Positions 1 through 54,391 of a stretch of 54,391 bases of DNA are shown here, in pieces. The first letter of the stretch is position 1; each line of letters begins with the position of its first letter. The DNA comes from Candidatus Tayloriibacteriota bacterium (GTDB lineage Bacteria; Patescibacteriota; Minisyncoccia; Phycocordibacterales; JARIHA01), in assembly GCA_029288475.1 (NCBI GenBank), contig JARIHA010000168.1, positions 1 to 54,391 on the forward strand, given 5' to 3'. The notes below the pieces were generated by a model that saw only the letters and a program-made list of their open reading frames with translations, made no database searches and was not told the DNA's origin. The translations under genes were made by a program, and so were the position numbers.

Positions 1-29
1 ATGTAAATTTCCTAGGGTATACTTACTCT

Positions 30-848
30 TTAGGCAACATGTGTCGGATCCCAGCAGGTTCTCAGGCCCTTATCGAGCGCCGCGATCTCCTTCATATCTT
101 CTTCATCAAGAGTAAAGCCGATAGTATCAAAGTTTTCCTGAATGCGTTCAGGACGTGCCGACTTTGGAATAGTGATGAAGCCTTTCTGAAGACACCAACG
201 GATCATGATCTGCGCAACCGACTTGCCATGCTTTTTGGCTATCTTGGCAATCGTCTTATTATCCATATCATACCCATGAGCAATCGGAGAATACGCTTCT
301 ATCGCAATGTCATTGTCATGGCAATACTGCACAAGATCGGGCTGCTGCAGAAAGACGTGCAGTTCCACCTGATTGACCGCCGGCTTTATCTCACTTTCTC
401 TCAATAGTTCTTCAAGATGCTTTATCGTGTAATTGCTGACGCCAATGGCTTTTACTTTTCCTGACTTATAGATGTCCTGCATTCTGTGCCAAGCGGGACG
501 GCGATATTCAGTGACGGGAAAGTGCAGAAGCAAAAGGTCTACATAATCAGTCTGAAGTTTTTTTAAAGATTCCTCAAAGCTCGGCCCGATGTCGTCCCAA
601 AACATATTGTCATTCCAGATCTTTGTCGTGATGAAGAGTTCCGCACGAGGTATGCCGCTTTCGGCCAGTGCCTGCCCGATGAATTGCTCATTTTCATATA
701 TTTGCGCCGTATCAAAATGACGATAACCAGTTGAAAGAGCGGCTTTGACCGCATTCTTACATTCTCTTTCCTCTTTCATCATCCATGTGCCAAAACCAAG
801 CTGTGGTATGGTGGTTTTGCTTGAGAGTTTTATGTTGGGTACGTTCAT
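30..848 (-). CDS. aldo/keto reductase family oxidoreductase
   Basis: 272-aa ORF with ATG start. AKR hallmarks in the translation: LGFGTW, FDTAQIYENE, LLLHFP, ITIPKS. Confidence 0.85.
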   Translation of the reverse strand: MNVPNIKLSSKTTIPQLGFGTWMMKEERECKNAVKAALSTGYRHFDTAQIYENEQFIGQALAESGIPRAELFITTKIWNDNMFWDDIGPSFEESLKKLQTDYVDLLLLHFPVTEYRRPAWHRMQDIYKSGKVKAIGVSNYTIKHLEELLRESEIKPAVNQVELHVFLQQPDLVQYCHDNDIAIEAYSPIAHGYDMDNKTIAKIAKKHGKSVAQIMIRWCLQKGFITIPKSARPERIQENFDTIGFTLDEEDMKEIAALDKGLRTCWDPTHVA

Positions 849-862
849 GAGGTTATTATACT

Positions 863-1177
863 CTATTTCTTCACCTTCTTTCTCTTATTAATCACCCATT
901 GCACCGAACGACTGACCGGCTTATCTGTTCGATGAATACAGCCGATCCAGCAACAAGGGCGGCGCATTCCCTCTTTGAGTTCTGAGATCACCCTGCCTAC
1001 ATGATTTTTTCTCGTCTCAGGAGTTTTAACTGAAATAGTCCAACATATCCACTCATTTCGTGCCAGAGGCGTAATGCTCTCCCATGCCTCAAGCGCTTTC
1101 GCATCGGAAGCAAGAGCTTTGCGCAGATCAGATGGCAGTGAATGGACCACGCCGGCAGAAATTGGTTTCTTACTCAT
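863..1177 (-). CDS. YdeI/OmpD-associated family protein
   Basis: 104-aa ORF. The pattern LPSDLRKALA..ITPLARNEWICWT..KTPETR is typical of YdeI-like proteins. 14-nt gap to the downstream AKR gene. Confidence 0.55.
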   Translation of the reverse strand: MSKKPISAGVVHSLPSDLRKALASDAKALEAWESITPLARNEWICWTISVKTPETRKNHVGRVISELKEGMRRPCCWIGCIHRTDKPVSRSVQWVINKRKKVKK

Positions 1178-1217
1178 ACGATTATTTTAGCATATAGATT
1201 GCGAGAAATAAGAAAAG

Positions 1218-1249
1218 AAAAAAGACCCGTTCGGTTTACCGAACGGGTC
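1218..1249 (-). terminator. intrinsic terminator after the purB-like gene
   Basis: Perfect 11-bp stem GACCCGTTCGG/CCGAACGGGTC (1224-1234 / 1239-1249) with a 4-nt loop. A U6 run follows on the minus strand (A-run 1218-1223). Confidence 0.8.
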
Positions 1250-1274
1250 TGATGATTTTACAAAGTTCTTGTCA

Positions 1275-2708
1275 TTACTGCCGGCCCTTGAGATAGGCTT
1301 CAGCAGCTCCTGCGACCTCGAGCGCCTTCGCGCTTGCAGCGCCAGTGTACAGCTTCGGCTTATCCAGCTTCATAAGTCCGTTAGGAATTTCGGACCTGAT
1401 CTCACGCATGAGTGCGGAGCCATGTTTATCTTCCAACGCCCACATGGTTGCTTTAAGAAGGGAAACTTTATGCTCCCTTGCGTAAGGCAGAGCCTTACGA
1501 CTGACCAGCTCATGAGCATCGCCAAGGTAGCCGGCCATTTGCAGTGCCAGGTAGATGGGTTCGGCAAGAATGACATCACCTTGAGCTTTGAAGTTGCGAT
1601 CGAGCGCCTCTTTGTCAATCGAAATGCGGCCAATAAACGGCCTTCCTTCCACCTTGCGCAACAGAGTATTGAGCTGGGTGACCAGGTTGATGATGATCGT
1701 CGGAAAGTCCCGAGCAATTGAGCTTCCTACCAAGTCACGCTGATGTTCGCTCACCATCGTTGCAAGAACCAAGCCGAATTGGTTCTGATTTTTTACCCAT
1801 CCCCCCTCAAGACCCTCGAAGGTAACCGGATTCCTCTTGTGAGCCATGGTCGACGATCCGACCTGCCCCTTATCGAAGGGTTCGCAGAGTTCGCCAATTT
1901 CTGTCCGCATCAAATGCCTGCAATCCCGACCAAATTGGCCGAAAACAGCCGAGAGCATAACGCAAGAGAATAGATACTGAGCGAGGGGTTCCGGGAGAAG
2001 AATCTGTGTGCTGATTGGTGCGGCTTTGAGGCCGAGCTTTTCAAGCACGCGCACTTCAAACGTCTTGCCACCACAACGAGCTGAAATGCCGAGACGGGCT
2101 TGAGCATTGTAAGCTCCTACCGCGCCGGAGATTTTTCCCACCAGCTTTTCAGCGGCATCGTTGGCATTCTGAATGTTCGCGAGAACCCTGCTGAGAATCG
2201 TTGCAAACCAGAAGCCTACAGTGATGGGCAATGCATGTTGGCCGTGAGTGCGGCCGATCTGAAGCTGAGAAGCGAACTGATTTACTTGCGTGATGAAGTG
2301 TCCAATAACCTCGTCTGTAAGTTGCCTTACCACCTTGTGTCCTTCCACGAACTGCAAGGCTCGAGCGGTGTCGAGCGCATCATAGCTGGTGAGCGGAACA
2401 TGGATCCAAGGCCGGAGCTTCGGGTCCACTATTCCCTGAGCGATTCGCACCCATGCACGAATGTCGTGCCTGGTTACTTCCCGCTCCACACGGTCGACTT
2501 GAGTCGTCGTGATGGCGAGAAGTTTCTTTTCAACCGCTCGCGTGAGCAATGCCATCGTGGCCGCCGGAATGATTCCGATCTCGCCCAATGTCTTCATTGT
2601 TGCGATTTCGACCCGAGCGACAGACCGAAACAGATTGTCGTAGCCGAAGATTGCCTGCAGATTTTTTGGTTGATACCGAGGATTTCCTGGAAGCGAGAGA
2701 TTTCTCAT
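1275..2708 (-). CDS. purB: adenylosuccinate lyase (fumarate-lyase superfamily)
   Basis: 477 aa with the lyase-1 signature GSSTMAHKRNP. Length and N-terminal region fit PurB better than fumarase or argininosuccinate lyase. Confidence 0.7.
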   Translation of the reverse strand: MRNLSLPGNPRYQPKNLQAIFGYDNLFRSVARVEIATMKTLGEIGIIPAATMALLTRAVEKKLLAITTTQVDRVEREVTRHDIRAWVRIAQGIVDPKLRPWIHVPLTSYDALDTARALQFVEGHKVVRQLTDEVIGHFITQVNQFASQLQIGRTHGQHALPITVGFWFATILSRVLANIQNANDAAEKLVGKISGAVGAYNAQARLGISARCGGKTFEVRVLEKLGLKAAPISTQILLPEPLAQYLFSCVMLSAVFGQFGRDCRHLMRTEIGELCEPFDKGQVGSSTMAHKRNPVTFEGLEGGWVKNQNQFGLVLATMVSEHQRDLVGSSIARDFPTIIINLVTQLNTLLRKVEGRPFIGRISIDKEALDRNFKAQGDVILAEPIYLALQMAGYLGDAHELVSRKALPYAREHKVSLLKATMWALEDKHGSALMREIRSEIPNGLMKLDKPKLYTGAASAKALEVAGAAEAYLKGRQ

Positions 2709-2811
2709 TTAGTCCTTTTCTGTGAATGTTCTACGAGCACACTAAGCCGTGCTTTTGGCTTGCCGAAATTGATCAGCTCTGATGGAACCTTAGCCGAAAA
2801 TTGTCATTAAA

Positions 2812-4038
2812 TCAAATGCCGATATTTTTTGCCATACTTACATGAACATCTTTCTTTTTTAGCGAGAGATAAATGAAAACGGACAAACCGATCAAGACGG
2901 ACCAGCCAATCAAAAAGAATTCTAAACGCCCTTGCGTACTCAAGTAGCCGATAAGCGGAGCGAGTGCAACATACGGCAGTGTCCTCAGAAACGAAGCCAC
3001 GGAGAGTATCGTTGCCCGCTGATCTTCTTCTGATCTGCTGTTCAATACTTCGCTCATAAAGGGATAAAGGATGTGGTCTCCCGCATAGAGAACAAATATT
3101 ACGATTGATCCCCATATACCAATATCGGCAAGCGACAGCAGAAGACTTGCTGACGCAATTGCAGCTATGAAAACAATGACCTGTCCTTCACTCAGATCCT
3201 CTGCATACTTATGCATAAGTGCCAATATGCCGACCGTAATTAGACAACTTGCCGCCACCACGATTGACGAAGCGAAGGCACTGAAATGAAAACGAATAAG
3301 CAGCATTGGGCGCAGCAAACCCCAGCCAGCAGTATAAAAGAGTCCCTGCAAGCTGATGATGATAGGGATATATACTAAATATGGTGACGTTAAAAACTTT
3401 GAAAATCCTGATCTGATACTCTTTAAGTGTTCAAATAATTCTATCGAGAATTTCTGCATCGCTTTTTCAGGGCGAGCATCTCTCACCGACCAGACCAACA
3501 GAGATGAAGTCAGGAATGCGATACCAGTAAGAATCCATGGGATTCTTGGATTGATCGTAAAGAGCCAAGCTCCTACTATTGTTCCAATAAGTGAACTGGT
3601 AAGAGAAAGCTGAGAGGCTCGCGTGACGAGCTTTCTCCATTCAGCAGAAGTACGATCAAAATTCAGTCTGCTAAAGAAAAGCGCTTCATCTGCACCAGAT
3701 ACAAATGATGTCCCGACCATAAGGATTGCCTGTCCGACAAAGAACGGTACAAAGCTGCTTCCAAATGCCTGGATCAGTAACCCAGCACCTGCTAAAATTT
3801 GCCCCATTCTAACCGTCTTGTCTCGCCCAAACCTATCTGCAAGCGCCCCCGCCGGAACTTCTGCAAGAAGACCGACTGCAAAAGCGAGTCCGTCTAATAT
3901 CCCGACTTGCTGGTCTGATATGAATATATGATAGAAGAAAAGCCAAATGGCGCTGATGAACCAAAAATTGGAAACAGCTTCATAAGCAAGATATTTTCTT
4001 GAGAGTGCGCGCTGGTTATCTGTGATTGCTTGGGTCAT
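2812..4038 (-). CDS. MFS transporter
   Basis: 408 aa with about 12 hydrophobic segments. MFS motif A is present as GALADRFGRDKT. Confidence 0.8.
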   Translation of the reverse strand: MTQAITDNQRALSRKYLAYEAVSNFWFISAIWLFFYHIFISDQQVGILDGLAFAVGLLAEVPAGALADRFGRDKTVRMGQILAGAGLLIQAFGSSFVPFFVGQAILMVGTSFVSGADEALFFSRLNFDRTSAEWRKLVTRASQLSLTSSLIGTIVGAWLFTINPRIPWILTGIAFLTSSLLVWSVRDARPEKAMQKFSIELFEHLKSIRSGFSKFLTSPYLVYIPIIISLQGLFYTAGWGLLRPMLLIRFHFSAFASSIVVAASCLITVGILALMHKYAEDLSEGQVIVFIAAIASASLLLSLADIGIWGSIVIFVLYAGDHILYPFMSEVLNSRSEEDQRATILSVASFLRTLPYVALAPLIGYLSTQGRLEFFLIGWSVLIGLSVFIYLSLKKKDVHVSMAKNIGI

Positions 4039-4097
4039 GATTGTCTATTCTACCCCATCTAAGCAAAATGAAAACCGCCCAAAAAAGACACTAAATT

Positions 4098-4547
4098 TTA
4101 TACTTTATACCGCGGATCCAGCTCGTCAACCAATTTATACTTGAAACAAATTTCTTCCAAGACATTATCTTCTTCCCCTGTATTTTCAAAAGATGAATAA
4201 TTATCAAGTATTTCTTCACCTACTTGTATATCTTTAATGGCTTTGGTCAAAACTTCTTCTTCACCTTCAAGGTAGGCTGATAATACGTTTGGGTTTTCTG
4301 AATGATTGAAATACTTCCCGTTATCAGAAGAGAAGCAATAAAGCTTAGTCTTTTTGCTCCTCCATGAATATTTGTATAAATAAATTTGGACCAACTGAGG
4401 AAAGCCAAGGATCTGCTCACGAGTAAACTTTTGATCAAAGCCGGCAGTAAATCTCCAGATCTCCGTACCCTTAGCTATAAATTGATCTGCAAATAATCCG
4501 ATACCGTGAATAGGATTCTCTTTGATTGTGGTTTTGACTAAAAGCAT
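4098..4547 (-). CDS. SET domain-containing protein (putative lysine methyltransferase)
   Basis: 149 aa. N-terminal GIGLFA..I.KGTEIW and the NHSENPN motif (NHSxxPN) are characteristic of SET domains. Confidence 0.7.
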   Translation of the reverse strand: MLLVKTTIKENPIHGIGLFADQFIAKGTEIWRFTAGFDQKFTREQILGFPQLVQIYLYKYSWRSKKTKLYCFSSDNGKYFNHSENPNVLSAYLEGEEEVLTKAIKDIQVGEEILDNYSSFENTGEEDNVLEEICFKYKLVDELDPRYKV

Positions 4548-4591
4548 AATACAAAATTATATACTGATTTTACCAATTAGCTACACTTTGG

Positions 4592-5113
4592 CTACTTGAG
4601 GGCTTGCTTAATAACCTCATCAACAACTTGGTCAATCGGTTTTTCCGTATTTATCGAAATAGCACCTTTTGCCAATATTTCTTTTGCATACGTTTGATAA
4701 CGCCCTAAAATTCCCTTTTTGATATGAGGATCTTTTCCAAAATCATTATCTGTTCGCATATCGATTCTCTTGCTAAATGTTTCCGGACTACATTGCAAAA
4801 GCAGTATTTTATCAAACATAGGAAGAAAATTATTTTGATTTCCTGCCATTCCTAAAACAAAAGCAACATCAACATTCTTGTTTAAAAGCCTAGTAAGATA
4901 TTCGATATCACAAATCCAGTCATGCGCATGAACGAACTCGGGAGTTAGCTTGGTATCCTTCCCTCCGTGCTTTTCTCTCGTTCCTTGATGCACCCAGGAA
5001 CACAAACCGTCTACCTCATCAATGCTGATAGTATAAAAGCCTCGTCTAGACAATTCTTTGGCGATTGTTGTTTTACCTGTTCCGGAGACCCCGGTAATAT
5101 AAATCTTTTTCAT
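4592..5113 (-). CDS. P-loop NTPase / small-molecule kinase-like protein
   Basis: 173 aa with an N-terminal Walker A, ITGVSGTGKTT. Size and layout resemble nucleotide or shikimate-type kinases. Confidence 0.65.
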   Translation of the reverse strand: MKKIYITGVSGTGKTTIAKELSRRGFYTISIDEVDGLCSWVHQGTREKHGGKDTKLTPEFVHAHDWICDIEYLTRLLNKNVDVAFVLGMAGNQNNFLPMFDKILLLQCSPETFSKRIDMRTDNDFGKDPHIKKGILGRYQTYAKEILAKGAISINTEKPIDQVVDEVIKQALK

Positions 5114-5223
5114 CTTCGCCTTGATAAAGATACTGGAATTATTGTTTAATTATCCTCTACTGTTTAAATAATGATAAACCAAACTCTTCAAATTTACTAT
5201 TCTTACTATTTCGCTATATTTAC

Positions 5224-6243
5224 TTATCCTAATTTTCTTACCATCCCGTTGTCAGCATCCACTTCGATCATGTCGCCATTTTTCAATATTTGAGTAGCAA
5301 TTTTAGTGCCGATAATACAAGGCTTTTTCATTTCACGGGCAACGATTGCAGCGTGGCAAATTATCCCGCCCTCATCCGTAACAAATGCTGCAGCTTTTTT
5401 CATTGCAGGGATAAAATCCGGAGTGGTCATCGGAGATACAATGATATCCCCCTCCTCGACTCCTTCCATTTGAAATTTATTCTTCACAATCCTTACCCTT
5501 CCACTGACCCTGCCTTTCTGAGCAATCTGTCCCTTCATGGTATCTGTTTTTTCAATGGTCTCAAACAAACCCTCAAATTCATACTCGGGATGCATTTTTG
5601 CGTATTCTTTTAGGGGAATGGTTACAATCTCATCACCGATAAGCAATGTTCCCTTGGCTCTTTCTTCCAAGATCTCACGTGAAGGAATGTGAGGAAACTC
5701 ATTTGGAAAAATAAGATTTGCCAACCGTGTATCTCCTCCAAGAGCTTTTACGCACTCTTTTATGTAAATATCATTTCGGGCAAAGAATTCATCCTTCTCC
5801 CTGAGTGGCATGAGGATCTCATTTATTTCTTTCGGGGTCCGTTCGTCGCTTACCGGGTAATACCAAAGTGAAAAAAGTTCTGTTGCAGGTACGGAATATT
5901 TCATGTACTCATTTATTTTTTCCTTATCGGTCGTCGGACCAGTATTCCAAAATTCTTCTATTTTTGCCAATACTTCCTTATATTCCTCCACCACTTCCAA
6001 CATAAACTTTGGACTCTTTTTGTTTATCTCAAGCAATGTATCCCTAAACCACTGAATACCCTTTTTATTTTCCCAAATTTCCAGGCTTTCTCTTGTTGCA
6101 TAAAAAGCGCACATGACTTTGTAATGCGACTCAATGTGAAGCCTCTTTTGTATCAGATTAAATAATCCCGTGCTCCACAGGCCTTCGATAATAAGACTCA
6201 CGTCTCTCTCATATTCTTTTTTGAAGTGGATTTTGCTGGGCAT
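5224..6243 (-). CDS. PEP-utilising enzyme mobile (phosphohistidine swivel) domain protein with unknown N-terminal domain
   Basis: C-terminal PMTTPDFIPAMKKAAAFVTDEGGIICHAAIVAREMKKPCIIG is the swivel-domain signature with the catalytic His. The ORF-track start at 6252 is TTG, so I use the in-frame ATG at 6243 (MPSKIHF..). Confidence 0.75.
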   Translation of the reverse strand: MPSKIHFKKEYERDVSLIIEGLWSTGLFNLIQKRLHIESHYKVMCAFYATRESLEIWENKKGIQWFRDTLLEINKKSPKFMLEVVEEYKEVLAKIEEFWNTGPTTDKEKINEYMKYSVPATELFSLWYYPVSDERTPKEINEILMPLREKDEFFARNDIYIKECVKALGGDTRLANLIFPNEFPHIPSREILEERAKGTLLIGDEIVTIPLKEYAKMHPEYEFEGLFETIEKTDTMKGQIAQKGRVSGRVRIVKNKFQMEGVEEGDIIVSPMTTPDFIPAMKKAAAFVTDEGGIICHAAIVAREMKKPCIIGTKIATQILKNGDMIEVDADNGMVRKLG

Positions 6244-6248
6244 TATAA

Positions 6249-6665
6249 TCAATTTATCTTAAACAAATCAATTCTTCTCTTTATTTCCTCCCTAACTTCT
6301 CTGGTAAATTTCAAATCCTTGCCTTTTGGATCTGGAACATTCCATCGTAGAAGCTTTGGAGAGGTTAAAAGATACTCAGGCAATATTTCATCATCTTCAA
6401 TGATTGCCACAACCTTGTCAACTTCATTGACCATCTTTTCAGTAAGCTGGGTGCGGACTGAGGTAGACACATCTATTCCTTCCTCATTCATGACCTCAAG
6501 CACTTCGTAAATCTGAGGGAAAAGATTGCCGATTGGTTCTTCGGGACCGCTGATCTTGGTGCCCGCAGAAACAGCCGTATGTTCATCACCGAACTTTTTC
6601 CTAAAGAGAGCTTCAGCAATTTGGCTTCGCCCAACATTTCCTTTACAGATAAAGAGGATTTTCAT
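6249..6665 (-). CDS. low-molecular-weight phosphotyrosine phosphatase / ArsC-type family protein
   Basis: 138 aa with an N-terminal CX5R(S) P-loop, ICKGNVGRS, and a downstream DP loop (VPDPKG). The stop lies 5 nt before the next start. Confidence 0.8.
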   Translation of the reverse strand: MKILFICKGNVGRSQIAEALFRKKFGDEHTAVSAGTKISGPEEPIGNLFPQIYEVLEVMNEEGIDVSTSVRTQLTEKMVNEVDKVVAIIEDDEILPEYLLTSPKLLRWNVPDPKGKDLKFTREVREEIKRRIDLFKIN

Positions 6666-6681
6666 TTACTTTGGTTGCGAG

Positions 6682-7194
6682 TTATCTCACTATCTCATAA
6701 TGGAGCTGTATTTCATTGTCACTCAATTTCTTTGTTCCGAGAAGTTTAAGCTGTCTATCAAAATCAGAACCACTAAAAGATGGTATGCCCTTCCCGAGAA
6801 GAGTTGGCTCGATATCAATGTAAATTTCATCTACAAGATCTTCCGCAAGAAATGAAGCATTCAGAGTACTTCCACCTGCGAGAATCACAGTGTCAAATCC
6901 CTTTAGAATTTTTAGAGCTTCACTTGGCGAATGTGCGATCTTATGACTCGGATCCTTTAATTCAAAATTTGCGTGAGAAACCGCAACAATCTTAATGCCA
7001 ACCTTAAGAAATTCTTGGAACTCAGGCTGCTGCGAAAGAATCCCATACGTCCTTTTCCCTATAACCATTGCACCTGCTCCTTTTACATTAGAAACATAAC
7101 TTGCTGATTCTTCTTTTGTCAGAAAATCTGCAGAATCATCGAATTTTGCGATAATGCCATTTAAAGTTGTAGCCATGTATAAGATTACTTTCAT
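6682..7194 (-). CDS. dihydrofolate reductase-family protein (RibD C-terminal-like)
   Basis: 170 aa. ATTLNGIIA, VIGKRTY and the C-terminal beta-strand pattern are typical of the RibD_C/DHFR-like family. Confidence 0.7.
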   Translation of the reverse strand: MKVILYMATTLNGIIAKFDDSADFLTKEESASYVSNVKGAGAMVIGKRTYGILSQQPEFQEFLKVGIKIVAVSHANFELKDPSHKIAHSPSEALKILKGFDTVILAGGSTLNASFLAEDLVDEIYIDIEPTLLGKGIPSFSGSDFDRQLKLLGTKKLSDNEIQLHYEIVR

Positions 7195-7201
7195 ATAAAT
7201 T

Positions 7202-7624
7202 TTAGTTTACAGATTCTACAATCCACTCAATGCCGTATTTATCCCTAAACATGCCAAAGTATGTTCCCCACGGGCTGTTACCCATTGGTGCTTCTGCTTG
7301 TCCTCCAGCAGAAAGTCCATTGAAGATTTTTTCAGCTTTTTCCTTGCTGTCTACGCCTATGTGGATCTTGCTTCTATTTTCGTTCTCACTGACTTTTCCC
7401 ATGAATTCAGGCACATCATTTCCGATGAGCATGCTTGCATCATCGAGAGGCAGGACGATCTGCATGATCTTGTTTGCGTCTTTCTCTGCAACCTGGAATT
7501 CAGGACCCGCAAGATCCTTGAACCGAACCACTTTTTTGAACTCTCCGCCAAACACGGACTTATAAAAAGCAAACGCTTCTTCGGCATTGCCATTAAAATT
7601 GATCCAAGGGTTTATTGTTGTCAT
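7202..7624 (-). CDS. VOC/glyoxalase-fold protein (PhnB-like)
   Basis: The N-terminus MTTINPWINFNGNAEEAFAFYKSVFGG and the C-terminal FRDKYGIEW are typical of PhnB-like VOC proteins. The ORF-track start at 7639 is TTG, so the ATG at 7624 is used. Confidence 0.75.
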   Translation of the reverse strand: MTTINPWINFNGNAEEAFAFYKSVFGGEFKKVVRFKDLAGPEFQVAEKDANKIMQIVLPLDDASMLIGNDVPEFMGKVSENENRSKIHIGVDSKEKAEKIFNGLSAGGQAEAPMGNSPWGTYFGMFRDKYGIEWIVESVN

Positions 7625-7657
7625 ATGAAGATTATACAATAAATTATCAGGGTTTAA

Positions 7658-8371
7658 CTAGCTTGAGGTTGTAGTCGGAAAAACAACAATCCCTCTGCCG
7701 GCATAATACGCTGAAAAATCTTTTACCGACAGCGTATGTCCAATTTGAGTATTTGAACTTACAAATCCTGAAGGATTATTGAAAGAGAGATTGCCTTTAC
7801 TGAGGTCATACCCGGTAACTATGATCAAATGTCCGCCTTTCTGATCCTGAGACGCAGTATCGTAACCACGTATGTTTGGGTTTACCGATACTATGACCAG
7901 TCGTTTTTTAGAGAGCGCATATCTAATGCCTTGTATGCTGAGTCTGGTATATATTTCAGCATTCAGATCATACTTACAGATCCATTTTGCAAACTCCGCA
8001 TATCTCATGGCAGATATTTCATTGGGATCTTCCAAGTAGACGTTGTGCTTCAGTGCATCCTCAGCCAACTCGGCTGGTTTTATCTTTAGATTTTTGAAAT
8101 AGCCGAGGGCCATAGCGACAGAAGCCATGCCGCACATGGTAAAGGCCCATTGCGCATAACGTTCCGGCGACACTGCACCGGTCTCTCTCCAATTGCGATC
8201 ACTCGCGGGATGAAGCTTTTTTGTCAGGCTCAACTCCGCACTTTCCGGGACGGCAAACTGGCAGACATACGGCACTTTATACTCAACGTTTTTAGGAATA
8301 GAAGAAAAGCTGGCTAGGAGCTCGTACTGTATGTTTTTTATTTCTTGAATTATCCGGGGGAGGATTTTCAT
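7658..8371 (-). CDS. papain-like (peptidase C39-like) domain protein
   Basis: 237 aa. A candidate catalytic Cys lies in TMCGMASVAMAL and a candidate His in GGHLIIVTGYD, with C39-like spacing. This is a motif-level call only. Confidence 0.5.
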   Translation of the reverse strand: MKILPRIIQEIKNIQYELLASFSSIPKNVEYKVPYVCQFAVPESAELSLTKKLHPASDRNWRETGAVSPERYAQWAFTMCGMASVAMALGYFKNLKIKPAELAEDALKHNVYLEDPNEISAMRYAEFAKWICKYDLNAEIYTRLSIQGIRYALSKKRLVIVSVNPNIRGYDTASQDQKGGHLIIVTGYDLSKGNLSFNNPSGFVSSNTQIGHTLSVKDFSAYYAGRGIVVFPTTTSS

Positions 8372-8433
8372 TTAAAGTCATTATAACATGGGCTGATTTA
8401 GGTGATTGCAAGCTATTTAACCATTACAATTGT

Positions 8434-8462
8434 TTGACATAATATATAAATGATGCTATTAT
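8434..8462 (+). promoter_or_regulatory. sigma70-type promoter
   Basis: TTGACA (8434-8439), exactly 17 nt of spacer, then TATTAT (8457-8462). It lies about 125 nt upstream of the 8587 ATG. Confidence 0.5.
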
Positions 8463-8586
8463 ATGTTCATACCATAGTTCGCTATGGCGGCCGTTAATGA
8501 GCTCTCTGGCTCGTATCGCAAGGTACCGAATGTCTCGGTATAGCGATCCATATTGGTAGCGGGAAATCTCTTGAAAGGAGATAAAA

Positions 8587-9009
8587 ATGAAACAGTACAT
8601 TGTAAACCTCACGAACCATCTCATTGGTAAGAACCGCTTCGACGAAATCTTTTACCGGATCGGAAATCCGGAAGGATTCGTCAAACACGTCAAAACCGAT
8701 CTTGAGGCCGGTGATATTCGAACAATGTCCTCCACCAAGCTTGGCGAGATCATGTGCTCGTTTGAAATCGGCGATGTTATAACTGGTCAAAAGGATCTCT
8801 TCAACGGCGTCCATTTCAGTGGCGACTGCGAAGAACTCCTGCGCGAACTGGTTTCGCTCTGTCTAGCTTATGCGATCAAGGATCGACTCAGCGAAGAGCG
8901 TCTTCCCGGTATTCCCAAATGGGAAGGCCGAATTCCTGGTTTCCAAGCTGGAGTCAGGAAGGTCATTGACCATCTGGTGGCACAGCGTGATCAGCGTAAC
9001 GTAAGATAG
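8587..9009 (+). CDS. hypothetical protein (140 aa)
   Basis: ATG preceded by AAAGGAGA at about 8-nt spacing. The gene has its own promoter and terminator. I recognise no domain. Confidence 0.6.
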   Translation: MKQYIVNLTNHLIGKNRFDEIFYRIGNPEGFVKHVKTDLEAGDIRTMSSTKLGEIMCSFEIGDVITGQKDLFNGVHFSGDCEELLRELVSLCLAYAIKDRLSEERLPGIPKWEGRIPGFQAGVRKVIDHLVAQRDQRNVR

Positions 9010-9030
9010 CTACGCAACAGCGAAATTTAG

Positions 9031-9066
9031 CCCCGACCCAACAATGGTGTTCGGGGTTTTTTATTT
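9031..9066 (+). terminator. intrinsic terminator
   Basis: CCCCGA..TCGGGG stem (9031-9036 / 9051-9056) followed by TTTTTTATTT. Confidence 0.7.
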
Positions 9067-9084
9067 AAATAAATTTTAGCTAAA

Positions 9085-9387
9085 TCAGTAGTCTCTTTTT
9101 CCTCTATATCGCCTAGCAATAAAACCAGCAAAGGATCTTTTCCTAGAGGGACTCCAACTTTTAATTGTGCGCTCGGCTTTACGTGGATTCCTACTCCAAA
9201 AAGCAGCAAGTGGTCTAAACCATACACCCCGACTGGTATACCCTCCTCCCCGGCCTTTCATATGCTCTCTCCAGCGAGTCCAAACAGGTCTTCGAGTCAT
9301 CCCAGTATAAACTTGTCTAGACCCGTCTAGCCGAGTACTCTCTCCAAGATATACTGTCCCAGGTTTAGGTTTGGTTTTCCAAAACAT
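9085..9387 (-). CDS. GIY-YIG nuclease superfamily protein (small, stand-alone)
   Basis: 100 aa. TVYLGES..QVYTGMTRRPVWTRWREH..KAERTIKSW matches the GIY / YxG-T / R..H / E layout of UPF0213-type GIY-YIG proteins. Confidence 0.55.
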   Translation of the reverse strand: MFWKTKPKPGTVYLGESTRLDGSRQVYTGMTRRPVWTRWREHMKGRGGGYTSRGVWFRPLAAFWSRNPRKAERTIKSWSPSRKRSFAGFIARRYRGKRDY

Positions 9388-9470
9388 ATATAAATTATAG
9401 CAGAGCTAAAATTTGTTGAGAAGACATTATTCGACTAGCTAACTCGCGGTTTGCAGTCATCATCCTAATT

Positions 9471-9498
9471 AAAAAAACCCATCTACACAGTAGATAGG
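9471..9498 (-). terminator. intrinsic terminator after the 263-aa gene
   Basis: On the minus strand a 9-bp stem CCUAUCUAC/GUAGAUGGG (one G-U pair) with a 3-nt loop is followed by U7. Confidence 0.7.
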
Positions 9499-9525
9499 CT
9501 TATCGTAAACTTTGGCATTAGCAAT

Positions 9526-10317
9526 TCAGCCGCAGCCAATTGGATTATGCAGTACCGCGGCCCCGCATTTCAGAAAGCACCTGATCCTGCCTGTGGTGTG
9601 AATACAGACCAGGACGCCGTTGCTTGCCGCATGACGCCCAAGGACCGTGAACTCGGCGATGCTTTTGTTGATCGCCCTTTTAAGGAATCTTTCATCCAGT
9701 CCCCGCCTTGCGCAATACTCCTTCCTTTCGGGCGCCAGCTTTTTGATCAAAGGGTTGAAGAAATCATTCTGAAGGGACACCTCGGCCTTGAGCCTTTCTT
9801 CGCCTGCACGGACACCCGGAAGATAGTCGCTCATTTCCGTGGCAGAATAAAGTCCGCTGGGAAGATATTTTTGCGTCCTGGCCAGCATTTCTTTCATGAC
9901 CACCTTTGCTTCCGGAGCCTGAGTCTTGCCATAGGTTGCAAACAAGAAAGTAACGGAAGAGATCGCCATGACCGCTTTTACCTTTTCCATGAAAGCTATC
10001 TGCAAAGGAATGAGCTTGGGAACATCCGTCCCGCCTTCCTTTTCTTGCCCATCAAGACAAACAGGACAAACGACCTTCAATCCTTTTCCTTCACTGTGCA
10101 AAAGGGCTTGTCCGATATTGCTAAGCGCTTTTCTGCTTATGGACCAGAAGCCGGCAATTTCTACCAGCTGCCTGAGCTGTATTTCGATCTGCGCCAACCG
10201 AGCTCGATCAACCTGGGGATAATTGCTATCACCGCGAGCGATCGAACACATGATCCGCCTCCAGTTAAGACTGCTTCGCTGAAGCAACTCGATTTTTCCA
10301 ATTTGTGGGGTTTGCAT
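9526..10317 (-). CDS. hypothetical protein, T-box regulated (263 aa)
   Basis: ATG start with a natural amino-acid composition, unlike the Arg-rich antisense ORF 9547..10392. It is flanked by its own leader and terminator. I recognise no family. Confidence 0.6.
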   Translation of the reverse strand: MQTPQIGKIELLQRSSLNWRRIMCSIARGDSNYPQVDRARLAQIEIQLRQLVEIAGFWSISRKALSNIGQALLHSEGKGLKVVCPVCLDGQEKEGGTDVPKLIPLQIAFMEKVKAVMAISSVTFLFATYGKTQAPEAKVVMKEMLARTQKYLPSGLYSATEMSDYLPGVRAGEERLKAEVSLQNDFFNPLIKKLAPERKEYCARRGLDERFLKRAINKSIAEFTVLGRHAASNGVLVCIHTTGRIRCFLKCGAAVLHNPIGCG

Positions 10318-10366
10318 AGTCGTTTTAAAAGAACAATTTCACAGCGGGCATTTGATGTTGAAGTAA

Positions 10367-10652
10367 CAAAAAATCCCGCCCTTATTACATAATGATTACA
10401 TTACGCAATAAGGGCGGGATTCTTGAAGAATTCGCGGTGCCACCTTACTTAAAACAAAAACACCTATGGAGGTGCTTTGTTCCACTCATCGACTCCAGCC
10501 TTGCGGCCGACATCGAGTATCCCATGGTTACGGAGGAAACCGGATCTCCACTGACGCAGAGATCATCCTGTTGCTAAGCAACTATGCAGGCCCAATCCCC
10601 AAACAGCTAAGCCGCGGGGACCTGTATATGGATTTTGTAGCTGTGAAGTACT
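10367..10652 (-). promoter_or_regulatory. T-box leader RNA (tRNA-responsive transcription attenuator)
   Basis: On the minus strand, AAGGUGGCACCGCG (10446..10433) matches the T-box consensus AGGGUGGNACCGCG at 13 of 14 positions. An antiterminator can be drawn as AAGG/CCUU plus GCG/CGC around the 7-nt bulge UGGCACC. It overlaps the 5' arm of a terminator with a 12-bp stem (extendable to about 18 bp, 10375-10386 / 10407-10418) followed by U6. A Stem III-like hairpin lies at 10475..10460. Confidence 0.75.
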
Positions 10653-10658
10653 AAGATA

Positions 10659-10687
10659 ACTTTATGCCTTAGGGTGGGGAAAGTCAA
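10659..10687 (-). promoter_or_regulatory. candidate promoter of the T-box leader
   Basis: On the minus strand: TTGACT (10687..10682), 17 nt of spacer, then TAAAGT (10664..10659). Confidence 0.4.
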
Positions 10688-10702
10688 GGCTACTATGTCT
10701 AC

Positions 10703-11044
10703 TTAATTGATATGTTTATGTTGTCGTGGAGTCCAAGCGGGAGTGCATGACATGAGCATGGTTAGATTACCTTCCCAACATATCTTTTCTCCCGGCTCGA
10801 TCAAGACAGCATCTCCTTTTTCAAGCTTAACTTCCTTATCATCAATAAAAACATTGCCCGCGCCTTCCATAACAAAAGCGATCTCTTTGCATTCTTCATT
10901 CATAACACATCCTTTATCCGGATAACGCCCGTTCACAACCACGACTGCAATATTGATAGCCGAATCATTCAGAGGATATTCAAATGCGACGCAAGCATCA
11001 CTATTTTTAAATTCATTCGCCTGGCCTTTAGGAATTAGTTTCAT
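10703..11044 (-). CDS. cupin domain protein
   Basis: 113 aa with a beta-barrel cupin pattern (..EIAFVMEGAG....GDAVLIEPGE..). Confidence 0.7.
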   Translation of the reverse strand: MKLIPKGQANEFKNSDACVAFEYPLNDSAINIAVVVVNGRYPDKGCVMNEECKEIAFVMEGAGNVFIDDKEVKLEKGDAVLIEPGEKICWEGNLTMLMSCTPAWTPRQHKHIN

Positions 11045-11064
11045 AAGATTTTAAATATTAACTT

Positions 11065-11715
11065 CTAAATCATCCTCTGAGTATACCCTTTCTTGATCAG
11101 ATATTCATAAGCCTCCAAGACATCTCCCGGTATCTCCTGCTGTATCTGAAATCCTTTTTTTGGATATTCTCTGATACGCTGAAGATCGCCAACAAGAAAA
11201 TTAATTACGGTATCTTTACTTATAAATTCATTTGGATAATCTTGAAATGATATCAGGGGTGACGCCATGATAAGTTCTGTATCTGGCAGCCAAATCTTGC
11301 CCGTGGCATATGCCCTTCGTTCTGCATAAGGCTTCTGCACGACGATAAGAGTCTTAGGATTTATGCTATTTGCTTTGAGTTTATCAATTGCAAATTGATA
11401 ATTTTCGCCAGTATTCTGAGATTTATTTTCGATAATGATGGATTCTCTAGCAACTCCTTTTTTAAAAGCAATGTCGGCAAAAACTTCAGCTTCAGTGGTT
11501 CCTATGAACCTTTCTCTTCCTTTAACATGATCATGTATTGACCCTGAACCAGCACAAATAAGCATTGGTGCCCAGCCATCAAGGCAAAGCTGCGCAGCGT
11601 ATTCAGCCACGCGTGTATCGCGGTTACCCAAAACAAGAATAGCATCAGATTTCTTGAGGTTCTGATTCATATGTCCATAATCCCATATTTTTTGCGCTGC
11701 AGCTTCTGTGGTCAT
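11065..11715 (-). CDS. YdcF/DUF218 family protein
   Basis: 216 aa. AILVLGNRD..LICAGSGS..SQNTGEN..LIVVQKPYAERR matches the DUF218 (ElyC/SanA/YdcF) layout. Confidence 0.75.
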   Translation of the reverse strand: MTTEAAAQKIWDYGHMNQNLKKSDAILVLGNRDTRVAEYAAQLCLDGWAPMLICAGSGSIHDHVKGRERFIGTTEAEVFADIAFKKGVARESIIIENKSQNTGENYQFAIDKLKANSINPKTLIVVQKPYAERRAYATGKIWLPDTELIMASPLISFQDYPNEFISKDTVINFLVGDLQRIREYPKKGFQIQQEIPGDVLEAYEYLIKKGYTQRMI

Positions 11716-11748
11716 TTATATTTTTTAATATTAATTCAACCGTAACTC

Positions 11749-12042
11749 TTACGAATCACCTTTTATTTCTTCACCGACAATCCAATCACAGCCCTCGGGA
11801 CCAACAAGAGCAGAGTGCTTGACCCCAACAGGAACATCAAATCTTTCTCCGACATTAACGGTATTCTTTATACCTCCCGAAAAAGTCACCGATCCTCTCG
11901 TCACAAATATTGAGACCTTGCCTTTATGAGCATGCTCTGGGTACTTCGTATTAGGTTTGTCGCTCCAGGAGTACACACGCACAAAACCTTCTTGTTTAAG
12001 CTGAGTTTCTAGAGATTGTGGATCAATGTTCACTCGTTTCAT
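11749..12042 (-). CDS. cupin domain protein
   Basis: 97 aa containing HAHKGKVSIFVTRGSVTF....GERFDVPVGVKH, the two cupin motifs. Confidence 0.7.
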   Translation of the reverse strand: MKRVNIDPQSLETQLKQEGFVRVYSWSDKPNTKYPEHAHKGKVSIFVTRGSVTFSGGIKNTVNVGERFDVPVGVKHSALVGPEGCDWIVGEEIKGDS

Positions 12043-12065
12043 ATTTTTACCATTGCCATGAAATT

Positions 12066-15000
12066 TTAATGCCTGTTCATCACTCCGCGTGTAATTGGGC
12101 CAAAATAGCCTGAGGCTGGCGTAATGTGATTGGCTTTCTGAAACCTGATCAGGCTAGCGCGTGTCAAAACACCAAAATTAGTCGTTTCATTCCCCGGCGA
12201 TCCAGGACCGGTTTTGACGATACTAAACCCATGAGTGTTGAGATACTTCTGCAAAGACTGGACATCAATCCCTACGGAACCAGCAAGAAGGTTACGGGTA
12301 AATACAAAAGTATTTACTGGAGTAGTATTTACTAGAGTTGGTTGAGTTTTTACAGAAGGTGCTGGTGCAGTAGTAATCTGCTTAGGCGGCAATACCGGAT
12401 AGAATACAAAACCTGATCCACTGCCCACCGGTGGGCCATTTGATGGAGGAGGTGAATGTGTCTCAGGGGTTGAATGTATCTCGGGAAATGTCCAATTCAC
12501 ATTACCGCCTCCATCCACGCAGCCATTGGTACACACAACCGGAGAAACAGCGGCATTGGTAGCTCCAGCAACAGAGAGGAAAGATACCGACACGGAGCCT
12601 TGCGGGTTGAGTGTATAGCCGGAAACTGGAGTAAACTTGCTTACCTGGTACAGTGAAGTATCGAGTGCAAACACATTACCTGCCCTACCTGTTGCCACCC
12701 CAACGAGTTGAGTGAATTGACCGTCACCTGAACCATTTTCCCCGAATTTTCCAAGATAAGCTCCCTCCGTACTAAACATTTGCGCAATATTACTACTGAC
12801 ATTTCCCACATATACCGTATCGGAAGAATCTATAGAAATACTACTTGGTGTATTAAACTGACCTTCACCCGCTCCTCCCATTCCAGCCCTGCAACTAGAC
12901 GTACAGACTTCCAAATGAGCGACGCCGTCACTTACCCCCCAACCCCACATCAAAATAAAGTTACCATTCTTATCGAATTTTTGAACACGGTGATTGTACG
13001 TATCAGGCACATATACGTTGCCATGAGAATCTGTTGCAAGATTCATTGCCACATAACTATCTGAAAATTCACCGGCACCATCGCCTATTCCGCCACCTTG
13101 GCAACTTGACGTGCAAATTTGAAATTCGCCCGATCCATCTCTTACCCCCCAACCCCACATCAAAATAAAGTGGCCATCCTTATCGAATTTTTGAATACGG
13201 TGATTGTACGTATCTTCTACATATATATTTTGAGAAGAATCCATGATTATGCCTGTAGGATTCTCAAATTGATTTTCAGCAGTTCCTTCACTACCCCATG
13301 CAGTAACAAAATTCTTAGAAGAATCGAATTTAACAATACGATTGTTGTAACTATCAGATACATAGATATTGCCCGAAGGATCAATAACTTCACCATGCGA
13401 GCACCATATTTGTTCATAGTCATCCGAACCTGGTGACGGAGTCTCTCCAATAAACGTACCGCTTGAATCAAATTCCTGAATGCGGTTTGTTGCACCAGTC
13501 TGACCGCAATCAGCAACATATACGTTTCCGCCAGAGTCAGTAGAAACTGACGTGGGGTTTGAGAATTTTCCTGAAGGAGCTGCGGTATACAATGCACCAA
13601 ACGAATGCAGCGGCGTTCCACTGGAAGAAAGCTTTGCTACTCTGCTATGTTCAGAATCGGTCACATAGATATTGCCGGAAGAGTCGAGAGCTAGGTGAGT
13701 TGGATTATAAAAAGGAGAGTCACTGTCGCCAAAATGTGCGAGAACACTGCCGCCGGAATCAAGCTTATAGACTTGTTCATCGTTCTCATTAATAACATAA
13801 ATATTTCCGGAGTGATCAACAGTCAGACCAAGAGGAAACGTGAAATCAGTATAGGTAAAACTTGCCAACTGACTGCCGTCTGGCGCAAGCTTGACGATGC
13901 GATCGTTATCACGATCAGAGACATAGATATTGCCAGAGGAATCGAGAGCGACACCTTCTGGGCGACTTAATGTATTACTATCTGTAAATACGTCGATAAC
14001 GCTACCGGCTGGATCCATTTTGACAATGCGGTTATTAAATTGGTCTGAAACGTACATATTACCCGACATATCAAGAGCAATGTCATTAAGACGACTGAAA
14101 GCTAGAGGCGCAGTAAAGCTTGCCAACTGACTGCCGTCTGGCGCAAGCTTGAGGACACGATCATTATCTTGATCTGAAATATACATATTACCTGAAGGAT
14201 CCAGAGTTACAGAAAACGGAGAACTCATGGGAGAATCAGGATTAGTAAATATAGACACAACAGCGCCGGCAGAATTGAGTTTGACGATACGATTACCATT
14301 TGTATCTGCCACATAGATATTGCCCGAAGTATCAACGGCGACACCATTTGGCCTAGGCGTAACATCACTGGTAAAAAATTCTCCCCACTTACGATTGAAC
14401 GCAGGAGACGTAACGGATGGTTGCCGAATGGTCAGCAAATTGCCGGCAGTACCATTGAGAGACAACGTTCCTGTAATTGTCTGTGTCCCGAGATTAAAAT
14501 ATAACGTGTCAGCAGAACTAACAGACTTGGTCAGATTATAAAATGTTGTTGAACCAGAGACGACTTGGTTCGCACCGGAAAGATTGAGGGTACCACTACT
14601 TGCAACAAAAGTGCCTTCATTAGTGAAGTTACCTGTTACCGTCAATGTATGACCATTTAGATTAAGCGTACCGCCCGAAAAAATATGCACCGTATGAATA
14701 GATTGATTGGCAGTAAGAGTGACGTAATTCTGGATTTCCGCATCATTAGTTGCGCCGGGATAATCTATACCCTCCCTACTCCTTATAGCGTCGTAGCTCG
14801 CTAGCTGATTGCCAGAAGAGTCAAGCTTGACTACACGATAGTTATTGTAATCACCCACGTAAATACCGGAAGAATCCACTGCCACAGCTTGAGGAGCGGA
14901 AAACGCAGTCGTCGAATCAGTAAACGTATCAAGTACTGTACCGGTAGAATCCAGCTTAACGATGCGGTTGTTATTACGATCGGCGACATACATATTGCCA

Positions 15001-15743
15001 AGAGTATCGAGAGAGATGCCGGTAGGAAAATAAAAGGCCGAACCTGTATCAGTAAAAGTATCTAACACATTTCCATCAGGATCCAATTTAACAATGCGAT
15101 TATTGCCGCTGTCTGCGATATAGATATTTCCAGACGTATCAAGTGTCACTCCAGAAGGTGAGGACAAAGAATCCCCAGCAGTAAAGACGGCGAGTTCGGT
15201 ACCCGTTGGACCGAGCTTGATCACATTATTACGTCCAGAATCAACCACATAGATATTTCCCGAGATATCCACCGCGACACCAGCCGGCGTGTTAAAAGAA
15301 TCAGAGAATTCCGAAACAGTACTGCCGCTTGAATTGAACTTAACAACAAGATTATTGGAGGTATCCGTCACGTAAATATTGCCCGTAGAATCAAGCGTTA
15401 TGCCTGAGGGCACATCAAACGCGGTATCTGTATCCAGAATGACGTCGGTTACCTTACCTGTAGAATCGAGCTTTACGACACGATGGTTCCCTGGATCAAC
15501 CGCATAAGTATTACCCGAAGAATCTCGAGCTACTCCAGTAAGACCATTAAAACCCGTAGCACCCCACGTAGCGCCGTCATTCCAATTGCCATCGCGAACA
15601 GTTGCGAACGTGTCAGCAAAGACGTGACTAAAAAGAAATACTCCGAGCAAAAGAATGAGGGCAAAGGAAATTTTTGCCGCATGTTTTTTGTACTTTGAAA
15701 AGATGCGACTGTTGAAAAACATAATGTGAATATATTCTACCAT
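12066..15743 (-). CDS. giant NHL-repeat surface protein with C-terminal peptidoglycan-binding domain
   Basis: 1225 aa with an N-terminal hydrophobic signal or anchor. I count at least 15 tandem NHL-type repeats by eye (SGNIYV.D..NNRIVKLD..G). A Pro-rich linker precedes a C-terminal PG_binding_1-like segment (LQKYLNTHGF...FGPITRG). The start may instead be the second Met, at 15722. Confidence 0.85.
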   Translation of the reverse strand: MVEYIHIMFFNSRIFSKYKKHAAKISFALILLLGVFLFSHVFADTFATVRDGNWNDGATWGATGFNGLTGVARDSSGNTYAVDPGNHRVVKLDSTGKVTDVILDTDTAFDVPSGITLDSTGNIYVTDTSNNLVVKFNSSGSTVSEFSDSFNTPAGVAVDISGNIYVVDSGRNNVIKLGPTGTELAVFTAGDSLSSPSGVTLDTSGNIYIADSGNNRIVKLDPDGNVLDTFTDTGSAFYFPTGISLDTLGNMYVADRNNNRIVKLDSTGTVLDTFTDSTTAFSAPQAVAVDSSGIYVGDYNNYRVVKLDSSGNQLASYDAIRSREGIDYPGATNDAEIQNYVTLTANQSIHTVHIFSGGTLNLNGHTLTVTGNFTNEGTFVASSGTLNLSGANQVVSGSTTFYNLTKSVSSADTLYFNLGTQTITGTLSLNGTAGNLLTIRQPSVTSPAFNRKWGEFFTSDVTPRPNGVAVDTSGNIYVADTNGNRIVKLNSAGAVVSIFTNPDSPMSSPFSVTLDPSGNMYISDQDNDRVLKLAPDGSQLASFTAPLAFSRLNDIALDMSGNMYVSDQFNNRIVKMDPAGSVIDVFTDSNTLSRPEGVALDSSGNIYVSDRDNDRIVKLAPDGSQLASFTYTDFTFPLGLTVDHSGNIYVINENDEQVYKLDSGGSVLAHFGDSDSPFYNPTHLALDSSGNIYVTDSEHSRVAKLSSSGTPLHSFGALYTAAPSGKFSNPTSVSTDSGGNVYVADCGQTGATNRIQEFDSSGTFIGETPSPGSDDYEQIWCSHGEVIDPSGNIYVSDSYNNRIVKFDSSKNFVTAWGSEGTAENQFENPTGIIMDSSQNIYVEDTYNHRIQKFDKDGHFILMWGWGVRDGSGEFQICTSSCQGGGIGDGAGEFSDSYVAMNLATDSHGNVYVPDTYNHRVQKFDKNGNFILMWGWGVSDGVAHLEVCTSSCRAGMGGAGEGQFNTPSSISIDSSDTVYVGNVSSNIAQMFSTEGAYLGKFGENGSGDGQFTQLVGVATGRAGNVFALDTSLYQVSKFTPVSGYTLNPQGSVSVSFLSVAGATNAAVSPVVCTNGCVDGGGNVNWTFPEIHSTPETHSPPPSNGPPVGSGSGFVFYPVLPPKQITTAPAPSVKTQPTLVNTTPVNTFVFTRNLLAGSVGIDVQSLQKYLNTHGFSIVKTGPGSPGNETTNFGVLTRASLIRFQKANHITPASGYFGPITRGVMNRH

Positions 15744-15752
15744 AGATGTATA

Positions 15753-16514
15753 ATGGCAAACATGGATATGTTGTTAAATGTGAGTTGGCAAATAGCGCGA
15801 GCGGAATTTAAGTTGAAGAATGAAGGCAGTTACCTAGGACTTGTGTGGTATCTCTTGAATCCTGTCTTGCTCTTTACCCTTCTTTTCTTTATATTTCTTG
15901 ATCGCTTAGGAAGTTCCATCCCCGACTACGCTCCGTATTTATTCCTCGGCATAATCATGTTCAATTTCTTTCAATCTTCTACCCTCGAATCAGGTAAAAC
16001 TTTCATCAAAGAAAATAATTACCTTATCAAGTCGATCAACTTCCCCCGCCAGGCACTCATCATCGCCATCGTACTAAAAAATTTACTTTCTCATTTGTTT
16101 GAAGTTTTGCTTTTTGCAATACTACTCTTATACTTTCATCTGAACTTGGCAAATCTTCTGTATTACTTGATTATCATGGTGCCATTCTGTCTATTTATTT
16201 TTGGTTTCTGTCTCGCGCTTTCTTCCCTTACGGTTTTCTTTGCCGATCTCGGCAACATATGGAACTTCGCCGTTCGAATATTGTGGTTTGGCACACCAAT
16301 CCTTTACGCGGTAAATGAACGATCAACATTACTCTATATAAATCTCTTCAATCCGTTATATTATTTTATAACTTTAACCAGAGAACTAGTCATATACGGA
16401 CACAGTCCAAGCGTATCATTGATTCTCGGGACTATCTTCTGGAGCCTGGCATTCTTACTCCTTGGCACATGGATCTTTGCCACTCTAAACAAAAAAATCC
16501 CTGAACTTATATGA
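15753..16514 (+). CDS. ABC-2 type polysaccharide/teichoic-acid exporter permease (Wzm/TagG-like)
   Basis: About six hydrophobic segments. The stop overlaps the ATPase gene start as ATGA. The ORF-track start at 15726 is GTG and overlaps the divergent NHL gene. In-frame ATGs occur at 15753, 15762 and 15768. A TATAAT at 15749-15754 would fit a leaderless start at 15762. Confidence 0.8.
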   Translation: MANMDMLLNVSWQIARAEFKLKNEGSYLGLVWYLLNPVLLFTLLFFIFLDRLGSSIPDYAPYLFLGIIMFNFFQSSTLESGKTFIKENNYLIKSINFPRQALIIAIVLKNLLSHLFEVLLFAILLLYFHLNLANLLYYLIIMVPFCLFIFGFCLALSSLTVFFADLGNIWNFAVRILWFGTPILYAVNERSTLLYINLFNPLYYFITLTRELVIYGHSPSVSLILGTIFWSLAFLLLGTWIFATLNKKIPELI

Positions 16515-17263
16515 CCCAACCAATGACACAGCCTGCGATGCGCATGCAAAATGTAAATAAAAGCTTTCAGATCGGTTATCTCAAAAACAAACAAAGCGTG
16601 CTGGCAGCCGTAGCAAAAATATTTTCGGATCGCGAGCAAAAAAAGCAGATACACGTAGTGGATAATGTCTCTATTGTTGCTTACCCGGGAGAAATACTGG
16701 GCATACTTGGCGATAATGGTTCAGGCAAGAGCACGATACTGCGAATTATTGCGGACATTTACGGAGCTGATTCTGGCACTGTCGAAGTACACGGCAAACT
16801 CATTTCTCTCATAAATCTCGGCGCAGCGCTCAAGGAAAGGCTGACCATGAAGGAAAATATTTTTATGGTCGGGTCACTCTTTGGCATGAGTACCGATACC
16901 ATACGAAACTCACTCAACTCCATTGCAGATTTTGCCGAATTAACAGAATTCATGGGAACAAAAACATATCAGTTTTCTTCCGGCATGGTCCAACGGCTGG
17001 TATTTTCCGTGGCTATCCACGCTTCCCCCGACATCTTGCTACTTGATGAAGTATTCGAGGTGGGCGATGAAAACTTCAAAAGAAAAAGTGCTCAAAAGAT
17101 CCAGCAGCTGGCAGAACAAAAAGTATGCGTGCTTTTGGTCAGCCACAATCTAGAACTGATCGAAAAATATTGTCATCGGGTCATTTGGCTCAGCAAAGGC
17201 AAAGTAGTTGCCGAAGGTGCGACCAAAGATATTACGCGCCTTTATAGACAGGAGAAAAAATAA
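16511..17263 (+). CDS. ABC transporter ATP-binding protein (Wzt/TagH-like, no C-terminal glycan-binding extension)
   Basis: Walker A GDNGSGKST, ABC signature FSSGMVQRL and Walker B ILLLDEV. The protein is only 250 aa. Confidence 0.85.
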   Translation: MTQPMTQPAMRMQNVNKSFQIGYLKNKQSVLAAVAKIFSDREQKKQIHVVDNVSIVAYPGEILGILGDNGSGKSTILRIIADIYGADSGTVEVHGKLISLINLGAALKERLTMKENIFMVGSLFGMSTDTIRNSLNSIADFAELTEFMGTKTYQFSSGMVQRLVFSVAIHASPDILLLDEVFEVGDENFKRKSAQKIQQLAEQKVCVLLVSHNLELIEKYCHRVIWLSKGKVVAEGATKDITRLYRQEKK

Positions 17264-17268
17264 CTGCC

Positions 17269-18909
17269 ATGAATACCGAAAATCTTTACATCTTCGTACA
17301 CGTACCAAAAACTGCAGGCGATGCATTTCGCAATATTGTTACCCGCAATCTAGCTCCAGGCCGTGCCCTGGATGCAAGCTTTGAATATCCTCAAACGTAT
17401 TACAATTGCCACACCCGACGGGTCGAAATTTCTTACACAAAGGAAGAGTTCTTCACATATTTAGAGTCACTAACGGATGCAGAAAAAAACAAGATTTTCT
17501 TTATCGGCGGACATAATGCTTACTTTGGCTTCCATACGCTGTTCCACAAACCTGCTCGATATATTACCTTTTTAAGAGAGCCTGTGGCGCGAACAATTTC
17601 CTTATACAACTTTCACAGAACTCTCCTTGAAACGCTTTCAAAAAAACATTCGCTCAAAGAGCCGGAAAAATCCCGACTTGCCATGATACAAGATTCTTTT
17701 CTATTAAAAGGCGCCGTGCCCACCTTTGAATATTGGCTGGAACATCAATACAATACGGCAGAAAATTTTTATTCATCACAAGCAAAATTTCTGCAAAATG
17801 CCGGATTCATTGTTGGGAATATGTCAAAAGAAAGCATGGAGCAGGCTTTGTCGAAATTTTATTTTATTGGTCTGACAGAAAGTTTCGAATCCGACTGCGC
17901 ATTTCTCTGTGAAGAAATGGGAATATCGCATAGTGCCAAGAAAAGCAACGCCTCGCGAAAGTACATTGAAGAAAAGGATCTCTCATCCGACACGTTAGAA
18001 AAAATACGCCACGCAAACCGTGACGACATTTTGCTCTACGATACCGCCAAAAAGCATCACCACGGAAATCCCTTGAGAGATACGTCGGAAAGATACCTGC
18101 CCGACTCATCTGATTTTCTAACTGGCAACGAACATTTCCACCGATATTTCATCGCTCGAGAACTTGCTCGCGGCAAAAAAGTTTTGGATATTGCGTGCGG
18201 TGAAGGTTACGGCAGTTTTTTGTTGGCAGAACAAGCCAGTGAAGTCATCAGTTGTGACAAGAATATCGAGGCAATAAAGCACGCAAGACATGTATATCAG
18301 CGCCCAAATCTTTCATTCATGCAAGGCGACGCTCGGCATTTGCCGATTAAAGGAAGCAATATATTCGACCTCATTGTCTGTTTCGAAACCCTTGAACACA
18401 TAGCCGAGCAGCAAACACTGATGGGCGAAATCAAGCGACTTCTGAAGCCTGACGGTTTACTTATCATTTCCACTCCAAATTCCTCAGTCTACGGCAAGGA
18501 AGGCAAAAATCCTTTCCATGATAAGGAACTTGATCTCGCAGAATTCAAAGAACTGTTGAGACAGCATTTTACCCAAACAAAACTGTACGGACAAAAGTCC
18601 TATATCGGATCGCAGGTTGTTGCACTGGACGGGCAACAAAACATTTTTACCAATTATCTGACAAGGCGCGATTCTTCTTTGCCAACAATTACGGCGGAAG
18701 ACAAGCCACGCTACTATCTCGCCATTGCTTCCAACACAGTGCTTAAAGAACTCGGAAATTCTTTTTTTACCGATATTGACCGCCTGCCTCATCAAGAACT
18801 CTATCAAAAAACTTCAGATATTTGGACGTTATGCTCTCAACTGAATACTTCTCTGCGACGCTCATTCTGGCGGCACGTCCGATCTTTTCTCGCAATTTTT
18901 CATCAGTAA
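17269..18909 (+). CDS. sulfotransferase-like / class I SAM methyltransferase fusion protein
   Basis: 546 aa. N-terminal IFVHVPKTAGDAF is a 5'-PSB-type PKTxG motif of sulfotransferase family 2/3. The C-terminal half carries MTase motif I, VLDIACGEGYGSFLLA, and post-I and post-II motifs (DLIVCFETLEH, LKPDGLLIIS). Confidence 0.7.
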   Translation: MNTENLYIFVHVPKTAGDAFRNIVTRNLAPGRALDASFEYPQTYYNCHTRRVEISYTKEEFFTYLESLTDAEKNKIFFIGGHNAYFGFHTLFHKPARYITFLREPVARTISLYNFHRTLLETLSKKHSLKEPEKSRLAMIQDSFLLKGAVPTFEYWLEHQYNTAENFYSSQAKFLQNAGFIVGNMSKESMEQALSKFYFIGLTESFESDCAFLCEEMGISHSAKKSNASRKYIEEKDLSSDTLEKIRHANRDDILLYDTAKKHHHGNPLRDTSERYLPDSSDFLTGNEHFHRYFIARELARGKKVLDIACGEGYGSFLLAEQASEVISCDKNIEAIKHARHVYQRPNLSFMQGDARHLPIKGSNIFDLIVCFETLEHIAEQQTLMGEIKRLLKPDGLLIISTPNSSVYGKEGKNPFHDKELDLAEFKELLRQHFTQTKLYGQKSYIGSQVVALDGQQNIFTNYLTRRDSSLPTITAEDKPRYYLAIASNTVLKELGNSFFTDIDRLPHQELYQKTSDIWTLCSQLNTSLRRSFWRHVRSFLAIFHQ

Positions 18910-19867
18910 CCATTCTTTCTAAGGACGCTTCCAACTCTAGGTCAGAAAAAACAAAATAACCTGTTTCCTTATCAGTCATGACCAACCGGTCAGCATCGGT
19001 CGGCGTGCAGATCACAGGCAATCCGGCGGCCATAAAAGCAGTCACTTTGGTTGCCGGTTTCTCTCTCTGGAAATCATCATGCAGGTCTTTAATACTTATA
19101 GCGATGTCAGATTGCGCCATGACCGAGAAGCAGTTCTTCACTGTCCAACGAACATAGGCCATATGTTCGTCAATATATTTCGGAGGAGTATTCGAATGGT
19201 ACGTTAGAATAATTTTCTTTTTTGTCTTTTCAGAAACTCGTTGAATGACAAGCAAAAGCGCGGGAACAAAATTGAGATTTTCACAATATCCCTGCACCAA
19301 TACGCGTATGACATTTGATCCCTCATAAACTTGCTTAAAACTCGTATTGATAACCGGATGTTCAATCAGCGCATGCGTTCCGCAATAATTTTCTATTCTT
19401 CTTTTTTGTAATGGATTGGAAAGAATGCACCCATCCATTGACCTCAAGAAATCTGCTTCTTCGGCATAATAAAACCGGTACGCCTCGTCACATGCTGGAT
19501 TATCAACAATATCGTATATACATTTCTTACCTTGCGCTTTCAACTCTGAAATAGCGCTAAAAAATTTGGGAGAGAAATTTTTTACCACAATAATCACATC
19601 AAACTTACGCATATCTTCGGGTCCAAAGAAAATCCCTGCTGTATATACTGCGCTTGTGTTATTTATTTCGTTTACGATCGGATCAATTCGCCACTTTCTC
19701 ACATTTAAATCATCTTCGCCGGAAGCAATAGGGCCAAAACCGACTCTTATTTTATTTTTGCCTTTCCTGCTAAAAATACGCGTGAATTGCAATTTGAAAT
19801 ACCATTTGCGGTCAACCAAACCGTTCGCATATAAAATTCTCTTTTTTATGTAGGTCAATTTTGACAT
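18767..19867 (-). CDS. GT-B fold glycosyltransferase (GT1/GT4-like C-terminal half)
   Basis: 366 aa. The C-terminal FMAAGLPVICTPTDADRLVMTDKETGYFV...EKLREKIGRAARMSVAEKYS resembles the donor-binding half of GT-B enzymes. Confidence 0.55.
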   Translation of the reverse strand: MSKLTYIKKRILYANGLVDRKWYFKLQFTRIFSRKGKNKIRVGFGPIASGEDDLNVRKWRIDPIVNEINNTSAVYTAGIFFGPEDMRKFDVIIVVKNFSPKFFSAISELKAQGKKCIYDIVDNPACDEAYRFYYAEEADFLRSMDGCILSNPLQKRRIENYCGTHALIEHPVINTSFKQVYEGSNVIRVLVQGYCENLNFVPALLLVIQRVSEKTKKKIILTYHSNTPPKYIDEHMAYVRWTVKNCFSVMAQSDIAISIKDLHDDFQREKPATKVTAFMAAGLPVICTPTDADRLVMTDKETGYFVFSDLELEASLERMVTDEKLREKIGRAARMSVAEKYSVESITSKYLKFFDRVLDEAGGQYR

Positions 19868-19870
19868 AGG

Positions 19871-20818
19871 TTATACATAACCCCAAACAATTCTATTTGT
19901 CGTTTTATATATTGCCTCAAAATCTGTGCCGGCGGCCTTAGCCATGTGAATAATGCCTGTATCGGGAGCGACGACCTTTTTAGCTTTTTTCACAAGAGCT
20001 GCAAGGGTCAGTACGTCGGTCTGCCCACAGACATTGTAGACATGTTCACCCACAAACTGTTCGCAAAATTCTTTTTGATCCGCTGAACCGGTCAATATGA
20101 TCTTGTGATCTTTATATTGAACTAGTATTTTTTCAACCTCTTCCTTGGTCAAATCTTTTTCTTTTCGTCCTGACAATGGATTCACGATCAAAAAACCCTT
20201 TTGCTGCAGATCATATAAGTTCATCAAATCTGCCGCCTTCTTTTCAGAGATATCATCAGTAAACAGGCGTGTATGAACTCCAAAATCCTTGCCATAATTC
20301 TCAATGAGCTTTTGGTTTTGCTGTATCACGGATATATGCGGATCATACGAGATTACCTTATTAAGAAAGAATCCTCCGCCCCTGCAGTCATATCCCAATG
20401 TATAGGCGCCAGTCTCATAGGCAAGATAATTGTTGCGTGGATCACCATGCATTTCAAATACCACATCGTACTTTTCTTTTCTTAAAGTTTGAATGAGGTT
20501 GCGCAGACTTCCCCGCTTTTCACCATTTCTTCGGCCGAGCCATGTGGCGTCATACGTGATGACCCTGTCTACAGACGGATTACATTCAGCCAGCGGCTTG
20601 GTCAAGTTTCGACACAAGACGTGAACTTGGCATGTCGGATTATTCTTCTTAAACGTTTCGAAAGTCTGGCTGGCAAGCACCATATCTCCAATATGTTCGA
20701 GCCGAATAAAAAGCACCTTCCGAGGGTTGTCCGGGTACGGCCTCTGTTTTTTATTTACGAAAAAAATATGATCAAAAATGAAAAGCAGGGGCCAATAGAT
20801 TTTTTTGGTTAAATACAT
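19871..20818 (-). CDS. glycosyltransferase family 9 (heptosyltransferase-like)
   Basis: 315 aa with a GT9-like layout: LEHIGDMVLASQT, ..NPLSGRKEKDL.., VVAPDTGIIHMAKAAG. Confidence 0.75.
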   Translation of the reverse strand: MYLTKKIYWPLLFIFDHIFFVNKKQRPYPDNPRKVLFIRLEHIGDMVLASQTFETFKKNNPTCQVHVLCRNLTKPLAECNPSVDRVITYDATWLGRRNGEKRGSLRNLIQTLRKEKYDVVFEMHGDPRNNYLAYETGAYTLGYDCRGGGFFLNKVISYDPHISVIQQNQKLIENYGKDFGVHTRLFTDDISEKKAADLMNLYDLQQKGFLIVNPLSGRKEKDLTKEEVEKILVQYKDHKIILTGSADQKEFCEQFVGEHVYNVCGQTDVLTLAALVKKAKKVVAPDTGIIHMAKAAGTDFEAIYKTTNRIVWGYV

Positions 20819-22893
20819 ATGCTTGAAAATACTTTCTTAAAATTCTCGACGCTTTCTTCTTTAGTCAGGATCTTCTCTGCATTTTTTCTGAGAAGTTCCC
20901 TGCAGTTCTCTTCATGATCGAGAATATACTTTATCTTTTGATTTATTTTTTCAAAATTATTTGTATCTTGTACTATAAATATATCATCAAAAATATCTAA
21001 CGTGCCGACTCCTTGAGAGATCATTGGAAAACACCCGCATACCGCAGCTTCCAAAGTTGTGCATGGGTAAGTATCGTGAGCAGGCAAATGTATCAAGAAT
21101 TTACCCTGACGATAAAACTCCGCTACGTTTTCAGTGTAAGGAAAATAAACTAGCTTTTGATCATGCAAGGCAAGTTCCCTAATCTCATCCGCCGCATTGC
21201 CGTCACCCACCACAATGAACTTCTCAAAATAGGGACACTGCAAACCAAATGCTACAACCTGCCGAATATTTTTATCCATATCCACCCTGCCTACGTATAA
21301 GCCAAAATTTTCTCGCTTCATTTCTCCATGCTGCATTTCTTTTGGATACGGCTGTGCAACTGCCACCGGACAGGATACAACCTGGCGAGCGATGCGCTGA
21401 CTATGTGCAGAACCAGAAATACAGAAGTCTATTTTTTTGACCACGTGCCTCATCAATACACCCTTGAAAAACCCCTTCTCTTTACTAAGATCATAGAGAA
21501 GCAAATCCATATCAAGATATACGATTCGCAGTTTTGGATAGCGCCATTTCAAAAAATACGCGACGTACAAAGACGAGCCCCCTTCAACCAGTACCGTGCT
21601 TTCAGAAATTTTGAGAAATAAACTGTAGACAAGAGAAAGTGCAGGATAGAGAATATTTAACATCGGATATTTTTTCATCAGCAGGATATAACTTCGGAAC
21701 GGCGTGACATGGGTCCGCGCACCAATACTGTCTGCAAAGGCCTGATGACAGTGATGCGGGCCGTGCGACAAGAATAAAACGTCCGGTACTGAAGAAGTTT
21801 GCGCGATCTGATCTTTAAATTCCCTGACGAAGATCTTTGTATCAAACTTTTTTGCCTGCTGTACACAATCTGTCAGGTACTTTTCTGTATGCCCCGCCAT
21901 TTCTTCAATGTTCTGTGCCAATTTAGTTTCATCGATTTGGTCAATCAATCTTCCTGTCACACCGTCAATCACGGTTTCCCTATATCCCCCTTCACGCGAA
22001 GTAATAACCGGCTTGCCCGAAGCCATCGCCTCTACGGGAGCCATACCAAAATCCTCATCCATGGCTGTGGCAATAAAACCTTTGCAGCCGGCGTAAAGCG
22101 CTTTCAACTTTGCGTCATCCACCCAATTGAGTATGGTTACATTGCTCGGCTGTATGCTTTCGATAGAGGTTTTGTATGTCTCAAATAATTTTGAATTTTT
22201 TTCATAACTTCCCACAATAACGAGACGCTCATTTGGCAATTTCGCAAAGGCCTTCATTTGTACCTCTATCCGCTTAGCTCGAGTGAGACGATTGACCGAA
22301 AGCCAATACGTTCCTTGCCCATTATTATGATACTGAGAAGTTTGTATGGGTGGATAGATGATTTTTGCTTCACGGTGAAAAATGCTTTTCAAGCGATTCT
22401 TGCTGTTTTCTGAATTACAAACGATGGACTGCACGCTTGCACTGTATTTCCTGCTGAGCCTTCGGTTGTATCCTACCCAAAGATCAAAAAACGGCCGTTG
22501 CCACCACGGCACAAGCGTCTTGCGCACATATTCCTTGAACGTCCACAGCTCATTGAGCGGAGAATGCGCATACCATATATTTGGCTGATTATGTACCGCA
22601 CCTGACAGAGCCCAATCGCCAGCGATAATATACAGATCATAGGTCTTGCCCAGATTCAATCTACTAAATTTCCAAGACGCCAGCTGCTGCCGGAACGGAG
22701 CATTGACGGGAACCTTGCCGATAGAATGTATGCGCGAGAGCACATCGGCAAACCCCATTGCGCGTATCTTATCAGCGTCGAGATTGGTGGTATACATATC
22801 CGCAGCAAGTTCCCGGGTCAGCGTCAGCGCCACGATTTCCGCACCGCCAATATTGTCCATAAAGTTATGGAAAATTGCGATTTTCTTTTTCAT
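20809..22893 (-). CDS. two-domain glycosyltransferase (N-terminal GT4 plus second GT-B-like module)
   Basis: 694 aa. The GT4 signature EDFGMAPVEAMASGKPVITSREGGYRETVIDGVTG lies in the first half, and a second TLEAAVCGCFPMIS-type segment lies in the C-terminal half. It overlaps the next gene by 10 nt. Confidence 0.75.
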   Translation of the reverse strand: MKKKIAIFHNFMDNIGGAEIVALTLTRELAADMYTTNLDADKIRAMGFADVLSRIHSIGKVPVNAPFRQQLASWKFSRLNLGKTYDLYIIAGDWALSGAVHNQPNIWYAHSPLNELWTFKEYVRKTLVPWWQRPFFDLWVGYNRRLSRKYSASVQSIVCNSENSKNRLKSIFHREAKIIYPPIQTSQYHNNGQGTYWLSVNRLTRAKRIEVQMKAFAKLPNERLVIVGSYEKNSKLFETYKTSIESIQPSNVTILNWVDDAKLKALYAGCKGFIATAMDEDFGMAPVEAMASGKPVITSREGGYRETVIDGVTGRLIDQIDETKLAQNIEEMAGHTEKYLTDCVQQAKKFDTKIFVREFKDQIAQTSSVPDVLFLSHGPHHCHQAFADSIGARTHVTPFRSYILLMKKYPMLNILYPALSLVYSLFLKISESTVLVEGGSSLYVAYFLKWRYPKLRIVYLDMDLLLYDLSKEKGFFKGVLMRHVVKKIDFCISGSAHSQRIARQVVSCPVAVAQPYPKEMQHGEMKRENFGLYVGRVDMDKNIRQVVAFGLQCPYFEKFIVVGDGNAADEIRELALHDQKLVYFPYTENVAEFYRQGKFLIHLPAHDTYPCTTLEAAVCGCFPMISQGVGTLDIFDDIFIVQDTNNFEKINQKIKYILDHEENCRELLRKNAEKILTKEESVENFKKVFSSICI

Positions 22894-22895
22894 TA

Positions 22896-23594
22896 CTATT
22901 GGCCGAGCAAAATGAGCCTAATGTGCCGCCAGCCGTCCGCAAAGGATCGAAGCTTGGAGGTGCCGATTCGCGGCCTATACCCGATAGGCAATTCAGCGAT
23001 ATTAAGCCGGAGTTTCGATGCATTGATAATCATTTCTGATGCAAACTCCATGCCGGTGGTTTGTAATTGCATACGAGCAATGGCTTCCTTCGAAAGTGCC
23101 CGCGCACCGCAGTTAATGTCTGATACCTTGCTGCCAGAAAATCTTTTTGCCAAATAAGAAAGGAATGGATTGCCAATATAGCGATGAAGCCATGACATTG
23201 ATCTTTTTTCCATTTGCCCGGCAAAACGATTCCCCACTACCATGTCATATCCCTGCTTAAGACTTTCTATAAAACGCGGGATCTCAGAAAAGTCATACGT
23301 ACTGTCAGCATCGGCCATAAAGATAAAGCGGCCGCGGGCTGCTGCAAAACCTGCGAGATAAGCTGCACCGTATCCCCTGCGTGGTTCTCGTACTAAGATT
23401 ATTTCGGAATATTTTTTTTGATATCCCGTGATCACCGCCAGAGAAGTATCGTGAGAATCGTTATCAACTACCACTATTTCTGCCGATAAAGCGTGATGAG
23501 AAATCGTCTGTAAAATCTGATCGAGGCACGGGCCGATGGAATTTTCTTCATCCAAACAAGGAATAACCACGCTGATTTCCGGATTTGAATTCAT
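22896..23594 (-). CDS. GT2 polyprenol-phosphate glycosyltransferase-like enzyme (DPM1/GtrB-like)
   Basis: Starting at the ATG at 23594 gives MNSNPEISVVIPCLDEE, a typical GT2 N-terminus. DNDSHD and FMADADSTY (DxD) motifs are present. The ORF-track extension to 23762 overlaps the divergent gene and looks non-coding. Confidence 0.8.
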   Translation of the reverse strand: MNSNPEISVVIPCLDEENSIGPCLDQILQTISHHALSAEIVVVDNDSHDTSLAVITGYQKKYSEIILVREPRRGYGAAYLAGFAAARGRFIFMADADSTYDFSEIPRFIESLKQGYDMVVGNRFAGQMEKRSMSWLHRYIGNPFLSYLAKRFSGSKVSDINCGARALSKEAIARMQLQTTGMEFASEMIINASKLRLNIAELPIGYRPRIGTSKLRSFADGWRHIRLILLGQ

Positions 23595-23610
23595 GATATA
23601 ATATTTCTTT

Positions 23611-24510
23611 ATGATCTTGAGTTTGCTTGGAACACTTATTTTCTTTGCGCCGCTCTGCCTCTGCCTAACATTCCAAGACAAACGAGTGGGGTTCCTCCAT
23701 GCTCTTATTACGGTAATAGTATTCCATCTAGCACTCGGTTTCTTCACCCAATTATTGCACATTTTTACCTACCTAACAATATTCTTCTCAAGCTTGGCTT
23801 TTGCTGTCACGAGCATCATCATTACCTACAAGAAAGCACTTCGTCCGATAAAAATTCGCATCAATTGGTTTGCCGTAGCGACCTTCGTGATCATTTTTTT
23901 CCAATTATGGTCGGTTCATTATCGCTATACCGGCACCGCAAGCACTATCGTCGGACGCACGCAGTTCGAAGCAGCCGCATACCCCTATCCATATTATTCT
24001 GACGAATGGGTCGGCGTTTCTCTCGCCCGTTACTCCATTCAAAATCATTTATTGCCGAGTGTGAACTCCCTTTTTGCCAATGCAAAGTTTACCAATCCCC
24101 TGCTCCTTTTCTTTTCTTTCATTGCAGAGCTGCTCCTCCTCTTTCATCTCACTCCTCTTTTCGGATACAGTATACTAGCGCTTTGCGCAGGCCTCACTGT
24201 CTGTCTCTTAAGCTACACATTACTCCGGGCAAACAACGCAAGTCCCCTGGCGGCAGCGATCACAGCGGTCGGAGTGAGCTACATCACCAACGGAGTCAAC
24301 CTGCCGGGCATTTGGTACTTAGTGCCCTACGTGCCATCACTTGTTCTCCTTCTGATATGCCTCACTGCTTTGGCGCTCAATCGTCCCCGCACGGCTTTCA
24401 TCTCAGGATTGTTATCGGTAATTTTGTACGCTCCGATCATTGTGCTTATCGCGCCGATACTTTTCGTCTGGTGGCTCATCAAACATATTCCTTATGGCCG
24501 CCTTACATAA
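23611..24510 (+). CDS. polytopic membrane protein (possible GT-C glycosyltransferase, N-terminal part)
   Basis: 299 aa, almost entirely hydrophobic helices. It is divergent from the GT2 gene with only a 16-bp spacer. Confidence 0.6.
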   Translation: MILSLLGTLIFFAPLCLCLTFQDKRVGFLHALITVIVFHLALGFFTQLLHIFTYLTIFFSSLAFAVTSIIITYKKALRPIKIRINWFAVATFVIIFFQLWSVHYRYTGTASTIVGRTQFEAAAYPYPYYSDEWVGVSLARYSIQNHLLPSVNSLFANAKFTNPLLLFFSFIAELLLLFHLTPLFGYSILALCAGLTVCLLSYTLLRANNASPLAAAITAVGVSYITNGVNLPGIWYLVPYVPSLVLLLICLTALALNRPRTAFISGLLSVILYAPIIVLIAPILFVWWLIKHIPYGRLT

Positions 24511-25276
24511 CATCTTTGCCGAATACGTGATGCGTCCAAATTTCAACAATGGCATTTCCCATTTTGCCATTTGGAACATCATCCCGATCATACTATTGCC
24601 GCTCATCTGCATCGGCGTAGTACGACTATGGAAAGAGAAAAAAATGCACCTTCTGGCTGCCATTATCACGATTGCGGGATTTTGGATCGCGTATACCTAT
24701 ACGGAAAAATTTTTTATTATAGAATATTCGCGCTTAGTAGCCATAGGTTCGGTGTTACTGGTGATCGTTTCCGGTTTTGGCTCAGAATATCTGATCAGGT
24801 TCCTAAAACGTCCAAGCCAAGTAAAAGCCTTGGAAAAGATCTTCCTCATACTTATTTTTATCTGGTCATTTTCTTATACGAGCCACACGGCATGGGAAAA
24901 ACTTACCTTGACCCTCGACCGTGAGCATGGCTCACACACCGAAATACCGGCTGCTCCGGCCAATCAATATATTACCGGTGATGATCTACGATTATTTTCA
25001 GGTTTTTCCCAACAAAGATTCATTGCTCCTGCATGGAAGGGACTGGTCATCGGAGCAGCCACGGACAACTCCCCGCTCGAATCGAAACAATCAGTCATTT
25101 CGAACGACATTTTGTCTTATTACACGTTCATCACGGCTGACTGTGCGGGCAAAAAGTCTTTGGCTGAAAAATCAAAACTGGTATACGCTTACTCGACTCA
25201 TTTTGAATGTCCAGATTTTATTCCCTTGGGCAAAAGTTCGGAGGGGTTGTACTTGTATCGGTTTTTTCGGGAGTGA
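24494..25276 (+). CDS. membrane protein (possible continuation of the preceding polytopic protein)
   Basis: Several TM helices followed by a soluble C-terminal part. The ORF-track start at 24440 is TTG. In-frame ATGs occur at 24494 and 24530. It overlaps the end of the upstream ORF in a different frame. Confidence 0.55.
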   Translation: MAALHNIFAEYVMRPNFNNGISHFAIWNIIPIILLPLICIGVVRLWKEKKMHLLAAIITIAGFWIAYTYTEKFFIIEYSRLVAIGSVLLVIVSGFGSEYLIRFLKRPSQVKALEKIFLILIFIWSFSYTSHTAWEKLTLTLDREHGSHTEIPAAPANQYITGDDLRLFSGFSQQRFIAPAWKGLVIGAATDNSPLESKQSVISNDILSYYTFITADCAGKKSLAEKSKLVYAYSTHFECPDFIPLGKSSEGLYLYRFFRE

Positions 25277-25296
25277 GGGGAGTTACCAGACAAAGT

Positions 25297-25325
25297 TTGA
25301 CCATGATGTTGTTTTATGCCATAGT
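25297..25325 (+). promoter_or_regulatory. candidate sigma70-type promoter
   Basis: TTGACC (25297-25302), 17 nt of spacer, then CATAGT (25320-25325). Confidence 0.35.
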
Positions 25326-25417
25326 AATTATGGTTCATCGAAATACGTTTGTCACCAAAACTTAGGGAATTATCCCGAGCGTGAGATGGTCCGCGAGACT
25401 ATGAATGGAGATTCCAT

Positions 25418-25876
25418 ATGAATAAATTCGGCAAAGGTTCCGAAGGTAATTTTCTCGACATGACTGAGGCGTTAAAATTTGGTGTTGGCATGGGTGAAGT
25501 AGACTACCAAAGATATAATGTCACGGATTATATCGAGCATCTCATTGCGGGATGTTATCCATTTGGATTCAATCCCCTTCCAATTCTGAGAAAAGCACTG
25601 CCGGAGTTCGAATGGCAATTTCACACTTTATTTACAAAGAAAAACCCTAAAATGGCGACTCGTGATCGAGTGATGAAATCAGACTTCTTTTGGTTCCCTG
25701 ATATGTTATGTTGGGACGAGTTAGTTACGGCCCGGCGAGTTGAAAAGGATGAGAAGCCTCTTATGATCATTGGACATCCTTTCGCCGCACTAGAAAAAGT
25801 GGGCAGGAAAGATGTGGTGGAGATGCTTAGATCTTGGGGCGTCACGGAAGATCGTCAGGAACGCCACGCGGATTAG
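25418..25876 (+). CDS. hypothetical protein (152 aa)
   Basis: ATG preceded by GGAGAT at 5-nt spacing, and the gene has its own terminator. I recognise no domain. Confidence 0.55.
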   Translation: MNKFGKGSEGNFLDMTEALKFGVGMGEVDYQRYNVTDYIEHLIAGCYPFGFNPLPILRKALPEFEWQFHTLFTKKNPKMATRDRVMKSDFFWFPDMLCWDELVTARRVEKDEKPLMIIGHPFAALEKVGRKDVVEMLRSWGVTEDRQERHAD

Positions 25877-25895
25877 AGCTTCAAAAAACACACGC

Positions 25896-25927
25896 CCCCA
25901 GACAATTCGGTCTGGGGTTTTTTATTT
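25896..25927 (+). terminator. intrinsic terminator
   Basis: 8-bp stem CCCCAGAC/GTCTGGGG (25896-25903 / 25910-25917) followed by TTTTTTATTT. Confidence 0.75.
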
Positions 25928-26084
25928 ATACTGTTATCTTTTTATCCACAATAATAAGGTGGTAAATAATTTTAAGATTTCCGACCTCTCTTAAGGTACT
26001 TTTTGAAATTACTAATACTACCTAGTGAATAGAGCGTGCTGAGCTGTATAAAAAGAAAAATACAATGCCTAATATAGAATCTTT

Positions 26085-26768
26085 CTATTTTGATAAACTA
26101 AAGTAATTACCGTCATCAACAAGTGGGTGTTGTGAGGTGCAATCATAGTACTGGTTTCCGACTACTAACAAATCACCACCTGTATCCATAATGGCACTAG
26201 GCTTAGGTCCCATCGAAAACGGAAGTTCAAATCCCGTACATTTCATTGCTAAATAATTTTGCGTTGGTAAAACACTTCTTGCCGTACCGGGTGCAAATCC
26301 AACACTCAGTACAAAATAAGTATGATATAAACCATCTTCACTCATTTTACTTGGTGACATAACTTTATATGCAAATCTGGGAGGGGGATATTGATTAATA
26401 GTATTTCCATTTCCCTGCACTTGAACACTATTAGCCGAAGCATCCATATTTTGTGGCGCATAATTCTCTTGTTTTCCATTTTCAGTATTATGATACTGGT
26501 TACCTGATGTTGATGGTTTAACAAATAAACTACTTATAAAACTAGTTATACCATAAATTATAACTAAAATTAAAAGATTTATAATAATTTTTTTATAATT
26601 TCCTTTTTGAATATCCTGTCTTAATTTGTCAGATTCTTGATACATAATAGAAAAAGAGGTTCGATCCTTAGGAGGCACGACTAGTCTAGCACTTTTTCTA
26701 GCTTCCCTCAAGAGCAGGGTACCGCAAATATTTAAATCTTGATTCAAAAGAGAGAATAAATATCTCAT
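26085..26768 (-). CDS. hypothetical single-pass membrane protein
   Basis: 227 aa with one central hydrophobic helix (IIINLLILVIIYGITSFISSLFV), a low-complexity N/Q-rich linker and a C-terminal globular part. Confidence 0.5.
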   Translation of the reverse strand: MRYLFSLLNQDLNICGTLLLREARKSARLVVPPKDRTSFSIMYQESDKLRQDIQKGNYKKIIINLLILVIIYGITSFISSLFVKPSTSGNQYHNTENGKQENYAPQNMDASANSVQVQGNGNTINQYPPPRFAYKVMSPSKMSEDGLYHTYFVLSVGFAPGTARSVLPTQNYLAMKCTGFELPFSMGPKPSAIMDTGGDLLVVGNQYYDCTSQHPLVDDGNYFSLSK

Positions 26769-26963
26769 ATCTGAATCTCTGCATTATTATCTATTCTATA
26801 CCAAATAAAATTCTTCGGTGGTGTTTGCAACTTCTTATTTAACCCATCATCAAAATCCCCGGTTAAAATAGTCAAAATCAAAAACCCTAAAAATCATACG
26901 AAATATCGAATGTAACATTCCGTCTCTATACAAAGGAACTGAACTTTTCAAAAGGACTTAGAA

Positions 26964-27410
26964 ATGAAGAAACAATATTATTTTGTAGTTGGGTTTACCC
27001 TACTCATGGGTATGCTCTTTAGCACATTCATGCTGAAACAAAAAAGTGAAACATTGGAAGCTCTTCAGGATCGCACGTTTACAGCCAGAGTTATGATTCT
27101 TGAAATCACCACTCATCAAAAAGTTGACTGTCCAGAGCTCAATGAATTCCAGCCAATTAAAGGCGTGGTCAGGCTTAAATTTGACCGGCAAGTCATGATT
27201 TGGAGTGAAAACGGTACAGGTAAAGGTTTGGGCTACGCTACAGATACAGTTGATTTGGACATCAACGCAAATGACCAAAAACAGAGAGCCCTGGAGTTTG
27301 AAAAGCTCATTGGAAAAGGTCCGATGACCTTTCATTACAGCCAAAGCTTTTTATCAATTTGTGACTCTTCCAGAATTCCCACGATCCAAAAGATGGACGT
27401 CATGCCTTAA
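26964..27410 (+). CDS. hypothetical secreted/anchored protein
   Basis: 148 aa with an N-terminal hydrophobic segment (YYFVVGFTLLMGMLFSTFML). A terminator follows. Confidence 0.55.
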   Translation: MKKQYYFVVGFTLLMGMLFSTFMLKQKSETLEALQDRTFTARVMILEITTHQKVDCPELNEFQPIKGVVRLKFDRQVMIWSENGTGKGLGYATDTVDLDINANDQKQRALEFEKLIGKGPMTFHYSQSFLSICDSSRIPTIQKMDVMP

Positions 27411-27432
27411 TTCTGCAGCGGCAATTGATCGC

Positions 27433-27460
27433 GGCCCTTCACAAAAGTTGGGCCTTTTTG
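27433..27460 (+). terminator. intrinsic terminator
   Basis: GGCCC/GGGCC stem (27433-27437 / 27450-27454) followed by TTTTT. Confidence 0.55.
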
Positions 27461-27490
27461 TGCGCTTACTGTCGGAAGCGGCAATAAAAT

Positions 27491-27516
27491 AAAAAAGCTC
27501 CACATTGCTGTGAAGC
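27491..27516 (-). terminator. intrinsic terminator after the hydroxyacid oxidase gene
   Basis: On the minus strand, GCUUCACA-GCAA-UGUGGAGC forms an 8-bp stem with a GNRA loop, followed by UUUUUUAUUUU. Confidence 0.7.
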
Positions 27517-27566
27517 CGAGATCATACAAATCTCAAAGTACCTAGTCTAAACACTGGAAGCAAGAC

Positions 27567-28637
27567 TCACTCGAGCCTCACCACATTCCCCGGTCCGATG
27601 TCTTCGAGCGTTCGACATCTGGCCTTCACCATGCATTCGCTCAAGTCATTCTTGAATGTTTGAAGCACCTGCACCAATCCTCTTTCTCCATCAGCCGCGA
27701 GACCATAGATAGCAGGGCGACCAATGAGGACGGCCTTGGCACCGAGCGCCAATGCTTTGAAGACGTCCTCACCATTCCGAACCCCACCATCAAGATAGAT
27801 ATCAATCTGTTCCTTGATAGTGGGTGGAAGTTGAACGAGCGCATCTAGTGTAGCCGGAAGCTTATCGTTCTGCCGACCACCGTGATTCGAGATGATGACC
27901 GCATTCGCACCGGCATCAATCGCCTTGAGAACGTCTGCGTGCGAAAGCACCCCTTTGAGAATGACCGGGACCTTGGCATACAAGACGATCTCCCGGATGT
28001 CTTCCCAATTGAGCCTCATAGGCATGTATCTCTCATAGTATTGGTCGAGGGTCGAATAGGGAATCGCTGGATCTTCTGGGAAGATCGGCAGTTTGTGTAC
28101 CGGGAACTCCACTGCCGGAACGGCAGGATCCCGCTTGCACATCGAGCAACCCATGACAGCATCTACCGTAAGAACGATCGCTGAGCAACCGGCGTTCAGA
28201 GCCTTGTCGATGTAATGCTTCATCAAACCCAGGTCCTTGTACATAAGGAGCTGATACCAGGTATGTGATAGCTGGGAATCGATCTGAGAAAAATCAAGCG
28301 TCGAAAAGGACGAGATGATGTAGTTGGTGCCGACCTTGCGGGCCGCGGCCGACGTGGCAGATTCTCCCTTAGGAGTATACATACCATGCCAAGCAGTCGG
28401 AGCGATCATGACCGGCATCGCAAGATCTTTTCCGAAAATCTTGACTGCCGTCTGAGGATAGTTCGCACTTTCCTGCATTCGATTAGAAGACACGATGTCA
28501 TAATAACAGAACGCGTGGATGTTTGATCGGGAGGTGTTACCTTGCCCAGCGGCCCTGCCGATATAATCAGCAAGACCGAGTCCGAGTCTACCCTCGGTAG
28601 CGATTGCAAAGTCCTGAAGGGTTTCAAGTTTTCTCAT
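27567..28637 (-). CDS. FMN-dependent alpha-hydroxy-acid oxidase/dehydrogenase (lactate/glycolate oxidase family)
   Basis: 356 aa containing VIISNHGGRQ, DGGVRNGEDVFKALALGA and a TIM-barrel layout. Confidence 0.85.
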   Translation of the reverse strand: MRKLETLQDFAIATEGRLGLGLADYIGRAAGQGNTSRSNIHAFCYYDIVSSNRMQESANYPQTAVKIFGKDLAMPVMIAPTAWHGMYTPKGESATSAAARKVGTNYIISSFSTLDFSQIDSQLSHTWYQLLMYKDLGLMKHYIDKALNAGCSAIVLTVDAVMGCSMCKRDPAVPAVEFPVHKLPIFPEDPAIPYSTLDQYYERYMPMRLNWEDIREIVLYAKVPVILKGVLSHADVLKAIDAGANAVIISNHGGRQNDKLPATLDALVQLPPTIKEQIDIYLDGGVRNGEDVFKALALGAKAVLIGRPAIYGLAADGERGLVQVLQTFKNDLSECMVKARCRTLEDIGPGNVVRLE

Positions 28638-28799
28638 AAGCAGTGAAAGTGGAAGCGAAGTTGTAGCCAGTCTCCGTGCGGAGTCAGACTAGGATTTTAA
28701 TGAGCAAAGCCAAACAATATGACCTTTAAATCCTTTTTAATTAAACCATACAAGTCAACTTTATGCAATACTTCCACACTTGATAATATATAGCGTGGT

Positions 28800-29711
28800 T
28801 CAGTTTTGAGTATTAAAAGAACAAACTATATTAGTACTATTACCAACCAAAGGAACTGCACCGGAAATATTTTTCTGATTCGGATATTCTCTTCTGAGCT
28901 TTTCAACATCCTCCCTATCCATCTGCCAGCCAATTGCGCCCAGGTTTTCATTGAGATGATCGGTTTGTCTTGTCTTGGACAATATGATGACATTAGGCTG
29001 AACCATGAGCCAGTTCAAAGCTATCTGCGCGGGGGTCTTTGCGTACTTATTGCACATTTCTTGAAGGACATCTGGTATGTTTCTTAACATATTCCCTTTG
29101 TCGAGCGGGCTCCATGCAGATAGAATAATGTCGTTATTCTGGCAATATTCTAAAAGACCAGTAACCTCTGGTTCACGAAATTCTAAATTATAATGAACCT
29201 GGTTGTACACGATTTTGTTTTTTGTGTAGCTTTGAGCCTCGATTAACTGTTCCTTTGAGAAATTACATACGCCGATATTTCTGGTTAAACCGTCGTCAAC
29301 CAATTTGTCGAGTGCCCTGATCGAATCTCTGAGTGAATGTTTTTCACTAAATCGGTGAAGCAGGTATAGATCGAGATAATCAGTTTGCAATCTTTCAAGG
29401 CTTTTTTTACAGGAATTCAATATATTTTCATAAGCCATGTTATCAGCTTGTACTTTTGAAACGAGAAATATGTTTGAACGGTCATAGCCTTTCATCGCTT
29501 TGCCTACCAGGATCTCACTGTGCCCGTTGGCGTATACTTCTGCAGTATCTATATGAGTAACTCCTGCATTCAAAGCAGCCTTGATCCCAGCGATATCGGC
29601 AGCATCATCATTATTTGCATCACGTTCGTTGTGCCCGCCCATCCGCGAAGTACCCAGACCGTAAAGGGGTATTTCAAAACCTGATTTTAGTTTTTTTGTT
29701 GGAATTTTCAT
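28800..29711 (-). CDS. aldo/keto reductase
   Basis: 303 aa containing LGTSRMGG, HIDTAEVYANG and DLYLLH. This is the second AKR paralogue in the window. Confidence 0.85.
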   Translation of the reverse strand: MKIPTKKLKSGFEIPLYGLGTSRMGGHNERDANNDDAADIAGIKAALNAGVTHIDTAEVYANGHSEILVGKAMKGYDRSNIFLVSKVQADNMAYENILNSCKKSLERLQTDYLDLYLLHRFSEKHSLRDSIRALDKLVDDGLTRNIGVCNFSKEQLIEAQSYTKNKIVYNQVHYNLEFREPEVTGLLEYCQNNDIILSAWSPLDKGNMLRNIPDVLQEMCNKYAKTPAQIALNWLMVQPNVIILSKTRQTDHLNENLGAIGWQMDREDVEKLRREYPNQKNISGAVPLVGNSTNIVCSFNTQN

Positions 29712-29902
29712 GAGTTATTTATATGTTGGATTCTAAGGTATCTTAAGCGAGATAACCTAATCGCTTTTTCCGCCCAATTGCCGAAAAGTATTTATCGAGA
29801 TGATAGACGGGTAGATTTATTTTTTTACCAAGACTGCCGGCTAAGAAGCGGTGTTGATTGGTACTCAATATTTGCCGGGATATTTTTTGCAATTCATTAT
29901 AA

Positions 29903-30295
29903 TCAACGAACTATTATTGTATTAAACCATTGCTCTTGGAAATGAATGGCCACTATGATTTGTTCATCTGACATCTCCATTCCTTTTGGCACTACAATTA
30001 ACTTGTCGTCATCGTCATTTTTTCGATGAGCAATGGCGATACAGATTCCTTTTGCTTGTTCAAGAGACTCTTGCACCCCGAGATAATAAGCATCCAAATC
30101 TTCTCCGTCGGATGACTTTACTCCTCTAATAAAACCGTAATTTGCTGCATATATAAAACCATGCTTGGGATGTTTAGTTCCGAGCGGACGGTCCATTACG
30201 ACTTCAACTTCTTTACCAAGGTATTGTTTTGCTAATTGTAGTGAAACTGAATTTTCCATGGATTTTATTATAGTCGCCTCACAGGTTAGGTTCAT
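29903..30295 (-). CDS. inorganic pyrophosphatase-like small protein
   Basis: DRPLGTKHP..NYGFIRGVKSSDGEDLDAYYLG..NDDDDKLIVVP parallels the NYGxIPxT..DGDPxD..D.DDK.I core of family I PPases, but the protein is much shorter. The start may be the ATG at 30259. Confidence 0.5.
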   Translation of the reverse strand: MNLTCEATIIKSMENSVSLQLAKQYLGKEVEVVMDRPLGTKHPKHGFIYAANYGFIRGVKSSDGEDLDAYYLGVQESLEQAKGICIAIAHRKNDDDDKLIVVPKGMEMSDEQIIVAIHFQEQWFNTIIVR

Positions 30296-30557
30296 TCTTC
30301 CCTATTTCTAAAAGACGGCTGGCGATTAATTCAATTTTTTGCCGATTGCCTGGCAATCCCATAGTCTCGATCTCTGTCTTCCAGAGATAGTCGACAATTT
30401 CCTCCCACGAAGCTTTGCCAAATACAAGCGCGGCAACTTCCGCGACATAACCATCGTATTCATTCTGAGCCTCTGTAGATTGAGCGACCCCGATTGGGTC
30501 CCATTCTTTCAGAAGCACTTCTCGAATGACCGAATGCCTTTGTTGAATTTTGTTCAT
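30279..30557 (-). CDS. hypothetical protein (92 aa)
   Basis: ATG start and a natural composition. It overlaps the next ORF by 17 nt. No confident family call. Confidence 0.45.
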   Translation of the reverse strand: MNKIQQRHSVIREVLLKEWDPIGVAQSTEAQNEYDGYVAEVAALVFGKASWEEIVDYLWKTEIETMGLPGNRQKIELIASRLLEIGKNEPNL

Positions 30558-30621
30558 GGAATTGAATGGGCTATTAAGCGATTAAATGTATCGATCAGGC
30601 TCTGGCCATCGCCATCATTGC

Positions 30622-31050
30622 TTACCCTAATGTTCTAAGGTTTTCACATTTAAATCTATAATAGATCAGGATTAATTCTGGTTCGGGATACATCACACCT
30701 CTTTTTATCATTATATCTTCACCATATACTATCCTATTCATTTCATTAATTGCTCTTTTGAAAGTAGTAACATCCGTTGTTGTGTTGAGTATGCCCGCAA
30801 GCATGTTAATCCGCTCCACTTTTCTGGGCATAGCCTTAGCAGCTTCAAGTCTTGATTCTGACGCTTGTCTGCTTTTTTCTGAAAATCGCTCCTCTACAGT
30901 CCTTACCAAACTATCACGATATATATTTCCATTTTCATCGATACCTAAATGAGATGGGCTGTATTCATTCCCATAATCAACAAGAAGGCTTTCTCTTTCA
31001 TATATTGATTTGCTATCTTCAGGATTTGATGATTTTGGTTCTTTTTCCAT
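30622..31050 (-). CDS. hypothetical protein (142 aa)
   Basis: ATG start with a charged N-terminus. I recognise no domain. Confidence 0.45.
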   Translation of the reverse strand: MEKEPKSSNPEDSKSIYERESLLVDYGNEYSPSHLGIDENGNIYRDSLVRTVEERFSEKSRQASESRLEAAKAMPRKVERINMLAGILNTTTDVTTFKRAINEMNRIVYGEDIMIKRGVMYPEPELILIYYRFKCENLRTLG

Positions 31051-31145
31051 TGTCTTTTAATTATATCGCTTTTCTTATGATCTGTAGCTATACAAAACAG
31101 ACAAACTATTATCCAATGCTTCTCGAGCGATGCACAAGGTGACTG

Positions 31146-31163
31146 GAGGGAAAGGGACTCGGT
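31146..31163 (-). repeat. tRNA-Gln 3'-end-like direct repeat (copy A)
   Basis: GAGGGAAAGGGACTCGGT is identical to 32244..32261. It closely matches the plus-strand text of the tRNA-Gln T-arm/acceptor 3' end (GGGGGAAAGGGACTCG at 37415..37430). Confidence 0.6.
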
Positions 31164-31214
31164 CCTTACAGAACCAGCACAGGTTTCGTATCGTGCATTA
31201 CCCTGCTTGACTAA

Positions 31215-32129
31215 TTAACCAGAAACAGCCACTGGCACAAGCTCTTGTATTCTCTTAATCGCGTACTTTACAAAATCAAGTTCCTTACCATTTTTCTTGT
31301 TAGTAATTCCCCACTTAATACTATCAACGAGGCGCAGAATAACGAGTATTTCGACATCGTGCTTTATAAGTTCATAATGCGCTTTAGATATTCCGTAGCC
31401 TTTCATGAAAGCATTTTCGTATTTTTCACCATATCCCCACGTTAAGACCTCGGAGAGCTCGAGATGAGGCGCGCGATGCGCTCCTGCGGTACCCCAATCA
31501 ATGAGATAGACCCTGCCAGCAGGATCAATGACAGTATTCTTCGGCGCCAAGTTTGAATGACAGAGGACAGGATCAAATTGCCAATTATAAAGCTCGCTTA
31601 TTCTCTTTGTAATACACTCAACTTGAGATTGGTTTAAGATACTTTCTTTAATGAAGAAATTCGTCTCAAATAGCCATTCAAGTGACCAATCAATAACACC
31701 CTTCCATTCATTTACAAAATCATCGTCATCTGGATTCTTTAGATCCTCTCCATAACCTTTCACTTTTACACTATTTATCTTTTTTGCGTACTGCCCGAGC
31801 GTATACCAAATTCGTTCTTTATCTTCAGGCTTTTCAGTACCATCTACGCCTTCAATGTATTTAAAAATAGAATACGCCTTATCATTACAAATACCAACAT
31901 CAATAACAGTCGAGGTTGGGACACCTACAGCAGATACCTTTTCAATACACCATTTTTCTTTTACATAAGTTTTTAGGGCTGAAGCATTCTGAATTCTGAA
32001 AATGTATGAATCATTCTTAATTACAGCCTTGAACACATTATTGATTTCGCCCTTGCCGAGAATGGGAAAAACAGCAGTCGGTTTTATACCGAATACTTTT
32101 AAGGAAATAGCGTCCACTGTTTCATTCAT
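31215..32129 (-). CDS. aminoglycoside/choline-kinase-type phosphotransferase (APH family) protein
   Basis: 304 aa with the kinase-fold catalytic region LCHSNLAPKNTVID...YLIDWGTAG. The usual HxD is replaced by HSN. Confidence 0.75.
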   Translation of the reverse strand: MNETVDAISLKVFGIKPTAVFPILGKGEINNVFKAVIKNDSYIFRIQNASALKTYVKEKWCIEKVSAVGVPTSTVIDVGICNDKAYSIFKYIEGVDGTEKPEDKERIWYTLGQYAKKINSVKVKGYGEDLKNPDDDDFVNEWKGVIDWSLEWLFETNFFIKESILNQSQVECITKRISELYNWQFDPVLCHSNLAPKNTVIDPAGRVYLIDWGTAGAHRAPHLELSEVLTWGYGEKYENAFMKGYGISKAHYELIKHDVEILVILRLVDSIKWGITNKKNGKELDFVKYAIKRIQELVPVAVSG

Positions 32130-32168
32130 GGATTTTATTATACCTAATATACGGCAAAATTGCTGATA

Positions 32169-32210
32169 CTATCAAAAACCATGAGTAGTAATACTCATAG
32201 TTTTTGATAG
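32169..32210. repeat. 19-bp inverted repeat (long hairpin)
   Basis: CTATCAAAAACCATGAGTA (32169-32187) pairs with TACTCATAGTTTTTGATAG (32192-32210) with one mismatch and a 4-nt loop. It lies 40 nt upstream of the APH start. Confidence 0.7.
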
Positions 32211-32243
32211 TACTCGTGCGGGAGAACCTAGCTCTTGTTGGCT

Positions 32244-32261
32244 GAGGGAAAGGGACTCGGT
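32244..32261 (-). repeat. tRNA-Gln 3'-end-like direct repeat (copy B)
   Basis: GAGGGAAAGGGACTCGGT. With 2 nt of left flank, CTGAGGGAAAGGGACTCG (32242-32259) matches 37413-37430 at 17 of 18 positions. A roughly 100-nt GC-rich hairpin-rich patch follows. Confidence 0.6.
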
Positions 32262-32470
32262 TACGGATAATTTCCTCGCCGCCGCTCGGAAATTTCCGCG
32301 ACCCCGGCTCGCGGTTCGCCCTGCTGGGCTCACATCCGCTCCGCCTTTCTCGTCTATTTTACCCCTTTCAAGACTACCATTTTCTTCATGCACTCAAAAA
32401 CACCAAACACTCAGGAATGTAGTGGTAAAGATTCTCTGCCGCTACTGCTAGCATCTTAGATAAAACTTGA

Positions 32471-33172
32471 TCAATGTAATATGCCACCATGAAAAAAATC
32501 AGATGTTAATTTTAATTTATTGACGACGATTGGTAAACCTAAAAGATCCAATGACAATACAGACCCATTTCCATCAACGCCTTGATTCAATTCATAACCA
32601 AAACCAGTTTGGCCGTGAGTATTGTCAGATGAATAAGTGTAGTCAACACATCCTACGAGCATAATACTGAAATATCTGTCTTTTACCGTCGCATCCGACT
32701 TCTTAATCTGATCAGCTTCAACTAAGGTATTTATTCCTTCCGAGTGCGAATCTCCAGGAAATAAAAACTGTCCCCTATTTGAATCATAATTTGTCATCTT
32801 ATATACCTTATCACACTCTTTCTGCTCATCGGGAATCAAATTGAATGCATTTTCTTTCGTTAAAGGAAAAGCTGAAAATGAAACCTGAGTATTTTTGGCT
32901 GGCAGCTTACCTACATTTTTTAAGTTCAGATAAAGCGATATTTGAGCTTCCCCCAGTTTATCAATATAAAAAGGTCCAGCCATCTGCAAATCGGCCGTAA
33001 CCCATGGACGACTATCAATAATTATTTCGTTCAACTGCCCTCCTAAAACTTTCCACTGACAATAAGCCACAATAACACTACAAACAGTCGCGACAGCGAT
33101 TACACATGTAGAAATAACATTCCAGTCCCAAGATTTTACTTTTAAAATTTTTATGCAAGTAAACTTTATCAT
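32471..33172 (-). CDS. hypothetical membrane-anchored protein
   Basis: One N-terminal TM helix (VISTCVIAVATVCSVIVAY) followed by a roughly 190-aa soluble domain. The ORF-track start at 33196 is TTG, so the ATG at 33172 is used. Confidence 0.5.
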   Translation of the reverse strand: MIKFTCIKILKVKSWDWNVISTCVIAVATVCSVIVAYCQWKVLGGQLNEIIIDSRPWVTADLQMAGPFYIDKLGEAQISLYLNLKNVGKLPAKNTQVSFSAFPLTKENAFNLIPDEQKECDKVYKMTNYDSNRGQFLFPGDSHSEGINTLVEADQIKKSDATVKDRYFSIMLVGCVDYTYSSDNTHGQTGFGYELNQGVDGNGSVLSLDLLGLPIVVNKLKLTSDFFHGGILH

Positions 33173-33287
33173 ATATTTATATATGATAATATACAAAATC
33201 TCCTTACATGTGAAGGAGTGCAGTACAACTCGCTGTATTAAACACTAAATTCCATAGAAACATTGTTTATAGTCAGCTTTCTCAGGT

Positions 33288-34796
33288 CTATAATTTAAGA
33301 TTAATATCTTTCCCCGTTAAAGATTTAAAATTATTATTTATATTTTCTAGCATTTCATTTACGACAGCTTCAATAATTCCCTCGTACATATTTGGTATGA
33401 AGCTAAAAATAGTATATCTTCCGCCCGTCTGACTTATAGGATAAATTCCTCTATCCTTAGCCCCAACATCTTGATGTGCTAATGCCTTATTTACATATTC
33501 AATTATTTTATTATGATTAGGTAACCACTGATCATAATGAGTTTTTAATAAAGCACTAAGGTCGATTGCTCTACTTTGCTGTTTTTTAGCCCATGTAGCA
33601 TTTTGAAATAGTGACCTATATAAAATACTAGCGTACCCATGTGAAATCTGGTTAACAAGTCCAAAATCTAAAGGTGATCTAAAAGTTTTTTTATTCAAAC
33701 TTTTAGATATAAAAGCGACTTCATTTATCAGCTGATTTGGAATTTCTAAAACCTTTTTTAAATATAAAACTCTTTCATAGAGTAAAACTAGTGCATTTTC
33801 ATCTAAATCTTTTAAATTTTTAATAGGGTTCTTCTTTTTGTTTGACATGAATGTTTTAAGGACTTTTTTGTATACGCTGCAAAAGGATTGATACGATTTG
33901 ATTATTTTGTCTTTCTCGGTTTTGTCACTCAGCTCACTGTCTGAGAGCAATGCGCGGGATCCAATAACAATTACGCCATCTCCGGCCGATCCAACAGATT
34001 TCGCAAACGAATGCGACGCATTTCCGTGACTCAAGTAGACTTGGATTTTTGAGCTTTTGGCATGGAGTGATGAAATTATCAACGCAGGGCCAGGAGCGGT
34101 GCCCCAAATGACGATCGCGTTTACATCGTTTGGAATACTGTTTACGATGGGCTCGGCATCGGTGATGTTTTTTGAATAACTTCGGTCAAATGTAACCGTA
34201 ATTTGCGGCGAATTTGTATCGGCTTCTCGAAATGCCTCGGCTCCGCTCTTGCCGTATCCGTCATCTGAAAACAGCAAGGCAATTTTTGCACCCTCTTGGC
34301 GCATGCTGATTATTCCGGCAAGCTTTTGCGCGGCCAAGCTGTCATTTTGCGCAAACTTGAACGCCCACGGATTAACTTTTGTCGGATCACTGGGATCTTC
34401 AATTGTCTTTTTGCTCGCCGCAAGTGCGAGTAATGGAATTTGATATTCTTGCGCTTTTTTCGCCAATGGGATTGCTTCACCCGAGGTGCTTGGTCCAATC
34501 ACAGCCACGACATTGGAATTGTTTTTGAATTCCTCCAAGAATTGTTGGGCGATGTCTGGTTTTCCCCCGGAATCCCTGATGAGCAATATCACTTTTCCCT
34601 TCGAGTAGGCGTCCTGCGAAATGAGCGCCTCTAAAACTTTTGCCTCTGGCTCACCGATATAGTTTGCTGGGCCGGTCTTGGAGAGAATGACACCAATTGT
34701 GATCTCATGGGAGGTTTTGCGATTTGCAACAAAGAATACGACGATTCCAATCGCAATCAAAGACATCACCAGCTTTGGAAGAGTTCTTTTTTGCAT
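33288..34796 (-). CDS. chimeric ORF: type-1 periplasmic solute-binding protein N-terminal part fused to an unrelated AT-rich C-terminal domain
   Basis: Residues 1-285 look like a Leu/Ile/Val-type SBP: signal anchor, IGVILSKTGPANYIG, VVAVIGPSTSGEA, IALLFSDDGYGKS. From about 33900 downward the DNA becomes visibly AT-rich and the protein is unrelated. An internal ATG at 33848 (MSNKKKNPIK..) could start an independent 186-aa protein. Confidence 0.6.
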   Translation of the reverse strand: MQKRTLPKLVMSLIAIGIVVFFVANRKTSHEITIGVILSKTGPANYIGEPEAKVLEALISQDAYSKGKVILLIRDSGGKPDIAQQFLEEFKNNSNVVAVIGPSTSGEAIPLAKKAQEYQIPLLALAASKKTIEDPSDPTKVNPWAFKFAQNDSLAAQKLAGIISMRQEGAKIALLFSDDGYGKSGAEAFREADTNSPQITVTFDRSYSKNITDAEPIVNSIPNDVNAIVIWGTAPGPALIISSLHAKSSKIQVYLSHGNASHSFAKSVGSAGDGVIVIGSRALLSDSELSDKTEKDKIIKSYQSFCSVYKKVLKTFMSNKKKNPIKNLKDLDENALVLLYERVLYLKKVLEIPNQLINEVAFISKSLNKKTFRSPLDFGLVNQISHGYASILYRSLFQNATWAKKQQSRAIDLSALLKTHYDQWLPNHNKIIEYVNKALAHQDVGAKDRGIYPISQTGGRYTIFSFIPNMYEGIIEAVVNEMLENINNNFKSLTGKDINLKL

Positions 34797-34939
34797 ACAA
34801 TTTTAGTTTTTAGATAATCAACCAAATAAAATTCACACGCCGATTTTTGGACATTCCTTACCTGAGCCCGAGCCTCGGCGTAACTCTCCACATCTTTGGC
34901 GCACTTGTCAAACGCTTTTAAGTGTGACCCTTTTGGCCA

Positions 34940-35176
34940 TTGCCTCCTCGGTTTAGCGAACCTCTTTCAGGTCTGGCTTGCAAGAGGGCGACGTGGCCCC
35001 TTTTGATTGCGGCGACATTTTGGGGCGTTGAGTCCATTCGCGACAGAATCATAACGCGGGACATCGCTCGCGCTGCTTACGCATTTGGTTCCGATAGTCG
35101 ATGGCAAATGGTGTTTGATGTCGATAGAACCTTTAGTGCGGTAGGAACTTTAATTCTGAACCCGTTTTTTTATTAA
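34940..35176 (+). pseudogene. 3'-terminal remnant of an unidentified plus-strand gene
   Basis: The 78-codon reading frame is protein-like (..WPLLIAATFWGVESIRDRIITRDIARAAYAFGSD..) but has no ATG. Its stop codon sits in the loop of the hairpin at 35162..35183. Confidence 0.35.
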
Positions 35177-35183
35177 AAAACGG
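35162..35183. terminator. bidirectional terminator-like hairpin
   Basis: CCGTTTTTT-TATT-AAAAAACGG forms a 9-bp stem whose arms are themselves T and A runs. Confidence 0.5.
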
Positions 35184-35498
35184 CTCTTCAGGAATTTTCT
35201 CGGGATATTTCATTCAACAAAACAAGCGCCAAGTTCGCCCACCGCAGCTACCATCGACGTAATGATTGTGGTACAACCCGAGCCTCGGGATGGCCGGCCA
35301 TTCCCTCCCTCTCCCGTCTCAAGGCGCTACCGCGCCGTTGGATTCACCAAGACCAGCGAGCGGCGGAGAAGGTCTGGTGCTCCATAGCGCGCGTCGCCGC
35401 CAGTCGCCACGCGTAACGAACTCGCTTGGCCTTGGTGAATAGGCGCACCCAACGCCTACGATGTCCAATGAAAACTCCCAGATGATCCCGGAACAACG

Positions 35499-35528
35499 AA
35501 AAAAACAGCCTGCACTGGAAGGTGCAGG
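35499..35528 (-). terminator. intrinsic terminator after the 35555..36031 gene
   Basis: On the minus strand, CCUGCAC-CUUCCA-GUGCAGG is followed by CUGUUUUUUU. It lies 27 nt downstream of the stop. Confidence 0.6.
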
Positions 35529-35554
35529 ACTGTTGCGGTTGCGGAGGCGATATC

Positions 35555-43223: not shown

Positions 43224-43480
43224 GAAGTGTCAGCTGAGGCCGATATGAGGTGGCCGATTAAGTAGGGCTACCTTTATGGCCAAGAGCAGACAGGTCCGCG
43301 GGCGCCGGGGTCAAATCTGCCGGTCGAAGGAAAAAATGCGGGAGATCTTCTTGACGCCGCCGTGCCGGGGGATGCCCAGGAGGCCGGAAACAGCATTATT
43401 ATCACTCTTACAATTGGTACGCGCATTCATAATGAACGGGCCCTTATAACTTAGCATGCAAATAGCTCGACTGTCAAGCT

Positions 43481-44563
43481 CTACGGCTGTTTTGTCAAAT
43501 AAGCCTTGATTATAGCCTCAACTTCGCCTGCCGAATTGGTCGCCATCAGCTCGGCGCGGAGTTCTGAGGCGCCTTCGAAGCCGTTTACGTATGCCTTGTA
43601 ATGTTTCTTCATGACGGAGAAATTCTTCGTTTCTCCCAAGATTTTTTCAAATAAATAGGTATGCTCCACGAGCACAGAGAGCTTTTCTTTGAGAGGAATC
43701 TCGCGGGCTCCAGCTGATACCTTCCGGTTTGCATCGAAAAGCCATGGATTACCAAAAATGGCCCGTCCAAGCATCACTCCGTCTGCCCCACTCTCTTGCG
43801 CCTTCTTGCGCGCATCCTCCAGGTCGAGCGCATCGCCGTTTCCAAAAATCAGCGTCTTGCTTCCCAGCTTGTCGCGCATCTCCACTACTTCACGGACATG
43901 CTCCCAGCGGGCGGGCACCTTCGACATTTCCTTTCTCGTGCGCGCATGTATCGTAAGGACGGCGATATTTTCTTCGAGAAGCGCCGGTACCCACGTTGCC
44001 AATTCGTTTTTATTGTATCCAATGCGCGTCTTCACCGAAATCGACAGAGGCTTCACTTCAATTCCTTTTTCTTTCATGTCGTCTGCAAATCGTTCAGCAC
44101 CACGAACAGCCGCACGGATCACTTCTTTTGCCAAAGGCGGATTCTTAATATGCCCTGCCCCTGCTCCCTGCTTCTCAATACTCTTGTCCGGACATCCCAT
44201 GTTTATATCCACCCCATCAAAGCCAAGCTCAGATGCGAGGTAAGCCGCCTTCTCCATCATCTCAGGTTTTGAACTAAAAAATTGCGCGATGATCGGTCGT
44301 TCTGCTCCCGTAAAAGCCAAATCTTTAATCAGCTTGTCATATCCTCCAAGAAAGAGACCGTCGGCAGAGACAAATTCTGTCCACAACGCATCAGGGCCAC
44401 CGAGCGGTTTCCCCATTCTGCTGTATTTGGCAATGATCTGGCGAAAAGGCGCGTCAGTAACATCTGCCATGGGCGCCATGACAAAAATCGGCTCGTTCTG
44501 GCCTGATAGCTTTGACTCAGCAAGCTTTTTTTCCTTGAGTTTTTCCCAAAATCCCCTATTCAT
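43481..44563 (-). CDS. tRNA-dihydrouridine synthase
   Basis: 360 aa containing MAPMADVTDAPFR, DINMGCP and a TIM-barrel Dus layout. Confidence 0.85.
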   Translation of the reverse strand: MNRGFWEKLKEKKLAESKLSGQNEPIFVMAPMADVTDAPFRQIIAKYSRMGKPLGGPDALWTEFVSADGLFLGGYDKLIKDLAFTGAERPIIAQFFSSKPEMMEKAAYLASELGFDGVDINMGCPDKSIEKQGAGAGHIKNPPLAKEVIRAAVRGAERFADDMKEKGIEVKPLSISVKTRIGYNKNELATWVPALLEENIAVLTIHARTRKEMSKVPARWEHVREVVEMRDKLGSKTLIFGNGDALDLEDARKKAQESGADGVMLGRAIFGNPWLFDANRKVSAGAREIPLKEKLSVLVEHTYLFEKILGETKNFSVMKKHYKAYVNGFEGASELRAELMATNSAGEVEAIIKAYLTKQP

Positions 44564-44683
44564 TTGGCTATCCTAGCATAGATCTTGGGGTATAAAAAAG
44601 TCACACCCAAAAGTGTGCCTGAACTAACCGAACTCAAATGAGAAACAAAACGCCTGCAGCCACATAGACTAGGTCGGACGATT

Positions 44684-45778
44684 TTACCGAAGACGCTCTG
44701 CTTCGGACAAAATTAATCTTTCGGTCTCTTCCCAACCCAAGCATTTATCCGTGACAGAGATGTGGGGATTCAAACTTGCCAGGCTGGCAAAAGTTGGCGG
44801 ATCAGGAATAGCCTGATTGCCATGCATGAGATTGCTTTCCAGCATGGCGCCAACAATATACGGACTATCTGCGCAAACTTGGCGTATCACGTCCTGAAGG
44901 GCTTCACGTTGCCGACGAAAGTCCCCACTGCAATTCTGATGACTGCAGTCAATCACCACAGAAGTAGAAACACCATTCAGCGCCAACTGCGTTCCCGCTT
45001 CCATGACGTGCTGAACCTCATAATTGGGACGCCCGTTACTGCCCCGCAAGACAAGATGTGTTGTAGGATTTCCCTTCGTGCAAATTACTGCACATTGGCC
45101 GCCAGAATTAACCCCAAGAAAAGCCTGGGGGCCTTTGGATGCCTTCATGGCTTCGATAACGGTCTTGATACTACCGTCGGTGGGATTTTTCATCCCTACC
45201 GACATCGAAAGACCGCTGGCCATCTGGCGATGGGTTTGTGATTCGATCGTACGAGCGCCCACGCACCCCCAACTAACGAGGTCGGCAATGTAAGCAGGAA
45301 TGATAGGCTCAAGAAACTCCGTAGCCACCGGCATGCCAAGTTCTGCCAAGGTGAGCAAAAGACCACGAGCCACGCGCAATCCCTTTTCCATATCATACGA
45401 ACCGTTCATGTCAGGATCATTAATGAGACCTCTCCAACCGATGCTAGTGCGAGGTTTTTCGAAATAGACTCGCATGACGATTTCCATCTGATCAGCAACC
45501 AGGCCCCGAAGACGGACCAAGTATTGGGCATAGAGTTCTGCCGCTTCGACATTGTGGACCGAGCAGGGCCCGACGATCATGAGGAAACGAGGATCTTTTC
45601 TGGCGAGAATGTTTGAGATCGTTTCTCGCTGAGAAAATATTGTCTGGTTAATCTTGGCCGAAGTAGGCTGGGAATTGCGATAATCCTGAGGGGATGGCAG
45701 CAATTTCACACTGCGCACATTCACATCGATGGTTTGGGGAGAAGCTTCGCTAACGACTGCTGTATTTGTTGTACTCAT
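44684..45778 (-). CDS. 3-deoxy-7-phosphoheptulonate (DAHP) synthase, class I
   Basis: 364 aa containing IVGPCSVH, KPRTSIGWRGLINDP and DCSHQN, the hallmarks of AroF/G/H-type enzymes. Confidence 0.9.
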   Translation of the reverse strand: MSTTNTAVVSEASPQTIDVNVRSVKLLPSPQDYRNSQPTSAKINQTIFSQRETISNILARKDPRFLMIVGPCSVHNVEAAELYAQYLVRLRGLVADQMEIVMRVYFEKPRTSIGWRGLINDPDMNGSYDMEKGLRVARGLLLTLAELGMPVATEFLEPIIPAYIADLVSWGCVGARTIESQTHRQMASGLSMSVGMKNPTDGSIKTVIEAMKASKGPQAFLGVNSGGQCAVICTKGNPTTHLVLRGSNGRPNYEVQHVMEAGTQLALNGVSTSVVIDCSHQNCSGDFRRQREALQDVIRQVCADSPYIVGAMLESNLMHGNQAIPDPPTFASLASLNPHISVTDKCLGWEETERLILSEAERLR

Positions 45779-45841
45779 AAGGTATTAAGTTTTCAACGAC
45801 CTGCTGATTGCACTCTCTTCCCACCAAGGAAAAAAGTTTAC

Positions 45842-45870
45842 AAAAATGAGCCCTTCAAGGACTCATTTTT
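45842..45870. terminator. bidirectional terminator-like hairpin downstream of the Hsp100 gene
   Basis: The stem AAAAATGAG...CTCATTTTT has an inner GAGCCCTT/AAGGACTC pairing, flanked by A and T runs on both sides. Confidence 0.5.
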
Positions 45871-46011
45871 ACTTACTATTGAGATCTTAGAGAAGATGCA
45901 CAGTTATTAAGCAAAGACGAGCCCTCGAATCGAGGCCCAAAAGGAAATAAAAAAGCTATAATACTGTGCACTATTCGAAATCATTATGGTTACCATGCTA
46001 GCACTGCCGAG

Positions 46012-48414
46012 CTAGCTTTGCAAATCGGCGGCAGTAAGAGAAAGAGTACTTCCAGGAAGCGCCTCGCCAGAAATGATCTTCTTTGCGACTGCCTGCTCCA
46101 CTGTCTCCTGGATCGCTCTGTTCATTGAACGGGCGCCGAACTTTGTGTCGGTGCCGGTAGTAATAAGAAAGTCTACCAACTCCGGAGTGATCACCAGCGT
46201 GATTCCCTTGTCTTCGAGTCGCTGTGCAAGTTTCTTGAGCATCAAGTCGGCAATCTTCGTAAGATGTTCTTTATCAAGCGGATGAAAGAGTATGACGGCA
46301 TCGAAGCGGTTGAGTAGTTCTGGGCGAAACATTCCTTCGGCCACGATCGCATTGATAATATCCGGCTTTTGCTTTTCCAGATTTTCTCCTGCTTGGACTG
46401 ATTTGAAAATAAGGTCGCTGGCGGCGTTTGAAGTGGCAATGATGATTGTGTTACGGGCATTTACTTTTTTTCCATTCATATCGGAGAAAAATCCTTCGTC
46501 AAGAATCTGCAAAAATAAATCCTGCACATCCTTGCCAGTTTTCTCAAATTCATCGAGCAAAAGCACCCCGTATTGTTTGTCGCGGAGCATCTCAGAAAGA
46601 ATTCCCGGACGGCTGTTTTCAAAAGAACCCATCAAGCGACTGAGCGCGTCAGCACCCTTGTACTCAGACATGTCGAGGCGCAATATTTGATCGTCTTTTC
46701 CAAAGAAAGTGTGAGCCAACGCCTTAGTAGTTTCTGTTTTTCCCACACCAGTTGGACCCAAGAACAAGAATGAACCAATGGGACGATTGGGATTGTTGAT
46801 ACCTGAACGGGCACGGCGCATCGCATTACTGATTGCTTTGATGGCCTCATCCTGTCCAATGATTCTTTCATGAAGAATTGATTCTAATTTGAGCAATTTT
46901 TCACTTTCCGTATGATCGATCTTTCCGAGCGGTATGCCAGTCTTCTGCTCTACTAAAGCAAGAATGTCTTCTTTAAGAATTACCGTCTTTCCCGACTGCT
47001 TGATGCGCGGAATCATTTCATCCACCAAGTCTCTCGCCTTATCCAGTCCGCCATCCTGATCAAAATACTGCTCTATACTCTGAGCAAGCTGTCGGATAGC
47101 TCCATAAGTGAAAAAGAATTTTTGTGTTGCTTCGTACCGCTCTATTTCATGTTCGAGAAGATGGATCAATCCCTGGTCAGCCAGTTCCTTGAGAGTAACC
47201 TTTTCAAAACGATTCATGAGCACCGCATTCGGCTCGAGAATCTGACTAAACGTCTGATGATCTGCAAGAGCTACCACTCTGGTATCGGACGAAGTGAGGT
47301 ATGGATCAAGAAGTTCTGCCACATCGCTTCCAATACCCTTGGCGCTCTGAATAAACTCAGGAAAATGCTTGAATACCAAAATAATATTTCCTGCACGCAC
47401 CGCTTCATTGAGCATGATGATGAATTGCTTTTCAAATTCACTTTTTTCTCTGGTGGCGGCAATTAAGGCCAATGTATCAATGGCAATCAGTCTTCGGTGC
47501 TCGATCTCAGGAAGAGCGCTTCCCTCACGAATCTTTCGGGCAAGATAATAAACTACATCAAGCTTACTGCCTCCGGAATCGCCAATAATAAGAACATTTG
47601 CTTCGCGAGGGCGGGAAAGGATCGTCTCAACTGTTTTTTCTTCAGCAATCAACTGTTCGGATTCAAGCGTCACTTCAACGCTTTCTTTATCAAATACGAG
47701 ATCCTGTCCAAATTTATCAAGGAAAAAAGTTTGTCCATACGCCCAATCCTTTGCCAATCCTGGAATTCTGCCGAGCTCGTCTTCGCTCCACCATCGATGA
47801 GCAGTAGATATCTGCGCCTCTCTTCGCTCAAACCAATCAGCAGCTCCAGCGATATCCTCCTTTTTTATATCATGAGAAAGAATGAACTGTTTTAATACAT
47901 GATCCGTGTCTAATACAATTGTAAGAAATGCGCTCAAGGTCATGCCTGGGAAAAATTTTCCAACCCCTTCGGTTCCAATAATTTCTTCCAGAGAATACTT
48001 CCTGCCTCTCTCGGCAAGAAACTTCTTAACCGCAGTTTGACCCACGCCCGAACGCAATAGGATCCACCTACCCGCATCTGACTGTAAAAAGGTTAGAGTA
48101 ACGTCGCCCTTTACCCTGCTCTCTTCGAGAAGCGCGGCGAGCTCAAAAGAAATGTTCTCTTCTTCGCCACGGAAATAATGTGAGTTATAGAAAAACTCAA
48201 AATTGATAAGCAAAAGCCATACGGAAGAAAGAAGGAAAAATATTCCCTTAAGCGTGTCGGTAGATTTTCCCAAAAAGATGGTAACAATGACCACGGCCAA
48301 AAAAATGCCGAGAACGGAGCGGAAAAACTTTCGATGCTTTGGCTCGATGATCTCATCAAGAAGAATAGCCGGTCGATAGAGTTTTATTTGTTTTTGAAGC
48401 GCTTGAGAGAGCAT
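46012..48414 (-). CDS. Clp/Hsp100-family AAA+ ATPase with N-terminal transmembrane segments
   Basis: 800 aa. The D2 module is intact (GPTGVGKTE, LLLDEFEK, PELLNRFD). The D1-like module has GDSGGSKL and ILVFKHF in place of Walker A and B. Two N-terminal hydrophobic helices are present. Confidence 0.85.
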   Translation of the reverse strand: MLSQALQKQIKLYRPAILLDEIIEPKHRKFFRSVLGIFLAVVIVTIFLGKSTDTLKGIFFLLSSVWLLLINFEFFYNSHYFRGEEENISFELAALLEESRVKGDVTLTFLQSDAGRWILLRSGVGQTAVKKFLAERGRKYSLEEIIGTEGVGKFFPGMTLSAFLTIVLDTDHVLKQFILSHDIKKEDIAGAADWFERREAQISTAHRWWSEDELGRIPGLAKDWAYGQTFFLDKFGQDLVFDKESVEVTLESEQLIAEEKTVETILSRPREANVLIIGDSGGSKLDVVYYLARKIREGSALPEIEHRRLIAIDTLALIAATREKSEFEKQFIIMLNEAVRAGNIILVFKHFPEFIQSAKGIGSDVAELLDPYLTSSDTRVVALADHQTFSQILEPNAVLMNRFEKVTLKELADQGLIHLLEHEIERYEATQKFFFTYGAIRQLAQSIEQYFDQDGGLDKARDLVDEMIPRIKQSGKTVILKEDILALVEQKTGIPLGKIDHTESEKLLKLESILHERIIGQDEAIKAISNAMRRARSGINNPNRPIGSFLFLGPTGVGKTETTKALAHTFFGKDDQILRLDMSEYKGADALSRLMGSFENSRPGILSEMLRDKQYGVLLLDEFEKTGKDVQDLFLQILDEGFFSDMNGKKVNARNTIIIATSNAASDLIFKSVQAGENLEKQKPDIINAIVAEGMFRPELLNRFDAVILFHPLDKEHLTKIADLMLKKLAQRLEDKGITLVITPELVDFLITTGTDTKFGARSMNRAIQETVEQAVAKKIISGEALPGSTLSLTAADLQS

Positions 48415-48418
48415 GTGA

Positions 48419-48805
48419 TTAAAATATGAGTATAAGACCCTTTATAAAAAAGAATACGATCAATACAGGAAGGCAGATCCAAAGGAGCGTCAGGACGATT
48501 TCGCAAAGAAAAGCCAATACAAGCAAGACCATTCCTACAAAGATCAGAGAGGCGCGAAACATCATACCCACAACACGCATAATCGAATTGATAATAAAGC
48601 GTCCAAATTTATCCGCGGCAGACTCCCCGCGATTCTTATGCACGTCTAGCCTTTTCCATGGAGCAAAAAAGGTTTTAGTGAGAATCGGGATTGAGAAGAA
48701 ATAGTAGAGAAACCACAGGATATTTTTGGCGTTGCGAAAGATGTCGGCAAAGGCCAGAGTATAGTGCCAAACGAGATAGGAAATACCAAGCTTGAGTGTT
48801 TTCAT
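48419..48805 (-). CDS. small integral membrane protein
   Basis: 128 aa with 3-4 hydrophobic segments. A 4-nt gap separates it from the Hsp100 gene. Confidence 0.55.
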   Translation of the reverse strand: MKTLKLGISYLVWHYTLAFADIFRNAKNILWFLYYFFSIPILTKTFFAPWKRLDVHKNRGESAADKFGRFIINSIMRVVGMMFRASLIFVGMVLLVLAFLCEIVLTLLWICLPVLIVFFFIKGLILIF

Positions 48806-48823
48806 TACTTCTTATTATACCTT

Positions 48824-49801
48824 CTACCTCGTCTTATAGTAAATGTCGTCGCTATAACGAAGATCTATATAATCAAGATCGAGCTTTCCCTTCTTAAGCT
48901 CAGAAACGGTCTGATTAATCAGTGCCGCTTGGGTACTAGTGCTATTTGTAGGAGAAGTAGTTGACGGCGACGCAGATCCTCCAAAGAAATTAAGATGGGT
49001 CGAATTCTTATCCATGAATAACTTCAACTTTTGCAAAGTGACAGTCATGTCCAAGCGATTATCAAGAAACAGTCTTATGCCATTACTTAGTATTACTTCT
49101 GTCTGAATAGGATCTTTCACGAAGATACTGATCGTTCGCAAATTTAGATTGGAACGCAAGAGAGTAGACAGATCATCAAATCGCTTGAATGCCGTAGTAT
49201 CAAGATACTGAGCTCCAACTGGAGTTGTGCTTGCATTAGGCCCTGTTATCGCGCCGTAAAACTTCACGAAGACATCGCCGGAGAAAAGCGGCGAGTCAGA
49301 AAAGATAAACCCCGTACTGTCCACAAAGTAACACTGCTCGCTCAGCTTATTGGTTACCGGATCAACAACGACAACTTTATTAGCATCATCAGTCGTCCGT
49401 CCGCACCATACAGCCTCAGGCTTCTTTTCCGTTACTGCAATAGTGAGCGTGGTAAATTTATCGATCGTAATGCGCACATCGGAAATTCGATTCCACGTTT
49501 TCTTTATTGCCGCGGCAATATCCTCTTTTGGGTAAATAAAACTATTTGCTTTAGGGAAAAGACCGAGATATTTTTGATCAATAACGCTAAAGACCAAGTC
49601 CTGAATATCCTTGGTTGGAGTGACTTCGTTCCCCTCTACAGTGATCTGCTGAATAGTAGTCGAAGGAAGTTTTGAGAAATACACAGCGGCGCAAAAAACG
49701 ACAATAGCCAGAATCGACAAAAGCACCAGAAGAATATACCGATGCTTTTTCCTTTCTTTGGCAAATTTCTGAGAGGATAACGTTGATCTTCTCTTGAGCA
49801 T
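48824..49801 (-). CDS. FtsQ-like cell-division protein (POTRA domain)
   Basis: 325 aa with a basic N-terminus and one TM helix. A POTRA-like IQQITVEGNEVTPTKDIQDLV segment follows. Confidence 0.6.
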   Translation of the reverse strand: MLKRRSTLSSQKFAKERKKHRYILLVLLSILAIVVFCAAVYFSKLPSTTIQQITVEGNEVTPTKDIQDLVFSVIDQKYLGLFPKANSFIYPKEDIAAAIKKTWNRISDVRITIDKFTTLTIAVTEKKPEAVWCGRTTDDANKVVVVDPVTNKLSEQCYFVDSTGFIFSDSPLFSGDVFVKFYGAITGPNASTTPVGAQYLDTTAFKRFDDLSTLLRSNLNLRTISIFVKDPIQTEVILSNGIRLFLDNRLDMTVTLQKLKLFMDKNSTHLNFFGGSASPSTTSPTNSTSTQAALINQTVSELKKGKLDLDYIDLRYSDDIYYKTR

Positions 49802-49805
49802 GATG

Positions 49806-51077
49806 CTATTTCCCTATTACTTTTTTACCTCCCATGTATTTCTGGAGCACGTCGGGTACAAGAATAGTTCCATCTGCCTGCTGATAATTTTCTAATACTG
49901 AAATAAGGATGCGAGGAGATGCAATGGCGGTATTGTTGAGTGAGTGAGTGAACTTCATCTTGCCTTCATCATCTTTGTAGCGAATGTTCAGGCGGCGCGT
50001 CTGAAAATCATGAAAATACGAAGAGGAATGGGTCTCACCAAAACGGCTCTCTGAAGGAATCCATGCTTCGATGTCATATTTCTTCACCTGGCCAAGACCA
50101 AGATCACCTCCGCAATTTACTACCACATGATATGGAAGCTTGAGTGCCTGCAAGATCTCTTCGGCGTTCTGAGTAAGCTCTTCATGGAACTTCACTGACT
50201 CGGCATGGTTGGCCTCACAGAGAATCACCTGCTCAAATTTAAAGAATTCGTGTACGCGATAGATACCTTTCGTCTGCTTGCCATGACTTCCCGCTTCTCG
50301 ACGGAAACAAGGAGAAAATGAAACAAACTTCAACGGCAGTTTTTTCTTGTCGATAATCTCATCCATGTAATATCCCATGGTCGCCACTTCTCCGGTACCA
50401 GCCAAATATTCTCCATCCTGAGTTTTATATAAATCATCTTCGCTTTGAGGAAGATAGCCAGTTCCCACGAACGGCTCCCGTCGTACCAACGAAGGCACGA
50501 TCATCGGCGTAAAGCCTCCTTTGGCAATAATATGATCGAAAGCAAATTGCCACAGCGCAAAGTTGAGAAGCACTGCATCATTTTTTAAAAAATACCCCCT
50601 GAAGCCTGAGACCTTCGCTCCGCGCTCGAAATCGGCAAGATCAAGAGCTTCCATCAGCTCAACATGGCTCTTTGGTTTAAAATCAAACGTTGGGACGGTT
50701 CCCCATGCGCGAACTTCTTTGTTTTCTGCATCGCTTGCTCCTTCAGGCACAGTCATGTCGGGAATGTTTGGCACCTGCACCATAAGTCCCTGCCACTTCT
50801 TCATCACCTCCTTTAGCTGTTCCTCTTCCTTCTGCATTCCTTCCTTGAGAGTCTTCATTTCTGCGATCATCGCCGCTCGTTCTTCAGGAACTGTCGCTTT
50901 TGCGATCTTCTCGCTGAATTGATTTTGGGCAGTCCTCTTACCTTCTATAGAAGAAAGAAGTTTGCGACGTTCTTCATCGGCAGTGATAAGTTCGTCAATA
51001 TTGAGCACGATATGCTTTTTTCGTGCCCCATCTTTGACGAGGTCAATGTTTTCGCGGATAAATTTAATATCGAGCAT
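49806..51077 (-). CDS. serS: serine--tRNA ligase
   Basis: 423 aa with an N-terminal coiled-coil arm and class II motifs (FRREAGS, GETHSSS, NTAIASPRILISVLENYQ). Confidence 0.95.
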   Translation of the reverse strand: MLDIKFIRENIDLVKDGARKKHIVLNIDELITADEERRKLLSSIEGKRTAQNQFSEKIAKATVPEERAAMIAEMKTLKEGMQKEEEQLKEVMKKWQGLMVQVPNIPDMTVPEGASDAENKEVRAWGTVPTFDFKPKSHVELMEALDLADFERGAKVSGFRGYFLKNDAVLLNFALWQFAFDHIIAKGGFTPMIVPSLVRREPFVGTGYLPQSEDDLYKTQDGEYLAGTGEVATMGYYMDEIIDKKKLPLKFVSFSPCFRREAGSHGKQTKGIYRVHEFFKFEQVILCEANHAESVKFHEELTQNAEEILQALKLPYHVVVNCGGDLGLGQVKKYDIEAWIPSESRFGETHSSSYFHDFQTRRLNIRYKDDEGKMKFTHSLNNTAIASPRILISVLENYQQADGTILVPDVLQKYMGGKKVIGK

Positions 51078-51143
51078 GTGATTGTATAACCCTTTTAAAC
51101 AATTTTTATTTTTTCATCATAGCAAAAATGAGACGATAAGGCT

Positions 51144-52085
51144 ATGCACAATGAACAAAACGGCCTTAAGGGCGATTATCAAGGATACGTCATAGAAAAA
51201 ATAGGAAAAGAAGATTATCCAGGTCTGCTTCGTGAGATCACCGACCCGCCGAAAGCCCTCTATATAAAGAGAGGGTGGAAAACTGCCCGCCCATACTATA
51301 GTATGGCCCCAAAGCATCTCTGCATCGTAGGCTCGAGAAGAAACAGCGTATATGGAAAAGAGGTTTGCGAACGACTGATACGTGGCCTCGCCGGCTACCC
51401 TATTACTATAGTATCGGGATTGGCTTTCGGCATCGATGCGATTGCCCATCAAGCGGCACTGAGCGCAAATCTCAAGACCATTGCCATTCCCGGCTCAGGA
51501 TTGCACCAATCCGTACTTTACCCACGTACTCATCTTGGACTAGCGACCAGCATCCTCGCTTCAGGCGGAGATCTGATTTCTGAATACGAGCCAGAATTTC
51601 AATCAGCTCCTTGGACGTTTCCTCGGAGAAATAGGATCATGGCCGGCATCTCCGACGCCATTCTCATTATTGAAGCAGAAGAGAAGTCCGGTACGCTCAT
51701 TACAGCCCGACTGGCACTTGATTACAATCGCGAGATTCTCGCTGTACCTGGTTCGATTTTTTCTCAAAACACGGCCGGCGTACACGAGCTTTTAAAAGAA
51801 GGTGCAACACCAATTCTCTCAAGCAAAGATATTCTTGCAGCGCTTGGGTTCCTTAAAGACGAAAGCGAGGAAGAGTTAGACATCAAAAAAGAATTCGCAA
51901 ATGAAATCGTCAAAGAATATTCTCCGGAAGAAGCGCTCATCCTGAGACATCTGACTGAACCACTGCAAAGAGACCAGCTTATCCAGAAGACAAGATTTGA
52001 AGCTACCGAGCTCAATTCCCTCCTGAGCTTGCTTGAAATAAAAGGATTGATAAAAGAAGCTGGAGGAGAATTTTTTCTGCAATAA
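51144..52085 (+). CDS. dprA: DNA-processing protein DprA
   Basis: 313 aa with the Rossmann-like core VSGLAFGIDAIAHQAAL..AIPGSG and RNRIMAGISDAILIIEA, plus a C-terminal winged-helix-like tail. Confidence 0.85.
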   Translation: MHNEQNGLKGDYQGYVIEKIGKEDYPGLLREITDPPKALYIKRGWKTARPYYSMAPKHLCIVGSRRNSVYGKEVCERLIRGLAGYPITIVSGLAFGIDAIAHQAALSANLKTIAIPGSGLHQSVLYPRTHLGLATSILASGGDLISEYEPEFQSAPWTFPRRNRIMAGISDAILIIEAEEKSGTLITARLALDYNREILAVPGSIFSQNTAGVHELLKEGATPILSSKDILAALGFLKDESEEELDIKKEFANEIVKEYSPEEALILRHLTEPLQRDQLIQKTRFEATELNSLLSLLEIKGLIKEAGGEFFLQ

Positions 52086-52135
52086 TCACAACCAAAGTTT
52101 GCAAAATATTTTTTTTCTAGTAATAATGAGAACAT

Positions 52136-54376
52136 ATGAAATTACTTATTGTCGAGTCACCGGCAAAAGCGAAGACCATTTCCAAATATTTGGACGACAA
52201 ATATACCGTCAAAGCATCAGTCGGTCACATTCGCGATTTGCCAAAAAATAACAAGAAGGCCATCGATATCGAAGGCGGCTTCATCCCTCACTATGAGATC
52301 AGCAAGGGAAAGGAAAAGATCGTGAGCGAGATCCAGGCGCTTGCCGACAAAGCAGACGAGATCCTCCTTGCAACCGACCCCGACCGTGAAGGTGAAGCGA
52401 TTGCTTGGCATATTGTAGAAGCGACTGGCATAAAGAAGCCAAAGCGCGTTGTCTTTCATGAAATTACCAAAGAGGCGGTAAATGAAGCAATAAAGCACCC
52501 CCGAGATATTGATCAGAACTTGCGAAAAGCTCAGGAGGCGCGCCGCGTGCTCGACCGACTTGTGGGATACGACCTTTCCGGACTGATCTGGAAAAAAGTA
52601 CGCTACGGCTTATCTGCAGGACGAGTGCAGTCTCCTGCCCTTCGCATCATTATGGAACGCGAGCGTGAGATCCGCGCCTTCATTTCTCATACCTTTTGGG
52701 TGATTACTGCAGATACCGAAACTGACAAGAAAGAAAAGATCACTTTCACTTGCGAAACAGAGCCGACCGACAAGAAGGAAGTTGAGCGTATTTTAGAAAC
52801 AGCAAAGAAGGAATCATGGAAAGTACTCGACGTCACCGAGACAGAAGCAAAGCGTTCTCCAAAGGCACCTTTCATTACTTCTACTCTTCAGCAGACGGCA
52901 AGCTCACGCCTCGGCTTTGCCCCTTCACGTACCATGATGATTGCCCAGCGTCTCTATGAAGCCGGACTCATCAGTTATATGCGTACCGATAGTACCAACC
53001 TCAGCCAATACGCCCTTGAACAAATTTACGGTCTCGTAGAAAAGAAGTACGGAAAGGACTATCTCAGTCCTCGTTCATTTGCAAAGAAAAGCAAGAATGC
53101 ACAGGAAGCACACGAAGCTATCCGCCCTACCAATCTAACTGTAGAGAAAGCAGGAATAAATGACGAGCAGAAAAAACTCTATCGTCTAATCTGGCAGAGA
53201 ACCATTGCCTCACAGATGACTGATGCAAAAACTCTTCGTACTAAGATCACTGCACGAGTGGGAGCGACGATAAAAGGAAAGTCGGAAGATGGCAAAGAAA
53301 TAGAAACTGGCATCATCCCTGACTTCGGCGTTACTGGTTCACGAGTACTCTTCGAGGGCTGGCTCACGGCTGATCCTGAAGCTCGCGGAGAAGATGTAGA
53401 GCTTCCAAAAACCAAGCCCGAAGAAAAGCTGGCCTTTATTGATATTCATACTGAAGAAAAACAAACCCAGCCGCCTCCACGATACTCTGAAGCTGGCCTT
53501 ATCAAAGAACTCGAAAAACGCGGCATCGGCCGACCTTCTACCTACGCGTCTATTATCAAAACCATTGAAGACCGAGGTTATGTAGAGAAAGAAAACAAAG
53601 CCTTGAAGCCAACCGATACCGGCGACGTGGTAAGTAGTTTTCTTGAGAACAACTTCACCGAGTACATCAGCGACTCTTTCACTGCTGAGATGGAAGACAA
53701 GCTCGACAATATCGCCAATGGTGAAATGGAATATGAAAAGACGCTCAAGGATTTCTATGGGCCATTTAAAAAGGAAGTAAAATCAAAGGACAAAATCGAT
53801 AAGATCACCGACCTTGGTGATGCTGATCCTAAATTCATCTGCCCTGTCTGCGGCGGCCCAATGATCATTAAGCTTGGAAAAGCAGGAAAGTTCATGAGCT
53901 GTAAAAAGTTCCCAGACTGTCTTGGTGCCCGTACTATTGAAGGAGTAGAGCTCGAGGGCCCAAAAGAAACTGGAGAAAAGTGTCCTGAGTGTACCAAAGG
54001 AAAGCTCATCGAGCGCGACGGAAAATACGGACGCTTCATTGCCTGCAACAATTATCCTAAATGTAAATTCATCAAGAAAGACGCCGAGCTGGAAAGAAAA
54101 GCTTCGACCGGAGTGCAATGCCCTACCTGCAAGGAAGGATTCCTTTCTGAACGCCGCGGCCGCTTCGGTATATTCTACAGCTGTACCAATTATCCAAAAT
54201 GTAAGTTTGCCATCAAGGCAAAACCGACCGGCAGAATCTGCGAAATGTGCGGATCGCTGATGATGGAAGGAACCAAAACCATTCCTGAACGATGCAGCAA
54301 CAAGCTCTGTCTCAATCACAATCCCCACAAGATTGCGAAAGCTGGAGAAGAAGGCTCTGCAAAGTTCACAAAATAG
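52136..54376 (+). CDS. topA: DNA topoisomerase I (type IA) with four C-terminal zinc ribbons
   Basis: 746 aa with Toprim LLIVESPAKAKTISKYL..ATDPDREGE, an active-site Tyr in ISYMRTDS and four CxxC...CxxC modules at the C-terminus. Confidence 0.95.
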   Translation: MKLLIVESPAKAKTISKYLDDKYTVKASVGHIRDLPKNNKKAIDIEGGFIPHYEISKGKEKIVSEIQALADKADEILLATDPDREGEAIAWHIVEATGIKKPKRVVFHEITKEAVNEAIKHPRDIDQNLRKAQEARRVLDRLVGYDLSGLIWKKVRYGLSAGRVQSPALRIIMEREREIRAFISHTFWVITADTETDKKEKITFTCETEPTDKKEVERILETAKKESWKVLDVTETEAKRSPKAPFITSTLQQTASSRLGFAPSRTMMIAQRLYEAGLISYMRTDSTNLSQYALEQIYGLVEKKYGKDYLSPRSFAKKSKNAQEAHEAIRPTNLTVEKAGINDEQKKLYRLIWQRTIASQMTDAKTLRTKITARVGATIKGKSEDGKEIETGIIPDFGVTGSRVLFEGWLTADPEARGEDVELPKTKPEEKLAFIDIHTEEKQTQPPPRYSEAGLIKELEKRGIGRPSTYASIIKTIEDRGYVEKENKALKPTDTGDVVSSFLENNFTEYISDSFTAEMEDKLDNIANGEMEYEKTLKDFYGPFKKEVKSKDKIDKITDLGDADPKFICPVCGGPMIIKLGKAGKFMSCKKFPDCLGARTIEGVELEGPKETGEKCPECTKGKLIERDGKYGRFIACNNYPKCKFIKKDAELERKASTGVQCPTCKEGFLSERRGRFGIFYSCTNYPKCKFAIKAKPTGRICEMCGSLMMEGTKTIPERCSNKLCLNHNPHKIAKAGEEGSAKFTK

Positions 54377-54391
54377 ATAAACTCCCCATAA

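What the first reader, a model, noticed from the sequence alone, without database searches (positions are those of the whole stretch)
9526..10687. T-box (tRNA-sensing) leader controlling an uncharacterised 263-aa protein
Seen directly, reading the minus strand:
- 10446..10433 reads AAGGUGGCACCGCG, a 13 of 14 match to the T-box consensus AGGGUGGNACCGCG.
- The flanks draw the textbook antiterminator. AAGG (10446-10443) pairs with CCUU (10413-10410), and GCG (10435-10433) pairs with CGC (10416-10414), around the 7-nt bulge UGGCACC.
- The 3' strand of that antiterminator is part of the 5' arm of a long terminator hairpin (10375-10386 / 10407-10418, extendable inward) followed by U6. This gives the required mutually exclusive structures.
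- A Stem III-like hairpin (GCACCU-CCAU-AGGUGU, 10475..10460) sits just upstream.
- A TTGACT-17-TAAAGT promoter sits about 290 nt upstream of the ATG.

Established knowledge: the bulge UGGN pairs with the tRNA NCCA end. N=C therefore predicts a tRNA with discriminator G73, which limits the candidates to Gln, Asn, Asp, Glu, Trp or Ser.

Inference: the only GAA-NNN-purine string in the leader is GAA-CAA-A (10482..10476). CAA is a Gln codon and would match the tRNA-Gln(UUG, G73) encoded at 37413..37483. However, I could not fold a convincing canonical Stem I around it, so the specifier is unresolved. UGG or AAC in other loops remain possible.

T-boxes normally control aminoacyl-tRNA synthetases, amino-acid biosynthesis or transporters. 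The regulated protein here shows none of those signatures and is monocistronic with its own terminator. It is therefore a candidate new member of an amino-acid/tRNA-charging regulon.
Basis: partly seen in the sequence, partly recalled or inferred. Interest (0 to 1): 0.8.

Follow-up and report, generated by a model that had tools for sequence, protein, structure and literature searches.

The report
Tryptophan T-box controlling a CDPS-like protein
The leader is a real but atypical tRNA-sensing T-box riboswitch from a Patescibacteria (CPR) bacterium that most likely reads tRNA-Trp (not tRNA-Gln) and switches on an unannotated protein family whose predicted fold resembles cyclodipeptide synthases and Tyr/Trp-tRNA synthetase catalytic domains.

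Summary
Rfam's T-box model gives only a sub-threshold hit (31.5 bits against a gathering score of 93). The call still holds, because the same leader precedes homologues of the 263-aa protein at 10 distinct loci, down to 24% protein identity.

A motif scan recovered at least 92 unique leaders of this class from metagenomes:
- The antiterminator keeps 7 of 7 pairs in 87 of 92 leaders, with compensatory changes.
- The decoding domain covaries strongly (95% of cells paired; 0 of 500 shuffles reach this).

The proposed Gln specifier GAA-CAA-A is wrong. It lies in the conserved Stem III flank and 5' strand. The likely specifier is an invariant UGG plus G in a 5-nt bulge of a shortened Stem I (10594..10592):
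- Leaders with this bulge precede TrpRS, TrpB/TrpB2, TrpD-like, TrpE-like and Trp-dehydrogenase-like genes.
- The four tRNA-Trp genes on these contigs read as G73, which matches the UGGC bulge.

The protein has no Pfam or NCBIfam match. A confident AlphaFold model (pLDDT 95) resembles cyclodipeptide synthases and TyrRS/TrpRS Rossmann domains only weakly (TM about 0.5). Its function remains unknown.

Verdict: a new T-box variant and a new Trp-regulon member.

The parts
10659..10687 (-). Sigma-70-like promoter: TTGACT (10687..10682), 17-nt spacer, TAAAGT (10664..10659)
   Evidence: Consensus scan. Both hexamers are conserved in the L004 and L010 leaders while the spacer varies; L009 keeps TTGACT with TAAATT. 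Not tested experimentally.
10565..10633 (-). Shortened Stem I folded as a compact three-way junction: P1 AUCC/GGAU (10633-10630 / 10568-10565), long hairpin P1a (10628..10583), short hairpin P1b (10582..10570). No distal T-loop platform and no recognisable K-turn.
   Evidence: RNAalifold on 6 and on 16 leaders. Pair counts on the 16-leader alignment give P1 98%, P1a 92-96% and P1b 83-88% of cells paired, with compensatory changes in 18 of these 24 pairs.
10591..10595 (-). Specifier bulge UUGGG on the 3' side of P1a. The proposed specifier is UGG (10594..10592, Trp codon), followed by the conserved purine G10591.
   Evidence: UGGG is invariant in the 16-leader alignment. It is present as a helix-flanked bulge or loop in 87 of 91 class members, against 5.9% of random windows. 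Leaders carrying it precede TrpRS, TrpB, TrpB2, TrpD-like and TrpE-like genes.
10543..10564 (-). Stem II: GAUCUC / GAGAUC with the conserved loop UGC-NNN-AGUG (an S-turn-like AGUG)
   Evidence: 98.6% of cells paired, and 5 of 9 pairs show double changes. Rfam aligns AGUG to the consensus AGUA of Stem II.
10520..10542 (-). Stem IIA/B pseudoknot element: CGG (10542-10540), loop UUUCCU, CCG (10533-10531), F-box-like CCGUAA (10533..10528). The loop UCCU is proposed to pair with GGGA (10523..10520).
   Evidence: Read from the sequence and from the Rfam alignment. The element is invariant across the class, but it was the search pattern, so covariation cannot be judged.
10485..10517 (-). Variable linker hairpin between the pseudoknot and Stem III
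   Evidence: RNAalifold, columns 180-213 of A2, with compensatory changes. Loop length varies between loci.
10453..10487 (-). Stem III (10481..10453) with the conserved purine flank GAGUG (10487..10483, matching RRRxG) and AA after the stem.
   Evidence: The RRRxG-Stem III-AA motif is described in PMC7583486.
10410..10446 (-). Discriminator/antiterminator: T-box sequence AAGGUGGCACCGCG (10446..10433) with the bulge UGGCACC. Helices are A1 AAGG/CCUU and A2 GCG/CGC, with the 3' strand at 10416..10410.
   Evidence: Across 92 unique class leaders, 87 keep 7 of 7 pairs with compensatory changes (AAGG/CCUU vs AGGG/CCCU; GCG/CGC vs ACG/CGU vs ACA/UGU vs AUG/CAU).
10368..10418 (-). Intrinsic terminator: 20-bp hairpin (10418..10375) plus U6 (10373..10368). 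Its 5' arm contains the antiterminator 3' strand.
   Evidence: -37 kcal/mol.
9526..10317 (-). Regulated gene: 263-aa protein of an unannotated family. Motifs: P85-x-C87 (family consensus PxCPDY), HTT (240-242), LHNP (256-259). Predicted fold: Rossmann, CDPS/class-Ic aaRS-like.
9475..9501 (-). Terminator-like hairpin plus U-run after the gene, which makes it monocistronic
   Evidence: 12 pairs, then a T-run.

Best explanation
The region is a transcription-attenuating T-box riboswitch that most likely senses tRNA-Trp, in a Patescibacteria (CPR) genome.

Proposed mechanism:
1. Transcription starts at the TTGACT/TAAAGT promoter.
2. The nascent leader folds a reduced decoding domain. This is a short Stem I built as a three-way junction that displays UGG plus G in a 5-nt bulge, buttressed by Stem II and the IIA/B pseudoknot.
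3. The CCA anticodon of tRNA-Trp pairs with UGG.
4. If the tRNA is uncharged, its 3' end GCCA pairs with UGGC in the T-box bulge (G73:C). This stabilises the weak antiterminator and prevents the -37 kcal/mol terminator, so RNA polymerase reads into the 263-aa gene.
5. Charged Trp-tRNA cannot dock, and transcription stops at the U6 run.

The gene product belongs to an unannotated family of about 260 aa. Its predicted fold resembles cyclodipeptide synthases and the catalytic domain of Tyr/Trp-tRNA synthetases, but it lacks their sequence motifs. It is inferred to act on tryptophan or tRNA-Trp during Trp limitation.

Shown here: the anatomy, conservation, covariation, regulon content and predicted fold. 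Inferred: tRNA identity, the switching itself and the protein's function.
For: **T-box identity**
- Full-length RF00230 alignment, E = 2.6e-5 locally.
- Similar sub-threshold hits (29-37 bits) directly upstream of the homologue in 5 of the 7 other loci scanned.
- The six orthologous leaders are 81% identical, and 18 pairs show compensatory changes.
- The same leader precedes family members at 40%, 24% and lower identity: L135, L137, L105/L107, L102.
- Antiterminator 7 of 7 pairs in 87 of 92 unique leaders, with compensatory changes.
- Decoding domain: 95.1% of cells paired, 23 of 36 pairs with double changes, 0 of 500 shuffles as high, slid controls 37-49%.
- Terminator far more stable than antiterminator.

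**Trp specificity**
- UGGG is invariant in the Stem I bulge.
- Leaders with it precede TrpRS (TIGR00233 at 252 and 391 bits), TrpB (559 bits), TrpB2 (735 bits), TrpD-like, TrpE-like, ScyB-like Trp dehydrogenase and DAHP synthase genes.
- The four tRNA-Trp(CCA) genes on these contigs read as G73.
- The class mixes UGGC and UGGU. TBDB reports this G73:U wobble for 46% of Trp T-boxes.

**Protein**
- AlphaFold2 pLDDT 94.9, pTM 0.91.
- Foldseek top hits are CDPS (5ocd, 5mlp, 2x9q), then TyrRS/TrpRS.
Against: - RF00230 is far below gathering (31.5 against 93).
- The window leader has no recognisable K-turn and no distal Stem I platform.
- UGG invariance comes from a set retrieved with one pseudoknot motif. 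No sister leader with the same architecture but a different triplet and a different aaRS was found to calibrate the specifier position.
- True TyrRS genes lie downstream of five UGG-type leaders, behind a small Zn-ribbon ORF.
- Five distinct family loci have no T-box: L001/L013, L006, L139, L140, L141.
- No tRNA-Trp gene lies in the window itself.
- Structural similarity of the protein is modest (TM 0.45-0.52, E about 6e-3), with no sequence-level homology to aaRS or Pfam CDPS.
- A CDPS-like enzyme would consume charged tRNA, which fits poorly with induction by uncharged tRNA.
Confidence: 0.8

Rival explanations
1. One reading: a Gln-specific T-box that reads CAA in GAA-CAA-A (10482..10476) and responds to the tRNA-Gln(UUG, G73) encoded at 37412..37483.
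For: tRNA-Gln(UUG) with G73 is in the window. UGGC is compatible with any G73 tRNA.
Against: - The string lies in the GAGUG flank and the base-paired 5' strand of Stem III, downstream of Stem II and the pseudoknot, where no T-box carries a specifier.
- One orthologue has CAC there, within the 5' strand of Stem III (L010).
- TBDB lists Gln among the least common T-box specifiers.
- The regulon of the class is Trp-centred.
Confidence: 0.02
2. A genuine T-box, but UGGG is a structural motif of this lineage's Stem I rather than the specifier. The tRNA sensed would then be another one (for example via YUG = Leu, or GGG = Gly, or an unrecognised site).
For: - UGGG is invariant across genes of many kinds, including TyrRS-containing loci and many genes unrelated to Trp by annotation.
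- No same-architecture leader with another triplet was available as a control.
- Most class members have UGGU, which also fits A73 tRNAs such as Leu.
Against: - TrpRS, TrpB, TrpB2, TrpD-like, TrpE-like and Trp-dehydrogenase-like genes dominate the identifiable regulon.
- The Y before UGG is missing in many members, so YUG is not conserved.
- A Gly specifier would need UGGA for U73.
- The window clade has UGGC, which excludes A73 tRNAs such as Leu.
- The mix of U and C opposite G73 is a documented Trp T-box trait.
Confidence: 0.1
3. On the product: the protein is a true cyclodipeptide-synthase-type enzyme that consumes aminoacyl-tRNA (for example Trp-tRNA) to make a diketopiperazine or another small molecule. 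It would not be an enzyme that restores Trp or Trp-tRNA supply.
For: - With the high-confidence model, the best structural matches are CDPS (5ocd, 5mlp, 2x9q, 9j61, 6ez3), and the lengths are similar.
- The protein is basic: pI 9.35, family median 8.8.
- An invariant Cys sits right after the first Rossmann strand, near where CDPS carry their acyl-accepting Ser. The equivalence is inferred, not superposed.
Against: - Induction by uncharged tRNA-Trp is the wrong logic for an enzyme that spends charged tRNA.
- There is no Pfam CDPS hit even at E = 1.
- TM is only about 0.5.
- Neighbours are housekeeping or tRNA-related genes (TrpRS, YbaK, CsaA-like tRNA_bind, HisRS) rather than tailoring enzymes.
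Confidence: 0.15
4. A chance resemblance or a decayed, non-functional T-box remnant.
For: The Rfam score is below gathering. A single GGUGGNACC is expected about 0.5 times per window by chance.
Against: Every domain is conserved and covaries across at least 92 leaders from many metagenomes, always in the 5' UTR position with an intact terminator.
Confidence: 0.01

Closest known systems
Trp-specific transcriptional T-box leaders of Firmicutes (for example upstream of trpS, trp operons and trpX; RF00230)
   Same: - T-box sequence with a UGGN bulge and an antiterminator/terminator switch.
- Stem III with the RRRxG...AA flanks.
- Stem II and the IIA/B pseudoknot.
- UGG specifier followed by a purine.
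- U or C opposite G73 of tRNA-Trp (PMC7778990).
- Control of TrpRS and Trp biosynthesis genes.
   Different: - Stem I is about 30 nt shorter and lacks the distal interdigitated T-loop platform.
- In the window subtype it is a three-way junction without a K-turn consensus.
- It scores only 29-40 bits against Rfam's model.
- It occurs in Patescibacteria, and I found no paper in the searchable library linking T-boxes to that phylum.
- Its regulon contains many unannotated genes.
Actinobacterial ileS translational T-boxes with short or ultrashort Stem I (PDB 6UFG, 6UFM; reviewed in PMC7583486)
   Same: A truncated Stem I without the elbow-binding platform, combined with Stem II and the IIA/B pseudoknot. 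In those RNAs these elements clamp the codon-anticodon duplex. Some class members here (L023, L057, L075, L068) carry the triplet in a terminal loop, as the ultrashort forms do.
   Different: - Here the expression platform is an intrinsic terminator (transcriptional), not Shine-Dalgarno sequestration.
- The specifier is Trp, not Ile.
- The window subtype replaces the K-turn, which is reported as essential for short Stem I, with a three-way junction.
Cyclodipeptide synthases (AlbC, Rv2275; PDB 5ocd, 5mlp, 2x9q) and class Ic aaRS catalytic domains (TyrRS, TrpRS)
   Same: Predicted five-stranded Rossmann fold with a helical insertion between strands 3 and 4. The size (about 240-260 aa) is like CDPS. 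The protein is basic.
   Different: - No Pfam, NCBIfam or hhalign similarity.
- No HIGH or KMSKS motifs.
- The conserved residues are different: Cys87, His240, Thr242, His257, Asn258, Arg62, Arg198.
- TM is only about 0.5.

Membership tests
T-box leader (Rfam RF00230) | Covariance-model score at or above Rfam's gathering threshold (93 bits) | tested here: not met
   No hit at gathering in the whole window. 31.5 bits, full-length, E = 2.6e-5 in a 511-nt scan. Orthologous leaders score 29-37 bits.
T-box leader (Rfam RF00230) | Conserved 14-nt T-box sequence forming a 7-nt bulge with UGGN between helices A1 and A2 | tested here: met
   AAGGUGGCACCGCG at 10446..10433, with the 3' strand CGCCCUU at 10416..10410. 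87 of 92 class leaders keep 7 of 7 pairs with compensatory changes.
T-box leader (Rfam RF00230) | Mutually exclusive intrinsic terminator that shares the antiterminator 3' strand | tested here: met
   20-bp hairpin at 10418..10375 plus U6. -37 against about -6 kcal/mol. The terminator stem is conserved and covaries.
T-box leader (Rfam RF00230) | Stem III flanked by the RRRxG ... AA purine motif | tested here: met
   GAGUG (10487..10483), Stem III (10481..10453), then UUAAGUA. Invariant in the six orthologues. Motif definition from PMC7583486.
T-box leader (Rfam RF00230) | Stem II with an S-turn, and a Stem IIA/B pseudoknot carrying the F-box | tested here: inconclusive
   The Stem II helix covaries (98.6% paired, 5 pairs with double changes) and has the conserved UGC...AGUG loop. 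The F-box reads CCGUAA rather than CCGUUA. The pseudoknot pairing UCCU/RGGA is invariant, but it was the search pattern, so there is no covariation test.
T-box leader (Rfam RF00230) | Specifier codon plus 3' purine in a Stem I loop, matching the amino acid of the regulated genes | tested here: met
   UGG plus G is invariant in the 3' bulge of Stem I. The same bulge sits upstream of TrpRS, TrpB, TrpB2, TrpD-like and TrpE-like genes. This is class-level inference. No contrasting specifier in the same architecture was available.
T-box leader (Rfam RF00230) | K-turn (GA motif) at the base of Stem I | tested here: not met
   The window has AUCC-A-UAUACAGG ... A-GGAU with no tandem G.A. By reading, most other class members do have NUU-GA ... 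GA flanking P1.
T-box leader (Rfam RF00230) | Distal Stem I platform (AG bulge plus distal loop, interdigitated T-loops) that stacks on the tRNA elbow | tested here: not met
   The Stem I region is 60 nt against 90 nt in the Rfam consensus. The upper part is a simple, variable hairpin, absent altogether in L023, L057 and L075.
T-box leader (Rfam RF00230) | Discriminator base of the cognate tRNA pairs with N of UGGN | tested here: met
   UGGC in the window. The four tRNA-Trp(CCA) genes on related contigs (L017, L031, L045, L099) read as G73. The window's own tRNA-Trp was not available.
T-box leader (Rfam RF00230) | Uncharged-tRNA-dependent antitermination | not testable with these tools
   Needs in vitro transcription or reporter assays.
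Cyclodipeptide synthase (Pfam CDPS) | Sequence match to the family profile | tested here: not met
   No Pfam family at E <= 1 for the window protein, and none for 70 family members at E <= 0.01.
Cyclodipeptide synthase (Pfam CDPS) | CDPS-type Rossmann fold | tested here: inconclusive
   Foldseek top hits are 5ocd, 5mlp and 2x9q with probability 0.97-1.00, but E is only 6e-3 to 5e-2 and TM is 0.44-0.52.
Cyclodipeptide synthase (Pfam CDPS) | Catalytic Ser after strand 1 plus the Tyr/Glu/Tyr pocket residues | not tested
   No residue-level superposition was available. The family has an invariant Cys (C87) just after strand 1. Equivalence to the CDPS Ser is inference only.
Class Ic aminoacyl-tRNA synthetase (TrpRS/TyrRS, PF00579) | HIGH and KMSKS motifs and a profile match | tested here: not met
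   No PF00579 hit. hhalign against a TrpRS/TyrRS profile gives probability 0.06. The protein ends at LHNPIGCG with no KMSKS region.

The most novel reading that the evidence does not exclude
The 263-aa family would be a previously unrecognised tRNA-Trp-linked enzyme. It would have a CDPS/class-Ic-aaRS-like Rossmann fold and its own Cys-His-His active site. Biosynthetically minimal CPR bacteria would switch it on when tRNA-Trp is uncharged, for example as a tRNA-dependent or salvage route that restores Trp-tRNA. It would sit inside a large and mostly uncharted Trp T-box regulon (TrpB2, ScyB-like dehydrogenase, YbdK-like ligases, deacylases, radical SAM enzymes, Zn-ribbon proteins). The riboswitch class itself would show that a transcriptional T-box can work with a platform-less and even K-turn-less Stem I.
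Probability: 0.25. Interest if true: 0.85.

Novelty: new variant of a known kind. Interest (0 to 1): 0.62.

Why it matters
**For RNA biology.** This documents a coherent class of at least 92 transcriptional T-boxes that falls below Rfam's threshold. It combines a truncated Stem I (sometimes a three-way junction without a K-turn) with Stem II and the pseudoknot. That mix has so far been associated with translational actinobacterial ileS T-boxes. A lineage-specific covariance model would recover many missed riboswitches in Patescibacteria.

**For CPR biology.** The regulon offers a guide to how organisms with minimal biosynthesis cope with tryptophan limitation. It flags several unannotated families as Trp-linked.

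**For enzymology.** The 263-aa family has 112 representative clusters, no annotation anywhere, and a confident model with a tRNA-enzyme-like fold. That makes it a concrete, testable candidate for a new tRNA- or tryptophan-dependent activity.

Tried and rejected
1. **Gln specifier (GAA-CAA-A):** rejected. It lies in the Stem III flank and stem.
2. **True start at M23 (GGAGG + ATG at about 10251):** rejected. Residues 14-22 are conserved at the protein level in distant homologues.
3. **Stem II loop triplet as specifier:** rejected. It varies among orthologous leaders of the same gene (GUC, GUU, ACA, AUA).
4. **YUG (Leu) or GGG (Gly) in the bulge:** rejected on discriminator base, variability and regulon.
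5. **Alternative pairing of AUCCAU with AUGGGAU:** not consistent across orthologues, whereas P1 covaries.
6. **Sequence-based annotation of the protein:** nothing from Pfam, NCBIfam, PDB sequence search (single sequence or profile), hhalign against TrpRS/TyrRS, cluster names or source names.
7. **Other-specificity leaders of the same architecture:** a search of 884 kb of fetched contigs found only one unrelated canonical T-box, in L116.
8. **"Chorismate mutase" genes in the regulon:** not supported. CM_2 scores only E = 0.003 for L039, and L118 has no hit.
9. **Literature searches** linking T-boxes to Patescibacteria, CPR, Saccharibacteria or CDPS: nothing relevant.
10. **Not attempted:** a lineage-specific covariance model.
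Full report
**Observation.**
- The T-box sequence AAGGUGGCACCGCG lies at 10446..10433.
- Its partner strand CGCCCUU lies at 10416..10410, which gives helices AAGG/CCUU and GCG/CGC around the bulge UGGCACC.
- A 20-bp terminator hairpin at 10418..10375, followed by U6, shares that partner strand.
- There is a Stem III hairpin and a TTGACT-17-TAAAGT promoter at 10687..10659.
- The terminator folds at -37 kcal/mol, and the antiterminator on its own at about -6 kcal/mol. That is the default-off arrangement expected of a T-box.
- The whole 301-nt leader is much more structured than shuffled controls (z = -6.5).

**Rfam.** RF00230 is not reported at gathering in the window. A permissive scan of 511 nt gives a full-length alignment (model positions 1-219) at 31.5 bits against a gathering score of 93, with E = 2.6e-5. 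The alignment shows why. The discriminator, Stem III, the F-box region and Stem II align well. The Stem I region is 60 nt where the model expects about 90 nt.

**Orthologous leaders.**
- The 263-aa protein has no Pfam, NCBIfam or PDB sequence match and only seven close relatives in the 5.8-billion-protein database.
- I fetched the contigs that encode them. Sub-threshold RF00230 hits of 29-37 bits lie directly upstream of the homologue in L004, L005, L009, L010 and L011.
- The six leaders align at 81% identity. RNAalifold finds 93 pairs, 18 of them with compensatory changes.
- More distant family members carry the same leader: P0009 at 40% identity (L135), P0017 at 24% (L137), L105/L107, and L102, which hhalign places in the family with probability 98%.
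- Five distinct loci do not: L001/L013, L006, L139, L140 and L141.
- Record titles place the relatives in Patescibacteria and Saccharibacteria metagenome-assembled genomes.

**The class.**
- After removing duplicates and chance matches, 92 unique leaders have a T-box core within 270 nt.
- In 87 of these 92 the antiterminator keeps all seven pairs, with repeated compensatory changes: AAGG/CCUU against AGGG/CCCU, and GCG/CGC against ACG/CGU, ACA/UGU and AUG/CAU.
- A 16-leader alignment of the decoding domain gives 95.1% of cells paired and 23 of 36 pairs with changes on both sides. None of 500 shuffles reaches this, and slid controls give 37-49%.

**Which tRNA.**
This is the RRRxG-Stem III-AA motif described for T-box discriminators (PMC7583486). 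It cannot be a specifier.
- In the decoding domain, the only unpaired element that is invariant is a 4-5-nt bulge, [Y]UGGG, on the 3' side of the main Stem I helix (window 10595..10591). It sits where canonical T-boxes carry the specifier followed by a purine.
- The bulge is present in 87 of 91 leaders with enough upstream sequence, against 5.9% of random windows.
- Genes behind such leaders include:
  - TrpRS (TIGR00233 at 252 and 391 bits, above the cutoff);
  - TrpB (559 bits);
  - TrpB2-type enzymes (735 bits);
  - TrpD-like phosphoribosyltransferases;
  - a TrpE-like protein;
  - a dehydrogenase whose best match is tryptophan dehydrogenase ScyB;
  - DAHP synthase.
- The TrpRS leader in L004 lies three genes upstream of the homologue of our protein and has the same three-way-junction Stem I with the same bulge.
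- The four tRNA-Trp(CCA) genes on these contigs all read as G73. That pairs with C in the window's UGGC.
- The class as a whole mixes UGGC (27) and UGGU (67). TBDB singles out this G73:U wobble for Trp T-boxes, at 46% of cases (PMC7778990).
- I therefore assign Trp, and treat it as a class-level inference.

**How it differs from textbook T-boxes.**
- Stem I is short and lacks the distal T-loop platform.
- In many members the upper hairpin is variable, and in a few it is absent, so that UGGG sits in a terminal loop (L023, L057, L075, L068).
- Most members have a K-turn-like NUU-GA...GA at the base.
- The window's subtype instead has a compact three-way junction (P1, P1a, P1b), and all three helices covary.
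- Stem II, the pseudoknot and the discriminator are conventional.
- The nearest precedent for a short Stem I combined with Stem II and a pseudoknot is the actinobacterial ileS translational T-box. Here, though, the output is an intrinsic terminator.

**The protein.**
- An exhaustive profile search finds 112 representative clusters, almost all about 260 aa and matching nearly full length.
- None has a Pfam domain or a name other than "hypothetical protein".
- With 70 sequences, AlphaFold2 gives pLDDT 94.9 and pTM 0.91.
- Foldseek against the PDB ranks cyclodipeptide synthases first (5ocd, 5mlp, 2x9q; TM 0.44-0.52, E from 6e-3), then TyrRS and TrpRS catalytic domains. The earlier, shallower model ranked TyrRS first.
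- The topology is a five-stranded Rossmann sheet with a helical insertion between strands 3 and 4, and no HIGH or KMSKS motifs. A profile comparison with TrpRS/TyrRS shows nothing.
- Near-invariant residues are Arg62, Pro85, Cys87 (just after strand 1), Phe109, Arg198, Gly227, His240, Thr242, His257 and Asn258. The protein is basic, with pI 9.35.
- Neighbours recur that deal with tRNA: TrpRS, a YbaK-like deacylase, a CsaA-like tRNA-binding protein and HisRS.
- I infer a function on Trp or tRNA-Trp. I cannot say which. A CDPS-like reaction that spends charged tRNA fits the regulatory logic poorly.

**Mechanism and confidence.** The steps are given under the best explanation. I put the T-box call above 0.95, the Trp assignment at about 0.85, and the combined statement at 0.8.

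**Limits.**
- There are no experiments.
- The window's own tRNA-Trp was not seen.
- The pseudoknot could not be tested for covariation, because it was the search key.
- No same-architecture leader with another specifier was found.
- True TyrRS genes lie behind five UGG-type leaders, after a small Zn-ribbon ORF. I cannot explain this.

Noticed in passing
L001 5840..5985 (same in L002, L003, L013); L006 5842..5985; L139 1343..1500; L141 about 4813..4960: Family members that lack the T-box each have a short upstream ORF with a Trp codon, followed by a terminator-like hairpin and a U-run. The peptides are MKYFISHNPSLNYWQSPLEPVFCW, MKNSMIQNISRNYWRGTLEPVFCV, ...AFSWHH... and MLIQKLHISGSWQAVRFRTV. 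In L001 and L006 the end of the ORF (GAACCAGUUUU) can pair with the 5' arm of the terminator (AAAACUGGUUCC). These may be Trp-codon leader-peptide attenuators that replace the T-box. There are only four distinct cases, found post hoc.
   Followed up: partly
L048, L112, L121, L026, L089 (for example L048 7018..8205): Bona fide TyrRS genes (TIGR00234 at 341-368 bits) lie 261-356 nt downstream of UGG-type T-box terminators, behind a small Zn-ribbon ORF. No second T-box core lies in between. Either only the Zn-ribbon gene is controlled, or TyrRS is co-regulated by tRNA-Trp.
   Followed up: partly
L015-L134 (leaders found): The Trp-class leaders also precede many unexpected or unannotated genes: YbdK/GCS2-like carboxylate-amine ligases (5), ScyB-like Trp dehydrogenases (2), AstE/AspA-like deacylases (2), radical SAM proteins (2), low-molecular-weight phosphotyrosine phosphatases (2), a 285-aa family with no Pfam hit (3), and small Zn-ribbon proteins (at least 6). 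Together they suggest a Trp-salvage regulon in CPR bacteria.
   Followed up: partly
L033, L091, L095, L017: Four leaders share the IIA/B pseudoknot motif but lack the UGGG bulge. L095 has a long, canonical-looking Stem I (AGUGAAAG loop) with a possible UAC and precedes a phosphotyrosine phosphatase gene. L033 and L091 precede an AstE/AspA-like gene. They may have a different specificity.
   Followed up: no
L116 about 6850..7150: A canonical-type T-box (UGGC, F-box CCGUUA, possible AAC specifier) lies upstream of a class II Asp/AsnRS-like gene (7055..8470). It is on the same contig as a Trp-class leader that controls TrpB2.
   Followed up: no
L017 3170..3245; L031 387..459; L045 7501..7574; L099 3068..3141: tRNA-Trp(CCA) genes, all reading as G73, lie within a few kb of Trp-class T-box leaders on four contigs.
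   Followed up: partly
window 9547..10392 (+): A 281-aa ORF lies antisense to the regulated gene and runs into the terminator. It appears only in the mechanical ORF list and is most likely not a gene.
   Followed up: no
window 12066..15743 (-): A 1225-aa protein made of many repeats of an NHL-like 'SGNIYV.D..N.R..K' motif, with a C-terminal region resembling a peptidoglycan-binding domain (both by eye). It is a typical large surface protein of CPR genomes and is unrelated to the finding.
   Followed up: no
window 10431..10417 (-): The antiterminator loop contains a small hairpin (AUUCU-UCA-AGAAU). Its 3' half also extends the terminator stem. It is conserved in some of the orthologues.
   Followed up: no
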